This document shows positions 1 to 64,000 of a DNA stretch of 64,000 nucleotides, in pieces (position 1 is the first letter of the stretch; each line of letters starts with the position of its first letter). The DNA is from an uncultured Bacteroidales bacterium (lineage in GTDB: Bacteria; Bacteroidota; Bacteroidia; Bacteroidales; Paludibacteraceae): the NCBI GenBank assembly GCA_946535435.1, contig CAMNDM010000010.1, positions 23,559-87,558 of the forward strand. Reading direction: 5' to 3'. Position numbers and translations under genes: made by a program. The notes under the pieces are model-generated. The model did no database searches and was not told the origin of the DNA. It was given only the letters and a program-made list of their open reading frames with translations.

Positions 1-23
1 ATCCATAGAAAAACAGGTAATTT

Positions 24-752
24 TTAGGTGTAGAGACCTCCGTTGACTGATATGGCTTGCCCTGTGACGTATGCGGCTTCTTTTGATGCAAGGAAGCCTA
101 CAACAGCAGCTACTTCTTCTGGAGTTCCGAAGCGGTTGGCCGGAATCTGTTTCTTGAGTTCTGCCTCATCAAGATCTTTTGTCATATCTGTTTGTATGAA
201 TCCAGGACAGATGGCGTTAACGGTAACGTTTTTGCGGGCAACTTCTTGTGCCAATGCTTTTGTCGCGCCAATAAGTCCGCTCTTGGCAGCCGAATAGTTG
301 GTTTGTCCGGGAAGTCCTTTTAATCCAGATAGGGATGACATGTTGATGATGCGGCCGAATTTTTTGATGAGCATATCTTTCAACAGAGCCCGTGTCACAT
401 ACATGAAACCATAAAGGGTAGTGTCAAGAACGCTGCTCCATTCTTCGTCGGTCATCCACATCAGCATGTTGTCGTGGCGGATGCCTGCATTATTTACAAG
501 GACGCTTATATATTCGCCTTTGTGGGCTTCTTGCCATTTGCTGATGGCGGTTTCTACCGATTCCTTATTGGCAACGTCAAATGGGAGAAGCTCGCCGTCG
601 CTGCCAGCTTCTTTTACGGCTTCGAGGGTGGCTTCTGCCTCCGCTGCATTGCTTCTGTAATTGATAACGATATAGTAACCCATCTGGGCCAGCTTGATGG
701 CGCAAGCGCGGCCAATGCCGCGGGAACCGCCTGTAATAAGTGCTATGTCCAT
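24..752 (-). CDS. SDR-family 3-oxoacyl-[ACP] reductase (FabG-like)
   Basis: 242-aa ORF with the TGGSRGIG nucleotide-binding motif, NNAG and catalytic YSAAK. It lies 16 nt downstream of the ammonia-lyase gene on the same strand. Confidence 0.85.
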   Translation of the reverse strand: MDIALITGGSRGIGRACAIKLAQMGYYIVINYRSNAAEAEATLEAVKEAGSDGELLPFDVANKESVETAISKWQEAHKGEYISVLVNNAGIRHDNMLMWMTDEEWSSVLDTTLYGFMYVTRALLKDMLIKKFGRIINMSSLSGLKGLPGQTNYSAAKSGLIGATKALAQEVARKNVTVNAICPGFIQTDMTKDLDEAELKKQIPANRFGTPEEVAAVVGFLASKEAAYVTGQAISVNGGLYT

Positions 753-768
753 AGTTTGTTGCTTGTCT

Positions 769-2301
769 TTAGTTTCTGATATCTGCTTTCTTTAGGTATT
801 CTTCTACCGCTGCTACAGATGTGTACAGCGGATAGTCTTCTGTGAAGACTGGGAATATCTTACGGACTTCGTCGTATACTTTGCGGGTTGCTGGGGCCAA
901 CTTGTCCTGTATTTTCAAATAGTCGACAGCCTGTGCCATGGTCATATAGTGGATAGCCATAACCTGGAAGGCATTGTTGATGACGCGTTTTGCAATGAGC
1001 GCCGAATTGGTGCCCATACTTACAATGTCTTGGTTGTCGTTGTTGTTTGGTATCGAGTGCACATACATTGGATTCGAGAGCGTTTGGCACTCGGCTGTGG
1101 TGCTGGTTGCCGTGAATTGTGAAGCCTGGAGGCCGTAGTTGAGCCCCAGGGTGCCTAAATTCACGAAAGGAGGCAGAATGCCGCCGTTGATGCGGTCGTG
1201 GAACAGGTAGTTCATTTGGCGTTCCATCGTCATCGTCATTTTTGTAACCGCCATCTTTAGTTTGTCCATCTCGAAACTTACGTAGTCGCCATGGAAGTTT
1301 CCTCCATGGTAGACGTTTTGTGTGGCAACGTCTACGATTGGATTGTCGCAGGCCGAATTGACCTCATTTTCCAGAACCCGTGCGGTGTTTTCTATGGTTT
1401 CAAGTATAGGCCCCATAATTTGAGGAATGCAGCGTAGCGAATAGTAAGGCTGCACCTTGTGCTTGAACACTTTTTCCTCATGGTGCTTGTACATCTCGTT
1501 CTCGCGTTTCAGCATGCAACCGCTGCCTGTGGCAATTTCACGTAGTTTTGCTGCTACTTTTTGCTGCCCCTGCTGTCTCCTTACCCCGTTAAGGGTTTCG
1601 CTCATCAGGTCGTCGAAAGAAGATACAATCTCGTTGACGAGGACTGATGCGGTAAGCGCCCAGTGGAACAGACGCTGTGCGTTAAAGAGGTTGACTAACC
1701 CTATACCCGTCATAAACGAGGTGCCGTTGGTGATGGACAAACCTTCGCGAATGTGTATTCCGAATGGTTTGATTCCCAACTCTTTCAGTACTTTGCCAGA
1801 ATCCTGCCATTCGCCGTTGTAGTTGACCTTCCCCTCGCCGATAAGTGTCAGGGCAAGGTGTGCCAGTTGGACGAGGTCGCCGCTTGCACCTACACTTCCG
1901 TGTTCGGGAATGAAAGGTATAATGTTGTTGTTAATGAATGAAAGCAACAAATTGACTACTTCGGGATGAACACCGCTTTGGGCCTGCAAAAAAGTTCCCA
2001 GACGGGCTATCATTGCAGCTTTGACATAGATGTTGGGAAGAGGCTCGCCTGCTCCGGTGGCATGGCTGCGGATGATGTTGTACTGCAAGGCTGTCCTGTC
2101 TTCCTCGCTTACACGGTATTGGGCCATAGGACCGAAGCCCGTGTTGATGCCGTATATAATCCTTTCGTGAGAAAAACGGTCAAGAAAATCATAGCATTCT
2201 TGAATCTTGCTTATTGTGTTTCCGCTGATTGCTAATTTTTTGCCACCAAAAAGAATCTCTTTGATGATTTGCAATGACAGATAATCCTCTTCTTGTGTCA
2301 T
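769..2301 (-). CDS. MIO-dependent aromatic amino-acid ammonia-lyase (HAL/TAL/PAL family)
   Basis: 510-aa ORF. The GSVGASGDLVQLAH motif contains the Ala-Ser-Gly triad that forms the MIO cofactor. Confidence 0.85.
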   Translation of the reverse strand: MTQEEDYLSLQIIKEILFGGKKLAISGNTISKIQECYDFLDRFSHERIIYGINTGFGPMAQYRVSEEDRTALQYNIIRSHATGAGEPLPNIYVKAAMIARLGTFLQAQSGVHPEVVNLLLSFINNNIIPFIPEHGSVGASGDLVQLAHLALTLIGEGKVNYNGEWQDSGKVLKELGIKPFGIHIREGLSITNGTSFMTGIGLVNLFNAQRLFHWALTASVLVNEIVSSFDDLMSETLNGVRRQQGQQKVAAKLREIATGSGCMLKRENEMYKHHEEKVFKHKVQPYYSLRCIPQIMGPILETIENTARVLENEVNSACDNPIVDVATQNVYHGGNFHGDYVSFEMDKLKMAVTKMTMTMERQMNYLFHDRINGGILPPFVNLGTLGLNYGLQASQFTATSTTAECQTLSNPMYVHSIPNNNDNQDIVSMGTNSALIAKRVINNAFQVMAIHYMTMAQAVDYLKIQDKLAPATRKVYDEVRKIFPVFTEDYPLYTSVAAVEEYLKKADIRN

Positions 2302-2328
2302 CTTTTATTTGTGCGTATTAGTTTTCTG

Positions 2329-2336
2329 CAAATATA
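2329..2336 (-). promoter_or_regulatory. putative Bacteroidota -7 box (TAnnTTTG) for the ammonia-lyase/FabG operon
   Basis: Plus strand reads caaatata, which is TATATTTG on the minus strand, 28 nt upstream of the ATG at 2301. Confidence 0.5.
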
Positions 2337-2424
2337 GTTTATTTTGATGATAAAAATGGGACGATGGCATGCCCATTAATTCTTTAATGCCTTCTTTTTT
2401 AGGAATATTTTGCAAATAAACGAT

Positions 2425-2451
2425 AAAAGCCTTTCTGCAACGCAGAAAGGC
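2425..2451 (-). terminator. rho-independent terminator downstream of rpsT
   Basis: 9-bp stem gcctttctg/cagaaaggc (2429-2437 / 2443-2451) with a 5-nt loop, followed on the minus strand by TTTT. Confidence 0.7.
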
Positions 2452-2480
2452 TTAATATCTCTTTTCCCCTAATTTAGAAC

Positions 2481-2735
2481 TTAGGCTAAAGCATTGACTT
2501 TCTTGGCCAGTTTTGACTTCAAGTTAGCAGCCTTGTTCTTGTGGATGATGTTCTTTTTAGCGAGTTTGTCGAGCAAGCTGGCTACCTTAGGAAGGAGTGC
2601 TGTTGCTTCGTTCTTGTCGCTAGTTGCGCGAAGTGCGCTAACTGCATTACGGGTAGTTTTTGCGTAATATCTATTGTGCAAACGAGCTACCTTAGCCTGT
2701 CTTACTCTCTTGAGAGTTGATTTGTGATTTGCCAT
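2481..2735 (-). CDS. rpsT: 30S ribosomal protein S20
   Basis: 84-aa basic ORF beginning [13 protein letters not shown], with a typical S20 N-terminus and length. Confidence 0.95.
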
Positions 2736-2759
2736 CTTATTGTTAATCTTTTATTAATG

Positions 2760-2831
2760 TAGTCCATGGCGGAATCGAACCGCCCTTGCAAGAATGAAAA
2801 TCTTGAGTACTAACCGATATACGAATGGACC
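2760..2831 (-). tRNA. tRNA-Glu (anticodon UUC), copy 1
   Basis: The 72-nt reverse complement is GGTCCATTCGTATATCGGTTAGTACTCAAGATTTTCATTCTTGCAAGGGCGGTTCGATTCCGCCATGGACTA. The acceptor stem is GGTCCAT/ATGGACT, the anticodon stem CAAGA/TCTTG, the loop TTTTCAT, and the T-arm GGTTCGATTCC. Confidence 0.9.
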
Positions 2832-2869
2832 AGCCTTGAAAATTTATTTTCTTTATTTGTCAGGGACTG

Positions 2870-2877
2870 CAAAATTA
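2870..2877 (-). promoter_or_regulatory. putative -7 box (TAnnTTTG) for tRNA-Glu copy 1
   Basis: Plus strand caaaatta is TAATTTTG on the minus strand, 39 nt upstream of the tRNA 5' end. Confidence 0.5.
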
Positions 2878-2953
2878 AGCAACTTTTGTGCCCTTTCAAA
2901 TTCTTTCATTAAAAAAGATAACTCCTTTTGAGAATTATCCTTTCTAATTGTTG

Positions 2954-3025
2954 TAGTCCATGGCGGAATCGAACCGCCCTTGCAAGAATGAAAATCTTGA
3001 GTACTAACCGATATACGAATGGACC
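2954..3025 (-). tRNA. tRNA-Glu (anticodon UUC), copy 2
   Basis: 72 nt identical to copy 1. The immediate 5' flank (cagccttgaaa on the plus strand) is shared too. Confidence 0.9.
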
Positions 3026-3060
3026 AGCCTTGAAATTTTCTTTTTGCTGTTAAGCGAGTG

Positions 3061-3068
3061 CAAAGTTA
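3061..3068 (-). promoter_or_regulatory. putative -7 box (TAnnTTTG) for tRNA-Glu copy 2
   Basis: Plus strand caaagtta is TAACTTTG on the minus strand, 36 nt upstream of the tRNA 5' end. Confidence 0.5.
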
Positions 3069-3115
3069 GATTATTATTTTGTATTCTCCAAATTCTCGCT
3101 TAAGATTTTTGCTTT

Positions 3116-3730
3116 TTATTTCTCCTCGTCTGCTTGAGCTCGCGATTTTTTGCCCAGATAGCCACCATGGTGACGTTTGGCGTATTGTTCGCTTGTGTAG
3201 CCTATGGCTGTCATTGTTCCCACTACCAAGATGTCGCCTATTACGGTCATCATTGTGGTTGAGGTGGTAGGGGTGAGCCCGAGCGGACAAACCTCTTTCG
3301 GATTGCCGGTATACAGACATATGTCTGCCGATTTCGCCAACTGGCTCTCTTTGCCGCCTGTGATGACGATGAATTTGATGTCGGGACGCAAACCCCTGGC
3401 AAGTGTCACCAGGTCTACAATCTCGTTCGTCTTCCCCGAATTAGAGATGAGTAACATGACATCGTTAGGCTGGAGTATGCCTAAGTCGCCGTGTTGGGCT
3501 TCTGCTGGATGTAAAAAAACTGCAGGGGTGCCGGTTGAACTGAATGTCGTGGCAATGTTCATGGCAATCTGTCCTGCCTTGCCCATACCGCTAGTCACCA
3601 ACTTCCCGCCTTTCTTGTTCACTTGTTCTACAATCAGATCGATGGCTTTTGTGTAGTCGTCGGTGATTGGCAGATTGAGTATCGAATCTGCTTCGTGTCT
3701 CAGAATCTCTTTTATTTTTGACTCTTCCAT
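3116..3730 (-). CDS. SIS-domain sugar-phosphate isomerase (KpsF/GutQ-like, no CBS domains)
   Basis: 204-aa ORF with SIS landmarks GKLVTSGMGKAGQIA and LLISNSGKTNE. Confidence 0.75.
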   Translation of the reverse strand: MEESKIKEILRHEADSILNLPITDDYTKAIDLIVEQVNKKGGKLVTSGMGKAGQIAMNIATTFSSTGTPAVFLHPAEAQHGDLGILQPNDVMLLISNSGKTNEIVDLVTLARGLRPDIKFIVITGGKESQLAKSADICLYTGNPKEVCPLGLTPTTSTTMMTVIGDILVVGTMTAIGYTSEQYAKRHHGGYLGKKSRAQADEEK

Positions 3731-3762
3731 TGTTTACTTTTCGAAACGTGTGAAAATCTTGG

Positions 3763-3770
3763 CAAATTTA
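3763..3770 (-). promoter_or_regulatory. putative -7 box (TAnnTTTG) for the SIS gene
   Basis: Plus strand caaattta is TAAATTTG on the minus strand, 33 nt upstream of the ATG at 3730. Confidence 0.5.
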
Positions 3771-3846
3771 GTTCTAAATCTTGTCTTCTGCAAATTGTAT
3801 CTTTTTTTACACTGACCTTTGACGCTGATGCTGGAGGTTTGCGCCT

Positions 3847-4389
3847 TTACAGGTTTGGCATACTGCTTTTCCTGTCTCCTATCTGTAGATATTTTACCGG
3901 TTTGAATCCCAATAACTTTGCTACGAATGCGCTTGGCCATTGGCGGATGATGCTGTTTAGGGCTGTGGCTGCGTTGTTGTAGGCCTGCCGGCTTTCGCGC
4001 ACATTGTTCTCAAACTCGTTCAGCTGGTCCATGGTGTTGTCGAAAATGGCCGAAGCCCTTATCTCCGGATATTGCTCTAAGACGGCGTTCAACCGTGACA
4101 TTATCTGCCTTTGCTCTTTCTGCTGTTGTAGGGCTTCTTCGGTTGTGCCGATGCTGTCGTATCGGCGTTCCTCTATCACGCTCATCAGCGTGTCGTGCTC
4201 GTGCTTTGAATAGTCTGCAGTCAGTTTTGCCAGTGTTACGATGGCATCCCAGCGTGTCTCCATCTGAACGCCTATCTGGCTGAGCGCGTTTTTGACTCGT
4301 TCGTCTGAACTTACCAGATCGCGTTGGGTAGATATAAAGTAGTACACCGCACATGCGATAATTAAGAATGTTAGAATGAGTAGTGGCAT
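3847..4389 (-). CDS. lemA: LemA family protein
   Basis: 180-aa ORF with an N-terminal TM helix followed by LemA-type helical repeats (NALSQIGVQMETRWD..., AYNNAATALNSIIRQWPSAFVAKLLGFKP). Confidence 0.85.
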   Translation of the reverse strand: MPLLILTFLIIACAVYYFISTQRDLVSSDERVKNALSQIGVQMETRWDAIVTLAKLTADYSKHEHDTLMSVIEERRYDSIGTTEEALQQQKEQRQIMSRLNAVLEQYPEIRASAIFDNTMDQLNEFENNVRESRQAYNNAATALNSIIRQWPSAFVAKLLGFKPVKYLQIGDRKSSMPNL

Positions 4390-4587
4390 AATCTTTTCCT
4401 ATTTTTTGTTTTTGACTAGAGTTTGTTTTCTAAATATGGGTAGTGTGCTGTTCTTTTGCTTCTACTGGAATTTTTTAGCTTGTTAGCCTATGTGAGTGCC
4501 GAAAGCGGAGTCGTGGGGCAGGGCAACACCGTTTGTTGTCTTGTTTTACCGTGCCCTGTGCAACATTCCGTTGAATGAGGTTTGAAT

Positions 4588-5145
4588 TTAAACCTGTCTC
4601 ATTTCAATGTGTTGCCGGACTTTTACTGTGCAGTCGGTCACGTTGTTGACGGGAATCAATCCCTCTTGGAACTGTTTTGGGGTAAAACGCTGTTCGCGGG
4701 CTACCTCGGCCTGAGCCATTATGTGGTCGTAAAAGTGGTTGATGCTAAGAAGAAAAACGGGCTTCTTGTGGATGCCGACCTGTCCGCATGCCACCACATG
4801 GAAAATTTCGTCGAGTGTGCCGAAACCTCCCGGCAGGGCGATGAACAGGTCGCTTTTCTCCATCATCATGTTTTTCCGTTCCACCATATCGTGTGTTACT
4901 ATAATTTGGTCGGCTTTTTCGCTGGCTAGCCCGTTGTCGTACATAAATTGGGGCATGATGCCAACAACTGTTCCTCCGTGTTCGTTGACTGCGGTGGCAA
5001 TAGTCTCCATCAGCCCTTGACGGGTGCCCCCGTAATATATGGTGTGGTGGTTCTTGCCAATCCATTCGCCCAGTATCGCAGCCTGCTCGTAGTAGACGGG
5101 GGCCAGATCGTCGCTAGCCGAGCAGAATATACCTATGTTTGCCAT
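4588..5145 (-). CDS. LOG family protein (TIGR00730, cytokinin riboside 5'-monophosphate phosphoribohydrolase-like)
   Basis: Contains the PGGFGTLDE and GGTRQGLM motifs. I trimmed the start to the ATG at 5145 (MANIGIFCSAS) because a -7 box lies inside the longer ORF-track extension. Confidence 0.85.
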   Translation of the reverse strand: MANIGIFCSASDDLAPVYYEQAAILGEWIGKNHHTIYYGGTRQGLMETIATAVNEHGGTVVGIMPQFMYDNGLASEKADQIIVTHDMVERKNMMMEKSDLFIALPGGFGTLDEIFHVVACGQVGIHKKPVFLLSINHFYDHIMAQAEVAREQRFTPKQFQEGLIPVNNVTDCTVKVRQHIEMRQV

Positions 5146-5177
5146 TTTTTTTATTTGTGCTTTCTTAATGTTTATTC

Positions 5178-5185
5178 CAAATATA
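5178..5185 (-). promoter_or_regulatory. putative -7 box (TAnnTTTG) for the LOG gene
   Basis: Plus strand caaatata is TATATTTG on the minus strand, 33 nt upstream of the ATG at 5145. Confidence 0.5.
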
Positions 5186-5320
5186 AAAAAAATCTTTCTT
5201 CCCTTTCCCCTTGTTTGTGTTAAAAAAACAGACGCATCCAAAGAAAAAGGCGGTCGGACGGCAGAATGTCGATTTATAGTTTTTTTCTGGGCTATAATTA
5301 CAAGTTCGCACTATTTTTTA

Positions 5321-5328
5321 TATTTTTG
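5321..5328 (+). promoter_or_regulatory. putative -7 box (TAnnTTTG) for mdh
   Basis: TATTTTTG lies 106 nt upstream of the mdh ATG. Confidence 0.4.
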
Positions 5329-5433
5329 CCATTGATATCTGTGGCTGCTGGCGAAAGTTAGAGGCTTATTACCTCTCCCTTTTTGAAGTGACTACCTGTG
5401 TTGAGAATATCATTTACTTAATTTTAAATAAAT

Positions 5434-6444
5434 ATGAAGGTTAAAGTTTTAACTAACAAGAAGTTGCTCTTGGTTGGAGCAGGTGGTGCAATTGGTTCTA
5501 ACATGGCTCAGACTGCAGCTATGCTTGGTCTTTCATCAAACATCTGTCTTTACGATATTTTTGAACAGGGCGTTCATGGTGTTTATGAGGAGATGCGTCA
5601 CTGTGGTTTCGATGGTGTAAACTTCTCTTATACTACCGATGCCAAGGAAGCTTTCACTGATGCTGAATATATTATTTCTTCTGGTGGTGCTCCTCGTAAA
5701 GAGGGTATGACTCGTGAAGACCTTTTGAAGGGTAATGCCCAGATTGCAGCTGATTTTGCGGACAAAGTAAAGCAGTATTGCCCAAATTGTAAGCACATTG
5801 TTGTTATTTTTAACCCAGCAGATATCACTGGTCTTATCGTATTGGTTCGTTCTGGTTTGAAGCCTGAACAGGTTACTACTCTTGCTGGTTTGGACTCTAC
5901 CCGTCTTCAGAGCGAGTTGGCTAACCACTTTGGTATTGAACAGACCAAGGTTAACGGCTGTATCACCCTTGGCGGTCACGGCGAAAAGATGGTGCCTGTA
6001 ACTTCTAACGTTACTGTCGACGGCACTCCTTTGACCCAGCTTGTTGGTACTTCCAAGTTGACTAAGGAACAGTTCGAGGAAATCAAGCAGAAGACTATTC
6101 AGGGTGGTTCTAACATCATCAAGTTGCGTGGCCGCTCTTCTTTCCAGAGCCCTGCTTACGTTGCTGTCCGCATGATTGAAGGTGCAATGGGCGGTGTTCC
6201 GTTCACTTTGCCTGCTGGCTGCTTCGTGAAAGATGGCATGTATGGCTACAAGAACGTTTGTATGGCCATGAAGTCTATTATCGATGAAAACGGTGTCAGC
6301 TACGTTGAAGCTAAACTTTCTGCTGAAGAAAAGGCTGCTCTCGATGCCAGCTACAAGCACTTGGAGGCTATGCGCGACGAAATTATCGGTTTCGGTATCC
6401 TTCCTCCTGTTAACGAGTGGAAGAAAATCAACCCTAACCTCTAA
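5434..6444 (+). CDS. mdh: NAD-dependent malate dehydrogenase (LDH/MDH superfamily, Bacteroidota type)
   Basis: 336-aa ORF with the Rossmann motif LVGAGGAIGSN, SGGAPRKEGMTREDLL, NPADITG and GGHGEKMVP. Confidence 0.9.
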   Translation: MKVKVLTNKKLLLVGAGGAIGSNMAQTAAMLGLSSNICLYDIFEQGVHGVYEEMRHCGFDGVNFSYTTDAKEAFTDAEYIISSGGAPRKEGMTREDLLKGNAQIAADFADKVKQYCPNCKHIVVIFNPADITGLIVLVRSGLKPEQVTTLAGLDSTRLQSELANHFGIEQTKVNGCITLGGHGEKMVPVTSNVTVDGTPLTQLVGTSKLTKEQFEEIKQKTIQGGSNIIKLRGRSSFQSPAYVAVRMIEGAMGGVPFTLPAGCFVKDGMYGYKNVCMAMKSIIDENGVSYVEAKLSAEEKAALDASYKHLEAMRDEIIGFGILPPVNEWKKINPNL

Positions 6445-6467
6445 TTTAGGGATTTTCAATAGGAAAA

Positions 6468-6499
6468 GGGCTATGCGGTTTGCGCATAGTCCTTTTTTT
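6468..6499 (+). terminator. rho-independent terminator after mdh
   Basis: Stem gggctatgcg/cgcatagtcc (one G-T pair) followed by seven T. Confidence 0.75.
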
Positions 6500-6687
6500 G
6501 TTTTGTCCTCACAGAACTGTTAGTTTGTTCGCCCAACTAACATATTCGTGTTATATCTAGTGTATTTTTATATTGTAAAAATACAAATTTGGCCTTGTTT
6601 TTGTATTTTATTTCATAAAAACGTATAGAATGCTAGTCAGCTTGCGTATTATGGTAGGTTCTGGCGCTTTCTAATGTTTTTTTTCTG

Positions 6688-6695
6688 TAACTTTG
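6688..6695 (+). promoter_or_regulatory. putative -7 box (TAnnTTTG) for panCD
   Basis: TAACTTTG lies 65 nt upstream of the panC ATG. Confidence 0.5.
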
Positions 6696-6759
6696 CACCC
6701 GATTGCAGCGGGCTAGGCCTTGCTGAAGGTGCTATTAATAATTAAAACCTGTTTTTGAA

Positions 6760-7608
6760 ATGAAAGTATTTGACAAGATTGCTGACGTTCAAAAGGAAAT
6801 TGCTCAATTGCGTAAGCAGGGTAAGACGATTGGTTTGGTCCCTACTATGGGCGCCCTTCATGAAGGACACCTCTCTTTGGTGAAACGTTGCGTTGAAGAA
6901 AACGATGTCTGCATTGTGGACGCTTTTGTTAATCCGACCCAATTTAATAATAAGACCGACTACGATAAGTATCCCCGTACAGTCGATGCTGATGCCAAGC
7001 TGCTGGAAGGTGCTGGTGCTACTATTGCCTGGTTCCCTACCGAGAGTGATATCTATCCGGAACCAGATACCCGTGTTTTCAACCTCGGCCCTTTGGCTGA
7101 GGTGATGGAAGGCCCTGCGCGTCCTGGACACTTCAATGGGGTTGCCCAGGTGTTGACCCGTCTGTTCGATATTGTGAAGCCTGACCGCGCTTATTTCGGA
7201 GAGAAGGATTTCCAACAGTTGGCCATTGTCCGCGAACTGGTTAAGAACTACCATATACCGGTGCAGATCGTTGGTTGCCCGATTGTGCGTGAGGCTGATG
7301 GACTTGCCCTCAGTAGCCGCAATATGCGCTTGTCTGCCGATGAGCGCCAGCATGCCCTCCGTATTTCGAAAACGCTTTTTGAAAGTGTGAAAAAGATGGG
7401 TTCGATGACGGTTGCCGAAGTCCAGAAATGGGTGTGTGATGAAATTAACAGCGAGCCATGTCTTGAAGTGGAGTATTTTGAAATTGCGGACTCCCTCTCT
7501 TTACAACCGGTTTCCAATTGGAACGATTCCGATAATATTGTCGGCTGCATTACAGTCTATTGTGGTGAAGTCCGTCTTATCGATAATATTCAATATAAGA
7601 AAGCCTGA
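6760..7608 (+). CDS. panC: pantoate--beta-alanine ligase
   Basis: 282-aa ORF with [14 protein letters not shown] (HIGH-type motif) and GEKDFQQL. Confidence 0.95.
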
Positions 7609-7613
7609 AAATA

Positions 7614-7967
7614 ATGCTTATTGAAGTCTTAAAATCGAAAATCCACCGTGTCAGGGTGACCGAGGCTGACCTGAATTACATCGGCAGTATTACCATTGAC
7701 GAGGACTTGATGGATGCGGCAAACATTATTGCTAACGAGAAGGTCCAAGTGGTTGACAACAACAATGGCGAGCGCCTTGAAACTTATGTCATCCCTGGTG
7801 AACGTGGTTCTGGTGTCATCTGTTTGAATGGTGCCGCTGCCCGTAAAGCCCAGAAGGGCGACATTGTCATTATTATGTCGTATGCACAGATGGATTTTGA
7901 AGAGGCCAAGACTTTTAAGCCTTCTGTGGTTTTCCCCGACCCTAACACCAACAAACTGATAGGGTGA
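7614..7967 (+). CDS. panD: aspartate 1-decarboxylase
   Basis: 117-aa ORF beginning [29 protein letters not shown], including the Gly-Ser self-processing site. Confidence 0.95.
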
Positions 7968-8010
7968 TGTTTTTCGACGTTCTATTGCTTTTTAGATAAT
8001 TATCATTGCC

Positions 8011-8045
8011 GGGGATGCGTTGAATACGACGCATCCTCTTTTTTT
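8011..8045 (+). terminator. rho-independent terminator after panD
   Basis: Stem ggatgcgt/acgcatcc (8013-8020 / 8029-8036) followed by a T-run at 8039-8045. Confidence 0.75.
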
Positions 8046-8123
8046 GCAGGTAAGCGGTGCCGGGCTTTGGCGCTCTCGCTCTTGCGAGCTGCTGCATGCT
8101 GTTACTATATACGGTTGAAGAAG

Positions 8124-8564
8124 ATGAATGCTATGTGTGTCGACGATTTGTTGGAAAAACCTTATGTTGTTGTGGACTTTATTCCCCAACAGGTGCCAGA
8201 AGGTTCTGATGGCCAGTATTTTAATGTAGAAAACTTTTTCTTGAGACGTCCGTCCTATTTTAGTACGAAGTTTTTGGACTTATTGTTGAAACTGTATTGT
8301 TACTATAGCCTTGAAACAAGTACCGATGGAGAATGTTGGACGTTGAATCCCGACCCTGCCGCCCTTGAACGTAGCGTTTGCGCTTGTCTGGCTCGTGGTA
8401 CTTTCGAAACTTCTATGCTCTATGTGTGTTTCTTGAACAGGACGGTTCTTGTTGTGTTGGAAAGGGACTGTAGTTCACTGGCTGTGTACAATCCAACGCC
8501 TGATTTTGTTGAACTGCTGCGTAAGTTGGCAACTTCGGTTGGCTTGTTCGTCTGGCAACACTGA
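8124..8564 (+). CDS. hypothetical protein
   Basis: ORF-track 8067-8564 begins with a TTG close to the panD terminator. The first ATG (MNAMCVDDLLEKPYVVVDF) is at 8124. I recognise no motif. Confidence 0.55.
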   Translation: MNAMCVDDLLEKPYVVVDFIPQQVPEGSDGQYFNVENFFLRRPSYFSTKFLDLLLKLYCYYSLETSTDGECWTLNPDPAALERSVCACLARGTFETSMLYVCFLNRTVLVVLERDCSSLAVYNPTPDFVELLRKLATSVGLFVWQH

Positions 8565-8579
8565 GGTGTGAAAAAGAAA

Positions 8580-8607
8580 CCCCGCAATCTGTTTTCAGAT
8601 TGCGGGG
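8580..8607. terminator. bidirectional hairpin between convergent genes
   Basis: 11-bp stem ccccgcaatct/agattgcgggg with a 6-nt loop, between the stop at 8564 (+) and the stop at 8644 (-). Confidence 0.65.
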
Positions 8608-8643
8608 GCTTTATTAATTAATATGTACTTTTTGAAGGACGTG

Positions 8644-9561
8644 CTATTTGACAATCAGCTTTTTGCCGAGACTTAAAATGGCGTCTCTGTCAATATTGTT
8701 GAGGTGGCAGAGGGTCGCAACCGATGTTTTGTACATTCTGGCAATGCGGCTTAAATTGTCGCCACTTTTTACAACATGTATGCTGTGACCATCGGCTCTA
8801 GTATATGTTGCAACGGCAGCATGGCGTTTGCCGCGTGCACTTCTGTAGAGTCCGTGGAATCGGTTGTATTCGTTGAAAGAATTGACTTTGTCGATGGTGT
8901 AGGTGTCGGCATAAATAACGTTGGCATCGAAGTCAATAATGTTTCTCGGGTTCATCGGAACACCCAGGAAGCGGGTTTCGAAGTGGAGGTGTGGGCCTGT
9001 TGAGCGTCCGGTCGACCCACCAAGGCCGATAACTTCACCCGCCTTCACGTGTTGGTCGTTCTTGACCAGCGGCTTTGAAAGATGGCCGTAAAGCGTCTCA
9101 AGTCCGTTGTCGTGTCTAATAACCACGTACCAGCCGTAGCCTTTCTTGTCGAAATGGTGCGCAATTCGCACTTGTCCGTCGAAAGCGGCGCGGATAGAGT
9201 CTCCTTTGCGTACAGCAATGTCGATACCTGCATGGAAACGGCCCCAACGGGGACCATATTCTGATGTGACTTCAGGGTTGTGGACAGTCTCTATCGGAGA
9301 TTCGAAGCCAGACACAACAATTTTGAATGAGTCGGGTAGCGTTACATTGTATGGATTTACCCGTTCGTTTACCCAGACTGAGGAATAGAGCTCGTTGGCC
9401 GGATACATGTCTTCTTCGTATTCTGAAAATTGGGAGAACTTGGTTTGTTCCTGCTTCACAGCATTCGCATATTGTTTTCCGTCTTTTTTCTGTTTCTGAG
9501 CCTGTCCGCTCACGGCGAACGTTAGTGCTAACGCACCAAGAATGATGCTCTTAAACTTCAT
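8644..9561 (-). CDS. M23-family peptidoglycan metalloendopeptidase with C-terminal LysM domain
   Basis: Signal peptide, the M23 motifs FHAGIDIA and GPHLHFE, and a LysM domain (HVVKSGDNLSRIARMYKTSVATLCHLNNI). Confidence 0.9.
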   Translation of the reverse strand: MKFKSIILGALALTFAVSGQAQKQKKDGKQYANAVKQEQTKFSQFSEYEEDMYPANELYSSVWVNERVNPYNVTLPDSFKIVVSGFESPIETVHNPEVTSEYGPRWGRFHAGIDIAVRKGDSIRAAFDGQVRIAHHFDKKGYGWYVVIRHDNGLETLYGHLSKPLVKNDQHVKAGEVIGLGGSTGRSTGPHLHFETRFLGVPMNPRNIIDFDANVIYADTYTIDKVNSFNEYNRFHGLYRSARGKRHAAVATYTRADGHSIHVVKSGDNLSRIARMYKTSVATLCHLNNIDRDAILSLGKKLIVK

Positions 9562-10232
9562 ATTGTTGTTCCTCCTTCGTTTTTATTTTTTGACAAAAAC
9601 ACGTGTTCTTTAGCCAAGCTTCTCGCCTGGCCAGAACCCTATTATTTGTCATATTTTATAACTTAGCAAGAATTTGGTATCAGATTAAGCAAACGTCGTT
9701 TTTTTGATGCCTCCGTTTGTTTCTTGCACGGCGCAAAGTTAAACTCTCTAAAATAAATATGAAATTATTTATTTATGTTGTACAACATAAAATCGACTTT
9801 TCTGCCATTCGCATCGCCTTTTGCTTATTTAGTTGGTTGAAAATCAATTTGTTGTTTTGCTATTCGCAACTAGTGGACATTCGGAGGAACGTTTTTGAGT
9901 TGTGAATAATTATTGAAAAAGTCTAATGTGTCTTAACATTTATGATGTGCTTTTTAACAAAAAAAAGTTTGCGCGAAAAACTCCTGTAGTGCCGTGGAAA
10001 ACCTGCTGTATGCAATGTCTTCTCCTTTCTGGTTATAATTGTATAAATGCACTTTTTTGTGGGAACGGTAAGCCTGCAACCAACACATATATTATAGTAT
10101 GTGTTTCTCTTTTTAATAATTTTTTTTGGTGTATACACACTCTTTTTTGTTACTTTGCGCAAAATTTAAATTCCATTGTTATGGATATTGGGCGTTTGTC
10201 TATCATTCTGGCCCTTTATAGATGTTAATACT

Positions 10233-12653
10233 ATGCAAAAGAATTTAGTAATTGTCGAGTCTCCAGCCAAGGCTAAAACAATTGGCAACTTTTTGGGTGA
10301 TGGGTATGCTGTTACCTCAAGTATGGGTCACGTGCGTGATTTGAAAAAAAAAGGACTTGGCATTGATGTGAATAATAATTTCCAACCCGATTACGAAATT
10401 TCTTCCGATAAAGTCAAACTGGTCGCCGAATTGCGAAAGGCGGCTAAAGGCGCTGACAAGGTGCTGCTTGCTTCCGATGAAGACCGCGAGGGAGAGAGCA
10501 TTGCATGGCACTTGTACGAGGTGCTCGGACTTAAGCCCGACAACTATGAGCGCATTGTTTTCCACGAAATAACTAAGACGGCGATTACCGAGGCAGTGGC
10601 TAATCCACGCAAAATTGATATGGCGCTGGTTAACGCCCAGCAGGCCCGCCGTGTACTTGACCGTATAGTCGGATTCGAAATATCTCCTATCCTGTGGCGC
10701 AAAGTGAAACCTTCGCTTTCTGCCGGCCGTGTACAAAGTGTGACTGTCCGGCTAATGGTTGACCGTGAACGTGAAATCAAATCTTTTGTTCCTCAGGCTT
10801 ATTATAAGGTGTCGGCTCTGTTTACACTGACCGATGCCGAGGGAAAGTCGCAACACTTGAAAACGGAGTTGAACAGCCAGCTGAAAAGCAAACAAGAGGC
10901 GCTCGACTTCCTCGAAAAATGCAAGTCGGCCTCCTTCTCTATTGAAGATGTGGTGAAAAAGCCTGTTGTGCGTCATCCTGCTCCGCCGTTTACCACTTCT
11001 ACTTTGCAACAGGAGGCTTCCCGTAAATTGGGTTTCTCTGTCTCGAAAACCATGATGGTGGCCCAACACCTCTACGAGAGCGGTAAAATAACCTATATGC
11101 GTACCGATTCGGTCAACCTTTCGGGACTGGCTGTAAATACCTGTAAAGAGCAGATTATTAGTGAATATGGTGACAAATACCACCAGTTCCGCAGCTTCCA
11201 TACTACGGCAAAGGGTGCACAAGAGGCGCACGAAGCCATACGCCCTACTTACGTGAACAAGCCGACTGTTGAAGGCAACAGTGACGAAAAACGGCTTTAT
11301 GAGCTTATCTGGAAACGTACGGTTGCCTCGCAGATGGTAGATGCCCAACTGGAAACTACTACTATAACAATTTCTGTCTCAACCGACAACCGCAAGTTTG
11401 TGGCTTCGGGTGAGGTTGTCGTCTTCGATGGCTTCCTAAAGGTTTATATGGAGGGTGTTGACGATGCAGAAGACAGTAACAATACGTTGCTTCCGCCTGT
11501 AAATGTGGGACAATTGTTGCAAATGCCTGACAGTATTGAGGCTTTGCAGCGCTACACCCGACCTCCTTACCGGTATAACGAGGCTAGTCTGGTAAAACAA
11601 CTTGAAACTTTGGGGATAGGACGACCTTCTACCTATGCCCCGACTATTTCTACCATTGTTGCCCGCGAATATGTGGTGAAGGAAGATGTGCAGGGCGAGG
11701 AAAGGGTCTGCAACCTCCTGGAACTGAAAGGTGGCTCTATTTCTGATGAAGATAAAAAAGAGGTGTTTGGCGCTGAACACGGGAAACTGCGACCTACCGA
11801 CTTAGGTACGGTGGTGAATGATTTCCTGATGGCGAATTTCCCAAATATCATGGACTATAACTTTACCGCTGAGGAAGAGAAGAATTTCGATGAGATTGCA
11901 GCTGGTAACGAGGAGTGGACAAAGACAATAGACAAGTTCTATAAAGATTTTCACCCTACGGTGCTGAACGTTGCCGAACAGGAAGGACCTAAGGTGGGTG
12001 AAAGGCAGGTGGGTGTGGAACCTAGTACGGGGAAGCCTGTCTTTGTGAAGATTGGCCGTTTCGGCCCTGTCGCACAAATCGGTTCTGCCGATGATGAGGA
12101 AAAACCGCGTTTCGCATCGTTGCGTAAAGACCAACACCTCGATACTATTACGTTTGAGGAGGTTATGGACTTGTTCCGTCTCCCTCGCCAAATTGGCGAA
12201 TATGAGGGAAAAGTGCTGACTGTGGCTGAGGGCAGATTTGGACCTTATGTCAAACACGATGGCAGTTTCTTCTCGTTGAAAAAGACCGACGACCCGATGA
12301 CGATTACGGCTGAACGCGCTATTGAACTCATTGAAGAAAAACGTTTGGCTGAAAAGAACAAGATTATATCCGACTTTGTGGCTGAGGGCATACAGGTCTG
12401 CAACGGACGTTATGGGGCTTACATTGCCTACAACGGCGCAAACTATAAGATTCCTAAAGACAAAGATGCCAAGGAACTGACTGCTGCCGAGTGCCAGGAA
12501 ATAATAAAGGAACAGGGCGAGAAAAAACCGGTAAAACGTTTCGGCGCCAAAAAAACATCGGCTGCTACAGGCAAGGCTGCTACAACGAAAGCTTCCGCCA
12601 AAAAAACAGTTGCAAAGAAAACAACGGCTAAGACGGGTGCCAAAAAAGAATAA
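10233..12653 (+). CDS. topA: DNA topoisomerase I (type IA)
   Basis: Toprim start MQKNLVIVESPAKAKTI and the active-site segment ITYMRTDS. I trimmed the start from the ORF-track TTG at 10176 to the ATG at 10233. Confidence 0.95.
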   Translation: MQKNLVIVESPAKAKTIGNFLGDGYAVTSSMGHVRDLKKKGLGIDVNNNFQPDYEISSDKVKLVAELRKAAKGADKVLLASDEDREGESIAWHLYEVLGLKPDNYERIVFHEITKTAITEAVANPRKIDMALVNAQQARRVLDRIVGFEISPILWRKVKPSLSAGRVQSVTVRLMVDREREIKSFVPQAYYKVSALFTLTDAEGKSQHLKTELNSQLKSKQEALDFLEKCKSASFSIEDVVKKPVVRHPAPPFTTSTLQQEASRKLGFSVSKTMMVAQHLYESGKITYMRTDSVNLSGLAVNTCKEQIISEYGDKYHQFRSFHTTAKGAQEAHEAIRPTYVNKPTVEGNSDEKRLYELIWKRTVASQMVDAQLETTTITISVSTDNRKFVASGEVVVFDGFLKVYMEGVDDAEDSNNTLLPPVNVGQLLQMPDSIEALQRYTRPPYRYNEASLVKQLETLGIGRPSTYAPTISTIVAREYVVKEDVQGEERVCNLLELKGGSISDEDKKEVFGAEHGKLRPTDLGTVVNDFLMANFPNIMDYNFTAEEEKNFDEIAAGNEEWTKTIDKFYKDFHPTVLNVAEQEGPKVGERQVGVEPSTGKPVFVKIGRFGPVAQIGSADDEEKPRFASLRKDQHLDTITFEEVMDLFRLPRQIGEYEGKVLTVAEGRFGPYVKHDGSFFSLKKTDDPMTITAERAIELIEEKRLAEKNKIISDFVAEGIQVCNGRYGAYIAYNGANYKIPKDKDAKELTAAECQEIIKEQGEKKPVKRFGAKKTSAATGKAATTKASAKKTVAKKTTAKTGAKKE

Positions 12654-12680
12654 GGCTTTCCTAATATAAATGAACAAGAG

Positions 12681-14147
12681 ATGATGATGAAGTGTTTCTG
12701 CTCTTTGGCGTTGGCGCTGCTCTCTTTCCCGATTTGGGCTGCAGAGGAACCGTTCGATAGAGATAACGAGCTGTTTTGCTCTTCTATCAATACTTATGGT
12801 GTAGAAAAAGGGCTTTCGCTATACAAACGTAAACAGGTCATCTTTTTCCGTAACGATACGGCTTATGTCGTGGCTGTCTCTAAATCGTCGGAGCTCGATC
12901 CTTTCTGGGTGGCGGGTGAGTTGGAACATCTACCTGTCGATGACCAATTCGCATACGACGACCATGCCGACAAACTTATTTTCTCGTCGGTTGGGAAACT
13001 CTATTACAGTTATTGGAAAGATAATGGTTGGACTAACCACAAACGCTTGAAAATGGAGGGCGTAAACCTGAAAGTGACCCATCCTTTCAACGATGCCTTG
13101 TCGCAACCGGAAAAAATTCAACGCATCTATCACCCTACATTTGCTAAAGGCGGTGACCGGCTTTATTTTGCCGCCGTTTCGAAAGGACGGACCGATTTAG
13201 ACCTTTGGTATGCCGACCGTGGTCCCGAAGATACGTGGCTGGCGCCCCATCTACTTCCGGTCAATACCGATGCGAACGAGGAACACCCTTTTGTGGTGGG
13301 CGATTCGTTGCTCTATTTCTCGTCGAACCGTGCCGAAAACCAGCGGGCCAACCTTTATTATGTCGATTTGACGGAAGAACAGCCTGTGGCGCGGATTTCC
13401 GTTTTGAGTAGTCCTTCCAGCGACGAGATTGGAATTGTTGTGGTGGGCGATAGGGCACACCTTATTTCTGACCGCTGCCCAACACGTCCCGGACAGGTTT
13501 GTGACGATAATATATTTAAAGCCCAGGTTGTCAGACGTGAGAAGAAAGAGGCGGGGATTTCGTTCAAAGATATCCCTGAAACTTTCCCGAAAGATGTGGC
13601 CAGCCCTTATGATGTCCTCCCTTATGTGTTCCGTACAATGACTGAAGCGGAGGCTGATTCGGCTCTTGCTCGGGGTGAAAAACTGGAACACGACCGCCTG
13701 ATGAGGCTGGACTCTGTTGCCAAGGCCAAGGCCGACAGTGTTTTGTGGGTTGCGCTCAATTCGGTCGATGAGAATAAAAGGGCGCAGATGCTGACCAGCA
13801 ATGTTGCGAAGACCGAGAGTAAGGTCATCTTCTATTTCGATTCAGATGACGACCATCTGAACGACAAATATGCGACCGATCTGGATGCAATTGTACAATA
13901 TATTAAATCGGAACCCCAGACTAAATTCCTGATATACGGGTTTACCGATGAAAGGGGAACCGACAAATACAACCAAAATCTTTCGGTGCGCCGTGCGCAG
14001 AGTGTCTTTAGGGCACTCCGCGACAAAGGGGTCCCTACGTCGAACCTGTTGTTTACCGGATTCGGTGAGCGTGGGCTAGTTGTAAAGAACGCAAAGACGG
14101 AAGATGAACATCAAAAGAACAGAAGGGTGGAAATCCGTAAAATGTAG
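12681..14147 (+). CDS. OmpA-family protein with TolB/PD40-like repeats
   Basis: Signal peptide, LYFSSNR / LYFAAVSKG PD40-like repeats, and a C-terminal OmpA domain (GFTDERGTDKYNQNLSVRRAQSV...NRRVEI). Confidence 0.85.
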   Translation: MMMKCFCSLALALLSFPIWAAEEPFDRDNELFCSSINTYGVEKGLSLYKRKQVIFFRNDTAYVVAVSKSSELDPFWVAGELEHLPVDDQFAYDDHADKLIFSSVGKLYYSYWKDNGWTNHKRLKMEGVNLKVTHPFNDALSQPEKIQRIYHPTFAKGGDRLYFAAVSKGRTDLDLWYADRGPEDTWLAPHLLPVNTDANEEHPFVVGDSLLYFSSNRAENQRANLYYVDLTEEQPVARISVLSSPSSDEIGIVVVGDRAHLISDRCPTRPGQVCDDNIFKAQVVRREKKEAGISFKDIPETFPKDVASPYDVLPYVFRTMTEAEADSALARGEKLEHDRLMRLDSVAKAKADSVLWVALNSVDENKRAQMLTSNVAKTESKVIFYFDSDDDHLNDKYATDLDAIVQYIKSEPQTKFLIYGFTDERGTDKYNQNLSVRRAQSVFRALRDKGVPTSNLLFTGFGERGLVVKNAKTEDEHQKNRRVEIRKM

Positions 14148-14237
14148 CGTGAAACGCTGCATTCGGATTCCCACCCTTTTTCTCTTGCAATGTTGTTCCT
14201 AGAAAATGATAGTAGAATATAAAAGCTTTATTTTGTT

Positions 14238-15905
14238 ATGATCGACACAATCGTCAACATCTTGAGCCTTGTCGGCTCGTTAGGCCTGTTTCTTTACGGT
14301 ATGAAGATTATGAGTGAGGGCCTTGAAAAATTCGCTGGTGACAGCTTGCGTAACATCTTGGCGGCTATGACGAAAAACCGTGTTATGGGCGTACTGACGG
14401 GTTTGTTGGTTACGGCTCTCATACAGTCGTCTTCTGCCACTACCGTTATGGTGGTCAGCTTTGTCAATGCAGGACTCATGACGTTGAAACAGTCTATTGG
14501 CGTGATTATGGGTGCCAACATCGGAACCACGGTCACCGCATGGCTTATCTCGGCTGTCGGTTTCAAGGTGAATATATCGGCTTTCGCTATTCCGTTGCTG
14601 GCGCTTGCTTTGCCCCTCATTTTCTCCAGTCAGTCGAAACGTAAGAATATCGGTGAGTTCGTCTTCGGTTTCTCTTTCCTCTTTATGGGGTTGAGTTACT
14701 TGCAGACCGCCGCTTCGAATATGGGAATTGGTGAAATTGTCGCCAACATGTTGTCGCATGTCCCTTGCGACAGTTTCCTGACTATTATTCTTTTTGTGAT
14801 AGTGGGTGCGTTGGTAACAATGCTGGTGCAGGCGTCGGCGGCCACTATGGCCATCACCCTCATGTTGTTCGATATGCACATTCCGGGCTTCGGCTTCGAA
14901 CAGGCTGCGGCTTTGGCTATGGGACAGAATATCGGTACAACTATAACGGCCTTTATGGCTTCGCTCACCGCTAATACCCAAGCGCGCAGGGCTGCTCTGG
15001 CCCATATGTTCTTCAACGTTTTCGGTGTGGTGGTAGTGCTTATTGTTTTCTATCCGGCCTGCAACGCTATCAGCTGGTTCGTGACCGACTTTATGGGTGT
15101 GGAAAGCAACGATTTGTATAAACTTTCGGCATTCCATACGGCATTCAACATTATGAACACCTTGTTGCTGATTTGGTTCGTCAACCAGATTGAAGCCTTT
15201 GTGTGCAAAGTATTGCCACAGAAGGAGCAAGACGAAGAGTACCGCTTGCGCTATATTTCTGCTGGTTATCCTTCTACGGCCGAACTCTCAATTCTGGAAG
15301 CCCAGAAGGAAATCAACAACTTTGCCGAACGTTGCCACCGTATGTTCAATTTGGTGAAAGACTTGCTGAAAATTGAAAAGGACGAGGATTTTAACAAATT
15401 GTTCTCACGTATAGAGAAATATGAGAGTATTGCCGACAATATGGAGGTGGAAATCGCCAAGTATTTGAAAAAGGTGAGCGAGGGACGCTTGTCGAACGAG
15501 TCAAAATCGAATATGCAGCAGATGCTCCGCCAAATTTCCGAATTGGAAAGTATTGGCGATTCGTGCTACAACTTGGCCCGAACCGTAAACCGTTGCCGGC
15601 AGAACAATGCCAAATTTACTGACGGACAGTTGGCTCATATTGGTGAGATGATGAGGTTGGTCGACGACTCGCTGGTGGAGATGACCCGTTGTGTGGAAAA
15701 ATTCCCGGAAAAGCACGATATCAACGCGTCGAACAATATCGAAAATGAAATCAACAACTACCGCAACCAGTTGAAGAACCAGAACCTTACCGATATCAAC
15801 AATGGCCTCTACAACTACCAGCTTGGGGTTTATTATGTTGACTTCATTTCAGAGTGCGAGAAGTTGGGCGACTATGTGGTGAATGTGGTGGAAGCTACCA
15901 TCTGA
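14238..15905 (+). CDS. Na/Pi cotransporter family protein with PhoU-like C-terminal domain
   Basis: 555-aa ORF. GLFLYGMKIMSEGLE and QSSSATTVMVVSFV match type II Na/Pi cotransporter repeats, and the C-terminal half is a helical PhoU-like region. Confidence 0.9.
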   Translation: MIDTIVNILSLVGSLGLFLYGMKIMSEGLEKFAGDSLRNILAAMTKNRVMGVLTGLLVTALIQSSSATTVMVVSFVNAGLMTLKQSIGVIMGANIGTTVTAWLISAVGFKVNISAFAIPLLALALPLIFSSQSKRKNIGEFVFGFSFLFMGLSYLQTAASNMGIGEIVANMLSHVPCDSFLTIILFVIVGALVTMLVQASAATMAITLMLFDMHIPGFGFEQAAALAMGQNIGTTITAFMASLTANTQARRAALAHMFFNVFGVVVVLIVFYPACNAISWFVTDFMGVESNDLYKLSAFHTAFNIMNTLLLIWFVNQIEAFVCKVLPQKEQDEEYRLRYISAGYPSTAELSILEAQKEINNFAERCHRMFNLVKDLLKIEKDEDFNKLFSRIEKYESIADNMEVEIAKYLKKVSEGRLSNESKSNMQQMLRQISELESIGDSCYNLARTVNRCRQNNAKFTDGQLAHIGEMMRLVDDSLVEMTRCVEKFPEKHDINASNNIENEINNYRNQLKNQNLTDINNGLYNYQLGVYYVDFISECEKLGDYVVNVVEATI

Positions 15906-15925
15906 TGCGACACCCCCCTGGAAAC

Positions 15926-15966
15926 AACGCCTTGCCGCCTTTCGGGTGGCAAGGCGTTCCTTTTTT
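15926..15966 (+). terminator. rho-independent terminator after the Na/Pi cotransporter gene
   Basis: 11-bp stem aacgccttgcc/ggcaaggcgtt followed by TTTTTT. Confidence 0.8.
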
Positions 15967-15999
15967 GCAGTAAATGGCCGTTCTCACCGAAAAAAATGC

Positions 16000-16007
16000 T
16001 AACTTTG
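16000..16007 (+). promoter_or_regulatory. putative -7 box (TAnnTTTG) for the DUF4254-GT9 pair
   Basis: TAACTTTG lies 41 nt upstream of the ATG at 16048. Confidence 0.55.
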
Positions 16008-16047
16008 TTGGCTGTAAGAAAATTAAAAATAGTAATTAAGATTTAAT

Positions 16048-16653
16048 ATGAGCTTCACATCCGATGCCAACAAATTGTTCGATCAGGTTATAGTTGACTA
16101 TCACAAGACCGACAATGTTGACGCTCCTATCAACAACCCTTATCCTGCGCAAACCATCGATAACATTCTATATTTAAAAAACTGGATTGATACGGTTCAG
16201 TGGCACTTGGAAGATATTATCCGCAACCCTGAAATCGATCCTGTTGAGGCGTTGGCTTTGAAGCGCCGCATCGATAAGAGCAACCAGGACCGTACCGATT
16301 TGGTTGAGCGTATCGACAGCTACTTCTGGGAAAAATACCAGGGTGTGAAGGTGAAGCCTACCGCTGTCATCAATACCGAAAGCCCAGCCTGGGCGATTGA
16401 CCGCCTCTCTATTCTGGCGCTTAAAATCTACCACATGCGTGTCGAGGCCGAACGTACCGATGTCTCTGCCGAACAGCATGCCGCTTGCCAGAAGAAGCTG
16501 GACGTGCTTTTGGAACAGCGCGTTGACCTTTCAACCGCCATCGACCAGCTTTTGACCGATATTGAGAATGGTGACCGTTATATGAAGGTCTACAAGCAGA
16601 TGAAGATGTACAATGACCCTAATTTGAACCCTGTCCTTTACGGCAAGAAGTAA
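16048..16653 (+). CDS. DUF4254-like protein
   Basis: 201-aa ORF. The family call rests on remembered sequence style and its usual position directly upstream of a GT9 heptosyltransferase-like gene in Bacteroidota. Confidence 0.6.
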   Translation: MSFTSDANKLFDQVIVDYHKTDNVDAPINNPYPAQTIDNILYLKNWIDTVQWHLEDIIRNPEIDPVEALALKRRIDKSNQDRTDLVERIDSYFWEKYQGVKVKPTAVINTESPAWAIDRLSILALKIYHMRVEAERTDVSAEQHAACQKKLDVLLEQRVDLSTAIDQLLTDIENGDRYMKVYKQMKMYNDPNLNPVLYGKK

Positions 16654-16673
16654 TAACAACTGAATGTAGGCAG

Positions 16674-17684
16674 ATGAAACGGATTCTAGTAATGCGGCTT
16701 TCGGCTATGGGCGATGTGGCGATGACGGTTCCCGTCTTGGCCAGTCTGCTACAGCAACATCCCGATGTGGAAGTGACGCTGTTGAGCACACCCCGCTTCG
16801 AACCGATGTTTGCCGGCATCGACCGTCTCCGTTTTGTGGGTGTTGACACGAAAAAGACCTATAAGGGCTTTGGTGGCATCTTCAAACTGTTCCGTTTCCT
16901 GCGTAAAAACTATACGTTCGACCAGATGGTCGACTTGCACGATGTGCTCCGTAGCAAGGTGCTCCGCAAACTATACCGGCTGACGGGCGTCCCTGTTTCG
17001 GTTATCGATAAGGGGCGTGCCGAGAAAAAGGCCTTGGTAAAGGAAGGCGGTGACGGGAAAAGACAACTGAAGTCGTCGGTCGACCGTTATTGCGAGGCTT
17101 TCGCCGCGGCTGGCTATCGTGTGGAGGTCAATTTTCAGGGCCTCTTCCCTAAAAATGAGGTTTTCGAACTTCCTTTCGAGAAAAAAGGTACTTGGGTTGG
17201 TGTGGCTCCATTCGCACAACACCAGGGTAAGATTTATCCGGTTGAGAAGATGGAGCAGGTCGTCCGCCAGTTGGCTGCTCTGCCCGGTGTGGAGGTACTG
17301 CTGTTTGGCGGTGGACCGAAGGAAAAAGCCGTTCTCGAAGGTTGGGAGAAAGCTATCCCATCTACCATTTCATTGGCTGGAAAGTTTCCGCTAAGTACCG
17401 AACTGCATTTGTTGAATGCTTGCAAGGTGGTGGTGAGTATGGATTCTGCCAATATGCATTTGGCATCGCTGGTAAACACACCGGTGGTGTGCGTATGGGG
17501 CGCTACTCATCCGTATGCGGGTTTTAATGGTTTCGGACAGAACTTGGCGAACGCTGTGCAGATTGATATGGATTGCCGTCCTTGCTCTATTTATGGTAAC
17601 AAACCGTGTAAAAAGGGCGACTATCCCTGTATGAATAGTATTCCTCCTGAGGTGGTGGTCGAAAAAGTGAGAAATCTGCTTTAA
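16674..17684 (+). CDS. glycosyltransferase family 9 (heptosyltransferase-like)
   Basis: 336-aa ORF with the N-terminal GT9 signature ILVMRLSAMGDVAMTVP and SMDSANMHLAS. Confidence 0.85.
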   Translation: MKRILVMRLSAMGDVAMTVPVLASLLQQHPDVEVTLLSTPRFEPMFAGIDRLRFVGVDTKKTYKGFGGIFKLFRFLRKNYTFDQMVDLHDVLRSKVLRKLYRLTGVPVSVIDKGRAEKKALVKEGGDGKRQLKSSVDRYCEAFAAAGYRVEVNFQGLFPKNEVFELPFEKKGTWVGVAPFAQHQGKIYPVEKMEQVVRQLAALPGVEVLLFGGGPKEKAVLEGWEKAIPSTISLAGKFPLSTELHLLNACKVVVSMDSANMHLASLVNTPVVCVWGATHPYAGFNGFGQNLANAVQIDMDCRPCSIYGNKPCKKGDYPCMNSIPPEVVVEKVRNLL

Positions 17685-17712
17685 GTAAAATACACAAAAT
17701 GTAAAATAAAGC

Positions 17713-17758
17713 AACAGCGGTAAGTGGTGTTTCGCTTACTGCTGTTGTTGTTTTGTTT
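17713..17758 (+). terminator. rho-independent terminator after the GT9 gene
   Basis: 14-bp stem aacagcggtaagtg/cgcttactgctgtt (two G-T pairs) followed by a T-rich tract. Confidence 0.7.
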
Positions 17759-17872
17759 GCGGACCTATCTTTGCGTAATGGAAATCTCGTCGGTTAGTTT
17801 TGTTGCCCGAGAAAATTTGTTGATGTGTAATTTTTCTGCCTTTTTTCTGTTTTTTTGTTCTCCTATTTTTTT

Positions 17873-17880
17873 TATATTTG
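17873..17880 (+). promoter_or_regulatory. putative -7 box (TAnnTTTG) for duplicated module copy 1
   Basis: TATATTTG is preceded by long T-tracts and lies 76 nt upstream of the ATG at 17956. The same octamer precedes copy 2. Confidence 0.55.
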
Positions 17881-17955
17881 CGAATGTAATAGGGTTATAG
17901 CTTTGTTTTGGCTTTGCTTATTATGAAGAAAAATATTAATGTAATCTAACTGGTT

Positions 17956-18429
17956 ATGAAGTTAAAAAAATGTTTGGCGGGCATATCCCTGGCGATAGCG
18001 GGGAGTGTTCCTGTAGTGGCGGGTAATACTTACGTCACTATTCAAAAGAACGATGGAACAAAGAGTTCGTTTCTGTTGTCTGCTGTTCCGAAAATCACAC
18101 ACACTGCCGATAGCTTGAAGGTAGAGGGAGATGCAAGTGCCTCTTTCCTTTTGTCGGATGTCGACTTTTTCAAATTTACAGAGTCTGACCTCACATCTGT
18201 TCCTACACTTAAAGGCGATGAGCTTCGCGTTGTCTATCTCGACAACCAGCATGTGAGGGTCGAGGGACTGGCTGCAGGCTCACAACTGTCGCTTTGTTCG
18301 GTGTCGGGTGCGGTGTTGAGCCAGAAGCAGGCTTCTGCCGATGGCTTTGCCGAGTTCTCGCTGCCACAGGCAAAGGGCGTGTACATCTTGAAGACAGACA
18401 AACAGATTGTTAAACTAGTGAAGAAGTAA
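17956..18429 (+). CDS. small secreted protein with T9SS-type C-terminal sorting domain (paralog A1)
   Basis: 157 aa with signal peptide MKLKKCLAGISLAIAGSVPVVAG. The C-terminal ~65 aa (VRVEGLAAGSQLSLCSVSGAVL...AKGVYILKTDKQIVKLVKK) resemble a type-A Por/T9SS CTD. It differs from A2 by 10 of 157 residues (counted by eye). Confidence 0.75.
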   Translation: MKLKKCLAGISLAIAGSVPVVAGNTYVTIQKNDGTKSSFLLSAVPKITHTADSLKVEGDASASFLLSDVDFFKFTESDLTSVPTLKGDELRVVYLDNQHVRVEGLAAGSQLSLCSVSGAVLSQKQASADGFAEFSLPQAKGVYILKTDKQIVKLVKK

Positions 18430-18433
18430 GCTT

Positions 18434-20398
18434 ATGAAGAAACTATTACTACTGACAGCCGGTGCTTTTGCGACAGTTTTGTCGTCGGCTATGATTATGA
18501 AAATGTATTATCCCGATGGTACAACGCAGAGGTTCAACATCGACGATGTGAACAAGGTCTCTTATGAGGGGAATGCGTCAAGCAGAAAGATGGTTGTGGA
18601 ATACGCCAGCCATACTGACACTCTGCCGGTTGTTGCCGACTCGGTTGTGTTCACGAACGACGAAATTCATACGGCCAACGGGCACGAATACGTCGATTTG
18701 GGCCTTTCCTATTATTGGGCTACCAACAATGTCGGTGCTTCCGATTATACTCTCGGTGGAAAATTCGCATGGGCTGAAATTGAACCTTCTGACGATTTGG
18801 AGTATAGATGGAAAAGCTCTTTCGACGGTAACAAGTTAAATGAACAAAGCGGAAAGGGATTTGTTATTCAACATAGACATAAATATACGGAAAGAAGCAT
18901 TGGCTGCGTCTTTTCGGATTTCGATATCAGGTACACCAATGGTGGCCTGCTGAAAAGCCTGTTGGCTGAAGACGATGCCGCTTTTGTAAAATGGGGACCT
19001 ATGTGGTCGACTCCGTCCGCTGACGCATGGCAGGAGTTGCTAGACAACTGTACATTCAAGTACTACGAAGACTATCAGGGACAGAGTGGTTATCTTGTTA
19101 CGAGTAAAGTGCCTGGCTTTGAAGGCCAATCAGTGTTTTTTCCTGTTGAATTAGGTATGGTCCAAGACAATAGTGGTGAGTACCATCCGTATGAACACAG
19201 TATATATTGGACTAATACGCTCGAACCGTCTGCCGATTATTATGGAATTTATTCCTATGGAGTCTGTTTCCCGACTCCCGATTCCAAGTTTTTCGGTAGC
19301 AGCCTTCCTAATACAATGTGGTCGTTATTCTCCAAAAATATGGCAGCCCACGTCCGCCCGGTCATTCATAAGCGCATGGCCGATAAATACGGTTTGAAGT
19401 CGGCGGGTAGCGTACAAAAATACCAGGTTGTTTACTTGAATTCCGATAAAAGCAGCATCATGGAAGTGGAAGAGGTTGCCGAAGGTAAGGCAGCTATAGG
19501 AAAGGGCGATTTTATGCAGAAGATAGTAAAACCGCAGGAGAATTTGGTCTTCAACCGTTGGTCTGCCGATTTGTCGTCTGTAGAAAGAAGCCTCTCTGTT
19601 TATCCAGTCTTTGTAGTAGATACGGCTAACACTTACTATAAAGTGCGTATCCTGTGTCCTGATACAATGATATGGTATGACCAGGCGGGAAAAGAGAACC
19701 GTACGCTTTTACCTGGCAGCCCTTACGACTCTGTTTATGTGCGTGAGGGAGAAGATGTCCCTTCCGATTGGTTGGAAAAAGTAAGGTACAGATGGGCTAG
19801 AGGGTATAATGTCAAGCATGATTTGAAACTTACCAACCTGCACGCCAATCTCGACATCACACTCGACCGTGTGGTTTTCAAGGACTATAGTGAGCCAAAA
19901 GGCGATCGCCGTTATGTAGACCTCGGCCTCTCTGTCAACTGGGCTTCCGGTAATCTGTCGGACGATGTGAATGTTTCGAAAGACTCCTTGAAGAAATGTC
20001 TGTGGACCGACGATATAGCTACAAAACAGTGGGGGGACGATTGGCGCCTGCCAACAAAGGAAGAGTTCCAAGAATTGATAGATAACTGTTATATTGATAG
20101 GGTAAATGGTGTCTTCAACGAAGATGGTGTGATTGACTACTCTGTTGGTGTGGCCGGATATCTGTTTACCAGCAAGGTGCCTGGCTATGAAGGCCGGTCT
20201 ATCTTCCTTCCAGCAAGGGAGATGATTGTCAACTGTGGACCGGCTCCAGAACGCCTTGAACTGAGTGGTGTTTATCTGACCTCTTCAAAAGGGGAAGATG
20301 GCGAGAGCTTTTATTTGTTTGACGGTGAAGGTGTGTCAATTCTCGATTATTACGATATTAGGGGCTGGGGCTTCATCCGTGCCGTAACTGCAAAGTAA
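18434..20398 (+). CDS. secreted multidomain lectin-like protein (paralog B1) with two DUF1566/FISUMP-like domains and a Listeria-Bacteroides-repeat-like segment
   Basis: 654 aa, starting 4 nt after the A1 stop, with a signal peptide. It has two copies of the motif series YVDLGLS..WA..N.G / W..P..E..QEL.DNC / GYL.TSKVPG.EG.S.F.P / ..RAV. The middle segment LVFNRWSADL...VYPVF is repeat-like. Confidence 0.75.
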   Translation: MKKLLLLTAGAFATVLSSAMIMKMYYPDGTTQRFNIDDVNKVSYEGNASSRKMVVEYASHTDTLPVVADSVVFTNDEIHTANGHEYVDLGLSYYWATNNVGASDYTLGGKFAWAEIEPSDDLEYRWKSSFDGNKLNEQSGKGFVIQHRHKYTERSIGCVFSDFDIRYTNGGLLKSLLAEDDAAFVKWGPMWSTPSADAWQELLDNCTFKYYEDYQGQSGYLVTSKVPGFEGQSVFFPVELGMVQDNSGEYHPYEHSIYWTNTLEPSADYYGIYSYGVCFPTPDSKFFGSSLPNTMWSLFSKNMAAHVRPVIHKRMADKYGLKSAGSVQKYQVVYLNSDKSSIMEVEEVAEGKAAIGKGDFMQKIVKPQENLVFNRWSADLSSVERSLSVYPVFVVDTANTYYKVRILCPDTMIWYDQAGKENRTLLPGSPYDSVYVREGEDVPSDWLEKVRYRWARGYNVKHDLKLTNLHANLDITLDRVVFKDYSEPKGDRRYVDLGLSVNWASGNLSDDVNVSKDSLKKCLWTDDIATKQWGDDWRLPTKEEFQELIDNCYIDRVNGVFNEDGVIDYSVGVAGYLFTSKVPGYEGRSIFLPAREMIVNCGPAPERLELSGVYLTSSKGEDGESFYLFDGEGVSILDYYDIRGWGFIRAVTAK

Positions 20399-20422
20399 TT
20401 ATATTTGTTATAACGATGGAAA

Positions 20423-20458
20423 GCCTCTGGGGAGGGACTTCCCCGGTGGCTTTTTTTT
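20423..20458 (+). terminator. rho-independent terminator after B1
   Basis: Stem gcctctgggga/tccccggtggc (one mismatch, one G-T pair) followed by eight T. Confidence 0.7.
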
Positions 20459-20494
20459 GTGAAGTCGAAATGCATGTCGTCCGATATTAAATTA

Positions 20495-20502
20495 TATATT
20501 TG
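20495..20502 (+). promoter_or_regulatory. putative -7 box (TAnnTTTG) for the orphan island
   Basis: TATATTTG lies 28 nt upstream of the ATG at 20530. The TTG of the box is the ORF-track start at 20500. Confidence 0.55.
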
Positions 20503-20529
20503 TATAAAACGAAAATTGAGGTCGAATTC

Positions 20530-21267
20530 ATGGATAAACTAAAAAAACTGCTGTCGATTGAACCAGAGGCGTTTGAAAACTATAAACCTGGAGAGGTCGG
20601 AAATTATAAAACGCAGTTCGATGAAATAGCCAAGTTACTTATAGAGGACTACGCAATCGTAAAAGGCCAAGACTGCTATTTCTTTACCGAAATCGAGTTC
20701 TATTTTTATGCCAAGAATCATCAAGATATTATTACCCATCCCCGTCGTTGTCTTGCCATGCAATGGTACATCAATAACTTCGGAGACATTGATTTGACGT
20801 TCGAGAGTCATATAGAGATGGTTGAAGTCGAAAATTCGCAGAAGAAAGTGGTCTGCAAACCAGTTCTTGACGATAAATGCTACTTTGGAGGCATCTTAAT
20901 TCGTGGTTTGAAGAATGTGCACACGGGAAAGAACCTTGAAGGACCATGGGCTTGTTCCGAACTTTACCGACTGCATTCTGTCGATGGACTCACTGGTGAA
21001 TTCCCGAAATTGATTAAAATTAGTGATTTGGAGTTAAATGCCCCCCATATGGCAGAGAATGCTGTTAACCGCTACAACCTATTAAATAACAAAACATCCG
21101 AAAACAAAGTGGACTATATTCTTTCTGGCTACAAAAATGGAGCAGAATTGAGTAAGGATTCGCTTGTCAACAAGTTTGACGAGTTTTTGCCTGCTGCTTA
21201 TAGGTATTATGCGAAAGATTGGAAGGTCTTGGGCTTGAAATACCCATATTGTCGAAATAAAGAATAA
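20530..21267 (+). CDS. orphan protein with an AAG/Mpg-like (alkylpurine DNA glycosylase family) motif series
   Basis: 245 aa from the ATG at 20530. It shows, in order, TEIEFY (compare ETEAY), DIITH (compare D.AAH), GGILIRGL (compare vLiRAlEP), EGPWACSELYRL (compare GPgkLcqAL) and YRYY near the C-terminus (compare RF[YW]). The coding call is more secure than the function call. Confidence 0.55.
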   Translation: MDKLKKLLSIEPEAFENYKPGEVGNYKTQFDEIAKLLIEDYAIVKGQDCYFFTEIEFYFYAKNHQDIITHPRRCLAMQWYINNFGDIDLTFESHIEMVEVENSQKKVVCKPVLDDKCYFGGILIRGLKNVHTGKNLEGPWACSELYRLHSVDGLTGEFPKLIKISDLELNAPHMAENAVNRYNLLNNKTSENKVDYILSGYKNGAELSKDSLVNKFDEFLPAAYRYYAKDWKVLGLKYPYCRNKE

Positions 21268-21302
21268 AAGTAGTTATATGGTAAACGTATATTATTTACA
21301 GT
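21267..21302 (+). repeat. 36-bp perfect direct repeat, copy 1
   Basis: aaagtagttatatggtaaacgtatattatttacagt is identical to 21333-21368. Confidence 0.95.
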
Positions 21303-21310
21303 TATATTTG
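21303..21310 (+). promoter_or_regulatory. putative -7 box (TAnnTTTG) inside the 30-bp spacer between the direct repeats
   Basis: TATATTTG lies 34 nt upstream of the ATG at 21344. Confidence 0.45.
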
Positions 21311-21332
21311 CAGTGTGTTAAACAAAAACGAT

Positions 21333-21368
21333 AAAGTAGTTATATGGTAAACGTATATTATTTACAGT
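21333..21368 (+). repeat. 36-bp perfect direct repeat, copy 2 (covers the start of the GIY-YIG-like ORF)
   Basis: Identical to 21267-21302. Confidence 0.95.
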
Positions 21369-21892
21369 GGTTTGGCCCTTTTCCCTCTGTTGATGAATTG
21401 AAAAAGTGGCGGCAAGAAGAAAACGAAGAATGTTATTTGTATTTGTTGCAAGGAAAGAAAAAGTGGCATCAGAAATATACGTATTATTGTGGACAAACCT
21501 TTAGACAGAATGTAGAGGATCGTCTTTCTAATTCTAATCATCACATAAGGGAACTGCAGGAAAGATCAGATTCCTTAAGAATATGGGTCGGTTCTTTTGG
21601 TAATATAAAAAATCCAACAAAGGATGATGTGAACTTGTGAGAAAAGATGTTAACATCAGAGATGATGCAAATTGAAGTCGACGATGCATACACGGCAAAC
21701 AAAACAAATTTAAAGTCTCCGAATGATGATGTGATTATTGTAAATGAATGGTTTGATTTAGAAATGTCTCACCGTGAAAGGACTTCGAAGATATCTCCTG
21801 CTAATCGTGTGCCTGATGTTATTTCTTATTGGTCGAAAACAAAAGAGGTTTTTGTGGCAAAACATCTCAAAAAACTTGGTCCTATGAAGTAA
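21344..21892 (+). pseudogene. GIY-YIG-like orphan gene interrupted by a single in-frame TGA (21638-21640)
   Basis: ORFs 21344-21640 and 21647-21892 share a reading frame and are separated only by TGA GAA AAG. The motifs YLYLL, YYCGQT and VEDRLSNSNHH lie before the stop, and EKMLTSEMM...ANKTN lies after it. Confidence 0.45.
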
Positions 21893-21995
21893 ACATCAAC
21901 TTTTATAGGATTTTGACGATGTGTTATTCCATGTGAGATCAATCCGCTTTACCATAAATATTTACCATGTTCTGTGTGATTTATAAGTTTTATAA

Positions 21996-22169
21996 ATGAG
22001 AGAACTCCCGTATTTGATATATGCTTTAAATAATGAAGGAAGGTTAGTCAATATTATGGATCCTTCTGTTGAGAATGGAGACAACTGCAAGTGCTTTTGT
22101 CCTCATTGCAAGACTAAATTATGTGCTAAAAATAAAGGAACAAAAAACACATCAAAAATAGAAAAATGA
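21996..22169 (+). pseudogene. relic of a CoiA-like N-terminal zinc-ribbon region (57-codon ORF, below the ORF-track cut-off)
   Basis: My own translation is MRELPYLIYALNNEGRLVNIMDPSVENGDNCKCFCPHCKTKLCAKNKGTKNTSKIEK*. The pattern YAL..eG.lv.i ... CP.C...L.aK.G matches CoiA-family N-termini, but the ORF stops before the expected HFAH and nuclease core. Confidence 0.35.
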
Positions 22170-22176
22170 TGAACCA

Positions 22177-22458
22177 ATGAATCTTGTTGCGGTCATGTTT
22201 AAATATGCGTCCGACCTGGAGGTTGGACCCCGTGCCGGATGGCCGCCTCACCAGTCTGAAGCCGAAAGTCTTGAGATTATCCGAACTATATTCCATAACG
22301 ATTCTTCCTGGGCTATTGAGTCGAAGGAGGTTGGAGAGGCTGTTGCTGCTACGGACTATGGCCCTTCGTGTAACTGTAAACTGCCGTCACGGCCGAATGA
22401 ACCGATGCCCGGATTTTGGGTGGCTAAACCGTTCTGGAACAAAGGCATTTTCTTATAG
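22177..22458 (+). pseudogene. decayed GNAT acetyltransferase copy (paralog of 25223-25738)
   Basis: The translation ...KYASDLEVGPRAGWPPHQSEAESLEIIRTIFHNDSSWAIE... aligns with residues ~9-100 of the intact GNAT. It has an internal N-terminal deletion, loses homology after WNKGI, and an overlapping second frame (22184-22552) is present. Confidence 0.8.
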
Positions 22459-22623
22459 AACCAGAACCTCCCGTTTGTTAACATACTACGGTAAAGTCTG
22501 CTCGGCATGTTGTTTATCTATAGAAATTTATGATTGTTTTCTGAAATATTAACCGAGTAAGAAAAGTTGTGCTCGGCAAGAGAATATTCTTGAATTGTAA
22601 AATGTGTTGATAAAAATTATCTG

Positions 22624-22631
22624 TATATTTG
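22624..22631 (+). promoter_or_regulatory. putative -7 box (TAnnTTTG) for duplicated module copy 2
   Basis: TATATTTG lies 66 nt upstream of the ATG at 22697. Confidence 0.55.
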
Positions 22632-22696
22632 TTGTTGTAATAGGATTTTAGCTTTCGCTTATTATGAAGAAAAGTATTAATGTAATCTAACTGATT

Positions 22697-23170
22697 ATGA
22701 ATTTAAAAAAATGTTTGATGGGCATATCCCTGGCGATAGCCGGGAGTGTTCCGGTAGTGGCGGGTAATGCTTACGTCACGATTCAAAAGAACGATGGAAC
22801 AAAGAGTTCGTTTCTGTTGTCTGCTGTTCCGAAAATCACACACACTGCCGACAGCCTGAAAGTAGAGGGGGATGCTAGTGCCTCTTTCCCTTTGTCGGAT
22901 GTCGACTTCTTTAACTTTACAGAGTCGGACCTCACGTCTGTTCCAACTGTAAAAAGTGACGAACTGCGTGTCGTCTATCTCGACAACCGGCACGTGAGGG
23001 TCGAGGGACTGGCTACAGGCTCACAACTGTCGCTTTGCTCGGTGTCGGGTGCCGTGTTAAGCCAGAAACAGGCTTCTGCCGATGGCTTTGCCGAACTCTC
23101 GCTGCCACAGGCAAAGGGTGTGTACATCTTGAAGACAGACAAACAGATTGTTAAACTAGTGAAGAAGTAA
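22697..23170 (+). CDS. small secreted protein with T9SS-type C-terminal sorting domain (paralog A2)
   Basis: 157 aa, differing from A1 at 10 positions. Confidence 0.75.
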   Translation: MNLKKCLMGISLAIAGSVPVVAGNAYVTIQKNDGTKSSFLLSAVPKITHTADSLKVEGDASASFPLSDVDFFNFTESDLTSVPTVKSDELRVVYLDNRHVRVEGLATGSQLSLCSVSGAVLSQKQASADGFAELSLPQAKGVYILKTDKQIVKLVKK

Positions 23171-23174
23171 GCTT

Positions 23175-25142
23175 ATGAAGAAACTATTATTACTGACAGC
23201 TACTGCCTTTGCGGCCGCATTGTCGTCGGCCGTGGTCATGAAAATGTATTATCCCGATGGCTCGACCCAGCGCTTTAACGTCAGCGATGTCGACAAGGTC
23301 TCTTACCAGGGAAGTGCGTCAAGCAGAAAGATTGTTGTGGAATACGCAAGCCAGGCCGACACGCTGCCGGCTGTCGCCGACTCGGTTGTTTTCTTGAACG
23401 ACGAGATTCATACAGCCAACGGACACGAGTACGTCGATTTGGGACTTTCCTACCTTTGGGCTACAAATAACATCGGATCTACCGATTCTTCGCTTGGCGG
23501 TCATTACGCATGGGCCGAAACCGATCCTGTTACCGATTTTTCTTTCCGTTTTGATGACCCCTTTAGAGGATCTGGTGTGCCCGATTCTTTCAACGTGTTA
23601 AGTGGAAAGGGATTATACCTTGATCGGTTGAATAAGTACTCTTATTATGGTGGAGGCTGCGTTTACGACATATTCAGTAGCAGATACAACCGGCAGGATG
23701 GGTTGATGGACTTGTTACCGAGCGACGATGCCGCTTATGTGAAATGGGGCCCAATGTGGTCGACTCCGTCCAAAGAGGCTTGGGATGAATTGATAGAGAA
23801 TTGTACGTTCAAGTTTGTTGAAAACTACCGTGGAATAAGCGGCTATGTGCTTACCAGTACTGTCGCAGGTTTCGAAGATAAGTCAATCTTCTTACCAGTT
23901 CATTACATCTCTATGTTTGAGCAAAGCGTGTATTGGACCAGCTCAAGGGAATCTGTTTTAGGTAAAGATTATCAAGATAATATCTGGGGTATCTGTTTCC
24001 CAATCCCTCAGTATGATGATGATTATCAAATGGATCAAAAACCGAAGGAAATGAGCTCTTTGTTCTCAAGGAATATGGTCGCTCAAATCCGTCCTGTCAT
24101 CCGCAAACGTGCTGTCGAAAAGTTCGGGTTGAAATCGGCTGGCGCCAACAATTCTGACTCTTACAAGGTCGTCTATCTGAATACCGATAAAATCAGCATT
24201 CTGAAAGTGGAGGATGTGCCCGAAGGAAAGGCTGCTAAGGGAATCGGCGACTTGGTCGGTGAAATTCAGAAACCACAGGAAAATTTGCTCTTCAATGGTT
24301 GGTCGGAGGATTTAACGGCTGTCGACAGACATCTTACGGTGTATCCGGTTTTTGTTGTCGACTCGCTCCATACCTATTATAAAGTACGTGTTATTTGCCC
24401 TGACTCTATGCCTGTTTACGGAGATTTCGATAAGATGTATGGTGATGTCCATTTGAAGTACATTTTGCCTCCTGCTACCGCATACGATTCTATTTATGTG
24501 CGTGAGGGTGAGGATGTGCCAACCGATTGGTTGGGAAAAAATTTGTACAGATGGAAGGACGGATATCACGCCAAACATGGGTTGAAACTGACCGACCTGC
24601 ATGCCGATGTTGATATTACATTCGACCGTGTCTTTATCCGTGACTATAGCGAGCAAAAGGGAGACCACCGCTTTGTTGACCTCGGTCTTTCTGTCAACTG
24701 GGCTTCTGAAAATTTGAGCCAAAGCGTTCTTGACCTTTCGAGCGATTCGCTCTATAATTGGTCTTATAACGCTGACGTGGTGACTAAGGTTTGGGGGGCA
24801 GATTGGCGTCTGCCATCAAAAGAAGAGTTCCAAGAACTGCTCGATAATTGTTATGTCGATAAAGTGACCAGTGTCTTCAATGAAGAGGGAGAACTAGTGC
24901 GTGAAGAGGGATACCTGTTTACCAGTAAGGTGCCAGGCTATGAAGGTAGGTCTATTTTCTTACCTGCAAGGCAGATTCATATGGATTGTGGACCGGAGCC
25001 TTCTTCTCTTGATTTGTACGGAGAATATCCGACTTCAGACAGAGAGAATCTGAAAACCTATGTGTTCACTACAAATGGCTTGTATTTGGAACACTTTACT
25101 TTGTCGTCTTCCGGACGTGTCCGGGCGGTGACGGCAAAATAA
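23175..25142 (+). CDS. secreted multidomain lectin-like protein (paralog B2)
   Basis: 655 aa with the same architecture as B1. Conserved blocks alternate with strongly divergent blocks. Confidence 0.75.
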   Translation: MKKLLLLTATAFAAALSSAVVMKMYYPDGSTQRFNVSDVDKVSYQGSASSRKIVVEYASQADTLPAVADSVVFLNDEIHTANGHEYVDLGLSYLWATNNIGSTDSSLGGHYAWAETDPVTDFSFRFDDPFRGSGVPDSFNVLSGKGLYLDRLNKYSYYGGGCVYDIFSSRYNRQDGLMDLLPSDDAAYVKWGPMWSTPSKEAWDELIENCTFKFVENYRGISGYVLTSTVAGFEDKSIFLPVHYISMFEQSVYWTSSRESVLGKDYQDNIWGICFPIPQYDDDYQMDQKPKEMSSLFSRNMVAQIRPVIRKRAVEKFGLKSAGANNSDSYKVVYLNTDKISILKVEDVPEGKAAKGIGDLVGEIQKPQENLLFNGWSEDLTAVDRHLTVYPVFVVDSLHTYYKVRVICPDSMPVYGDFDKMYGDVHLKYILPPATAYDSIYVREGEDVPTDWLGKNLYRWKDGYHAKHGLKLTDLHADVDITFDRVFIRDYSEQKGDHRFVDLGLSVNWASENLSQSVLDLSSDSLYNWSYNADVVTKVWGADWRLPSKEEFQELLDNCYVDKVTSVFNEEGELVREEGYLFTSKVPGYEGRSIFLPARQIHMDCGPEPSSLDLYGEYPTSDRENLKTYVFTTNGLYLEHFTLSSSGRVRAVTAK

Positions 25143-25163
25143 ACCGATTGAATGCACGTAAAA

Positions 25164-25195
25164 AGCCACTGGGTTTACTCCTAGTGGCTTTTTTT
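25164..25195 (+). terminator. rho-independent terminator after B2
   Basis: Stem agccact/agtggct followed by seven T. It is unrelated in sequence to the B1 terminator. Confidence 0.65.
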
Positions 25196-25222
25196 GTAAC
25201 TTAGTCCGGAAAACGAAAGTAA

Positions 25223-25738
25223 ATGGAAACATCAAGAATTTTGTTGCGGCCTTGGCGCGATAGCGATGCCGCAGCATTATATAAGTATGCGACCGACCCG
25301 GAAGTAGGGCCACGGGCAGGTTGGCCACCGCACCAGTCTGAGGCCGAAAGCCTGGAAATAATCCGAACTATATTCCATAACGATTCTACCTGGGCTATTG
25401 AGTTGAAAGAGGCAGGCGAGGCGATAGGAGCTATGGGCTATGGCTCGTCTTGTGAATGTAAACTGCCAGCCCGCCCCGACGAGCCGACGGTAGGGTATTG
25501 GGTGGGGAAGCCCTATTGGAACAAGGGTATTTGCACCGAGGCTCTAGCTTTGCTGATTGAACACATCCGCAGTACAACGGACATCAAGTCGTTAATAAGC
25601 GGACATTTTATAGATAATCCGGCTTCAGGACGGGTGATGGAAAAGTGCGGATTTGTGGACACTGGCGAAACGGCTGAAGACGACAGCCTGTATATGGGTG
25701 CCGGAAAGCCAATCAGGGTGTTGAGGATGGAGTTGTAA
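25223..25738 (+). CDS. GNAT family N-acetyltransferase
   Basis: 171-aa ORF with a RimJ/RimL-like layout (ILLRPWRDSDAAALYKYATDPEV..., YWVGKPYWNKGICTEALALLIEH). Confidence 0.85.
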   Translation: METSRILLRPWRDSDAAALYKYATDPEVGPRAGWPPHQSEAESLEIIRTIFHNDSTWAIELKEAGEAIGAMGYGSSCECKLPARPDEPTVGYWVGKPYWNKGICTEALALLIEHIRSTTDIKSLISGHFIDNPASGRVMEKCGFVDTGETAEDDSLYMGAGKPIRVLRMEL

Positions 25739-26116
25739 AGGTGTATTAAGGAGACTTTAATCTCCTCGCGTGTCAATCCACGGTTTTTCTTTGCTAATAA
25801 TTCTATGACCTTTCTATATCTTTGAGAGTCAATGAATAGTGAACGGAAAAGAAAATACATTTCGTTCCTTAATTGTCCATTTGCAGAAAATAGCAGATTG
25901 TCGACTATAGAAAAACGCTGTATAGGTCAGAAAACGGACTGTAACATACCTTGATGTTTGTTTGATGCTGGACTTGTGGCTGGATCTGAATGTTGGGGAT
26001 TTTTACATTCGCTGATGTTCTATAGGTCATGACTCAAGCTTGAAGAACCAGGGCATCGACTCGCATTGACGGAAAATGGGAGGCAAACTCGTAGAAGGAA
26101 ACCAACTCTAAAACCT

Positions 26117-27310
26117 TCAGGACAGTTTCTGGTCTAACTTCCTTTCCATAAAGGCTGCTTTCGTCTTTAAACAGAAAAGGAAGGTGGCAAGGCAGTGTAT
26201 GGCAAACATCAACAGAAATGCCTGGTGGTAGTCGGTGTACTCGACAACAAGTCCGCCTGCTAAAACTCCGAATCCAATGCCGAGATCCCACGAAGTGAGC
26301 AGGGTAGAGTTGGCTGTTCCGCGTTCGTTGTGGTGGGCAACGCCAATCATCATGTTCTGAAAAGCGGGCCAGAGGTGTCCGTTCCCTAATCCGATGAGCA
26401 GTGCAGAAATGTAGTAACCAACCGGATTTTGGCAAAATACAAACAGGCCGTAGCCGAACGAAGACAGCATCAGTCCCAAACCGCAGTTGCGGGTAATCAG
26501 TCCCTTCTTCAAGGTCCTGTTACCCAACAGCCGGGAGGCAATCAGTCCCGAAGAAAGAATAAGGAAATAGGTGCCTGTGCCGTTGGTGATGCCCAACTTT
26601 TCTTTGCCATAGATGGCCAGATAGTTCGACAACACACCATAGCAGAACCCAACTAACACCACATTGATGCCAATCATCCAACCGCGGGTTAGCAGGAAAC
26701 GGTCTAAAGAAATCTTCGATTTGTTTTTTACAATCTCTTTAAGGGGCACATCGACCATAGAGTCGCAAACCAATCCTACAATAGAAACAGCAAAAGCAAT
26801 CCAGAACAGCCATTCGAAGCTGCCCGTCTGTTGGTAGATGAAAATGCCGATGCTGGGCGCGATGGCGGTGGCGATGTTGTTACTAAGACCGTAAAACCCG
26901 ATGCCTTCGTTGCGCCGGTTCGGAGGAAGCACGTCGATGGCTACTGTGCTGTTGGCCACGGTGCAGGCTCCGAACGGACCACCGTGCAGCGTACGGAACA
27001 AGGTGAAAAGAAAAAGGCTGCCGGCTACCAGGTAGCTGCCCATAAACAGACAATTAGCGGCCAGACACAGCAACAGAACCTTCCTGCGGTTGAAACTGTC
27101 GACGATGTAGCCGCTGAAAGGACGGACCAGCAGGGCGGCGAGGGTGTAGCCCGCCAAAACAACGCCGATGGTGTCTTTTGTGGCTCCAAAATGCTCGCTC
27201 AGATAAATGGGAAGTAGGGGCATGGTGATGTAGAAGGCAAAGTAAAGGCAGAAGTTGGTGACCATTACCTTGTTATAGTTGCTGTTCCACAGTTTACCGT
27301 TGTTGTCCAT
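26117..27310 (-). CDS. MFS transporter
   Basis: 397-aa ORF with about 12 predicted hydrophobic segments and an MFS loop motif (GYIVDSFNRRKV). Confidence 0.85.
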   Translation of the reverse strand: MDNNGKLWNSNYNKVMVTNFCLYFAFYITMPLLPIYLSEHFGATKDTIGVVLAGYTLAALLVRPFSGYIVDSFNRRKVLLLCLAANCLFMGSYLVAGSLFLFTLFRTLHGGPFGACTVANSTVAIDVLPPNRRNEGIGFYGLSNNIATAIAPSIGIFIYQQTGSFEWLFWIAFAVSIVGLVCDSMVDVPLKEIVKNKSKISLDRFLLTRGWMIGINVVLVGFCYGVLSNYLAIYGKEKLGITNGTGTYFLILSSGLIASRLLGNRTLKKGLITRNCGLGLMLSSFGYGLFVFCQNPVGYYISALLIGLGNGHLWPAFQNMMIGVAHHNERGTANSTLLTSWDLGIGFGVLAGGLVVEYTDYHQAFLLMFAIHCLATFLFCLKTKAAFMERKLDQKLS

Positions 27311-27320
27311 GCTTTTTTTG

Positions 27321-27328
27321 CAAAGTTA
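27321..27328 (-). promoter_or_regulatory. putative -7 box (TAnnTTTG) for the MFS gene
   Basis: Plus strand caaagtta is TAACTTTG on the minus strand, 11 nt upstream of the ATG at 27310, implying a very short leader. Confidence 0.45.
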
Positions 27329-27498
27329 CAGATTATTTGTCAGAACATTCCTTTTAAACCTGGAGCCTGTTGCGTGAAACAACCGAAAAAGGAATGAAGG
27401 GCATAATAAAGAAGAAAATACAGCGTTAGATTTTAACGGCATAGCACGAAAAAATCAAGTTCTTGGAACTAAAATTTCATACTTTCAATATAAATGCC

Positions 27499-27506
27499 TA
27501 AATTTG
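27499..27506 (+). promoter_or_regulatory. putative -7 box (TAnnTTTG) for bamD
   Basis: TAAATTTG. Its TTG is the ORF-track start at 27504, and the ATG at 27516 follows. Confidence 0.45.
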
Positions 27507-27515
27507 TATTTTGAA

Positions 27516-28331
27516 ATGAAAGCGAAGTATTTACTCATATTGCTCTGTTCTGTGGTGCTCTTCTCCTCGTGTGGCGAGTACCAGCGCTTGGTGAAAAGTA
27601 CCGACAACGACTTGAAATTCGCCAAGGCGAAGGAATATTATGAAAAGGGGAAGTACCTCGAGGCTTGCACACTGCTTGAGGCTGTGGTTGTTCCGTTCCG
27701 AGGCACGCAAAAAGGAGAGGAAGCCCTTTATTTGTTGGGTAGCGCACACTACAAAAACAGGGACTACATTTCGGCTTTGAGCTATTTTTCGGGCTATATG
27801 CGCAGTTATCCGCGGGGCGACTTTGCCGAGGAATCGCAATTCCACATCGGTTTGTGCTATTATAAAGACTCGCCAGAGGCTAAGCTCGACCAGGTTGGCA
27901 CCCGGAAGGCTATAACCGAATTCGATAAGTTTTTGAAGGGATTCCCCCGCAGCCAGCATGTTGCCGAAGTGGAAAGCAAAAGGCAGGAGTTGAACGACAA
28001 ACTGGCCTACAAAGCCTACCTCAATTCTCGCCTCTATTACCGTTTGGGTAATTACCAAGGCAACAATTACCGCTCGTGTGTGATTTCTGCCACTAACGCT
28101 TTACGTGAGTTCCCCGAGAGCATTTACCGGGAAGAACTTTCCTTCCTCATCCTGAAGGCTAAGTACAAACAGGCGGTAGAAAGTGTGGAGAGCAAAAAAC
28201 AAGACCGTTTCCACGACACGATCGACGAGTACTACAACTTTATGCAGGAATATCCTGAGTCTACCTACAAAAAGGAGGCTGCGGAAATTCTTGCTGACTC
28301 ACAGAAACATGTGGGGATTGAAAAGAAATAA
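27516..28331 (+). CDS. bamD: outer membrane protein assembly factor BamD (TPR lipoprotein)
   Basis: Lipobox LFSSC and TPR-like repeats. It sits in the conserved Bacteroidota position upstream of the rpoZ-like gene and coaBC. Confidence 0.8.
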   Translation: MKAKYLLILLCSVVLFSSCGEYQRLVKSTDNDLKFAKAKEYYEKGKYLEACTLLEAVVVPFRGTQKGEEALYLLGSAHYKNRDYISALSYFSGYMRSYPRGDFAEESQFHIGLCYYKDSPEAKLDQVGTRKAITEFDKFLKGFPRSQHVAEVESKRQELNDKLAYKAYLNSRLYYRLGNYQGNNYRSCVISATNALREFPESIYREELSFLILKAKYKQAVESVESKKQDRFHDTIDEYYNFMQEYPESTYKKEAAEILADSQKHVGIEKK

Positions 28332-28353
28332 AAATAAAATTCAATAATATAAC

Positions 28354-28689
28354 ATGGATTACAAAAAGCTTAATGCTCCAAACACCACCATCACCCGCGA
28401 CTTGAACTCGATGTGCGGCGACACCAACATCTACGAGGTGGTCAATGTAATTGCAAAACGTGCTAACCAGATTGCTGTTGAGATTAAGAGCGAACTGGAC
28501 AAAAAGTTGCAGGAATTTGCAGCTGTGAACGATAATTTGGAAGAGGTTTTTGAAAACCGCGAGCAGATTGAAATTTCTTGCTTCTACGAGCGTCTGCCAA
28601 AGCCTACCCTTATCGCAACCCAAGAGTTTATCGAGGGCAAGCTCGCTTACCGTTTGGCTGGTAAGAAGGGCGTGAACATCGACAAATAA
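28354..28689 (+). CDS. rpoZ: DNA-directed RNA polymerase subunit omega (Bacteroidota type)
   Basis: 111 aa. The sequence NIYEVVNVIAKRANQIAVEIK...LEEVFENREQIEIS...LPKPTLIATQEF matches the remembered Bacteroidota omega/Rpb6-like sequence and its synteny. Confidence 0.75.
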   Translation: MDYKKLNAPNTTITRDLNSMCGDTNIYEVVNVIAKRANQIAVEIKSELDKKLQEFAAVNDNLEEVFENREQIEISCFYERLPKPTLIATQEFIEGKLAYRLAGKKGVNIDK

Positions 28690-28802
28690 ATAGCCTGCTG
28701 GTTCTTACACCTGCTGGTACACCCGGTTATAAAAGATAAAGCACGCCTCCAAACAGAGTCGCCCTTTATCTTTTTTTGTTATTGTTAACTTACACTTCAC
28801 CT

Positions 28803-30008
28803 ATGCTGAAAGGTAAAAATATCTTGTTGGGTATAACGGGAGGCATTGCTGCCTACAAATGTGCGGCTTTGGCCCGGCTGTTGGTCAAACAGGGTTGCGA
28901 TGTTAAGGTGGTGATGACTCCGCTGGCACGCCAGTTCGTCACCCCGCTCTCTATGGCAACCGTCACCCGTCACCCCATACTGGTCGATTTCTTCAACCCT
29001 GAAAATGGAGAGTGGAACAGCCATGTGAGCCTCGGCTTGTGGGCCGATGCCTACCTCATTGCTCCGGCTACCGCCAATTCTCTGGGAAAGATGGCCAACG
29101 GCATTGCCGATAACCTCCTTCTCACCAGTTACCTGTCGGCTCGGTGCCCTGTGTTCGTGGCTCCGGCTATGGACCTCGATATGTATGCGCACAAAGCCGT
29201 GCAGCGCAATCTTGATGTCCTTCGTTCCGATGGGGTTCACATCATAGAACCGGAATCGGGTTTCTTGGCTAGCGGACTCGAAGGAAAGGGCCGTATGGCA
29301 GAACCGGAGACGATCGTCTCAAGTCTCGACGCGTTCTTCTCCGAACAACAGGACTTGACCGGTAAAACAGTGATGATAACGGCCGGCCCTACCTATGAAA
29401 AAATAGATCCGGTGCGTTTTATCGGTAACTACAGTAGCGGAAAGATGGGGTTTGCCCTTGCTGAAGAATGTGCCAGACGTGGTGCGGTTGTCAAACTGGT
29501 GGCTGGCCCTGTGTCGCTGAAGACGGTCTCTCCTAACATTGAGCGTATCGATGTGGAAAGTGCACAGCAAATGTTCGATGTGGCTGTTTCCCTGTCTGAT
29601 GTGGCCGATGTTGAAATCTTGTGTGCTGCTGTTGCCGATTATCGTGTCGCACAACAGGCCGAACATAAGCTTAAACGCGAAAAAACAGGTGCTATGACTT
29701 TGGAACTGGTTCCTAATCCGGATATCGCGGCCGAATTGGGACGACGCAAGCGCAACGGACAGTTGATGATTGGCTTCGCTTTGGAAACTGACGATGAACA
29801 GCAGAACGCTGCCTCCAAATGTGAACGGAAGAATCTCGACTTTATCGTCTTGAACTCGCTGCGCGACAAGAACGCCGGATTCCGTTACGACACCAATAAG
29901 GTCACCATCCTTGACCGAAACGGAGAGGTGACTCCTTATGAACTGAAAAGCAAGGCCCTGGTGGCTAAAGATATTATTGATTACGCCTTAAAGAAACTGA
30001 CGAAATGA
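28803..30008 (+). CDS. coaBC: bifunctional phosphopantothenoylcysteine decarboxylase / phosphopantothenate--cysteine ligase
   Basis: Flavoprotein motif GITGGIAAYK and CoaB motif GPTYEKIDPVRFIGNYSSGKMG. I trimmed the start from the TTG at 28776 to the ATG at 28803. Confidence 0.95.
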   Translation: MLKGKNILLGITGGIAAYKCAALARLLVKQGCDVKVVMTPLARQFVTPLSMATVTRHPILVDFFNPENGEWNSHVSLGLWADAYLIAPATANSLGKMANGIADNLLLTSYLSARCPVFVAPAMDLDMYAHKAVQRNLDVLRSDGVHIIEPESGFLASGLEGKGRMAEPETIVSSLDAFFSEQQDLTGKTVMITAGPTYEKIDPVRFIGNYSSGKMGFALAEECARRGAVVKLVAGPVSLKTVSPNIERIDVESAQQMFDVAVSLSDVADVEILCAAVADYRVAQQAEHKLKREKTGAMTLELVPNPDIAAELGRRKRNGQLMIGFALETDDEQQNAASKCERKNLDFIVLNSLRDKNAGFRYDTNKVTILDRNGEVTPYELKSKALVAKDIIDYALKKLTK

Positions 30009-30901
30009 AACACAAACTGATTATAGCGTTGCTTGGCTTCCTCGCATCGGCGGGTGCGCAGGCTCAAGAGTTGAATGCGCGTGTGGAAGTGAACACCCAG
30101 CAACTGGAAGGTACGAATAAAGACGTTTTCTCTACTTTGCAGAGCGATTTGGGCGAGTACATCAATTCGCATAAGTGGACCGATGCAGTCTTCAATAACG
30201 AGGAACGAATCGAATGCACGTTTATTCTGACTATCGATAACGTGTCTGGTAACTCTATGAGCGGTAGCTTGCAGATATCGGCGTCGCGCACGGTCTACAA
30301 CTCCAGTTACGCTACTCCTATCTTCAATTTTAAAGACAACAACTTCACGTTTAACTATGCTCAATACGACAAACTTGAGTTTAACGATAATGCGTACGAG
30401 TCGAACCTGATGTCGGTGATGGCTTTCTATTGTTATGTCGTCTTGGGAATCGACTTCGATACTTTTAGCCGCTTTGGCGGACAAAAGTATTTTGAAAAGG
30501 CAGAAACGGTGGCTGCTCTCGCACGCTCTAGCGAAGACGAGGGTTGGCAGGCCTACAAGAGCGACAACAACCGCTACGCCCTTATCTCGAACTATATGGA
30601 TAGTAATCTGCGTGGACTGCGCGAGATGTTTTACGATTACCACCGGCTCGGCTTGGATATGATGAGCCAAAATGTGGAGAATGGTAAATCCCAGATATTG
30701 TCGGTGTTGCCAAGCTTGCAGACGATGAACAGCGCAAAACCTTTCTCGGTGGCTCTGCAGAACTTTGCAGAATGCAAACTTAACGAACTGGTTGACATGT
30801 TCCGCAATTCGTCGGCCAGCGACAAGCAAAAGGTGTACGACATCCTTTCGGCTGTGTTGCCTACCCAAACAAATAAAATGAAGGACCTTACTTCTAACTA
30901 A
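30005..30901 (+). CDS. DUF4835 family protein (T9SS PorD-like)
   Basis: 298 aa with a signal peptide, overlapping the coaBC stop by 4 nt. The family call comes from remembered sequence style and the coaBC-DUF4835-recN synteny. Confidence 0.6.
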   Translation: MKHKLIIALLGFLASAGAQAQELNARVEVNTQQLEGTNKDVFSTLQSDLGEYINSHKWTDAVFNNEERIECTFILTIDNVSGNSMSGSLQISASRTVYNSSYATPIFNFKDNNFTFNYAQYDKLEFNDNAYESNLMSVMAFYCYVVLGIDFDTFSRFGGQKYFEKAETVAALARSSEDEGWQAYKSDNNRYALISNYMDSNLRGLREMFYDYHRLGLDMMSQNVENGKSQILSVLPSLQTMNSAKPFSVALQNFAECKLNELVDMFRNSSASDKQKVYDILSAVLPTQTNKMKDLTSN

Positions 30902-30915
30902 TTCCTCCGCTTGTT

Positions 30916-32577
30916 ATGCTGAAAAAACTTACCATTGATAATTATGCGCTTATAGAGCATACTTGTATCGACTTCTCGGATGGTTTTTCGGTTATCACTG
31001 GTGAAACGGGTGCGGGAAAGTCTATTATGTTGGGCGCCTTGGGGCTGTTGTTGGGTCAGCGTGCCGATGTAGGTGTGCTGCGTGTGCCCGATGCCAAGTG
31101 TGTGGCCGAGGCCGTTTTTGACATCGGCGACTATAGCCTGCAGCCTTTTTTCGAGGAAAACGACCTTGACTACGACGACGAGTGTGTTGTCCGCCGTGAA
31201 ATTGCTCCCAATGGGAAAAGCCGCGCTTTTGTGAACGATACGCCTGTGGTGTTGTCTGTTCTGAAGTCTTTGGGAGACCACTTGCTCGACATTCACTCGC
31301 AACACCAGAACCTGCTGCTCAGTAATGCCGGCTTCCAACTGAAGGTGGTTGACGTGGTGGCTGGATCTGACGAACTGCTGAAACAGTATAAGGAAAAATA
31401 TGTGTTGTACAGACACGGTCTTGTACAACTGAAAAAACTGACCGATGCTGCTAGCAAAGGGGCCTCCGATACAGAATACATCCAGTTCCAGTTCAACCAG
31501 TTGAATGATGCCAACCTGAGGGCGGACGAGTTGCAGGAACTGGAGGCAGAGCAAAGCACCCTTTCGAATGCGGAATCAATAAAGGAGGGGCTTTCTAGGG
31601 CGCTTTGGCTGATTAGCGAAGGCGATAGTGGCAACGTTTTGTCGAACCTGAAAGAGGCCGTCTCTGCGCTTTCGTCGGTTGCAGGTGCCTACCAGCGTGT
31701 GAAGGACGACATCGACCGCTTGAATGGTTCTCTTATTGAACTGAAGGATGTGGCTCATGAACTCGAGTCGGAGCAAAACAGTGTTGAGGCCAATCCCGAA
31801 CGCCTTGAGCAAGTCGATGCGCGACTCAGTCTGCTCTATTCTTTGCTTCAGAAACACAAAGTGGAGAGTGTTGGCGAACTTATTGCCTTGCGCGACTCTT
31901 TCGAAAAGCAGCTGACGCAGTTCGATTCTTACGATGAGGACATAGCTGCATTGAAAAAACAGTTGGCCCAGCAGCAGGCAGAACTGAAACAGCTTGCCGT
32001 TAGGTTGTCCGATTTGAGGAAAAAGGCCGCTCCTGGGTTGGAACACGAACTGGAAGAACTGTTACATACCCTTGGCATGCCAAACGCACACATAAAGGTT
32101 GCTTTCGAGACCTCGGCGTCTCTTTTAGATACGGGCGTTGACGAGGTCACGTTCCTTTTTTCGGCCAATAAAGACCGTACTTTGCTGCCTATTGCCTCGA
32201 TTGCCTCTGGCGGAGAAATGGCCAGGGTAATGCTCAGCTTGAAGTCGGTGCTCTCGCGGTCGCTGGGTATGCCAACCATTATTTTCGATGAAATCGATAC
32301 GGGCGTGTCGGGCGATATCGCGGCTAAGATGGGGGCTATTATGCAACAAATGGGCCGGTATATGCAGGTTGTCAGCATAACCCATCTGCCACAAATTGCG
32401 GCAAAGGGCTCTTCGCACTATATGGTATATAAAGAAGATACCGACGATTCTACGGTGTCGCATATAAGGCGTCTCTCTGAAGAGGAACGCGTCGGCCAAT
32501 TGGCCCGGATGCTCAGTGGTGACCAACTGACGGAAGCCGCCATACAGAATGCGAGGGAACTGCTGAAGGCAAATTGA
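30916..32577 (+). CDS. recN: DNA repair protein RecN
   Basis: 553 aa with Walker A GETGAGKS, a long coiled-coil middle region, the signature ASGGEMARV and IFDEIDTGVSG. Confidence 0.95.
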   Translation: MLKKLTIDNYALIEHTCIDFSDGFSVITGETGAGKSIMLGALGLLLGQRADVGVLRVPDAKCVAEAVFDIGDYSLQPFFEENDLDYDDECVVRREIAPNGKSRAFVNDTPVVLSVLKSLGDHLLDIHSQHQNLLLSNAGFQLKVVDVVAGSDELLKQYKEKYVLYRHGLVQLKKLTDAASKGASDTEYIQFQFNQLNDANLRADELQELEAEQSTLSNAESIKEGLSRALWLISEGDSGNVLSNLKEAVSALSSVAGAYQRVKDDIDRLNGSLIELKDVAHELESEQNSVEANPERLEQVDARLSLLYSLLQKHKVESVGELIALRDSFEKQLTQFDSYDEDIAALKKQLAQQQAELKQLAVRLSDLRKKAAPGLEHELEELLHTLGMPNAHIKVAFETSASLLDTGVDEVTFLFSANKDRTLLPIASIASGGEMARVMLSLKSVLSRSLGMPTIIFDEIDTGVSGDIAAKMGAIMQQMGRYMQVVSITHLPQIAAKGSSHYMVYKEDTDDSTVSHIRRLSEEERVGQLARMLSGDQLTEAAIQNARELLKAN

Positions 32578-32610
32578 TGCCGGTTTTCTGAAAGTCTTAT
32601 TTAACGGTTG

Positions 32611-33768
32611 ATGCATCCTGGAAAGCAGAACATATCCATTCTCCTGACTGCATTGTCGCTGTTGGTCGCCCCCGCAGCGGGAGCTTTTTCGCCTGATAGC
32701 GCGGCTGTTGATGTCCGTGTTAACGACACGTTGGCTGTAGAAATGCCAGCCCCTGATACCCCTGTGGCAGACCATCCCTTCTCGATAGACGAGTTTGCCG
32801 ATGATGTGGATATTTTTGCCGAGGCCTATATACAGCCCAGCTACGACGACCCCATCATAGAAGTGGGAACCACAGTCTTGAATCCGACCTATTCTATCAA
32901 TCCAATGCTCGACAGCCGAATAGACTTTACTACCGGCGTACAAACTTTCCTTACCGCCAATTTGAACTGGAAATGGCTTAGAGTAGGGTATTCTTACCCG
33001 TTGGCAGACTATACACATGGTTACGATTTCACGTTCAGCCCCAGAATCGCCAATTTCCTGATTGATTTGGGAATATCGAATATCCGTAACTATAAATTGC
33101 TGGACCCGGACCGTTATGCCGAGAAAATTGGCGAGAACGTTGAAGACGTACAGTTAGACGGATTGGAAACTTTTGAGTGGAAATGTAACTTGGAATGGAT
33201 TATGAATCCCACCTACTTTTCTGCAAGTTCGGCTTTCTCGCAGTCCTATTCCTGCGGCCAGCGTGTCAGTGCCGGTTCCGTACTTTGTGGGGTAGCGTTC
33301 GGTGAGAACCGTTTCAAACTGAACCCGAGTAGCTCGAGGTCGGAAAAGGCAAATGAGATTCTAAGCCAGTTGCCTACGGAGGATAACCGAATTCTGAATG
33401 CTTCCCTCGGTTGCGGATACGGCTATAATTTTGTGGTGAGGCAGGGACAGTTTGTGATAGGTACGCTGTTGGTCCCTTACCTGACTGGAGCCCGCTCGTC
33501 GTACCAACTTTCGGGACAAAACAGGGTGCGCTTCTGTTATGGCGGACGTACACATGGCAGAATTAACTGTGTCTACCAGCACAAGTATGGATTCATTTTG
33601 TTGTCAACCAACTGGCGCGGACTCTTTTTATACGATACCGGTTTTTCGTATCTTCAGAATATCTTTTCGGCCGACTTGAGTTTCTCGTTGAAATTAGGAG
33701 AAGTGGGCATTCACCATAAACAGATACCCGGGCACCAACTGATCGACTTTGTGGATAAGATTTTCTGA
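32611..33768 (+). CDS. hypothetical secreted protein, possibly an outer-membrane beta-barrel (DUF4421-like?)
   Basis: Signal peptide ISILLTALSLLVAPAAGA and aromatic-rich alternating segments. I set the start at the ATG at 32611, one codon after the ORF-track TTG. Confidence 0.55.
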   Translation: MHPGKQNISILLTALSLLVAPAAGAFSPDSAAVDVRVNDTLAVEMPAPDTPVADHPFSIDEFADDVDIFAEAYIQPSYDDPIIEVGTTVLNPTYSINPMLDSRIDFTTGVQTFLTANLNWKWLRVGYSYPLADYTHGYDFTFSPRIANFLIDLGISNIRNYKLLDPDRYAEKIGENVEDVQLDGLETFEWKCNLEWIMNPTYFSASSAFSQSYSCGQRVSAGSVLCGVAFGENRFKLNPSSSRSEKANEILSQLPTEDNRILNASLGCGYGYNFVVRQGQFVIGTLLVPYLTGARSSYQLSGQNRVRFCYGGRTHGRINCVYQHKYGFILLSTNWRGLFLYDTGFSYLQNIFSADLSFSLKLGEVGIHHKQIPGHQLIDFVDKIF

Positions 33769-33895
33769 AAAATGTAGCCTCTCCCGTACTATTTGCTCAC
33801 AGACAAAATACGTCTTGCGCTTTCCGGCATCGCCAATTTTTGGACTTGGCAATGAAATTTAAGGGGGAAAAATTGAATTTAATATAAGTTTATTC

Positions 33896-33903
33896 TATAT
33901 TTG
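33896..33903 (+). promoter_or_regulatory. putative -7 box (TAnnTTTG) upstream of the DUF4377-like gene
   Basis: TATATTTG lies 124 nt upstream of the ATG at 34027, which implies a long leader, so support is weak. Confidence 0.3.
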
Positions 33904-34026
33904 TAAGGCATTATCGCAAACAGCGTTTTTTTATGGCCTGCCATTTTGGAAAGGCACTCAAATAAACGTTCGTGTAAAACTTATGTTAATCAATTTATTT
34001 AAAACGACTAAAACACAATTAGCTAT

Positions 34027-34392
34027 ATGAAAAAGTTGTTCGTGTCTCTTTTGATGGCTTTGGCATTTGCTCCGTCATTCGCTGGCGATTATATGAAAGT
34101 TGCCGAAAAGTATGTTATTACACCAGACTATCAGCGCTGTTTCAATGTGAAGCCTGGTTATAGCCGTAAAGATAACACTCCATGGACTCCGTATTGTGGA
34201 AAAATCAACAACTTCTACTACGAAGAGGGTTATGAATACACCATCATGGTGGAAAAATATGATTTGAATCTGCCAGAACTTACTGTTACCAAGACGCTCG
34301 CACGCGACAATTCGTCTTATTACAAACGCTTGCAGCACAAGAAGGATTCAATTAAGGCTGCACGTGCAGCGGCTGCTAAGGCAGGCAAGTAA
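34027..34392 (+). CDS. small secreted protein, DUF4377-like
   Basis: 121 aa with a signal peptide. The segment C..VKPG......PW.PYCGKINNFYYEEGYEYTIMVEKYD resembles the DUF4377 pattern, and the tail is Lys/Ala-rich. Confidence 0.55.
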   Translation: MKKLFVSLLMALAFAPSFAGDYMKVAEKYVITPDYQRCFNVKPGYSRKDNTPWTPYCGKINNFYYEEGYEYTIMVEKYDLNLPELTVTKTLARDNSSYYKRLQHKKDSIKAARAAAAKAGK

Positions 34393-34460
34393 GTCAATAG
34401 GATAAACAGATAAGAAAAGGAGGAAGCCTGTCTTTCTCCTTTTTTAATGCATATACTGAG

Positions 34461-35579
34461 ATGAATTTATTACGTTATTTTTTATTTTCGGTTTCGGCTC
34501 TCTCGCTAGTCTTCACTTCTTGTACCGACAGCGACCACTTTGTGGTGACTGGAACCGTTGACGGGGCCGGTGGCTCCACTGCTTATCTGGTGCGTGAGGG
34601 CATCGACAGTGTTGTAGTGTGCGATTCGGTCGCTATAGCCTCGTCGGGTAAGTTTAAATTGAAGGGGAAGCGTCGTCCCGAACCTGAATTTTACTCCTTA
34701 CGCGTCGATTCTGCTTCTTTGTGGCTGGCTGTTGACTCTTCCGAACATATAGAAGTGACGGCCGACCGCAAGTTTACCAGTTGCAGGTTGAAAGGGTCGG
34801 TTCATAGTGAACAGCTGTTGCAGTGGCAACACTACATTCGTTGTATCGACGATAGTTTGGCACGCTTTATCACCTCTCAAAACGACCGGAATAAGGTCGA
34901 TTCTGCCCTTTTTGCCATGGTGAGTGCGTATAAAGACACGGCAAATTCATTTATTCAGAAAAACGCGGCTTCTCCAGTCTCGTACTACCTGTTATTCAAA
35001 AAAGTTACGATGGGGTTGCAACCTTTCGAACCTGTACAACGCGAAGACTTCCATGCTTTTGCGGTTGTGGCGAATGCGTGGAACAAACGTTATCCGTCTT
35101 CTTTGCGCTCGCTCTATCTTAAAGATTTGGTGCAGAATGTGCAGCGGCTGAAACAAACGGAAACTTTTCAACAGGCAACGGCAAATACGCCACGGACGGG
35201 TTTCGTTGACTTGGAATACCCCAACGCTTCAGGGAAAATGGTTAAACTGTCGGATTTGAAAGGACGGAATGTGTTGTTAGAATTCTGCTACTTGGCGCAG
35301 ATGTCAGACGAGGTGAATCAGACTCTGAAGACGCTCTATGATAAATACCGGGGAAAGGGCTTCGACATCTATATGGTGACTTTTGACCGGAATATCGAAG
35401 TTTGGAAACAAAAGGCGGCGGCTTTACCTTGGACGGTTGTGCTCGATTCCGGACAAACTGCGGCACAAACCTATAATTTCAGAAATGTGCCGACTAATTA
35501 CTTTATTTCAAAAGACGGCAATATCGTTGGGCGCGATGTCACCCTTGCCGAAATGGAAGATTACTTGAAGAGTCACTAA
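34461..35579 (+). CDS. TlpA/AhpC-like thioredoxin-fold lipoprotein lacking the CXXC motif
   Basis: Lipobox VFTSC. The C-terminal thioredoxin-like domain aligns with TlpA-type proteins, but the position of FWASWCGPC reads FCYLAQMSD. Confidence 0.7.
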   Translation: MNLLRYFLFSVSALSLVFTSCTDSDHFVVTGTVDGAGGSTAYLVREGIDSVVVCDSVAIASSGKFKLKGKRRPEPEFYSLRVDSASLWLAVDSSEHIEVTADRKFTSCRLKGSVHSEQLLQWQHYIRCIDDSLARFITSQNDRNKVDSALFAMVSAYKDTANSFIQKNAASPVSYYLLFKKVTMGLQPFEPVQREDFHAFAVVANAWNKRYPSSLRSLYLKDLVQNVQRLKQTETFQQATANTPRTGFVDLEYPNASGKMVKLSDLKGRNVLLEFCYLAQMSDEVNQTLKTLYDKYRGKGFDIYMVTFDRNIEVWKQKAAALPWTVVLDSGQTAAQTYNFRNVPTNYFISKDGNIVGRDVTLAEMEDYLKSH

Positions 35580-35592
35580 AAGATATATCAAT

Positions 35593-36108
35593 ATGAATTA
35601 TCGCTTTTTTATTATTCCTGTTTCTGTGGTAATGCTGTCGGCTTGTGGTGGTAGTAACGTGTCGGACCAGAATAATGCCGACTCTGTTGCCGTAACGACC
35701 CCTTCCGAAAAAGACGCACAAACAGAGAAAACGGGAATTGAATATGTCAATAACCGTTTCCTCTTCTCGGTTACCGTTCCGAACGACTTCGTTGCCCAAC
35801 CTGATCCTGAAAATGGAGACGGACGCACGTTCAAACGTGGAAATGCGCAGATAATAGCTTATGCGGGTTATGCCGGGTCGTTCGACGAGGTTTTGGCTTT
35901 GGGCGGCAGCGACAGCGATACCTATAATGCCCATAAAGACAATTGGGCTGTTTGGTCGGGTGTAGAAGAGGGCAAGATATACTATAAAAAGACCGTATTT
36001 AAAAACGGGGTGGCCTTCTCGCTGTTCTTCGAGTATCCGGAGAATGAGAAAAACGAGTTCGACTCTATTATTAGCCTGGTAGATAGGTCTTGGGTGACGG
36101 GGCAGTGA
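35593..36108 (+). CDS. hypothetical lipoprotein
   Basis: 171 aa with lipobox VMLSAC. I recognise no domain. Confidence 0.6.
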   Translation: MNYRFFIIPVSVVMLSACGGSNVSDQNNADSVAVTTPSEKDAQTEKTGIEYVNNRFLFSVTVPNDFVAQPDPENGDGRTFKRGNAQIIAYAGYAGSFDEVLALGGSDSDTYNAHKDNWAVWSGVEEGKIYYKKTVFKNGVAFSLFFEYPENEKNEFDSIISLVDRSWVTGQ

Positions 36109-36131
36109 AAAAAGCCCTTGAAGATAAAACG

Positions 36132-36167
36132 AAGAGGAGCACGGATGTGAGAATCTGTGCTCCTCTT
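36132..36167. terminator. bidirectional hairpin between convergent genes
   Basis: 11-bp stem aagaggagcac/gtgctcctctt with a 14-nt loop. It is flanked by aaaa on the left and ttttt on the right. Confidence 0.7.
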
Positions 36168-36190
36168 TACTTTTTGTTGAATTTAAACTT

Positions 36191-36562
36191 TTAGCTGAGA
36201 TCGCCAGTCAGGAATTTGTATTTGTCGCTGGTCTCAAAATCAAGGTCTTCAATCTGTGTGAAAAGGCGTTTTAGAGCTGCAATCTCTTCCTTCGAGGGGT
36301 TTGCGGGGTTGTTAGCCGTAAGCTCAATCCGGTCGTTAAACTCGCTAATGAGGGCGTTGAGCTTGTCGAACTTTCCAATTAGCTCTTCACGTGTTGCTTT
36401 TTCATCGTCGTTGTGTGGGTTGAAATCTTGTACCGACTCTTTGTATTCTAGCATCAATTCGGCTTCCGCCTGAGTGTAAAGGAGTTCGTCGGTGTCTTGA
36501 ATCTCCATTAATAAATCTTCTGTACTCATCATATTTCTGTAATTTGTTGATTTGGTTTTCAT
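36191..36562 (-). CDS. hypothetical acidic protein
   Basis: 123-aa ORF, Glu/Asp-rich and helical in appearance. The start is uncertain, since MMSTEDLL is an alternative. Confidence 0.5.
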   Translation of the reverse strand: MKTKSTNYRNMMSTEDLLMEIQDTDELLYTQAEAELMLEYKESVQDFNPHNDDEKATREELIGKFDKLNALISEFNDRIELTANNPANPSKEEIAALKRLFTQIEDLDFETSDKYKFLTGDLS

Positions 36563-36657
36563 AGAGTGGCGGGCACTGTGTATAAGAGCCCCTATGGCAT
36601 AGAATATGGATATATGCCATCTTCACTACCTAAGTTACACAACTATTTTGATTTTTC

Positions 36658-38043
36658 CTATTCCTTTTTGCCAAAATTTTCATCAAAAGGCAACCGGTGG
36701 GCAATTATAAAGCCCGGAATGGTACAGATGCAGACCCAAACAAAGAAGTTCGTATAGCCAATGTGTTCTTGTATCCAACCAGCCACAAGGCCTGGTAACA
36801 TCATGCCTAAAGCCATGAAACCGGTGCTGATGGCGTAGAAGGTTGTTTTATATTGTCCGCGCGAGAAGTAGATGAGGTAGAGAGTGAATGCGGCAAACCC
36901 CAGACCATAACCCAGCTGCTCGATGCACAACAGTAGGGTGATTAGAATGTAGTTGTCTGGTTGCCAGTAAGCCATCAGCACGTAAACAAGGTTCGGCACG
37001 TTCATGAAGACAACCATTGGGAAGAACCACTTCTTCATGCCGTCTCTCGATATCAGGTAACCCCCCAACAGCCCGCCTATGGTCAGGGCTAGGATTCCGA
37101 ATACACCGTAAATGATGCCAATATCTTTGGTTTCGATGCCCAATCCTCCGTTGGCAACGCTGTCGTTTAAGAAAAGGTACGACATTTTTGACAACTGGGC
37201 CTCTCCCAAACGGAATAACAGAATGAAGGACAATGCAAGTCCGAACCCTTTTTTGGTGATGAATTTATAAAAGGTGCGGTAGAATGTGTGTACAATGTGT
37301 ATGTTGTTTAGAAGGGGTGAAATGTCGCTTGCCGGTTTTGGTAGCGTTATGCCGTGGTAAAGGCGCAACATGAATATCAGGCCTCCTATAATGAAGAATG
37401 TACACGACCAAGCCATTGGTATGTCTCCTGTTTTCTCTTCAAGCAGGCCTGCAAGATAAAGCAGACCTCCCTGGCCGACAATTGTACTGAAACGGTAGAA
37501 CGTGTTGCGGATTCCAACATAGAAACTCTGTTGGTGCGAGTTAAGAGCCAGTATGTAGAGACCGTCGGCTGCAATGTCGTGGGTGGCACTGCTGAAAGCA
37601 ATGAGCCAAAAAACAATCATACTAATGGCAAAAAAATGGTTGGCACCCTGCATAAGCAGCAGTCCTATGCCTGCAAAACCGGCTCCCATCAGCATCTGCG
37701 TGCTCAAAACCCACCAGCGTTTGGTCTTGATAAGGTCTACAAACGGACTCCAAAACGGTTTTATAACCCATGGTAGGTAAAGCCAACTGGTGAAAAATGC
37801 GACTTCGGTATTGTTGAAACCCATCTTGTTGTAGAAAGCTATGGCCAGCATGGTTACTATAACGAATGGCAAGCCTTCCGCAAAGTAAAGGCTGGGTACC
37901 CAACTGTATGCTTTGGGGGTGGTTTCGGTAGCACAATTGTAGGCTTCTGAGACTTTTACCTCTCCCTCATTCATGTCGTTTTTTGGGGACGTTATGTCTT
38001 TGGCTTCTTTAGAAGAAGTCATCATTTGTTTCTGTTCTTCCAT
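36658..38043 (-). CDS. ampG: AmpG-family muropeptide MFS permease
   Basis: SLYFAEGLPFVIV and WLYLPWVIKPFWSPFVD are AmpG signatures. I trimmed the start to the ATG at 38043 because the ORF-track TTG (38065-38067) lies inside a -7 box. Confidence 0.85.
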   Translation of the reverse strand: MEEQKQMMTSSKEAKDITSPKNDMNEGEVKVSEAYNCATETTPKAYSWVPSLYFAEGLPFVIVTMLAIAFYNKMGFNNTEVAFFTSWLYLPWVIKPFWSPFVDLIKTKRWWVLSTQMLMGAGFAGIGLLLMQGANHFFAISMIVFWLIAFSSATHDIAADGLYILALNSHQQSFYVGIRNTFYRFSTIVGQGGLLYLAGLLEEKTGDIPMAWSCTFFIIGGLIFMLRLYHGITLPKPASDISPLLNNIHIVHTFYRTFYKFITKKGFGLALSFILLFRLGEAQLSKMSYLFLNDSVANGGLGIETKDIGIIYGVFGILALTIGGLLGGYLISRDGMKKWFFPMVVFMNVPNLVYVLMAYWQPDNYILITLLLCIEQLGYGLGFAAFTLYLIYFSRGQYKTTFYAISTGFMALGMMLPGLVAGWIQEHIGYTNFFVWVCICTIPGFIIAHRLPFDENFGKKE

Positions 38044-38064
38044 AAAGAGAATTTTCCTACACTG

Positions 38065-38072
38065 CAAAGTTA
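38065..38072 (-). promoter_or_regulatory. putative -7 box (TAnnTTTG) for ampG
   Basis: Plus strand caaagtta is TAACTTTG on the minus strand, 22 nt upstream of the ATG at 38043. Confidence 0.5.
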
Positions 38073-38210
38073 TTCATTTTAAGCCAAACAAGTCCCATTT
38101 TATTGGCTATTCTTCCCATTTGTCTGAAGAAAGCGGGTTCTGAAGAACGCTTTTTTTACAAACAAATGGTTATAGCCCTTTTTTTGACAGAAAAATCGGT
38201 CGGTTTGTTG

Positions 38211-38218
38211 TATATTTG
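38211..38218 (+). promoter_or_regulatory. putative -7 box (TAnnTTTG) for the 1423-aa gene
   Basis: TATATTTG lies 62 nt upstream of the ATG at 38280. Confidence 0.5.
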
Positions 38219-38279
38219 CAGTAAAGTTTGTTTGCCCCTTCGGGGTGGAACTTTGTATTTGAATGAAAGATAGATTTAC

Positions 38280-41200
38280 ATGGAGATGCAAACCTTCAAT
38301 ATTGGTCTGGATGCGGGCTCAACAACACTTAAATTAGTGGTTACGAATTCGAATGGCGATGTGGTTTATGCCGATTACCAGCGCCATCATGCCGATATAG
38401 TCCGAACCCTGTCTGTTTCCCTAAAAACGCTATTGCAGAAAATGGGTGATGTGAACGTCCGTTTTCAGATTACCGGTTCTGCTGGAATGGGTTTGTCTGA
38501 ACGTTACCATATCCCCTTTACACAAGAGGTTGTTGCGGCTACAGAGGTTATTGAAAGGAAGTTCCCACAGGTCCGTACCCTTATCGATATAGGAGGCGAG
38601 GACAGTAAAATCATTTTCTTCAATAAAAATATGCAGGCCGATATGCGTATGAACGGCAATTGTGCTGGAGGTACGGGTGCTTTTATCGACCAAATGGCGG
38701 CTATACTTAACGTATCGACCAACGAATTGAACTCCCTTGCTGAAAAATCCGATACGATTTACCCTATAGCGTCGCGTTGTGGCGTTTTCTCAAAAACCGA
38801 TATACAGAACCTGATTGCACTGAACGTAAAGCGCGAAGATATTGCTATATCTATCTTCAACGCTGTGGCAACCCAGGTGCTTTCCACTCTGTCGCGCGGT
38901 TGCGACATCGTTCCAAAGGTTTTTTTGTGTGGCGGCCCTTTTGCCTTTATCCCTGCACTGAAAAACTTGGTGAAGGACAAACTGAATCTTGCTGACGACG
39001 ATATTATTCTTGATCCGCACGCACAGGTTATCCCCGCTTGGGGAGCCAGTCTTTCAGCTTCCGATGGTAATGAGGTGAAACCGTTAAGTAGCTTCATCGA
39101 CTTTTTCGAAAAGCAACCCTCTGCAAGTGCCAGGGCGCAGAGTGCCCTGCTCCCTTTGTTTAAGGACGATGCCGAGTTTGAGGCGTGGAAGGCCGATAAG
39201 CAAAAACATGCCATCAAAAAGGTGACGATGGCGGAACTCGACAGCGACGAGTGCTACATCGGCATCGATTCGGGCTCTACAACCACCAAGGTGGTGGCTA
39301 CCGATTTGCACGATAATATATTTTTCACTTTTTATAAAAAGAGTAGCGGCAGACCGTTAGAGGTGGCCCAAGAAGGTTTGAAGCAACTTTACGAAGAAGC
39401 GAAGGCTGCAGGACGCGAGCTAAAGGTCCGTGGCAGTTGCTCTATCGGTTATGGTGAAGACCTTGTGAGAACCGCTTTCGGCCTCGACTACGGAATGGTG
39501 GAGACCATTGCCCACTACACTGGTGCGCACAAATTGAATCCGAATGTCTCGTTTATCCTCGATATAGGAGGACAAGACATGAAGGCTATTTTTGTAGACA
39601 ATGGCGCTATAAACCGGTTGGAAATCAACGAGGCCTGTTCTTCGGGTTGCGGCTCGTTTATCGATAGCTTTGCCACTTCGCTGAATTGTCCGCTCGACGA
39701 GTTTGTCTCGCGTGCATGCGCAAGTACTAATCCGTGCGATCTGGGTACGCGTTGCACCGTGTTTATGAATTCGAAGGTGAAACAGTCGTTGCGAGAGGGC
39801 GCGCTGCTCGACGATATTTCGAGTGGCCTTGCCTATTCGGTGGTGAAAAACTGCCTTTACAAGGTGCTGAAACTCAAATCGGTTGACGAACTTGGCGACC
39901 ATGTTGTCTTACAGGGAGGTACTATGCGTAACCTGGCTGTTGTAAGGGCGTTTGAGTTGTCGGTCGGTAAAACGGTGGCTGTGTCGAACTATCCGGAACT
40001 GATGGGCGCATACGGCGGTGCACTCTATGCGAAGCGTATGAAGGAAAAGAGCGGTGACGACCAGTGCCGTCTGTTGCGCGATTTGTGTGATTTGAAAGAA
40101 TACACCACCAAACCTTTCCGCTGCTCGGGTTGTGAGAACAATTGCCGTGTGTTGAAGAATGTTTTTGCAAACGGCAAGATTTTCTATTCTGGTAACAAGT
40201 GCGAACGTGTCTATACAAATAAGGGGGAAAAAGGACGCATGGCGTTCAATATGAACCTCTTCAAAAACGAAACGGTTTTTCATAAAAACATACGCATCGA
40301 GGCTGGTAAACAGCCTTACTTGAGGCTGGGGGTTCCGCGTGCACTGAATATGAACGAGGAGTTCCAATTCTGGAACACGCTGTTTACCAAATGCAACATT
40401 GAGGTTGTTCTTTCCCAACGCTCTTCCTATAAATTGTATGAGCGTGGCTTGAACACTGTGATGGCCGACAATATATGTTTCCCTGCAAAACTGGCGCACG
40501 GACATGTGTTCGATTTGATTGACAAGAAAGTTGACCGCTTGTTCTTCCCATACGTTATTTACGAGATGCAGGACCCGAACACCAACAACAGTTTTAACTG
40601 TCCGGTGGTGGCTGGTTATTCCGACGTTTTGCGCAGTGCGATCAATCCGGAAGAAAAATACGGGATTCCGTTCGATGCTCCGGTCATCAATTTTAAGGAT
40701 ACCAATTTGCTGAAAGAACAGTGCAAACGGTATTTGAAGGAGCTCTTGGGTAAAAATTTCTCGTCGAAGACGTTTAAAGCGGCTTTTGAGGCCGCTGTTG
40801 AAGCCCAAAACAACTATGTGAAGGTGTTGCAAGACAAAGCCCAGCACCTGCTGGAGTCGGCGCGGCGCGATGGCCGTATGCTGATTCTGCTTGCCGGACG
40901 TCCGTACCATACCGACTCGCTGGTGCAGCACAAGGTGTCGGAAATCATAGCGCAGTTCGGTGTTGATGTGGTAACCGAGGACGTTATCCGCCGAGAAGAC
41001 AGTGGCGACCTGAAAGATGTGAACATCATACCGCAGTGGACGTATGTGAACCGCGTGGTGAAGGCTGCCCAGTGGGTTGCTGAAAACAAGACAGACAATA
41101 TCCATTATGTGCAACTGACGTCGTTTGGCTGCGGACCTGATGCGTTTGTACTCGACGAAGTGAGCGACATCCTCCAACGTGCACATAAAACACACACCAT

Positions 41201-42551
41201 ACTGAAAGTAGACGATGTGAACAATGCGGGGTCGCTGAAACTGCGTATCCGTTCGCTTATCGAAAGCTTGAAGTTCCAAGATGCGGTCCAACGCGAGACT
41301 CGTCCTTTTGTTACTACCTCGATCTATACGGCCGACGACAAAGGAAAAACAATTCTTGTTCCTTTCTTTAACGACTATGTGTCGCCGTTTGTTCCTGTCG
41401 TTTTCGGCCTGATTGGTGAGAATGTTGAAAATCTGGAGCCAAGCGACCGCTTGTCGGCTGAATATGGCTTGAAATATGCGAACAACGAGGTCTGTTATCC
41501 GGCTACTCTTGTGGTAGGTGACTGCATAAAGGCCCTAAATTCCGGAAAATACGATGCCGACAATATCGTTTTTGCAATCACGCAGACGGGTGGACAGTGC
41601 CGTGCCACTAACTACATTGCGTTGATGAAGAAAGCCCTGGTGGCTGCCGGATATCCGAAGGTGCCTGTTATCTCGTTGTCGATTATGAATACGATAAACG
41701 AACAGCCCGGATTCCAGCCAGAGGTGAAAAAAGCCGCTAAAGATGCGGTCTATGCGGTCTATTTTGGTGACGCCCTGGCTAAGGTCTATTATGCCTCTGC
41801 TGTTAGGGAGAAGGTGAAGGGCGAGGCTAAGAGACTGCGCGACGAGTATTTGAAACGTGCCGTTGAACTGGTAGCTAACAGACAAAGTAAAAAACTGGTT
41901 GATCTTATCAAGGAAGCGGCCGGCCGATTCGAATCTATTATAGAACATCGCCGTGTACCGCGTATTGGTGTGGTCGGTGAGGTGTTTATCAAGTATAACA
42001 GCTATGGACAGCAGTTCGTTGTCGATTGGTTGGTTAACCATGGCATTGAACCGGTCATTCCTCCGCTTTCCGAGTTCTTTACACAATACTTCCCTAACGC
42101 GAAGTATAACAGTAAAGTGAATCTGGACGAAAAATTGTCGTTAAAGTCTAAGTTCTTGCAGTTGTTTGGTGAAAAAATGCTCAACCATATCGGCAAGAAA
42201 ATAGATAAGGCTGCTTCTGTGTTCTCTTATTACGAGCCTTTAGAAAATATCAACAAGGCCGCAAAAAAAGCGGAAAATATTGTAAATTTGGCCGCACAGT
42301 TTGGTGAGGGCTGGCTCATTCCTGCCGAATTCGCCTCTTTTGCGGAGCAAGGCATCCGTGCTGCTGTCAGCTTACAGCCTTTTGGCTGTATTGCTAACCA
42401 TATTGTTGCAAAAGGTATTGAGAAGCGTGTGAAAGACCTGTATCCTGACCTCAATTTGCTATACCTCGATTTCGATGGAGGTGTAAGTGAGGTAAACGTG
42501 CAGAACCGCTTGCATTTTATTGCCCGCCAGGTACAGAAAATGGACCTGTAG
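38280..42551 (+). CDS. fusion of two BadF/BadG/BcrA/BcrD-type ATPase (CoA-enzyme activase) modules with a 2-hydroxyacyl-CoA dehydratase-like / DUF2229-like region
   Basis: 1423-aa ORF with two phosphate-1 motifs, GLDAGSTTLKLV (N-terminus) and GIDSGSTTTKVV (about aa 330). It also has EACSSGCGSFID, which resembles the cluster-helix Cys region, and a long Cys-containing C-terminal half. Confidence 0.8.
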   Translation: MEMQTFNIGLDAGSTTLKLVVTNSNGDVVYADYQRHHADIVRTLSVSLKTLLQKMGDVNVRFQITGSAGMGLSERYHIPFTQEVVAATEVIERKFPQVRTLIDIGGEDSKIIFFNKNMQADMRMNGNCAGGTGAFIDQMAAILNVSTNELNSLAEKSDTIYPIASRCGVFSKTDIQNLIALNVKREDIAISIFNAVATQVLSTLSRGCDIVPKVFLCGGPFAFIPALKNLVKDKLNLADDDIILDPHAQVIPAWGASLSASDGNEVKPLSSFIDFFEKQPSASARAQSALLPLFKDDAEFEAWKADKQKHAIKKVTMAELDSDECYIGIDSGSTTTKVVATDLHDNIFFTFYKKSSGRPLEVAQEGLKQLYEEAKAAGRELKVRGSCSIGYGEDLVRTAFGLDYGMVETIAHYTGAHKLNPNVSFILDIGGQDMKAIFVDNGAINRLEINEACSSGCGSFIDSFATSLNCPLDEFVSRACASTNPCDLGTRCTVFMNSKVKQSLREGALLDDISSGLAYSVVKNCLYKVLKLKSVDELGDHVVLQGGTMRNLAVVRAFELSVGKTVAVSNYPELMGAYGGALYAKRMKEKSGDDQCRLLRDLCDLKEYTTKPFRCSGCENNCRVLKNVFANGKIFYSGNKCERVYTNKGEKGRMAFNMNLFKNETVFHKNIRIEAGKQPYLRLGVPRALNMNEEFQFWNTLFTKCNIEVVLSQRSSYKLYERGLNTVMADNICFPAKLAHGHVFDLIDKKVDRLFFPYVIYEMQDPNTNNSFNCPVVAGYSDVLRSAINPEEKYGIPFDAPVINFKDTNLLKEQCKRYLKELLGKNFSSKTFKAAFEAAVEAQNNYVKVLQDKAQHLLESARRDGRMLILLAGRPYHTDSLVQHKVSEIIAQFGVDVVTEDVIRREDSGDLKDVNIIPQWTYVNRVVKAAQWVAENKTDNIHYVQLTSFGCGPDAFVLDEVSDILQRAHKTHTILKVDDVNNAGSLKLRIRSLIESLKFQDAVQRETRPFVTTSIYTADDKGKTILVPFFNDYVSPFVPVVFGLIGENVENLEPSDRLSAEYGLKYANNEVCYPATLVVGDCIKALNSGKYDADNIVFAITQTGGQCRATNYIALMKKALVAAGYPKVPVISLSIMNTINEQPGFQPEVKKAAKDAVYAVYFGDALAKVYYASAVREKVKGEAKRLRDEYLKRAVELVANRQSKKLVDLIKEAAGRFESIIEHRRVPRIGVVGEVFIKYNSYGQQFVVDWLVNHGIEPVIPPLSEFFTQYFPNAKYNSKVNLDEKLSLKSKFLQLFGEKMLNHIGKKIDKAASVFSYYEPLENINKAAKKAENIVNLAAQFGEGWLIPAEFASFAEQGIRAAVSLQPFGCIANHIVAKGIEKRVKDLYPDLNLLYLDFDGGVSEVNVQNRLHFIARQVQKMDL

Positions 42552-42668
42552 TGAACGAGATAAGAGGATTTAAGCCTTTTTTTATATAACTTGAACAATT
42601 ACATTATGCCTATTGCGGCCCTTTTCGTTTCTAGGGTGGCAGTATGGACACATTAATACTTTTTGTGT

Positions 42669-43688
42669 ATGATTAAACTACTAGGCGCTTTCCTTGCGCT
42701 GCTGGTGGCAGTTCCGGCTGTGGGACAGTCTTTGTCTATAGTCGACCTGACACGGATTTACCATATGTCGGCTGAGTCGCTTCCGCAATTCATGCGGGAG
42801 AAGGGATGGAATGGAAATACGACGGTTATTGACGGCGACGCTTTCGATATGAGTTGGCAATACAACAACGATGAAGATATTGTGGTAAAACAGAGTGCCG
42901 ATGGCAGTAAGTTTGTCTCTTATCGCCTGCACCGTCAGAAAGATATTGACGCTTATAGGGCGGAAAAAATCAATTTCGACCGTTTCGAACGCATTGCCTC
43001 ACGTAAGAAGAACGTGGAAATCTACCGCCACAAGTATATTCTGCAAATGCTGACCACCAATACCACAAAGGGAACTCTTACTATCAGGTACGAGTACCAT
43101 CCCGATGGCGATTTCTGGTCGAATTTGATTGATGCGAATATGAAGCCCGATGCCTATGAAGTGGGTACATTCCTCCCACAAGAGGGTGGCGTGGTTATCG
43201 GATTGGCGCCCGATAGCACTGAGGTTTACATTGTGGCTATGGAGGATGTGAAAAATGGAGGCGGCTGCAGTTGGAGCTCGCATAAAGATGATGTGGAGGG
43301 TTGCTTTAACTCTAATATGTGGAATAAGGCTAATTTCGATTTTTCCGGTAAGGCAAATACGAAGGCTGTTCTCGGCTATGTGCTCGATAACTGTGAGGCC
43401 CAGTTGCGTGCGGTGCAGCTGGCTTGCGACTATAGGGGCGGCAACCACAACGATTGGTATCTGCCTTCCATTGCCCAACTGAAGCAGATTGCCGATAACA
43501 AGAACGATATTGATGAGTCGTTGCGCAACAATGGCGGAATATCAATTGCCAAAACTTGGTATTGGAGCAGTTCGCAATATAACGAAACGATGGTCTGGTC
43601 CATCAACTTTGCCACTTTGATGATTGGTCAGAGCGCAAAAGACGGACATGACCGGGTCCGTCCCGTAAGGTCGGTGAAACTGCGCTAG
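42669..43688 (+). CDS. secreted DUF1566 (Lcl C-terminal)-like domain protein
   Basis: Signal peptide LGAFLALLVAVPAVGQS. The C-terminal segment DWYLPSIAQLKQI...WYWSSSQ...VRPVRSV fits the family. I trimmed the start from the TTG at 42663 to the ATG at 42669. Confidence 0.7.
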   Translation: MIKLLGAFLALLVAVPAVGQSLSIVDLTRIYHMSAESLPQFMREKGWNGNTTVIDGDAFDMSWQYNNDEDIVVKQSADGSKFVSYRLHRQKDIDAYRAEKINFDRFERIASRKKNVEIYRHKYILQMLTTNTTKGTLTIRYEYHPDGDFWSNLIDANMKPDAYEVGTFLPQEGGVVIGLAPDSTEVYIVAMEDVKNGGGCSWSSHKDDVEGCFNSNMWNKANFDFSGKANTKAVLGYVLDNCEAQLRAVQLACDYRGGNHNDWYLPSIAQLKQIADNKNDIDESLRNNGGISIAKTWYWSSSQYNETMVWSINFATLMIGQSAKDGHDRVRPVRSVKLR

Positions 43689-43696
43689 TTTTGTTC

Positions 43697-45232
43697 TTAA
43701 TTTCCGCCTTCTTTGGAGACTTTCGCTTCTACAACGGGAGGCTTTAAACCGATAATGGCTTTTGGTGTGAAGTCGTTTACAACACTTACTTTGTAAAGAT
43801 AGTTCCTTACGGGGAACATATCGGTAGGCAGTATGTTGAACAGGGCTCTTATTGCTCTACCTTGGAAATCGCCCTCTACCAATATTTCCATTGGTTTGTT
43901 TGCTTGCTCTCTTGTGAGTGAATTCTTTTCGATCTTTATGTAGAACCCTTTATTGTTATTCTCTTTACACCAATAGGCATTCTGTATGACAACCGGACCT
44001 ATTTTCAATGAGTCGCATAATGTGTGTGCCGTAGTGTCGTTGGCATTAGGCGTATTGTAGAAGTAATAACCTTCTGTCCCGTAGAAAATCTTTTTCCATC
44101 CTTCTTCGTTGGTTCGGTTTGGCAGTCCTAAATCGACCGAGTCTCTCAAAAAAGAGGCCAGTCGGGCAGAGAAGTGCGGCACACCCGCGTAAACTACGTG
44201 TTGGTTCACCCTTCTTTCGTTTTGGAAGAATTCCTTCCGGAAAGCTAGTGTGTCGTATTGGGCTTGGAAGTCAATCCACGGACAGCCAGTAGGGGTAATA
44301 AGGTCAGACAAGACTTTCCTCCAATGTCCGTAGCCTTTTAAATTCCTATGGTATTCTGGAATGCTGAGGAAAACCAATTTTACGTTGTGCTCTTTACAGA
44401 GTTTTGTGATTTTCTCTAAATACTCAACATCGTATTTGTCGTTTTTGACGAGTTCTCCGTCCATAATCGGGCCTAGGGAATCGTAAACGGCCATAAGCGA
44501 ATCCCCTATACCGCGCTCGTTAAGTCCGGTGTCTCCCAAATAGATACGTTTTGCTGGCGGATATTTCTCTATGCCGGCTATGTTCTTGTTGATTTGGGCC
44601 GTGTCTTTGAAAATAAACTCGTGGTTCCTTACGGTACTCGACCATGCGGCCCAATACTCGTCTACATCGAAAAGGAATGGCGTCGCTATGATTTTTGTAG
44701 GCGTGGTTTTGAACTTGAAAGTTGCCGCTTTGTTCTTTTTTTCCGACTCGAACGAGAATGCGTTTGTCATAGAATAGGTCTCTACAACTGCCACCTTTAT
44801 GTGTGTTTGCCTTAGCACGTCGTACATAAGGTAGTAGACGTCCTGAAGGTCGCATCCTGCCTGGAAGAAGGTGAAACAGGTCGCTCCCAGCGCATTCGAC
44901 AGGTAGTGCGCGTTAATTCCGTTGCCTAAGTGCGAGTTCCCGAAGAGACATACGTCTACCGAGTCGGTCGTTATTAGTTTCTGAAACGATGGCATCGTGA
45001 ATTTCTCGTGGAAACCGACATTCGGCTCGAAGTAATTCTTACTGTCGGTGTAGTATACGGTTCCAAAGGCAACAAGGAGGATGAACAGAATCTTGCTGGC
45101 AAAAAGCCTTTTCGGATGCTTACTCCCGCTCCCGTTAGGACGCACCTCTTTGTCTGGTGTTTTTTGTGACCTTTGTGAAATAACAGGGTTCGCCGACCTT
45201 TGGAAACCTTTATTGTCTTTTCGTTGTTTCAT
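43697..45232 (-). CDS. membrane-anchored SGNH/DltD/AlgJ-like partner of the MBOAT acyltransferase
   Basis: 511 aa with a basic N-terminus, one TM helix and a candidate block-I motif FGNSHLGNG. It starts 3 nt after the MBOAT stop. Confidence 0.6.
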   Translation of the reverse strand: MKQRKDNKGFQRSANPVISQRSQKTPDKEVRPNGSGSKHPKRLFASKILFILLVAFGTVYYTDSKNYFEPNVGFHEKFTMPSFQKLITTDSVDVCLFGNSHLGNGINAHYLSNALGATCFTFFQAGCDLQDVYYLMYDVLRQTHIKVAVVETYSMTNAFSFESEKKNKAATFKFKTTPTKIIATPFLFDVDEYWAAWSSTVRNHEFIFKDTAQINKNIAGIEKYPPAKRIYLGDTGLNERGIGDSLMAVYDSLGPIMDGELVKNDKYDVEYLEKITKLCKEHNVKLVFLSIPEYHRNLKGYGHWRKVLSDLITPTGCPWIDFQAQYDTLAFRKEFFQNERRVNQHVVYAGVPHFSARLASFLRDSVDLGLPNRTNEEGWKKIFYGTEGYYFYNTPNANDTTAHTLCDSLKIGPVVIQNAYWCKENNNKGFYIKIEKNSLTREQANKPMEILVEGDFQGRAIRALFNILPTDMFPVRNYLYKVSVVNDFTPKAIIGLKPPVVEAKVSKEGGN

Positions 45233-45235
45233 TCT

Positions 45236-46726
45236 TTAGAATTGGAAGTAGATGAATGTGTTGTCGTTACCTTCTCCATAGATGCCGAGGTATATCAAGG
45301 CTATTGGAATGGCAATGTAGACTGCCCACCTGAAAATGAAGAATTTGTTGAAGAAGAAGTCGCTGACTTTTTCACCGTAATTTTTTAACAGTAACTCTAT
45401 CAGCATGAGCCCGGCAATCAGATATATGGCGAATTTGAACTCCATACTGTTCAGCCCGAAATTGTATAGGGTGTCGGCATTCGAGAAACCGATGTTGCCT
45501 AACACCTGTAGCGCATCGTGTAGGTTTGCTCCTCGAAAGAAGGCCAGCGAGAAGGTCCAACCGAAAAAGACAACAAGGCAGCAGGCTATTTTCTCATAAA
45601 CTTTCTTTGGATCTAGATGGAAAACCTTGTCAAAGATGGCGAGGTAGATGCCGTTCAAAAGTCCCCAGATGAAGAAATTCCACGAGGCCCCGTGCCACAA
45701 TCCGCTGACTGCGAAAACAATAAGCACGTTGATGTATGTGCGGTACTTTCCTTTCCGATTGCCGCCGAGAGTGAAGTAGAGGTAGTCGCGAAACCAGTTG
45801 GTGAGCGTTATGTGCCAGCGCGACCAGAAGTCTTTGAACGATACCGAAAGGTAGGGCATGCGGAAGTTCTCGCTCAATTTGAAACCGAATATGCGGGCGG
45901 TTCCTATCGCTATTTGCGAATAGGCCGAAAAGTCGAGGTAGAGTTGGAAGGCAAACAAAACCAGGGCCACAAGCGAAGGATAGCCGCCTGCTTCACCCAG
46001 ATTCCCAAATACGCCGTCGACATAAACGGCTATACGGTCGGCTATCAGCATTTTCTTTATAAGTCCTGCCCCTATCGAGAAGAATCCTCTTCTAGCCTCT
46101 TCGTAGTCGAAGGAGAAAGCCTTTTCGAACTGTGGCAGCAGGTTGCCTGCACGTTCTATCGGGCCAGCCACAAGCTGTGGAAAAAAAGCGATAAAGGTGA
46201 AGAACGTAACGGGGTTGTTGCTTGCCTTTATCTTGTCTTTATAAACATCGATGACGTAACTGAGCCCTTGGAAACAGTAGAAACTGATGCCGATTGGCAA
46301 TATGATGTTTAATGCCGAATAGGGACTGTGGACAATGCCGAAAAGTCCGAGCAAGTCCCAAATGCTCTCTAAAAAGAAATTGGTGTATTTGAAGTAGGCT
46401 AACACGCCCAGATTAACCAAAATGGCTATCCACAAATACTTTTTCGCCTCTTTTGTGGGTGTGTAAGTCGTGGCCTCTGCAGGACTTTGGTTGTCGGCTG
46501 TAGCCGCTGCGGTTTTTGTTTGCTCTATTTTTCTACCCATAAAGTAGTCGGCAGCAGAAACAGCTACGATTACGAAGAGGAGTTTGAAGTTCCAACAAGA
46601 GTAGAAAAAATAACTGGCACAGAGAAGGAAAATATTCCTGGCCTTTATGTTTTTGCTGAAAACCAACACATATAGGGTGTAGGTGACCAGTAGGAATAGG
46701 GCAAAACTGAAAGTGTTAAAAAGCAT
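45236..46726 (-). CDS. MBOAT family O-acyltransferase (AlgI/DltB/PatA-like)
   Basis: Motifs RWHITLTNWFRDYLY and GLWHGASW. I trimmed the start to the ATG at 46726 because the ORF-track TTG (46742-46744) lies inside a -7 box. Confidence 0.9.
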   Translation of the reverse strand: MLFNTFSFALFLLVTYTLYVLVFSKNIKARNIFLLCASYFFYSCWNFKLLFVIVAVSAADYFMGRKIEQTKTAAATADNQSPAEATTYTPTKEAKKYLWIAILVNLGVLAYFKYTNFFLESIWDLLGLFGIVHSPYSALNIILPIGISFYCFQGLSYVIDVYKDKIKASNNPVTFFTFIAFFPQLVAGPIERAGNLLPQFEKAFSFDYEEARRGFFSIGAGLIKKMLIADRIAVYVDGVFGNLGEAGGYPSLVALVLFAFQLYLDFSAYSQIAIGTARIFGFKLSENFRMPYLSVSFKDFWSRWHITLTNWFRDYLYFTLGGNRKGKYRTYINVLIVFAVSGLWHGASWNFFIWGLLNGIYLAIFDKVFHLDPKKVYEKIACCLVVFFGWTFSLAFFRGANLHDALQVLGNIGFSNADTLYNFGLNSMEFKFAIYLIAGLMLIELLLKNYGEKVSDFFFNKFFIFRWAVYIAIPIALIYLGIYGEGNDNTFIYFQF

Positions 46727-46741
46727 TGTTTTTATTTTTTG

Positions 46742-46749
46742 CAAAATTA
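46742..46749 (-). promoter_or_regulatory. putative internal -7 box (TAnnTTTG) upstream of the MBOAT gene
   Basis: Plus strand caaaatta is TAATTTTG on the minus strand, 16 nt upstream of the ATG at 46726. Confidence 0.4.
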
Positions 46750-46782
46750 ATGCTTTTCAAACCGGCATCCAAACCTTTGAAT

Positions 46783-47274
46783 TTAGAAATAGGCTTCCCA
46801 GACTTTTTGGCAGTAAAGTACGCAGAAGGCGACAACAACGGCTATCTTCAAGCCGGTTGACAAGATAAAGCCTACAAATGAACCCATACCCGATCTCAGC
46901 GATTCCCAGTGGTCTTTCCCTGCAATCAGTTCCCCAACTACCGCACCAACAAACGGTCCCCAAAGGAATCCGAACGGGATGGGAGAGAAGAACATTCCTA
47001 CAATCAGCCCTATAATACTGCCCCATACGCCTTTTTTGCTGCCTCCGAACCTTTTAGTGCACCAGGCTGGAACAATGTAGTCGAGCACTATGGCTGCTAT
47101 TGTTATCAGTCCGGCTATGAACAGGTCGCGCATGCTGAATTCTATTCTGTTGGTGATATGTATCAGCCACATGCCGGCATACCCTAAAATAGGACCTGGT
47201 AGTGCGGGTACAATGCAGCCAATAAAGGCCATAATCATAAGTACCCCGGCAACGATGATGAGGAAAATGTCCAT
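46783..47274 (-). CDS. DUF456 family membrane protein
   Basis: 163 aa with four hydrophobic segments. The start MDIFLIIVAGVLMIMAFIGCIVPALPGP is typical of DUF456. Confidence 0.7.
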   Translation of the reverse strand: MDIFLIIVAGVLMIMAFIGCIVPALPGPILGYAGMWLIHITNRIEFSMRDLFIAGLITIAAIVLDYIVPAWCTKRFGGSKKGVWGSIIGLIVGMFFSPIPFGFLWGPFVGAVVGELIAGKDHWESLRSGMGSFVGFILSTGLKIAVVVAFCVLYCQKVWEAYF

Positions 47275-47275
47275 T

Positions 47276-48262
47276 TTATTCTTCCTTTTTTTGTTTGTTT
47301 ATAAATGGTAGTACAATGCTGCATGCGAATCCGCCAACACAGTTCACCACAATTTCAATCAGGTGCGACAGTACGGCGAAAGTACCTGCCGCAGTTGCGC
47401 CAATGCCGTAAATTTTTAGCGCCTGTATGGTCATAAACTCATAGGTGCCTATGCCTCCCTGAACGGGAACCACCATTCCCAATGCGCCGAAAACGTAGGT
47501 GGTCAGTCCGGCTTCCATGTCAAGCCCGGCGGTAAAGTCGAACAGCCAGAAACTGAAGTAAAGCATCAGGTAGTACATAAGGAAGATAAGAAGCGAGTAG
47601 ATGATGAATAGGGGCTTGTTCTTTATTTGTGTAAACGATTTCAGCCCGTTCCACACGCCCTTCCCCAACTCTTTTATCTTGCCCATCAGTTTGGTCTGCT
47701 TTATCTTCTTGCGCAACACGAAGAGGATAATGACCGATGCCGACACTACAATCCATAATAACGGATTAACCAAAAGATTACAAATACTTTGCCAAATAGT
47801 TATTCCTCCCAAAATGCTGCTGAATGCGTCATACTCTAAAATAATAGTCACAAATACAATCAGGAAGATGATGAGAAGGTCGAAAGCACGTTCGGTTATA
47901 ACGGTGCCAATCAGTTCGGTAAACGATATGCCTTCATATTTTTTCAATACTCCACAGCGGGCTACTTCGCCTGCCCGTGGCAACAGGTGGTTGATGAAGT
48001 AGCCATACATGACGGCGCAGAACGTGTTTTTTACTGCAGGCTTTTTTGCAATTGGTTCTATTAGCTGGTTCCAACGGAGGGCGCGTAAAATACAGCTGAC
48101 CAGACTTAACACAACGGGTATGGCAATAAACCCCCAATGGGTGGTTTTTAGCAGGTCTGCCATCTCATCGATGTTCAGCTGGCTGTAAACCAGTAAAAAT
48201 ACAACTATACCTAACAATAGTGATAGTAGGGTCTGAATGGCGTCTTTCTTCGTTATATTCAT
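47276..48262 (-). CDS. UPF0104 / lysylphosphatidylglycerol-synthase-TM-region-like membrane protein (flippase-like)
   Basis: 328-aa polytopic ORF. RALRWNQL and LPRAGEVARC resemble the TIGR00374/UPF0104 family. Confidence 0.65.
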   Translation of the reverse strand: MNITKKDAIQTLLSLLLGIVVFLLVYSQLNIDEMADLLKTTHWGFIAIPVVLSLVSCILRALRWNQLIEPIAKKPAVKNTFCAVMYGYFINHLLPRAGEVARCGVLKKYEGISFTELIGTVITERAFDLLIIFLIVFVTIILEYDAFSSILGGITIWQSICNLLVNPLLWIVVSASVIILFVLRKKIKQTKLMGKIKELGKGVWNGLKSFTQIKNKPLFIIYSLLIFLMYYLMLYFSFWLFDFTAGLDMEAGLTTYVFGALGMVVPVQGGIGTYEFMTIQALKIYGIGATAAGTFAVLSHLIEIVVNCVGGFACSIVLPFINKQKKEE

Positions 48263-48284
48263 TTCTTGATTGTTTGTATTCTCA

Positions 48285-48292
48285 CAAATTTA
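48285..48292 (-). promoter_or_regulatory. putative -7 box (TAnnTTTG) for the UPF0104-DUF456-MBOAT-SGNH operon
   Basis: Plus strand caaattta is TAAATTTG on the minus strand, 23 nt upstream of the ATG at 48262. Confidence 0.5.
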
Positions 48293-48375
48293 CGCATATT
48301 GGGCTACTAAAACATAAAAAAAGGAGAAAACCATACAGTTTTCTCCTTTTTCTGTGCGATATAGTCTTTGGAATG

Positions 48376-49833
48376 TTAAATGCCGAACGACCATTCGATA
48401 ATTTGTTCGTAAATCTGGCTGATGAAGCCAAGGAACAAGAAACCTACTGTACAAACGGTAATACCAATCAGACTCATCTTGTCGCTCTTGAACGTTGCAA
48501 TTGGGCTGTCGCTCTTATTGATGAACATAGCCTTTACAACGAGCAGGTAGTAGTAGAGAGAGATGATGGTGTTTGCCAATGCGATAAATACCAAGAGGTA
48601 TTGACCAGCCTGGGCGGCACTTGCGAAAATGAAGAACTTGCTCCAGAAACCGGCAAACGGAGGAATACCTGCCAACGAGAACATGGCCAACATCATAATA
48701 ACAGCCATTTTCGGATTGGTTTCATAGAGTCCGTTGTAGTCGTCCATGCCAACTTTCCCACTCTTGTCTTCAATGTTGCTGATGATGCCGAATGCGCCAA
48801 GGTTGGTGAAGAGGTATACCAAAATGTAGTAGACCATGCTACCCATACCGGCTGCAGTTCCGCTCATCAGACCCAACATGATGTATCCGGCTTGAGAGAT
48901 AGAAGAGAAAGCGAGGAAGCGCTTCAAATTCTTTTGACGGATGGCAAAAATGTTACCGACCGTAATGGTGATAACTATCAACCACCAGAGAATGTTGGTC
49001 CATGAAACAAGGGTCGACTGAACTTCAACGTTGCTGAATGCCTTCCACATGATGACCATAAAGGCAAATGCGGCAGAACCTTTCGACATGACAGAAAGGT
49101 AGGCGGTAACGCTGGTTGGTGCTCCCTGGTAGGTGTCGGCAGTCCACAAGTGGAATGGTACCAACGAAATCTTGAAGGCTACGCCTGCCATGAAGAAAAT
49201 CATAGCAAGAATCTGGAATGGCTCGGCGGTGAAATTCTTGGCTACGTCGCAGAAGTAGAGAGAACCTCCGCATGAACCGTATACCAGCGAGATACCGAAA
49301 AGCATAACCGATGACGAGAATGCGGCAGTAAGGATGTATTTTGCTGCGGCTTCAGCCGATTCGTTGCGTTTCTTGTTCAATGCAACCAACGTTGCCATAG
49401 GTATTGAAGCGGTTTCCAAACCGATGTAGAAAAGCAGGAAGTCGCCGCTCGAAATCATCAGGTACATACCGAACAGGGTGGAAATCATCAGCAGGTAAAA
49501 CTCTGCGATGTGGTTCTTGTTCTCTTTCTTGTTCCATTCGAACGAGAAAAGGAAAACGAGAAGGGTACCCAGGTTCAACATGTTTTTAACAAACACGTGT
49601 ATGTTCGAGGTGATGTACATGCCAGAGAAAGCTTCTGTCTGGCCTACCATCGTACAACATCCGCTGCAACTGCAGAAGTTGTATGCGGTGTGTGCAGCGA
49701 AAAGCACCAATGCCAAAGGCTGGAAATACTGCTTCGATTTTTCGCCCATTACGAGGTCGGCAACCAAAAGCACGATTAAAGTGAGTGCCAGTGAAACTTC
49801 TGGCGTCATTAATAAGAATTGACTATAATCCAT
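48376..49833 (-). CDS. nuoN: NADH-quinone oxidoreductase subunit N
   Basis: 485-aa polytopic antiporter-like ORF, last gene of the nuo operon. Confidence 0.9.
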   Translation of the reverse strand: MDYSQFLLMTPEVSLALTLIVLLVADLVMGEKSKQYFQPLALVLFAAHTAYNFCSCSGCCTMVGQTEAFSGMYITSNIHVFVKNMLNLGTLLVFLFSFEWNKKENKNHIAEFYLLMISTLFGMYLMISSGDFLLFYIGLETASIPMATLVALNKKRNESAEAAAKYILTAAFSSSVMLFGISLVYGSCGGSLYFCDVAKNFTAEPFQILAMIFFMAGVAFKISLVPFHLWTADTYQGAPTSVTAYLSVMSKGSAAFAFMVIMWKAFSNVEVQSTLVSWTNILWWLIVITITVGNIFAIRQKNLKRFLAFSSISQAGYIMLGLMSGTAAGMGSMVYYILVYLFTNLGAFGIISNIEDKSGKVGMDDYNGLYETNPKMAVIMMLAMFSLAGIPPFAGFWSKFFIFASAAQAGQYLLVFIALANTIISLYYYLLVVKAMFINKSDSPIATFKSDKMSLIGITVCTVGFLFLGFISQIYEQIIEWSFGI

Positions 49834-49852
49834 TTTTGTGTCTCCTCTTTGT

Positions 49853-51412
49853 TTAGAATGGTGCTACAATTGTTTTGTCGGCGAACAGATTCACCAAGTT
49901 AGGCAGGCTGATGTTGAGCAGGTCTGTCCAAACCGAAGGGAACAAACCGATAGCCGCCACACAAATAATGAGGCCGAATGCTGCGACTTTTTCGAACCAG
50001 TTTGCGTCGGTGAGGGTGGCGTGGTGCTGGTCTTGGATAGGACCGAACAGCATTTTGCCAACCACACGCAGAATATACACCGCAGTGATAACGATTGACG
50101 TGCAGGCTAGAATTGTGAAGATAAGGAACATCCAGTTGCCTTCTTCAAATGAGAGGGCTGAACGCTGGAACGAACCGACAAAGATGTTCATTTCTGCTAC
50201 GAATCCGCTCAAACCTGGCAAACCGAGTGATGCCATACCGGCAATGACGTAACAAACACAAAGCACTGGCATGATGTTCATCATACCTCCCATTAGACGG
50301 ATGTCGCGTGTGTGTGTACGACCATATATGCTACCGATAAGGCTGAAGAACAAGGCTGTCATCAGACCGTGAGAGAGCATCTGGAGGAACGCACCGGTGA
50401 ATGCGGTGTTGTTCATCATCAACAGGGCGAAGAGCACCATACCGCAGTGGCTCACTGAAGAGTAGGCGTTGATGTACTTCAAGTCGTTCTGTACGCATGC
50501 GCTGTATGCACCGTAGAATACCGATGTACCGGTAAGGATTAAGAAAATCCAACCCAGATCGGCCGCTGCCTGCGGCATCAGACACATAGCTACACGGAAA
50601 CAGCCGTAGCCTCCGAGCTTCATCAACACACCGGCGTGGAGCATTGAAACGGCGGTAGGTGCGCTGGCGTGACCGTCGGGCGACCATGTGTGGAATGGGA
50701 ACATGGCTCCGAGAACGCCGAAACCTACGAAGGTAAGGCAGAAGAAGGTGTATTGCCATTCTAATGGCATATAGGCGCTAACGTTCTTCATTAACTCAAC
50801 CAGTTCGAAGGTAGGAACACCGCCTTCTGGAACTGACATGAAGTAGATGCCGAAGATGCCCACCATAAGGAATGCGGAACCACCCATCAGCATAAGGGTC
50901 AGCTTCATGGCCGCATATTCCTTAGGTCCGCTTCCCCAAAGACCAATAAGCAGGTACATAGGGATGAGCGCTACCTCGTAGAAGAGGAACATGGTGAAAA
51001 GGTCGATGGAGATGAAAAAGCCGAACACACCGATTGAAAGCATCAGGAACCACAAGAAGTATTCTTTAGCCTTGTCTTCTATTGCAAACGATGCGAACGA
51101 ACCCGTGAAGGTGATGACCGATGAAAGTACCAGCATGGCTACTGAAATACCGTCAACACCCAACGAAAGGTGGATGTTAAGGAAACCTTCGTACCATACT
51201 TTGCTTGCGGTGAACAAGTATGGCTGTGTCATACCTGCCGCACGCTGTTCGAAAAATCCGATGGTTATGTAGGCTGCAAGTGCAACCAGTAGGGCAGAGC
51301 CGCCGGCCATTGTGTAACGGATGGCATTTTTCTTCTCACTTGGAATCAAGTAGAGAATGCCCATCATCACCAAAGGAATGATTACAAAATATAATAAAAC
51401 AAATTCACTCAT
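49853..51412 (-). CDS. nuoM: NADH-quinone oxidoreductase subunit M
   Basis: 519-aa antiporter-like subunit, assigned from its order in the operon. Confidence 0.9.
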   Translation of the reverse strand: MSEFVLLYFVIIPLVMMGILYLIPSEKKNAIRYTMAGGSALLVALAAYITIGFFEQRAAGMTQPYLFTASKVWYEGFLNIHLSLGVDGISVAMLVLSSVITFTGSFASFAIEDKAKEYFLWFLMLSIGVFGFFISIDLFTMFLFYEVALIPMYLLIGLWGSGPKEYAAMKLTLMLMGGSAFLMVGIFGIYFMSVPEGGVPTFELVELMKNVSAYMPLEWQYTFFCLTFVGFGVLGAMFPFHTWSPDGHASAPTAVSMLHAGVLMKLGGYGCFRVAMCLMPQAAADLGWIFLILTGTSVFYGAYSACVQNDLKYINAYSSVSHCGMVLFALLMMNNTAFTGAFLQMLSHGLMTALFFSLIGSIYGRTHTRDIRLMGGMMNIMPVLCVCYVIAGMASLGLPGLSGFVAEMNIFVGSFQRSALSFEEGNWMFLIFTILACTSIVITAVYILRVVGKMLFGPIQDQHHATLTDANWFEKVAAFGLIICVAAIGLFPSVWTDLLNISLPNLVNLFADKTIVAPF

Positions 51413-51433
51413 TGGTTTGATTTTTTTCGGTTA

Positions 51434-53446
51434 TTAGTAGAGTGCCAGGAATGCGATAGTGACAACACCCATAATGAACACCCATACATACTGTTGAACG
51501 TTTCCGCTCTGTACGTCTTTTGTCGCAAACGATACCTTTTGGGTAATCCATGCGCAAAGGTTCATGAAACCGTCGATGCAGTTGTGGTCGAACCATGCGA
51601 TCCATTTACAGATAACACCGAAGATGAATGAACGGGTAATGCCGTACCAGATTTCGTCGATCTTCATACGGTTGTATACGAACTCGCACAGTGCAGGGCA
51701 TTTGGCCATGATGTCAGCCGGCTTCTGGTTCTTCTTGTAGTAGAGAACGAATGCGATGCCGATACCAAGAAGAGCGACTGCAATACTGATTCCCTCAACC
51801 GTCCAGTTGGTAGGCATTTCCATTTCGGTACGGGTTGCGGTGATGGCTTTGTTGAAGCCTGGCAACAGGAAGAAACCAATAGTAAGAACTGCGAACACAA
51901 TCAAAGGCAGTGTCATCTGCCAACCCTGGTCGTGTGGTTTGTGGTGCATTGTCGCATATTCTGGATTTTCTTCATAGAAGAAGATGTGGAAGAACAAGCG
52001 GAACATGTAGAATGCGGTCAGACCTGCAGTCAGTGTCATTACAACATAGATTGCGGTGTAGCCGTTTTCCATACAAGCTGACAGTATTTCTCCCTTTGAG
52101 AAGAAACCTGAGAATGGAGGAATACCTGCGATTGCCAGACAGCCAATCAAGAAGCACCATGCTGTCTTTGGCATATACTTCCACAAACCGCCCATCTTGC
52201 TCATTTCGTTGCTTTCTACGCAGTGGATGATACAACCGCAGCACAAGAACAACATAGCCTTGAACATAGCGTGAGTGAACAAGTGCATCATGGATGCGGT
52301 GAATCCGAGCTCGCTCTCGTGGTTCCCGAAACGTGCAACACCAAGTGCAACCATCATGTAAGCAATCTGTGAGATGGTCGAGAAGGCCAATACACGCTTA
52401 ATGTCGGTCTGTGCTACTGCGATGATTGCCGCGAACAATGCGGTAAACGCACCAATGTAGCAAATAGCGTTCAACACCTCTGGTGCTGAGAACGAGTAGA
52501 CAGGGAACAAACGGGCTACCAGGAACACACCTGCTACAACCATGGTTGCAGCGTGGATGAGCGCTGACGATGGAGTTGGACCTTCCATTGCATCTGGCAA
52601 CCAGATGTGGAATGGGAACATTGCACTCTTACCTGCACCTCCTAAGAAAATGAAGAAGGTGGCGATGGTGATGAGTGGGAAGCCCAGGAAGGTGATACCT
52701 CTGCTTTCTCCCGTGATTGCGAAACTGTCGAGTACGAGTTTTGCGTTATCGGCGTTCAATTTGTCGAAGTCGAAAGTCTGAGTGTGGTATGAAAGAACCA
52801 AAATACCGATCAAGAAGAACATATCGGCAAAACGCGTTACGATGAACGCTTTCTTACATGCGCTGACGGCTGCTGGCTTGAAGAAGTAGTAGCCGATGAG
52901 GAGGAATGACGACACACCCACCAACTCCCAGAAAATGTACATCTGGAAGATGTTGGTTGCAACTACCAGACCCAACATTGCGAATGAGAACAAAGACAAT
53001 ACAGCGTAGTAGCGAGACATACCCTCGTCGAAATGACCGTGCTCGAACATATAGCCGTAGCTGTAGATGTGGACCATCAGCGAAACGGTTGCGATAACGA
53101 CCAGCATCATAGCTGAAATAGGGTCGAGATAGAAACCGATGTGGATGGTCAGATTCTTGGTCATTTCCATCCAGGTCCAGTTGAAGATGGTCATCTGGTT
53201 GTAAATCTCACCTGTCTTGTTAAATATTTCAACCTCCTTGCCGTTTGCATTTATACCTTCAATAAAGAAGTTTCCAAAGAAGTAACGGCCTGCAACGTAG
53301 TAGCACAATATAGCTACAATACCGAAAGCTATGGTTCCGATTTTTGCCGAAGTCTGTCCACTGAACTTATGCGCTGTAAGGCCTAAGAAGATGAACATTA
53401 AGAACGGCAAAAGAAGAATCCAGGGAGCTAGTGATGTAATTTCCAT
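51434..53446 (-). CDS. nuoL: NADH-quinone oxidoreductase subunit L
   Basis: 670-aa antiporter-like subunit with a long C-terminal extension. Confidence 0.9.
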   Translation of the reverse strand: MEITSLAPWILLLPFLMFIFLGLTAHKFSGQTSAKIGTIAFGIVAILCYYVAGRYFFGNFFIEGINANGKEVEIFNKTGEIYNQMTIFNWTWMEMTKNLTIHIGFYLDPISAMMLVVIATVSLMVHIYSYGYMFEHGHFDEGMSRYYAVLSLFSFAMLGLVVATNIFQMYIFWELVGVSSFLLIGYYFFKPAAVSACKKAFIVTRFADMFFLIGILVLSYHTQTFDFDKLNADNAKLVLDSFAITGESRGITFLGFPLITIATFFIFLGGAGKSAMFPFHIWLPDAMEGPTPSSALIHAATMVVAGVFLVARLFPVYSFSAPEVLNAICYIGAFTALFAAIIAVAQTDIKRVLAFSTISQIAYMMVALGVARFGNHESELGFTASMMHLFTHAMFKAMLFLCCGCIIHCVESNEMSKMGGLWKYMPKTAWCFLIGCLAIAGIPPFSGFFSKGEILSACMENGYTAIYVVMTLTAGLTAFYMFRLFFHIFFYEENPEYATMHHKPHDQGWQMTLPLIVFAVLTIGFFLLPGFNKAITATRTEMEMPTNWTVEGISIAVALLGIGIAFVLYYKKNQKPADIMAKCPALCEFVYNRMKIDEIWYGITRSFIFGVICKWIAWFDHNCIDGFMNLCAWITQKVSFATKDVQSGNVQQYVWVFIMGVVTIAFLALY

Positions 53447-53462
53447 GTTTCTGTATTATGCT

Positions 53463-53771
53463 TTAGTTCTTTAACTCGTTAATACTCTTTACAGTCTCGC
53501 TACCCATTCTGCGGTATACGTTCATAATGATTGCAATGGCTACAGCTGTTTCTGCTGCGGCTACCACAATAACGAAAAGGCTGTAAACGTAACCTTCAAG
53601 CTGGTTAGGGAACAAGTAGCGGTTGAATGCTACGAAGTTGATGTTGACCGCATTAAGAATTAGCTCGATCGACATTAGCAGACCGATAAGGTTCTTGCGG
53701 GCAATGAAACCGAACACACCGATGAAGAACAGCAGTGTGCTGATTACCAAATAAAACTGAACTGGTATCAT
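53463..53771 (-). CDS. nuoK: NADH-quinone oxidoreductase subunit K
   Basis: 102 aa with three TM segments, overlapping nuoJ by 4 nt. Confidence 0.9.
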   Translation of the reverse strand: MIPVQFYLVISTLLFFIGVFGFIARKNLIGLLMSIELILNAVNINFVAFNRYLFPNQLEGYVYSLFVIVVAAAETAVAIAIIMNVYRRMGSETVKSINELKN

Positions 53772-54307
53772 TCTTTATCCTCCTTTTCCTTGTTTGCAAT
53801 TACAAGCGCACCTATAATGCAGGCGAGCAGAAGGATACCTGTAGCCTCGAAAGGTAACAGATATTGGTGCTTGCCAGTGCCCAGCAAGGTGCAACCAATA
53901 AGTTCCATGTTGACGGTTTCTGTAAATTGGTCTGTACTTGGGTCTTCGCTAAAGTTGCCGAATAAGAACATGGTGCAAAGAACGACAGCTATGCCGCAGA
54001 GTGCGGCAAAGCCGGCTCTCGCCTTCTTGCCCATGCGTACATGCTCGCTGTTCTCGCCAATGCGGTGAACCAGCACGATGGCGAAGATGAAAAGCATAAG
54101 TATGCCGCCAGCATAAACCGACAACTGGGCTGCTGCCAAGAAGTCATAACTCATCTGCAGGTAAAGGCCTGCAACGCCCACCAGTGTCAAGAAGAGGTAG
54201 AAAGCAGCGTGCATCAACTTTTCAGTCAATACAGAAAGCAGTCCACATCCCAACACTATCACTGATAGTAGAGCGAATATGATATTGTTTGCTGTTATAA
54301 ATTCCAT
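53768..54307 (-). CDS. nuoJ: NADH-quinone oxidoreductase subunit J
   Basis: 179-aa membrane subunit, assigned from operon order. Confidence 0.85.
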   Translation of the reverse strand: MEFITANNIIFALLSVIVLGCGLLSVLTEKLMHAAFYLFLTLVGVAGLYLQMSYDFLAAAQLSVYAGGILMLFIFAIVLVHRIGENSEHVRMGKKARAGFAALCGIAVVLCTMFLFGNFSEDPSTDQFTETVNMELIGCTLLGTGKHQYLLPFEATGILLLACIIGALVIANKEKEDKE

Positions 54308-54309
54308 GA

Positions 54310-54861
54310 TTATTGATTGTTTTCGTTTTCTTGTTTAGGAGCTGCCTCTTTCTCCTGTTGCGCAGGTGCGCTTGCAGGTTTAGCCGCAGGTGCGACAGGC
54401 TTAGCCACTTCCACCTTTTTGCTGCCAGGCTTGTTCAACTGCTTGATAAGCTTGCTGCGGGTGTAGACTGCGTGCTCGAAATTATTGGTGAACTCAATTG
54501 CACCTTGTGGACATACTCTGGAGCAAAGTCCGCAGAATATACAACTTCCAAGGTCGTATAGATACTGGTCCAACACGATTTTTGACTTGCCATTCTCGTC
54601 TGTAATCTTGCTCTTGTTGACAGTGATTGTCTGGTTAGGGCAGTTCATTGCACAAATTCCGCAGGCGGTACACTTGTGCTCGTTGTTTTCGTTGTGCGGC
54701 ATCGTCAGCTCGGCACGGAAACGTTCCTTGGGCTGAAGTTCGTCTCTCTTTTCAGGGTAGCACTCGGTTACAGCTGGGCTGACCAACACTTTACCGGTGA
54801 TTTTCATACCCTTCAGCAAATTCCAAATGCCTGAAAATATGTCTGTGAAATACTTTTTCAT
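54310..54861 (-). CDS. nuoI: NADH-quinone oxidoreductase subunit I (2x[4Fe-4S] ferredoxin)
   Basis: Two Cys clusters, CTACGICAMNCP and CIFCGLCSRVCP, with a Pro/Ala/Lys-rich C-terminal tail. Confidence 0.9.
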   Translation of the reverse strand: MKKYFTDIFSGIWNLLKGMKITGKVLVSPAVTECYPEKRDELQPKERFRAELTMPHNENNEHKCTACGICAMNCPNQTITVNKSKITDENGKSKIVLDQYLYDLGSCIFCGLCSRVCPQGAIEFTNNFEHAVYTRSKLIKQLNKPGSKKVEVAKPVAPAAKPASAPAQQEKEAAPKQENENNQ

Positions 54862-54871
54862 TTTTCTCTGC

Positions 54872-55942
54872 TTATTTGAAATAGATTACCCAAATAGCCA
54901 TCAACAAAATGTTAGCGAGGCTGAATGGCAACATAATCTTCCATTCGAGGTGCAATAACTGGTCGATACGCAAACGTGGGAAAGTCCAGCGTACCCACAA
55001 GCTAAGGAAGATGAGGACAAGTGTCTTGCCGAACATCCAAATGTAGCTTGGTATGGCATCCATAACAGCGTTGAACCCTTCGCATCCTGGAATGTGGAGC
55101 GCCTGCCAGCCGCCTAAGAACACCAGTGTGCCAATGGCTGCGTTGATGAACAAGTTACAGTATTCTGCTACATAGAAGAAACCGAAAGTGATACCTGAGT
55201 ATTCTACATGGTAACCTGCGGTCAACTCCGATTCTGCCTCTGGCAGGTCGAATGGACCACGGTTGGTTTCTGCGTGAGCTGCAATGAGGTAGATGACCAG
55301 TGCTACCCAGGTGAATGGAGACTGGAAGATGAACCATGCGTCTTCTTGGGCTGCCATCAGGGCAGACAAGTTCATAGAACCACCCAAAATGACGATTGCC
55401 ATCATTGACAGACAGGCTGATAGCTCGAAGCTGATAACCTGTGCACCGCTTCGCATAGCACCAATCAGCGAGTATTTGTTGTTACTTGACCAACCGGCCA
55501 GCATAACACCGATAATACTGATTGACGATACCGCCAGCAGGTAGAAAACTCCGACGTTGAAGTCCACTCCATAAACGCCTTCTGCAAATTGCAAACCACC
55601 GAAGGTTAGCAACGAACCCATGATGACGATGAATGGAGCTGCGTAATACAGCAACTTGTCGTTGTGCTTCAACGGAATGATTTCCTTTGTCAGAATCTTC
55701 ACCATGTCGGCAATCACCTGGAAGATACCCCAAGGACCAACACGATTCGGACCAAGACGACACTGGAAATACGCACAAATCTTACGCTCAAAGATGATGA
55801 GGAACAAGGCTATAAGCGCATATAACGTCAAGAAGCCGAGACCCACCAGAACGTACTCGATAAGACTCACCCAAGTGGCTTCGATGTTGTCGGTTAACAA
55901 CGTGTGAATCTTGTTTATACCATCTATTAATTCTAATGACAT
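54872..55942 (-). CDS. nuoH: NADH-quinone oxidoreductase subunit H
   Basis: 356-aa polytopic ORF with the NuoH/ND1 motifs [20 protein letters not shown] and [14 protein letters not shown]. Confidence 0.9.
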
Positions 55943-55975
55943 AATTTTCTCGTTTGTTTATGTGTTCTTATCGGT

Positions 55976-57610
55976 TTATCGGTCGGCACATGGAATTACA
56001 TAGTCGAGCGACGCACCAATAGTGATCAAATCGGCAATCTTCTCGCCCTTACAAAGTGGGTCGAGAGCGCTGATAAGGGTCATACATGGTGAACGGAACT
56101 TCACACGGTATGGATTCTTGTTGCCGTCGCTCTTAATGTAGACGCCGAAGTCACCGCGGGCCGATTCTGCACGCTGGTAATATTCGCCTTCTGGCAGTTT
56201 CACAATAGCTGGCACTTTCACGTTGACACCATCGGTTGGCAGGTTGTCGTTCAACTGCTCAATGATGTTGAGCGATTCCAACACCTCGTCCAAACGTATG
56301 ATATATCGGTCGAACGAATCTCCCTTGCAGGTGTCGGTGTTGCGGAGCACCTCGTTGAACTTGACTTTGTCGTATGCGGCGTATGGCGCTAGTTTACGTA
56401 CGTCGTTGCTCCAGCCTGAGGCACGTCCGGTAGGACCGGTAGTTCCCAATGCTACAGCGGTTTCCTTGGTCAGCCAGCCCACGTTGTGCATACGGCCGGT
56501 TGCAATAGGGTTGCCGGTGAACAGGGTGTGGTACTCCTTGATGGACTCGCGCATATAGGCAACGAAGTCGCTGACTGTCTGCTGGAAGTTAGGCACAACG
56601 TCTTTGGTCAGACCTCCAATAATGCTGTAGGCTGGCATCAGACGGCCACCTGCGTTCTCTTCAAAGATGTCCATAATCTTTTCACGGTCGCGCATACCAT
56701 AGATGAAGGCGGTAATTGCGCCCATATCCATAGCCATACAGCCCCAACCCAGCAAGTGGGAAGCAACACGGGTCAACTCGTCGAAAATACAACGGATGTA
56801 TTGAGCACGCTGTGGAACTTCAATTCCGGCTGCCTTTTCAACGCACATGCAGAATGCGTGGCGGTTGATGGAGCCTGACAGATAGTCCAAACGTTCGGTA
56901 TAAGGGAGTATTTGTGGATAAGTCAGACTTTCGCACATCTTCTCTATACCACGGTGAATGTAACCGAAGTTAGGGTCCACCTTCTTGACAATCTCACCAT
57001 CGAGCGATACACGGAGGTGAAGCACACCGTGTGTGGCTGGGTGTTGTGGGCCGAAGTTGACGACATATTCATTGTTGCCGAACAACTGTTTGCTTTTCTC
57101 AATAATCTTGCCTTCCTTGTCGAGTGTGATAGAAGGCAGCGTCTCTAAAGAGTCGATGTTGACGTTCGTGGTCGGTGTATCGTTGACCTCGTTGTAGTCC
57201 TTTCTGAAAGGGAACCCTTTCCAGTCGCCGCGCAAGAATATGCGGCGCATGTCCGGATGGTCAATGAAACGGATGCCGAAGAAATCGTAAACCTCACGTT
57301 CATAGAGGTCTGCCGATTTCCAAATGTCGCTAACCGTGTAAAGAACAGGTTCCTCGCGGTCGGCTGTCTTGGTCTTCAAAACCACCACTGCAGTCTTGTT
57401 TGTGCTCGACGAGATGTGGTAAACGGTGCCAAGGGCGTCGGTATAGTCAACGCCGGTAAGGTTGATGAGATAGTCGAAACCAGCTTCTTTCAACTTCTTG
57501 GCAACGGCTCTAACCTCATTAGGCTCAAGCTCTATTGTAGGGTACTGGGTACCTTCTGCAACCTCCTTGCCTGGAGCTACTTTTGCTAATAATTTCTTGA
57601 TATCTTCCAT
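55976..57610 (-). CDS. nuoCD: fused NADH-quinone oxidoreductase subunits C and D
   Basis: 544 aa. The N-terminal part is NuoC-like (INLTGVDY...EREVYDFFGI) and the remainder NuoD-like (NFGPQHPATHGVLHL...). Confidence 0.9.
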   Translation of the reverse strand: MEDIKKLLAKVAPGKEVAEGTQYPTIELEPNEVRAVAKKLKEAGFDYLINLTGVDYTDALGTVYHISSSTNKTAVVVLKTKTADREEPVLYTVSDIWKSADLYEREVYDFFGIRFIDHPDMRRIFLRGDWKGFPFRKDYNEVNDTPTTNVNIDSLETLPSITLDKEGKIIEKSKQLFGNNEYVVNFGPQHPATHGVLHLRVSLDGEIVKKVDPNFGYIHRGIEKMCESLTYPQILPYTERLDYLSGSINRHAFCMCVEKAAGIEVPQRAQYIRCIFDELTRVASHLLGWGCMAMDMGAITAFIYGMRDREKIMDIFEENAGGRLMPAYSIIGGLTKDVVPNFQQTVSDFVAYMRESIKEYHTLFTGNPIATGRMHNVGWLTKETAVALGTTGPTGRASGWSNDVRKLAPYAAYDKVKFNEVLRNTDTCKGDSFDRYIIRLDEVLESLNIIEQLNDNLPTDGVNVKVPAIVKLPEGEYYQRAESARGDFGVYIKSDGNKNPYRVKFRSPCMTLISALDPLCKGEKIADLITIGASLDYVIPCADR

Positions 57611-57613
57611 CGC

Positions 57614-58261
57614 TTACTTGATTCCTTTTGCTGCTTTGCGTGCTTCTTCCTCCTTGGCCAGACGCTCGGCCCATACTTTTTCTTCTGGGGTGATAGCTGG
57701 CTTTTTAGGCAATTTGAAGAAACCTTCTAGCTTGATTTTTCTTTCCATCTGCAACATACCGTACAATACGGCGTTCGGACGTGGCGGACAACCAGGTACG
57801 TACACGTCGACAGGGATGATCTCATTCACACCCTTTACCACATTGTATGAGTTTTTAAACGGACCGCCACTGATGGCGCAACCGCCCATTGCAATAACGT
57901 ACTTAGGCTCTGCCATTTGGTCATAGAGTCGTTTCAAGACTGGCGCCATTTTGTTTACGATGGTTCCTGCCACGAAGACAACGTCGGACTGGCGTGGAGA
58001 ATTTCGGGTTACCTCCCAGCCAAAACGGGCAAAGTCGGTGCGGGCCGCACCCACACACATGAATTCGATACCGCAGCAGGCGGTAGCGAAGGTGAGTGGC
58101 CATACCGAATGGCTACGGCCCCAGTTGATGCAGTCGTCTAGGCAACCGATGGCTACGTTTACGCCGCCTTTCTTCAACTCCTCGACATACTGCTCTAAGT
58201 ATTCGTTGTCGTTGAAGGTGACGTGGTTCATGCTTTTAACACGCAAATTCTTTACTTCCAT
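57614..58261 (-). CDS. nuoB: NADH-quinone oxidoreductase subunit B
   Basis: Motifs ACCGIEF, GGCAISGGPF and VPGCPPRP. I set the start at the ATG at 58261, which overlaps the last codons of nuoA. The ORF-track extension to 58372 runs deep into nuoA. Confidence 0.9.
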   Translation of the reverse strand: MEVKNLRVKSMNHVTFNDNEYLEQYVEELKKGGVNVAIGCLDDCINWGRSHSVWPLTFATACCGIEFMCVGAARTDFARFGWEVTRNSPRQSDVVFVAGTIVNKMAPVLKRLYDQMAEPKYVIAMGGCAISGGPFKNSYNVVKGVNEIIPVDVYVPGCPPRPNAVLYGMLQMERKIKLEGFFKLPKKPAITPEEKVWAERLAKEEEARKAAKGIK

Positions 58262-58605
58262 TCCAATGCTCCTTTCCGCCATGCGTATGCAAGGCCTAAA
58301 ATGAGAACTACAAGGAAGAACGATACTGCATACAGACCTTCTGCTCCCAAGCCCTTCATGATGACGGCCCATGGGAAGAGAAGCACTGCTTCAACATCGA
58401 ACATCAGGAACAAGATGGCTATCAGGTAGTAACCTACTTTGAACTGCATCCACGATGTTCCACGAGTCGGAATACCGCTCTCATATTGCTCTCCCTTTTG
58501 GGCATTCTCCGATTTCGGTGACAGCAACAAGCCGATGACCGAACCGCCTAGCACCATTACGAGAGCCATGATGAAAACGATTACAAAAATCTCGTATGAA
58601 CTCAT
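58252..58605 (-). CDS. nuoA: NADH-quinone oxidoreductase subunit A
   Basis: 117 aa with three TM segments, including YESGIP and FDVE. Confidence 0.9.
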   Translation of the reverse strand: MSSYEIFVIVFIMALVMVLGGSVIGLLLSPKSENAQKGEQYESGIPTRGTSWMQFKVGYYLIAILFLMFDVEAVLLFPWAVIMKGLGAEGLYAVSFFLVVLILGLAYAWRKGALEWK

Positions 58606-59241
58606 ATTAATTTAAATTGTTATTAATTATTGTCGTTTCCTAATTATGCCAAACAAAAAATGCACCGCTGGCCTTTTGCCGTACGATGCATTTATATCGT
58701 GTAGATATTTTCAATGTATACAACAACGGTGTACGCAGCAGCCTGCATACACTTCACACTGTTTATTGACTTTTGTTGTAACATTTCTTTTTTTGAATGT
58801 GCAATTTTTTTTGTTTGTGGGAACTGAAGTTGGCCGAACTCCCTGTCGTTTATGGAAGCTTAACTTACAGTCCTTTCTTTTTTACTGCCTATTTTTGATA
58901 ATTTGTTAGTTTTACAAAACTTAAAATTTCCCGATTGTTAAATGCCGGTAAAGGTCACTTCGCATAAAGACACATTTTAAGTTTTAATCGTACAAAAATC
59001 AAAAAAGTAATTGGATTAGGCAAAAAAAGACCAATTAAATTTTCCACCATTTTCACCTTTTTTTACTTTCAATATGTGAAGGCCTGTTGACGGAAATGGC
59101 GAACTGTGGCTCATAACGCTTTACAAAAATGGTGTTTTTTGCTTCTTTTCCTTCCTTTTTGTTTGGAATTTATTGCATTCGGCTGACTATTTAGCCCGGT
59201 GCCGCTGGTAACGCTTTTTTAACGTTTCGAACAGATTTCTG

Positions 59242-59637
59242 CTATAAGCCGAATATATTACGCATAATCCACCATAGGACTATTACAATCAAGATCGTTG
59301 TGCTGTAGGCCGGATGAATGGTTGTTCTGTAGCATATAGGAAACTGCCGCTTGTATTTTCTGACTGTGATGGTGAATAACAGCGTTGGTATTAGCACGAC
59401 AAACAACAGGTTGCAGCGAAGTGCTTCGGAAACGCGCAGGTGAAGCAAATTGTGAAGCATACGCTGGCTGCCACAACCGGGGCATTTTATGCCTGTAAGT
59501 GTATAGAAGGGACATTTCGGGAAATAATCAGTAACCGATGGGTCGTTGTGGTAGTACAACATACACAAAAGGAAAATTATTATTATAGCTAAAGCCAATC
59601 GGTAAAAACTTTTTCTGATACTCTTTCCCAATGCCAT
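59242..59637 (-). CDS. DUF2752 domain membrane protein
   Basis: 131 aa. CPFYTLTGIKCPGCGSQRMLHNLL is the hallmark DUF2752 Cys motif. Confidence 0.8.
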   Translation of the reverse strand: MALGKSIRKSFYRLALAIIIIFLLCMLYYHNDPSVTDYFPKCPFYTLTGIKCPGCGSQRMLHNLLHLRVSEALRCNLLFVVLIPTLLFTITVRKYKRQFPICYRTTIHPAYSTTILIVIVLWWIMRNIFGL

Positions 59638-59693
59638 TTCCGTTAAACGATGAACCAGAGGTAGATAAAGTTACGGTGACCTCCGATTCACAT

Positions 59694-60086
59694 TTATTCA
59701 TAATATATAAAGAGGATGAAACAGAGGTAGATAAGGTATCCGATGATCACCGCTACTATTAATAATATGGGGACTACAACGATGCCTATGCCCACTTTTG
59801 CAAGTAGGTCTGCATCTCTTGATGCCATTTTTGCCCCTTCGTAATCTCCCTTATTGTGTAGGTCGTGTACCTGCCATGATTTGTATACGGCAAAGATTCC
59901 AATAATAGGAAACAGGTATAGCGCGATTAAAGCTTTGATGAGGTGGTTGTCTGGACGCTTTGACGGGCTGGCAGGCTCCTGGTCTGGCCTGTCGAAATTG
60001 ATTTCCCTTCTCGCTTTGGCCTTGGTGGGGCAGCTCTCTGGTGTACTGTTTCCTAGTAAGTAATCTTCGTTGGTGTATCTGCCCAT
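59694..60086 (-). CDS. CD225/dispanin family membrane protein (paralog 1)
   Basis: 130 aa. The core ...ALIALYLFPIIGIFAVYKSWQVHDLHNKGDYEGAKMASRDA... followed by a second TM segment is the CD225 architecture. Confidence 0.75.
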   Translation of the reverse strand: MGRYTNEDYLLGNSTPESCPTKAKARREINFDRPDQEPASPSKRPDNHLIKALIALYLFPIIGIFAVYKSWQVHDLHNKGDYEGAKMASRDADLLAKVGIGIVVVPILLIVAVIIGYLIYLCFILFIYYE

Positions 60087-60096
60087 TTACCCTCGC

Positions 60097-60357
60097 TTAT
60101 CTTTTCTCTATGTAAGCTTCGTCGTGTCTGATTTTAGCCTTCATATATTTAAGGTGTTCCATTAAAAGGTCGATATGGGCGTCGAGTACAACTTTGTTGA
60201 TTTCAACGTGCCCTTTATATTCGAAAGGGTATAGTCCTTTATATTTTGAGTGCTCGTCGTCGACGCCGTTCAGATCGTTTGAAATGGCTTCTATATGTTT
60301 TGCGAACTCTTCTTTGCAGAAGTTGATTTTTTCTTCTTTTACCAATAAGTTTTCCAT
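60097..60357 (-). CDS. hypothetical small soluble protein
   Basis: 86-aa charged helical ORF. Its stop lies 10 nt before the CD225 paralog 1 start. Confidence 0.5.
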   Translation of the reverse strand: MENLLVKEEKINFCKEEFAKHIEAISNDLNGVDDEHSKYKGLYPFEYKGHVEINKVVLDAHIDLLMEHLKYMKAKIRHDEAYIEKR

Positions 60358-60467
60358 TCTGTCTGCTATTTAGTTTGTATTATTAGAAGAAAACCTGTGA
60401 ATATGGTTCTTCCCTTTATAAAGATAGCGTATCTTGTGGTGATTGCCAAGAAAACAGATTTGTTTTT

Positions 60468-60791
60468 TTACTCGGAACACATGAGTATTACAAACCAGAT
60501 AATGGCTGAAATGACAACAGAACCCACAATCCATAACACGGTTGCGTCTGAAGCCTCTTTTGCGGCCTCGAACTTGTCTTCAATGAAAAGTTTGTTTACT
60601 TGTCTCGACTTGAAGATGGCAATAATGCCAAACGGATTGCAGCACATTATAGTGGCGGCAATTGCCCACACCAAATGGTCGTCGGGTAAATAGGGGTCCC
60701 GGATGTCTAATTCGGGCGCTTTCCCTTTGTGTTGCGTGTTGAACGGCTTTTCTGTTCCTATTCCTTTTTTTGTTTCCTGTTTTTCCCCCAT
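60468..60791 (-). CDS. CD225/dispanin family membrane protein (paralog 2)
   Basis: 107 aa with core AIAATIMCCNPFGIIAIFKSRQVNKLFIEDKFEAAKEASDAT followed by a second TM segment. Confidence 0.75.
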   Translation of the reverse strand: MGEKQETKKGIGTEKPFNTQHKGKAPELDIRDPYLPDDHLVWAIAATIMCCNPFGIIAIFKSRQVNKLFIEDKFEAAKEASDATVLWIVGSVVISAIIWFVILMCSE

Positions 60792-60896
60792 AGCACTTTT
60801 ACTTACTCTATAAAGATAGCCTTTTCTACCGTTTCTGCAAAATGCGGAAAGAAAAAAGAGGAAGTATCGGTCAATACTCCCTCTCGTATGTCCTTT

Positions 60897-62729
60897 TTAG
60901 AACGACTGCATATCGCAAAGTTTTTTGTAGATGCCGTTTAACGCAATCAGTTCTTCGTGTCTGCCCCGTTCAACAATCTCGCCTTCGTTCATAACGCAAA
61001 TCTCGTCTGCATTGCGGATGGTCGACAAACGGTGGGCGATAACGATGGTGGTGCGGGTTTTCATCAAGTGCTCGAGTGCGCTCTGTACCAGTTTCTCACT
61101 CTCGGTGTCGAGTGCCGATGTCGCCTCGTCGAGAATAAGGATTGGCGGGTTCTTCAGTATGGCGCGGGCTATGCTCAAACGCTGGCGCTGGCCACCTGAC
61201 AAACGGCTGCCACGGTCGCCTATGTTGGTCTGATAACCATCTTCGGTGCCTATGATAAAATCGTGCGCATTGGCAATTTTAGCTGCGTTTTCTATGGCCT
61301 CTTGGGTGGCTCCTTTGGTGCCGAATGTGATGTTGTTGGCAATGGTGTCGTTAAACAAGATGGCTTCCTGGTTAACGTTGCCCATCTGCGTCCTGACATC
61401 GTAGAGCGCCATATCTTTCACGTTTACACCGTCTATCAACACCTCGCCTTGTTGGACGTCGTAGAAGCGGGGGAGCAGATCGACCAAAGTCGACTTGCCA
61501 GAGCCCGATTGACCGACCAGGGCTACAGTTTTCCCTTTCTCAACAGTTAGGTTGATGTTCTTCAGCACCCATTGGTCGTCGTATTTGAACCATACGTTAC
61601 GGAACTCGATTTTGTCGCTGAATGGTTTCAACGGCACAGGGTTCTCAACCACTTTCAACGGATTTTGGGCGGCGAGGATGGCGTCAATACGGTCCATCGA
61701 AGCACGTCCTTTCTCGATGCTGTACCAAGCCTTCGACAAGTCTTTCGCCGGATTGATGATGCTGTAGAAAATGATGAGGTAGTAGATGAAGCTCGAGGCA
61801 TCGAGTGTACTGCTGCCGTCTAAAATGACCATGCCGCCGAACACCAACACAATGCAGATGGTGATGGTGCCTAAGAACTCGCTCATAGGGTGGGCCAGCA
61901 TGTTTCGGCGCTGCATGGAATTGCTTGTTTTCCGCAGGTCGTTATTCATCTGGCTGAAGCGGTTGGTCATATTCGTCTCGGCGTTAAAAGCCTTAATGAC
62001 GCGAAGACCGCCCAGTGTTTCCTCTATCATCGACAGCAGTTGTCCGGTCTGGGTTTGTGCCAGAACCGATTTCCGCTTAAGCGATTTTCCCACTTTCCCC
62101 ATCAGTATGCCGGCAAACGGCAACACTACCAGCACGAAGAGGGTTAGTTTCCAACTGAGCCAGAGAAGAACGCTGAAGTAGATAAGAATCATAATCGGAT
62201 TCTTGGTCAGCATTTCTAGCGAACTCATAATCGAGGCTTCCACTTCTCCAACGTCCGATGTCATGCGGGCTATGATGTCGCCCTTCTTGTGCTTATGGAA
62301 GAAAGCGAGGTTTAAATCTACAATCTTGTCATAGAGCTGTTGGCGCAAGTCGCGTACAACACCGCTGCGTAGCGGTATAATGTAGTAGCTGGCAAGGTAG
62401 GCTGTTCCTGTTTTCAGGAGCGTCATAACTACCATAAAAGCGCCTAACAGTCCGAGTGTGGCAACTCCACCGTGTTCGTTTATGAACTGCTGCATCCACC
62501 AATAAGCATTGTTCTTCAAGGTCTCTGCCAAGTGGTTGACATCTACTGGCATGTAGGTGTACACCTGGTTCTCGATCTTGAACAAGATGTTCAGAATGGG
62601 GATAATCAGAGCGAACGAGAACAGGCTGAAAAGCGTTGACAGTATGTTGAACATGAAGTTCAGCCCTACATACCGCTTATAGCCTGTTACGAACCGCCTG
62701 ATGAGCCTGATAAATTGAGGTGACTGCAT
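60897..62729 (-). CDS. ABC transporter, fused permease/ATPase (MsbA-like exporter)
   Basis: 610 aa with six N-terminal TM segments, Walker A GQSGSGKST, signature LSGGQRQR and Walker B ILILDEATSALD. Confidence 0.9.
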   Translation of the reverse strand: MQSPQFIRLIRRFVTGYKRYVGLNFMFNILSTLFSLFSFALIIPILNILFKIENQVYTYMPVDVNHLAETLKNNAYWWMQQFINEHGGVATLGLLGAFMVVMTLLKTGTAYLASYYIIPLRSGVVRDLRQQLYDKIVDLNLAFFHKHKKGDIIARMTSDVGEVEASIMSSLEMLTKNPIMILIYFSVLLWLSWKLTLFVLVVLPFAGILMGKVGKSLKRKSVLAQTQTGQLLSMIEETLGGLRVIKAFNAETNMTNRFSQMNNDLRKTSNSMQRRNMLAHPMSEFLGTITICIVLVFGGMVILDGSSTLDASSFIYYLIIFYSIINPAKDLSKAWYSIEKGRASMDRIDAILAAQNPLKVVENPVPLKPFSDKIEFRNVWFKYDDQWVLKNINLTVEKGKTVALVGQSGSGKSTLVDLLPRFYDVQQGEVLIDGVNVKDMALYDVRTQMGNVNQEAILFNDTIANNITFGTKGATQEAIENAAKIANAHDFIIGTEDGYQTNIGDRGSRLSGGQRQRLSIARAILKNPPILILDEATSALDTESEKLVQSALEHLMKTRTTIVIAHRLSTIRNADEICVMNEGEIVERGRHEELIALNGIYKKLCDMQSF

Positions 62730-62762
62730 CCTTATTTGTTTGTTTCCCTTATTTGACAGGAC

Positions 62763-64000
62763 TTAGATTCCTGTGTAGTTGCTTGGCGTGATGGCCATCA
62801 ACTCTTTCTTTACACTGTCGCTAACTTCAAGTGTTTGGATAAAGTCGTGGATCGACTTTTCTGTGATTTCGCTGTTCGTACGTGTCAGGTTCTTCAGCGT
62901 TTCGTATGGGTTAGGATAGCCCTCGCGGCGGAGTATGGTCTGTATGCCTTCGGCTACAACGGCCCATGTGTTGTCGAGGTCGTATTGCAGACTCTCTTCG
63001 TGCAACAGCAGCTTGCCTAAACCTTTCAACGTGCTCTTTATGGCTATGATGGCGTGTGCCATAGGAACACCCACGTTGCGGAGCACGGTGCTGTCGGTGA
63101 GGTCGCGCTGGAGGCGTGAAACCGGAAGTTTGGCAGAAAGGAATTGGAAAATAGCGTTGCTCATGCCCAGGTTGCCTTCCGCGTTTTCGTAGTCGATTGG
63201 GTTGACTTTGTGAGGCATTGCGCTAGAACCCACTTCGCCAGCCTTGATCTTCTGTTTGAAGTAGCCTAACGATATGTACATCCAAAAGTCGCGGTTCATG
63301 TCTATCATGATGGTGTTGATGCGCTTCAGACAGTCGAAAATGGCGCCCAGATTGTCGTAGTTCGATATTTGGGTGGTCCATTGCTCGCGTTGCAAGCCGA
63401 GCACGTCATCAACGAAATGGTTGCCAAATGTTTTCCAGTCGATAGAAGGGTAGGCTACGTGGTGTGCGTTGAAGTTTCCGGTTGCACCACCGAACTTTGC
63501 GCTAACAGGCAGCTGCTTCAACTGGTTGAGTTGCACACCCAAACGGCTGACATATACCATAATTTCCTTTCCCAGACGGGTTGGAGAGGCGGGTTGGCCG
63601 TGGGTACGGGCCAGCATAGATACGTCTTTCCACTCGTCGGCCTTTTCTTGCAGGGTGTCAATCAACTGCTGGAGAACTGGAATGTACTCGTTGTTGATGG
63701 CGTCTTTCAGACTGAGCGGAATAGAAGTGTTGTTGATGTCTTGTGATGTAAGACCGAAATGGATGAACTCTTTCGCAGAAGTGAGTTTCAACGCATCGAA
63801 CTTCTCTTTTAAAAAATACTCAACGGCTTTAACGTCGTGGTTTGTTGTTTGCTCAATCTCTTTGATGCGTTGTGCGTCTGCAACACTGAACTCCTTGTAG
63901 ATGTTCCTTAGTGTAGGGAAAACGCTGTGGTCTACACTTTTCAACTGCTCTAACGGCAATTCGCAAAGGGTGATGAAATACTCAATCTCCACACGGACAC
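62763..64000 (-). CDS. purB: adenylosuccinate lyase (N-terminus beyond the window end)
   Basis: Motifs ARTHGQPASPTRLGKE, GGATGNFNAH and SSAMPHKVNPIDYENAEGN. The reading frame stays open to the window edge. Confidence 0.9.
   Translation of the reverse strand, partial: VRVEIEYFITLCELPLEQLKSVDHSVFPTLRNIYKEFSVADAQRIKEIEQTTNHDVKAVEYFLKEKFDALKLTSAKEFIHFGLTSQDINNTSIPLSLKDAINNEYIPVLQQLIDTLQEKADEWKDVSMLARTHGQPASPTRLGKEIMVYVSRLGVQLNQLKQLPVSAKFGGATGNFNAHHVAYPSIDWKTFGNHFVDDVLGLQREQWTTQISNYDNLGAIFDCLKRINTIMIDMNRDFWMYISLGYFKQKIKAGEVGSSAMPHKVNPIDYENAEGNLGMSNAIFQFLSAKLPVSRLQRDLTDSTVLRNVGVPMAHAIIAIKSTLKGLGKLLLHEESLQYDLDNTWAVVAEGIQTILRREGYPNPYETLKNLTRTNSEITEKSIHDFIQTLEVSDSVKKELMAITPSNYTGI

Follow-up and report, generated by a model that had tools for sequence, protein, structure and literature searches.

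A surface-protein module is duplicated in tandem in the genome of an uncultured Bacteroidales bacterium, and the AT-rich segment of approximately 1.7 kb between its two copies raises the question whether the genes of this segment form one system directed against foreign DNA. In the initial annotation, the segment had been read as a candidate anti-phage module of a glycosylase and a nuclease, with a DNA-repair cassette as the plain alternative. The window, i.e., the whole stretch of 64,000 nucleotides that was analyzed, was compared with related genomes, and the genes of the segment were compared with protein families, structure models and the gene neighbourhoods of their homologues. The segment (window positions 20459-22176) is termed the island in the following, and its features are compiled in Table 1.

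Table 1. Features of the island and its boundaries in window coordinates
Feature	Position	Strand	Remarks
Intrinsic terminator of B1, left boundary of the island	20423-20458	+	Stem and T-run; stop codon and hairpin repeated after B2
TATATTTG, match to the Bacteroidetes -7 element TAnnTTTG	20495-20502	+	28 nt upstream of the ORF245 ATG
ORF245 (245 aa), Bacteroidales-only family without Pfam model	20530-21267	+	433 homologues; without partner here; 14 private substitutions
Private rearrangement	21267-21368	+	Two identical 36-bp copies (21267-21302, 21333-21368) with a 30-bp filler between them (21303-21332)
ORF182 pseudogene, putative GIY-YIG-like small nuclease gene	21344-21892	+	TGA (21638-21640) replaces Cys99, just ahead of Glu100
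ORF57 (57 aa), Cys-rich (CxC...CxxC) zinc-ribbon-like N-terminal stub	21996-22169	+	Stop codon approximately 10 nt ahead of the right boundary
Decayed GNAT gene of module copy 1, right boundary of the island	22177-22458	+	Positions 22200-22450 77% identical to the intact gene (25282-25532); weak Acetyltransf_3 match

Boundaries and composition of the island

The limits proposed initially, the terminator of B1 and the decayed GNAT gene, were borne out by comparison of the two module copies. B1 stops at position 20398 and is followed by the terminator hairpin (stem 20427-20446), with a T-run up to 20458; B2 shares this stop codon and hairpin, and the two sequences part directly beyond the T-run. 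At the other end, homology to the intact GNAT gene restarts at approximately 22179, corresponding to nucleotide +16 of that gene, with a deletion of 24 nt.

The low GC content was likewise confirmed (35.6% in the island versus 46.1% in the window). The island is the stretch of lowest GC content, as only 0.08% of all 1718-bp subsegments were equally low and every one of these overlapped it. The composition supports the view that the island is foreign accessory DNA. Signatures of mobility are lacking, as had been noted before: no integrase or transposase gene, no att site or terminal repeat and no target-site duplication was found at the island, direct and inverted repeats in its flanks do not exceed 8 nt, and the only tRNA genes are located 17 kb away. 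An origin from a prophage or plasmid was rejected as unsupported. ORF245 and ORF182 each had one match in unannotated 'Bacteriophage sp.' gut contigs (for ORF182, one among the INPHARED phages) and zero in plasmids, and a sequence pattern of the ORF182 family gave zero matches in 2.9 million IMG/VR viral contigs.

Spurious open reading frames were rejected as an explanation of ORF245 and ORF182, as both belong to large families with confident structure models. The designation of the genes as orphans had to be revised: they are unannotated, yet 433 homologues of ORF245 were retrieved at E<=1e-3, and the ORF182 family comprises 104 representative clusters. The description of ORF57 as CoiA-like was not upheld. 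This reading frame, which is identical in all relatives, had no match to Pfam CoiA, and a match to DUF7828 was below threshold (E 0.0084; 16.2 bits versus a cutoff of 25.7).

ORF245 and its usual partner

Among 45 members of the ORF245 family, no Pfam match was obtained. The AF2 model of ORF245 (pLDDT 81.8, pTM 0.82) gave no fold match in a Foldseek search of the PDB, and no AAG structure was among the matches. The initial identification of ORF245 as an AAG/Mpg-like protein failed in every comparison, i.e., Pfam, NCBIfam, HMM search of PDB sequences, HHalign and Foldseek, and was rejected. At E<=1, PF02245 matched neither ORF245 nor any of the 45 members, and NCBIfam gave no match for ORF245. 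AAG was not retrieved from PDB sequences with the ORF245 profile. HHalign of the ORF245 alignment against human AAG (sequence checked against PDB 1F4R) yielded a probability of 0.5%, and alignment of 108 ORF245-family sequences with 18 AAG sequences (from vertebrates and from eight bacterial genes carried on plasmids) yielded 0.2-0.45% (E 0.13-0.25). The invariant residues E56, H64/H70 and R125 of ORF245 come to lie opposite E125, H136 and R182 of AAG only within this non-significant, forced alignment. ORF245 is thus not demonstrably an AAG glycosylase. It is similar to AAG (PF02245; 1F4R) in length and, within the forced alignment, in collinear short motifs and a compatible order of secondary-structure elements, but differs by a family-specific β-hairpin insertion of approximately 25 residues, by its deiminase partner, and by the lack of any significant profile or fold match.

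Instead of the nuclease that had been taken as its partner, ORF245 is normally accompanied by a PAD_porph-type deiminase, which was fused or adjacent to ORF245 homologues in 61-65 of 80 species loci (PF04371, E 7.5e-25). This partner keeps the C-terminal GGALHC catalytic-Cys motif of the agmatine and Porphyromonas-type peptidyl-arginine deiminases grouped in PF04371; it differs from them in being a protein of approximately 295 aa that is tied to an N-terminal module and located in regions rich in defence genes. PAD genes are lacking from the window and from its near relatives. In 64 of 66 loci, the ORF245 gene was lower in GC than the far flanks (medians 35.7% and 46.0%). Neighbours of the homologues include PDDEXK_4/PDC-S26, DUF3800/PDC-S51, REase-ARP, Fic, AbiEii/AbiEi and PD-T4-3, and in four Segatella/Prevotella loci PD-T4-3 (PADLOC E 3.2e-43) fills the PAD slot directly after the ORF245 homologue. 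Neither ORF245 nor one ORF245-PAD fusion matched PADLOC-DB 2.0, and a literature search for PAD_porph in defence settings found nothing relevant.

ORF182 as a candidate GIY-YIG nuclease

In an alignment of 52 members of the ORF182 family, Y33, G50 and N119 are invariant, and Y48, R60 and E100 are shared by at least 90% of the sequences; W9 and G11 were also counted among the invariant residues. The family thereby follows the ordered Tyr...Tyr-x-Gly...Arg...Glu...Asn pattern of GIY-YIG enzymes with spacings of 15/10/40/19; the corresponding residues of I-TevI are spaced 11/8/48/15. The AF2 model (pLDDT 95.3) contains, in this order, strands 32-38 and 45-51, helices 57-61 and 69-72, strand 79-85 and helix 93-111; the GIY-YIG core fold is β-β-α-α-β-α. 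Its best matches in BFVD were T4-type Seg/GIY-YIG homing endonucleases, with probabilities of 0.90-0.98 but weak E-values (0.03-0.3) over approximately 95 aligned columns.

An assignment by sequence alone was rejected, as Pfam, PHROGs, PADLOC, PDB HMM and HHalign searches were all negative. None of the 52 members matched a GIY-YIG Pfam family at E<=1, and ORF182 gave no match in PHROGs or in the HMM search of PDB sequences. HHalign matched ORF182 to a LEM-3-type GIY-YIG alignment at E 0.14, with the motifs lined up, and with I-TevI, whose sequence had been verified, at E 0.19. The two halves of ORF182 had only marginal matches in PADLOC-DB 2.0 (E 0.015-0.038); one of the 52 members matched PDC-S14 (5.2e-06), the others were at 0.004 or above, and ten further members had no match. 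Foldseek of the model against the PDB retrieved no GIY-YIG structure. The initial description as a split GIY-YIG-like gene is therefore retained in part: the conserved residues and the Seg matches in BFVD fit, and the Pfam, PHROG, PADLOC and PDB results speak against it. A GIY-YIG fold is plausible for ORF182 but not statistically secure, and the conserved residues together with the predicted structure suggest nuclease activity.

Genomic settings of the ORF182 family

Metagenome loci of the family (n=118) were found with a gapped degenerate DNA pattern. The usual setting of the family is inside restriction-modification operons. The order hsdR-ORF182-(313 aa)-hsdM was present in 17 of the 118 loci, where hsdR and ORF182 are separated by 2 nt in the median; HsdM and HsdR beside ORF182 homologues were confirmed against the PDB. 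Insertion neighbourhoods were varied and included hsdR/hsdM, a methyltransferase gene, ORF245 and rpsP, with one lone homologue between rpsP and an OPT transporter gene. In locus L016, an insert of 658 bp with the ORF182 homologue alone takes the place of PAD residues 138-299. Genes of the ORF182 family thus travel alone, as cassettes of their own.

In line with the initial proposal, the neighbourhoods of both families are enriched in defence genes, whether known or candidate (AbiE, PD-T4-3/CMoRE, PDC-S26, PDC-S51, type I R-M and others); the PADLOC comparison of near and far neighbourhoods is qualitative only. A role of both families in defence is suggested through guilt by association.

Alleles and decay in one population

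Three alleles of the cassette occur in the same population: one with both genes intact, one with ORF182 deleted, and the window allele, which combines the TGA codon, a 66-bp insertion and the substitutions in ORF245. In the intact allele P0121, ORF182 encodes 182 aa and has TGC where the window has TGA. Use of TGA as a recoded or alternative codon was rejected, as the relatives carry TGC (Cys) and the flanking genes stop at TGA. The 66-bp insertion is absent from all relatives, in which 10 bp separate the ORF246 stop from the ORF182 start. It resulted in an 18-codon uORF that copies the start of ORF182, and its filler brings a second TATATTTG at 21303-21310. For the filler itself, no second copy was found in the window and no match in the metagenome contigs.

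Three of the 14 private amino-acid changes of ORF245 (G86D, F146Y, A151V) are at family-conserved sites, and pN/pS was 0.42 versus 0.11 for B1. Direct counting of codon differences in ORF182 gave three synonymous and two non-synonymous ones. In 22 contigs from this population, ORF182 is absent while ORF245 is intact; within the window lineage, ORF182 has been lost twice, once through the nonsense codon and once through deletion. The TGA together with the 66-bp insertion is limited to two or three of the assemblies, which may all derive from one sample. Judged by its reading frame, ORF182 in this genome is an inactivated pseudogene and the cassette is degenerate. General conservation of the island at this site among related genomes, raised at the outset as a possible objection, holds for near-identical strains only, and within these strains, too, ORF182 may be present, dead or deleted. 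The series of intact, nonsense and deleted alleles in one population is a clean natural example of fast gene turnover.

One system or two genes

The reading preferred here, which is given about an even chance, is that the island is decaying defence-island-type accessory DNA with two separate genes and that it holds no dedicated glycosylase-plus-nuclease system. Defence-island-type DNA would then have lodged between the duplicated surface-protein modules in a lineage of rumen Bacteroidales. ORF245 is a solitary copy of a fast-evolving module that is elsewhere fused to or paired with a PAD_porph-type enzyme, and it has drifted at conserved sites in the window; the putative nuclease is dead through a nonsense codon before a catalytic-type Glu, downstream of the private 66-bp rearrangement. 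From the anti-phage module proposed initially, the defence-type neighbourhoods remain, but the AAG tests failed, the PAD partner is missing and the nuclease is knocked out. The two families also occur mostly apart: 115 of the 118 ORF182 loci are without ORF245 (3 carry it), and ORF182 is present in one of the 80 ORF245 loci.

Homologues do co-localise elsewhere, however, as had been asked initially: besides the window lineage, they are adjacent in L016, L126 and L160. A single system, as a corrected form of the initial proposal, is rather unlikely but draws on several observations. In it, ORF245 would serve as a fast-evolving sensor or specificity module with swappable effectors (usually the PAD deiminase, sometimes a GIY-YIG nuclease), and the window lineage would represent a variant with the nuclease as effector that has since been inactivated. 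The genes form a co-directional pair with the 10-bp spacing in intact relatives, and the overlap of ORF182 with a following ORF245 amounts to 4 bp in L126 and 11 bp in L160, PAD being convergent. A single ORF182 clade (64-86% identity) stands beside ORF245 genes with a mutual identity of only 32-39% and PAD genes that are 70% identical, and the same clade adjoins PAD-type genes without ORF245 in L165 and L173. The PAD slot may be taken by a different GIY-YIG enzyme (PD-T4-3 in the four loci above), and in 35 of 43 comparisons conservation was lower in the ORF245 part than in the PAD part. Adjacency of ORF182-family genes with ORF245- or PAD-family genes was thus found in at least four architectures, which exceeds what simple sharing of hotspots predicts, favours a functional link and counts against the preferred reading. 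On the other hand, most members of either family occur without the other, orientations vary (convergent in L016 and Segatella, co-directional elsewhere), the truncated PAD remnant of L016 is an insertion scar and no clean effector swap, PD-T4-3 acts as a single gene (PMC12923530), ORF245 persists intact in the 22 contigs with ORF182 deleted, and ORF182 is equally tight beside hsdR.

A selfish nature of ORF182 is still less probable; as a free-standing endonuclease gene of the homing type, it would spread into dispensable accessory loci, among them ORF245-PAD loci and R-M operons, with no benefit to the host and with ORF245 as a mere landing site. Phage Seg-type free-standing homing endonucleases are its best structural matches, it is present or absent as a solo gene (the cassette of L016, the lone copy at rpsP/OPT, and the population of the window itself), and it has been lost twice in the window lineage. 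The near absence from IMG/VR, INPHARED and plasmid sequences argues against such an element, as do the lack of any intron or intein context and insertion sites without a shared target gene. Moreover, the insertion in L016 destroys its host gene, which homing elements normally avoid. The original alternative of a DNA-repair cassette, composed of an AAG-type alkylpurine glycosylase and an incision nuclease, can hardly be maintained. HHalign lays ORF245 collinear on AAG (EIEFY/ETEAY, GGILIR/VLIRA, GPxaC/GPgkL) with a compatible order of secondary structure, but this near-global alignment is non-significant (probability 0.45%, E 0.13), and neither PF02245 nor the Foldseek matches to the PDB point to AAG. 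Genes that are accessory, low in GC, patchy, defence-neighboured, deiminase-paired and lost or inactivated are also unlike housekeeping repair.

A broader proposal, which is improbable to a similar degree as a selfish gene, unites ORF245, the PAD_porph-type deiminase and the ORF182 nuclease in one modular, previously undescribed conflict system of Bacteroidales. A diversifying ORF245 would recognise a target, e.g., a hypermodified phage base, and pass it to the deiminase, the nuclease or both; ORF245 could be a base-flipping, extremely remote relative of AAG, and the window lineage a nuclease-only variant that is being lost. To our knowledge, there is no precedent for a deiminase effector in anti-phage defence. 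If the deiminase-linked module were a conflict system, it would represent a new enzymatic logic for bacterial immunity.

Relation to known systems

Glycosylase-based anti-phage defence excises bases from invading DNA that is modified or unmethylated (Brig1, PMC11078745; restriction glycosylases of the R.PabI type, PMC10273834). These enzymes were the conceptual model of the earlier glycosylase proposal, but no UDG-like or PabI-like similarity was detected in the island. CMoRE/PD-T4-3 (PMC12923530) is a type IV restriction enzyme of the GIY-YIG class that is encoded by one gene. With it ORF182 shares the small size of a defence-island gene and, by prediction, a GIY-YIG-type catalytic core; unlike it, ORF182 has no PD-T4-3 profile match and no GIYxY motif, and its 182 aa form one compact predicted domain without a separate modification-sensing domain. 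Should ORF182 prove to be a restriction-like nuclease, the set of small GIY-YIG defence enzymes encoded by single genes would extend beyond CMoRE.

The free-standing homing endonucleases SegA-G of T4-like phages resemble ORF182 in structure (BFVD probability up to 0.98) and in presence or absence as solo genes. They differ in having a C-terminal DNA-binding region that ORF182 lacks, the BFVD E-values are weak, and the ORF182 family is chromosomal in Bacteroidales and essentially missing from viral collections. In VPI-2 of Vibrio cholerae, TgvAB provides a second, complementary restriction activity embedded in a type I R-M cluster (PMC11411939). The ORF182 homologues in line between hsdR and hsdM (17 loci) are similar in placement only; they have no sequence relation to GmrSD/TgvAB, and the window is without any R-M system.

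The island is mostly a relic, and it points to two sizeable families of gut and rumen Bacteroidales without a Pfam model or PADLOC family. The ORF245 module in particular combines a confident model and no matching solved fold with a nearly constant tie to a deiminase in defence-rich, variable regions of low GC content.

Promoter element

The perfect -7 box reported initially in front of ORF245 is present. TAnnTTTG is the known Bacteroidetes -7 promoter consensus, and the match to it suggests promoter function. In the intact relatives, the ORF245-family gene and ORF182 are probably co-transcribed from this box. The octamer TATATTTG occurs nine times in the window versus 2.25 expected, with further copies upstream of A1 (17873) and A2 (22624).

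Boundaries, composition and genes of the island

The window corresponds to contig DGTD01000048.1 of MAG GCA_002396385.1. Genes in this region are arranged as GT9 glycosyltransferase, A1 (157 aa), B1 (654 aa), island, decayed GNAT remnant, A2, B2 and intact GNAT, A and B being the surface-protein-type genes of the duplicated module. B2 has the same stop and hairpin as B1, similarity between the copies ends just past the T-run, and GNAT similarity is resumed at ~22179. The AT-rich 1.7-kb island proposed in the initial annotation was confirmed: its GC content is 35.6%, compared with 46.1% for the window, and it is the lowest-GC stretch of its length across all 64 kb. The -7-type box TATATTTG was present and, as a sequence, fits TAnnTTTG, the -7 promoter element of Bacteroidetes. 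The octamer is over-represented (9 copies in the window vs. 2.25 expected), with copies also upstream of A1 and A2. The initial annotation was also correct on the three ORFs and on one in-frame TGA. The surroundings of the island were searched for an integrase, a nearby tRNA and a flanking repeat; none was detected, in line with the claimed absence of an integrase. Two tandem tRNA-Glu(TTC) genes are located on the minus strand at 2759-3025, distant from the island.

Positions of features in and around the island, and loci with ORF182 in type I R-M operons
Feature	Position	Remark
B1 stop	20398	
B1 terminator hairpin	20427-20446 (stem)	followed by T-run; after B1
-7-type box TATATTTG	20495-20502	
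ORF245	20530-21267	
ORF182	21344-21892	in-frame TGA at 21638-21640
hsdR-ORF182-hsdM loci		L111, L116, L130, L177, L214, L218, L222 and 10 more metagenome loci

The genes had been regarded as orphans. They are unannotated, yet ORF245 has 433 homologues (E<=1e-3, mostly ~225 aa) and ORF182 has 104 representative relatives (full HMMER scan, mostly 175-195 aa). ORF57, a Cys-rich stub of 57 aa that is identical among all relatives having it, was not matched by the CoiA profile, and its only match, DUF7828, was sub-threshold; the reading as a CoiA-like relic was not supported. Since ORF57 stops ~10 nt before the right edge, the island appears to be part of a larger foreign segment that was joined here by illegitimate recombination.

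ORF245 family and its deiminase partner

ORF245 homologues occur in Prevotella, Segatella, Bacteroides, Muribaculaceae and other Bacteroidales, and a near-identical protein is annotated in a Paludibacteraceae MAG. No Pfam domain was found among the homologues. Polar residues E56, H64, D66, H70, R72, N82, K110, R125, C142 and R147 are strongly conserved, and the AlphaFold model is confident (pLDDT 81.8, pTM 0.82).

The proposed AAG/Mpg-like identity was examined by five kinds of test, none of which gave a significant match: Pfam and NCBIfam searches with ORF245 and 45 relatives, an HMM search through the complete set of PDB sequences, HHalign of the family against human AAG (AAG sequence checked against 1F4R), HHalign with a 108-sequence family alignment, and Foldseek of the model against the PDB, which recovered neither AAG nor any other fold match. 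The AAG alignment used for HHalign comprised plasmid-borne bacterial genes and vertebrate proteins. In near-global mode, HHalign placed the two families collinearly, and the forced alignment paired EIEFY with ETEAY, H…HPR with H…T-RN, GGILIR with VLIRA, and GPxaC with GPgkL. As this alignment was non-significant (Prob 0.45%, E 0.13), the resemblance is taken as a real pattern only, homology being unproven. Glycosylase-based defence is known from Brig1 (PMC11078745) and PabI-type enzymes (PMC10273834); as a model for the island it is an analogy without support here.

Genomic context was surveyed at 80 species-level loci. In 61-65 of these, a partner of ~295 aa is fused in frame to the ORF245 homologue or encoded directly 3' of it; a few partners are convergent. 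The partner matches PAD_porph (PF04371, E 7.5e-25) and its C-terminal part still has GGALHC, a motif characteristic of the catalytic Cys in guanidino-modifying enzymes. The window and its close relatives contain no PAD_porph-type gene. In 35 of 43 locus comparisons, conservation is lower in the ORF245 part than in the PAD part, and ORF245 genes are lower in GC than the far flanks (64 of 66 loci). Immediate neighbours include PDDEXK_4 (PADLOC candidate PDC-S26), DUF3800 (PDC-S51), REase-ARP, Fic, AbiEii/AbiEi and WYL regulators, which are typical defence-island genes. The usual PAD slot is filled in four Segatella/Prevotella loci by a homologue (E 3.2e-43) of PD-T4-3, i.e. CMoRE, a single-gene GIY-YIG restriction enzyme directed against 5hmC/ghmC DNA (PMC12923530).

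The ORF245-PAD unit (~510 aa fused, or adjacent) occurs widely among Bacteroidales and lacks annotation (L013-L092, e.g. L017:7932-9473 and L020:7932-9474; L-numbers denote related loci from other genomes and metagenomes). Such loci are low in GC and rich in defence genes, and in Prevotella they often adjoin mnmE; at L016:3397-6500 the GC content changes very sharply, from 33-34% in the ORF245-PAD region to 60% in mnmE.

ORF182 family and its genomic contexts

An intact 182-aa allele of ORF182, 99% identical and with TGC (Cys) in place of the TGA, was found in numerous samples, on no fewer than 14 contigs. Some relatives are ~330 aa long and have the ORF182 domain at their C-terminal end. Invariant or near-invariant residues are W9, G11, P12, Y33, Y48, G50, R60, I80, W81, E100, N119, W136 and D158; the stop codon of the window lies one codon 5' of E100. 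The designation as GIY-YIG-like was upheld in part. The Y…YxG…R…E…N subset follows the GIY-YIG active site in both order and spacing, and the excellent AlphaFold model (pLDDT 95.3, pTM 0.90) has a β-β-α-α-β-α core in the correct order. The top Foldseek matches in BFVD were T4-type Seg entries ('homing endonuclease', 'GIY-YIG_SegABCDEFG' and 'SegD'; probability 0.90-0.98, ~95 aligned columns, E 0.03-0.3). No sequence profile recognised the family, and Foldseek against the PDB gave no match. A GIY-YIG-type fold is likely but not proven.

The context set of ORF182 comprised 118 loci obtained by look-ups and a degenerate-pattern metagenome scan; the scan of IMG/VR with this pattern gave no matches. 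The largest group, of 17 loci, has ORF182 as an in-line gene of EcoR124-like type I R-M operons, placed between hsdR and hsdM with a median gap of 2 nt to hsdR. Comparison with the PDB confirmed the identity of HsdM and HsdR, and in 11 of the 17 loci the next gene after ORF182 encodes a conserved 313-aa protein. This placement resembles that of TgvAB, a second restriction activity embedded inside a type I R-M operon (PMC11411939). ORF182 is most like small single-gene or operon-embedded restriction nucleases such as CMoRE/PD-T4-3, and like Seg enzymes in its predicted fold; no test run assigned it to the CMoRE/PD-T4-3, TgvAB or Seg families. The two unannotated families, the ORF245-deiminase architecture, the hsdR-ORF182-hsdM placement and the three-allele decay series described below are new.

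Relationship between the two families

Besides the window lineage, homologues of both genes co-localise at L016, L126 and L160, but such pairs are rare (1 of 80 ORF245 loci, 3 of 118 ORF182 loci). L016 is an otherwise typical ORF245-PAD locus, homologous to intact loci through PAD residue 137; a 658-bp insert then carries only a convergent ORF182 homologue, and homology returns just before mnmE. In L126 and L160, ORF182 overlaps the following ORF245 by 4 and 11 bp, respectively, and PAD is convergent. The ORF182 proteins of these three loci are 64-86% identical, their ORF245 neighbours only 32-39%, and the same ORF182 clade adjoins PAD-type genes without ORF245 in L165 and L173.

Because pairing is this rare and ORF182 is embedded equally tightly beside unrelated defence genes, two independent defence-island residents, ORF182 being prone to land in ORF245/PAD loci, are rated above one obligate system. 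Recurrence of ORF182 with ORF245/PAD seems higher than chance alone would give, so a functional triad of ORF245, deiminase and ORF182 is a possible, though less likely, reading. The island behaves like defence-island cargo; its genes would presumably serve in defence, ORF182 as a putative nuclease, and any function of ORF245 is likewise presumptive.

Alleles, decay and possible recombination

Three alleles share one chromosomal position. In the L003 type, ORF246 (the counterpart of ORF245) and ORF182 are intact and 10 bp apart; this type also has ORF57 and the GNAT remnant. The L230 type (one Paludibacteraceae MAG; 22 contigs in all) reads A-B-ORF245-A-B-GNAT; it lacks both ORF182 and ORF57 and has only a small part of the GNAT remnant, and its ORF245 residues 1-228 are identical to the L003 type. 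As the missing piece takes in part of the duplicated module, this type is most simply explained by a deletion of ~1.2 kb. The third allele, that of the window, carries at 21267-21368 a 66-bp rearrangement private to this MAG and one JGI contig: a perfect 36-bp duplication of the ORF182 start flanks a 30-bp filler, yielding an 18-codon uORF that copies this start. The filler holds a second TATATTTG, possibly a new promoter just upstream of ORF182, which in this allele is also knocked out by the TGA. ORF245 of the window has 14 private amino-acid changes, among them G86D, F146Y and A151V at family-conserved positions, and a pN/pS of 0.42 vs. 0.11 for B1. The putative nuclease gene was lost twice within one population, and ORF245 was retained without either partner.

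An empty junction, for which comparison with close strains had been suggested, was found in none of them. The next-closest genome available (L090) has flanking proteins of 72-88% identity and lacks the A/B module and the island, yet directly after the Na/Pi cotransporter gene it has an ORF245-PAD pair that is divergent (33-40% identity); this part of the chromosome is therefore variable. In this Prevotellaceae-labelled MAG (RUG12386; L090:6030-16282), the Na/Pi cotransporter and GNAT flanks (72-88% aa identity) are common with the window, and the divergent pair plus six other genes replace the A/B modules.

The A-B copies (17865-20284 and 22616-24996) are mosaic, with ~87-92% identity over A and 5' B and only 68-81% beyond, and in L231 they stand in reverse order around ORF245; both features suggest that the array is still undergoing unequal recombination or gene conversion. 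Divergence of 16674-25738 from L003 is patchy (identity: GT9 95%, A1/B1 ~99%, ORF245 96.6%, ORF182 99%, B2 93.5%, GNAT 91.7%), which suggests inter-strain recombination. Contig L009 has part of the GNAT remnant (window 22356-22536) in inverted orientation at 1789-1969, either by real rearrangement or as an assembly chimera.
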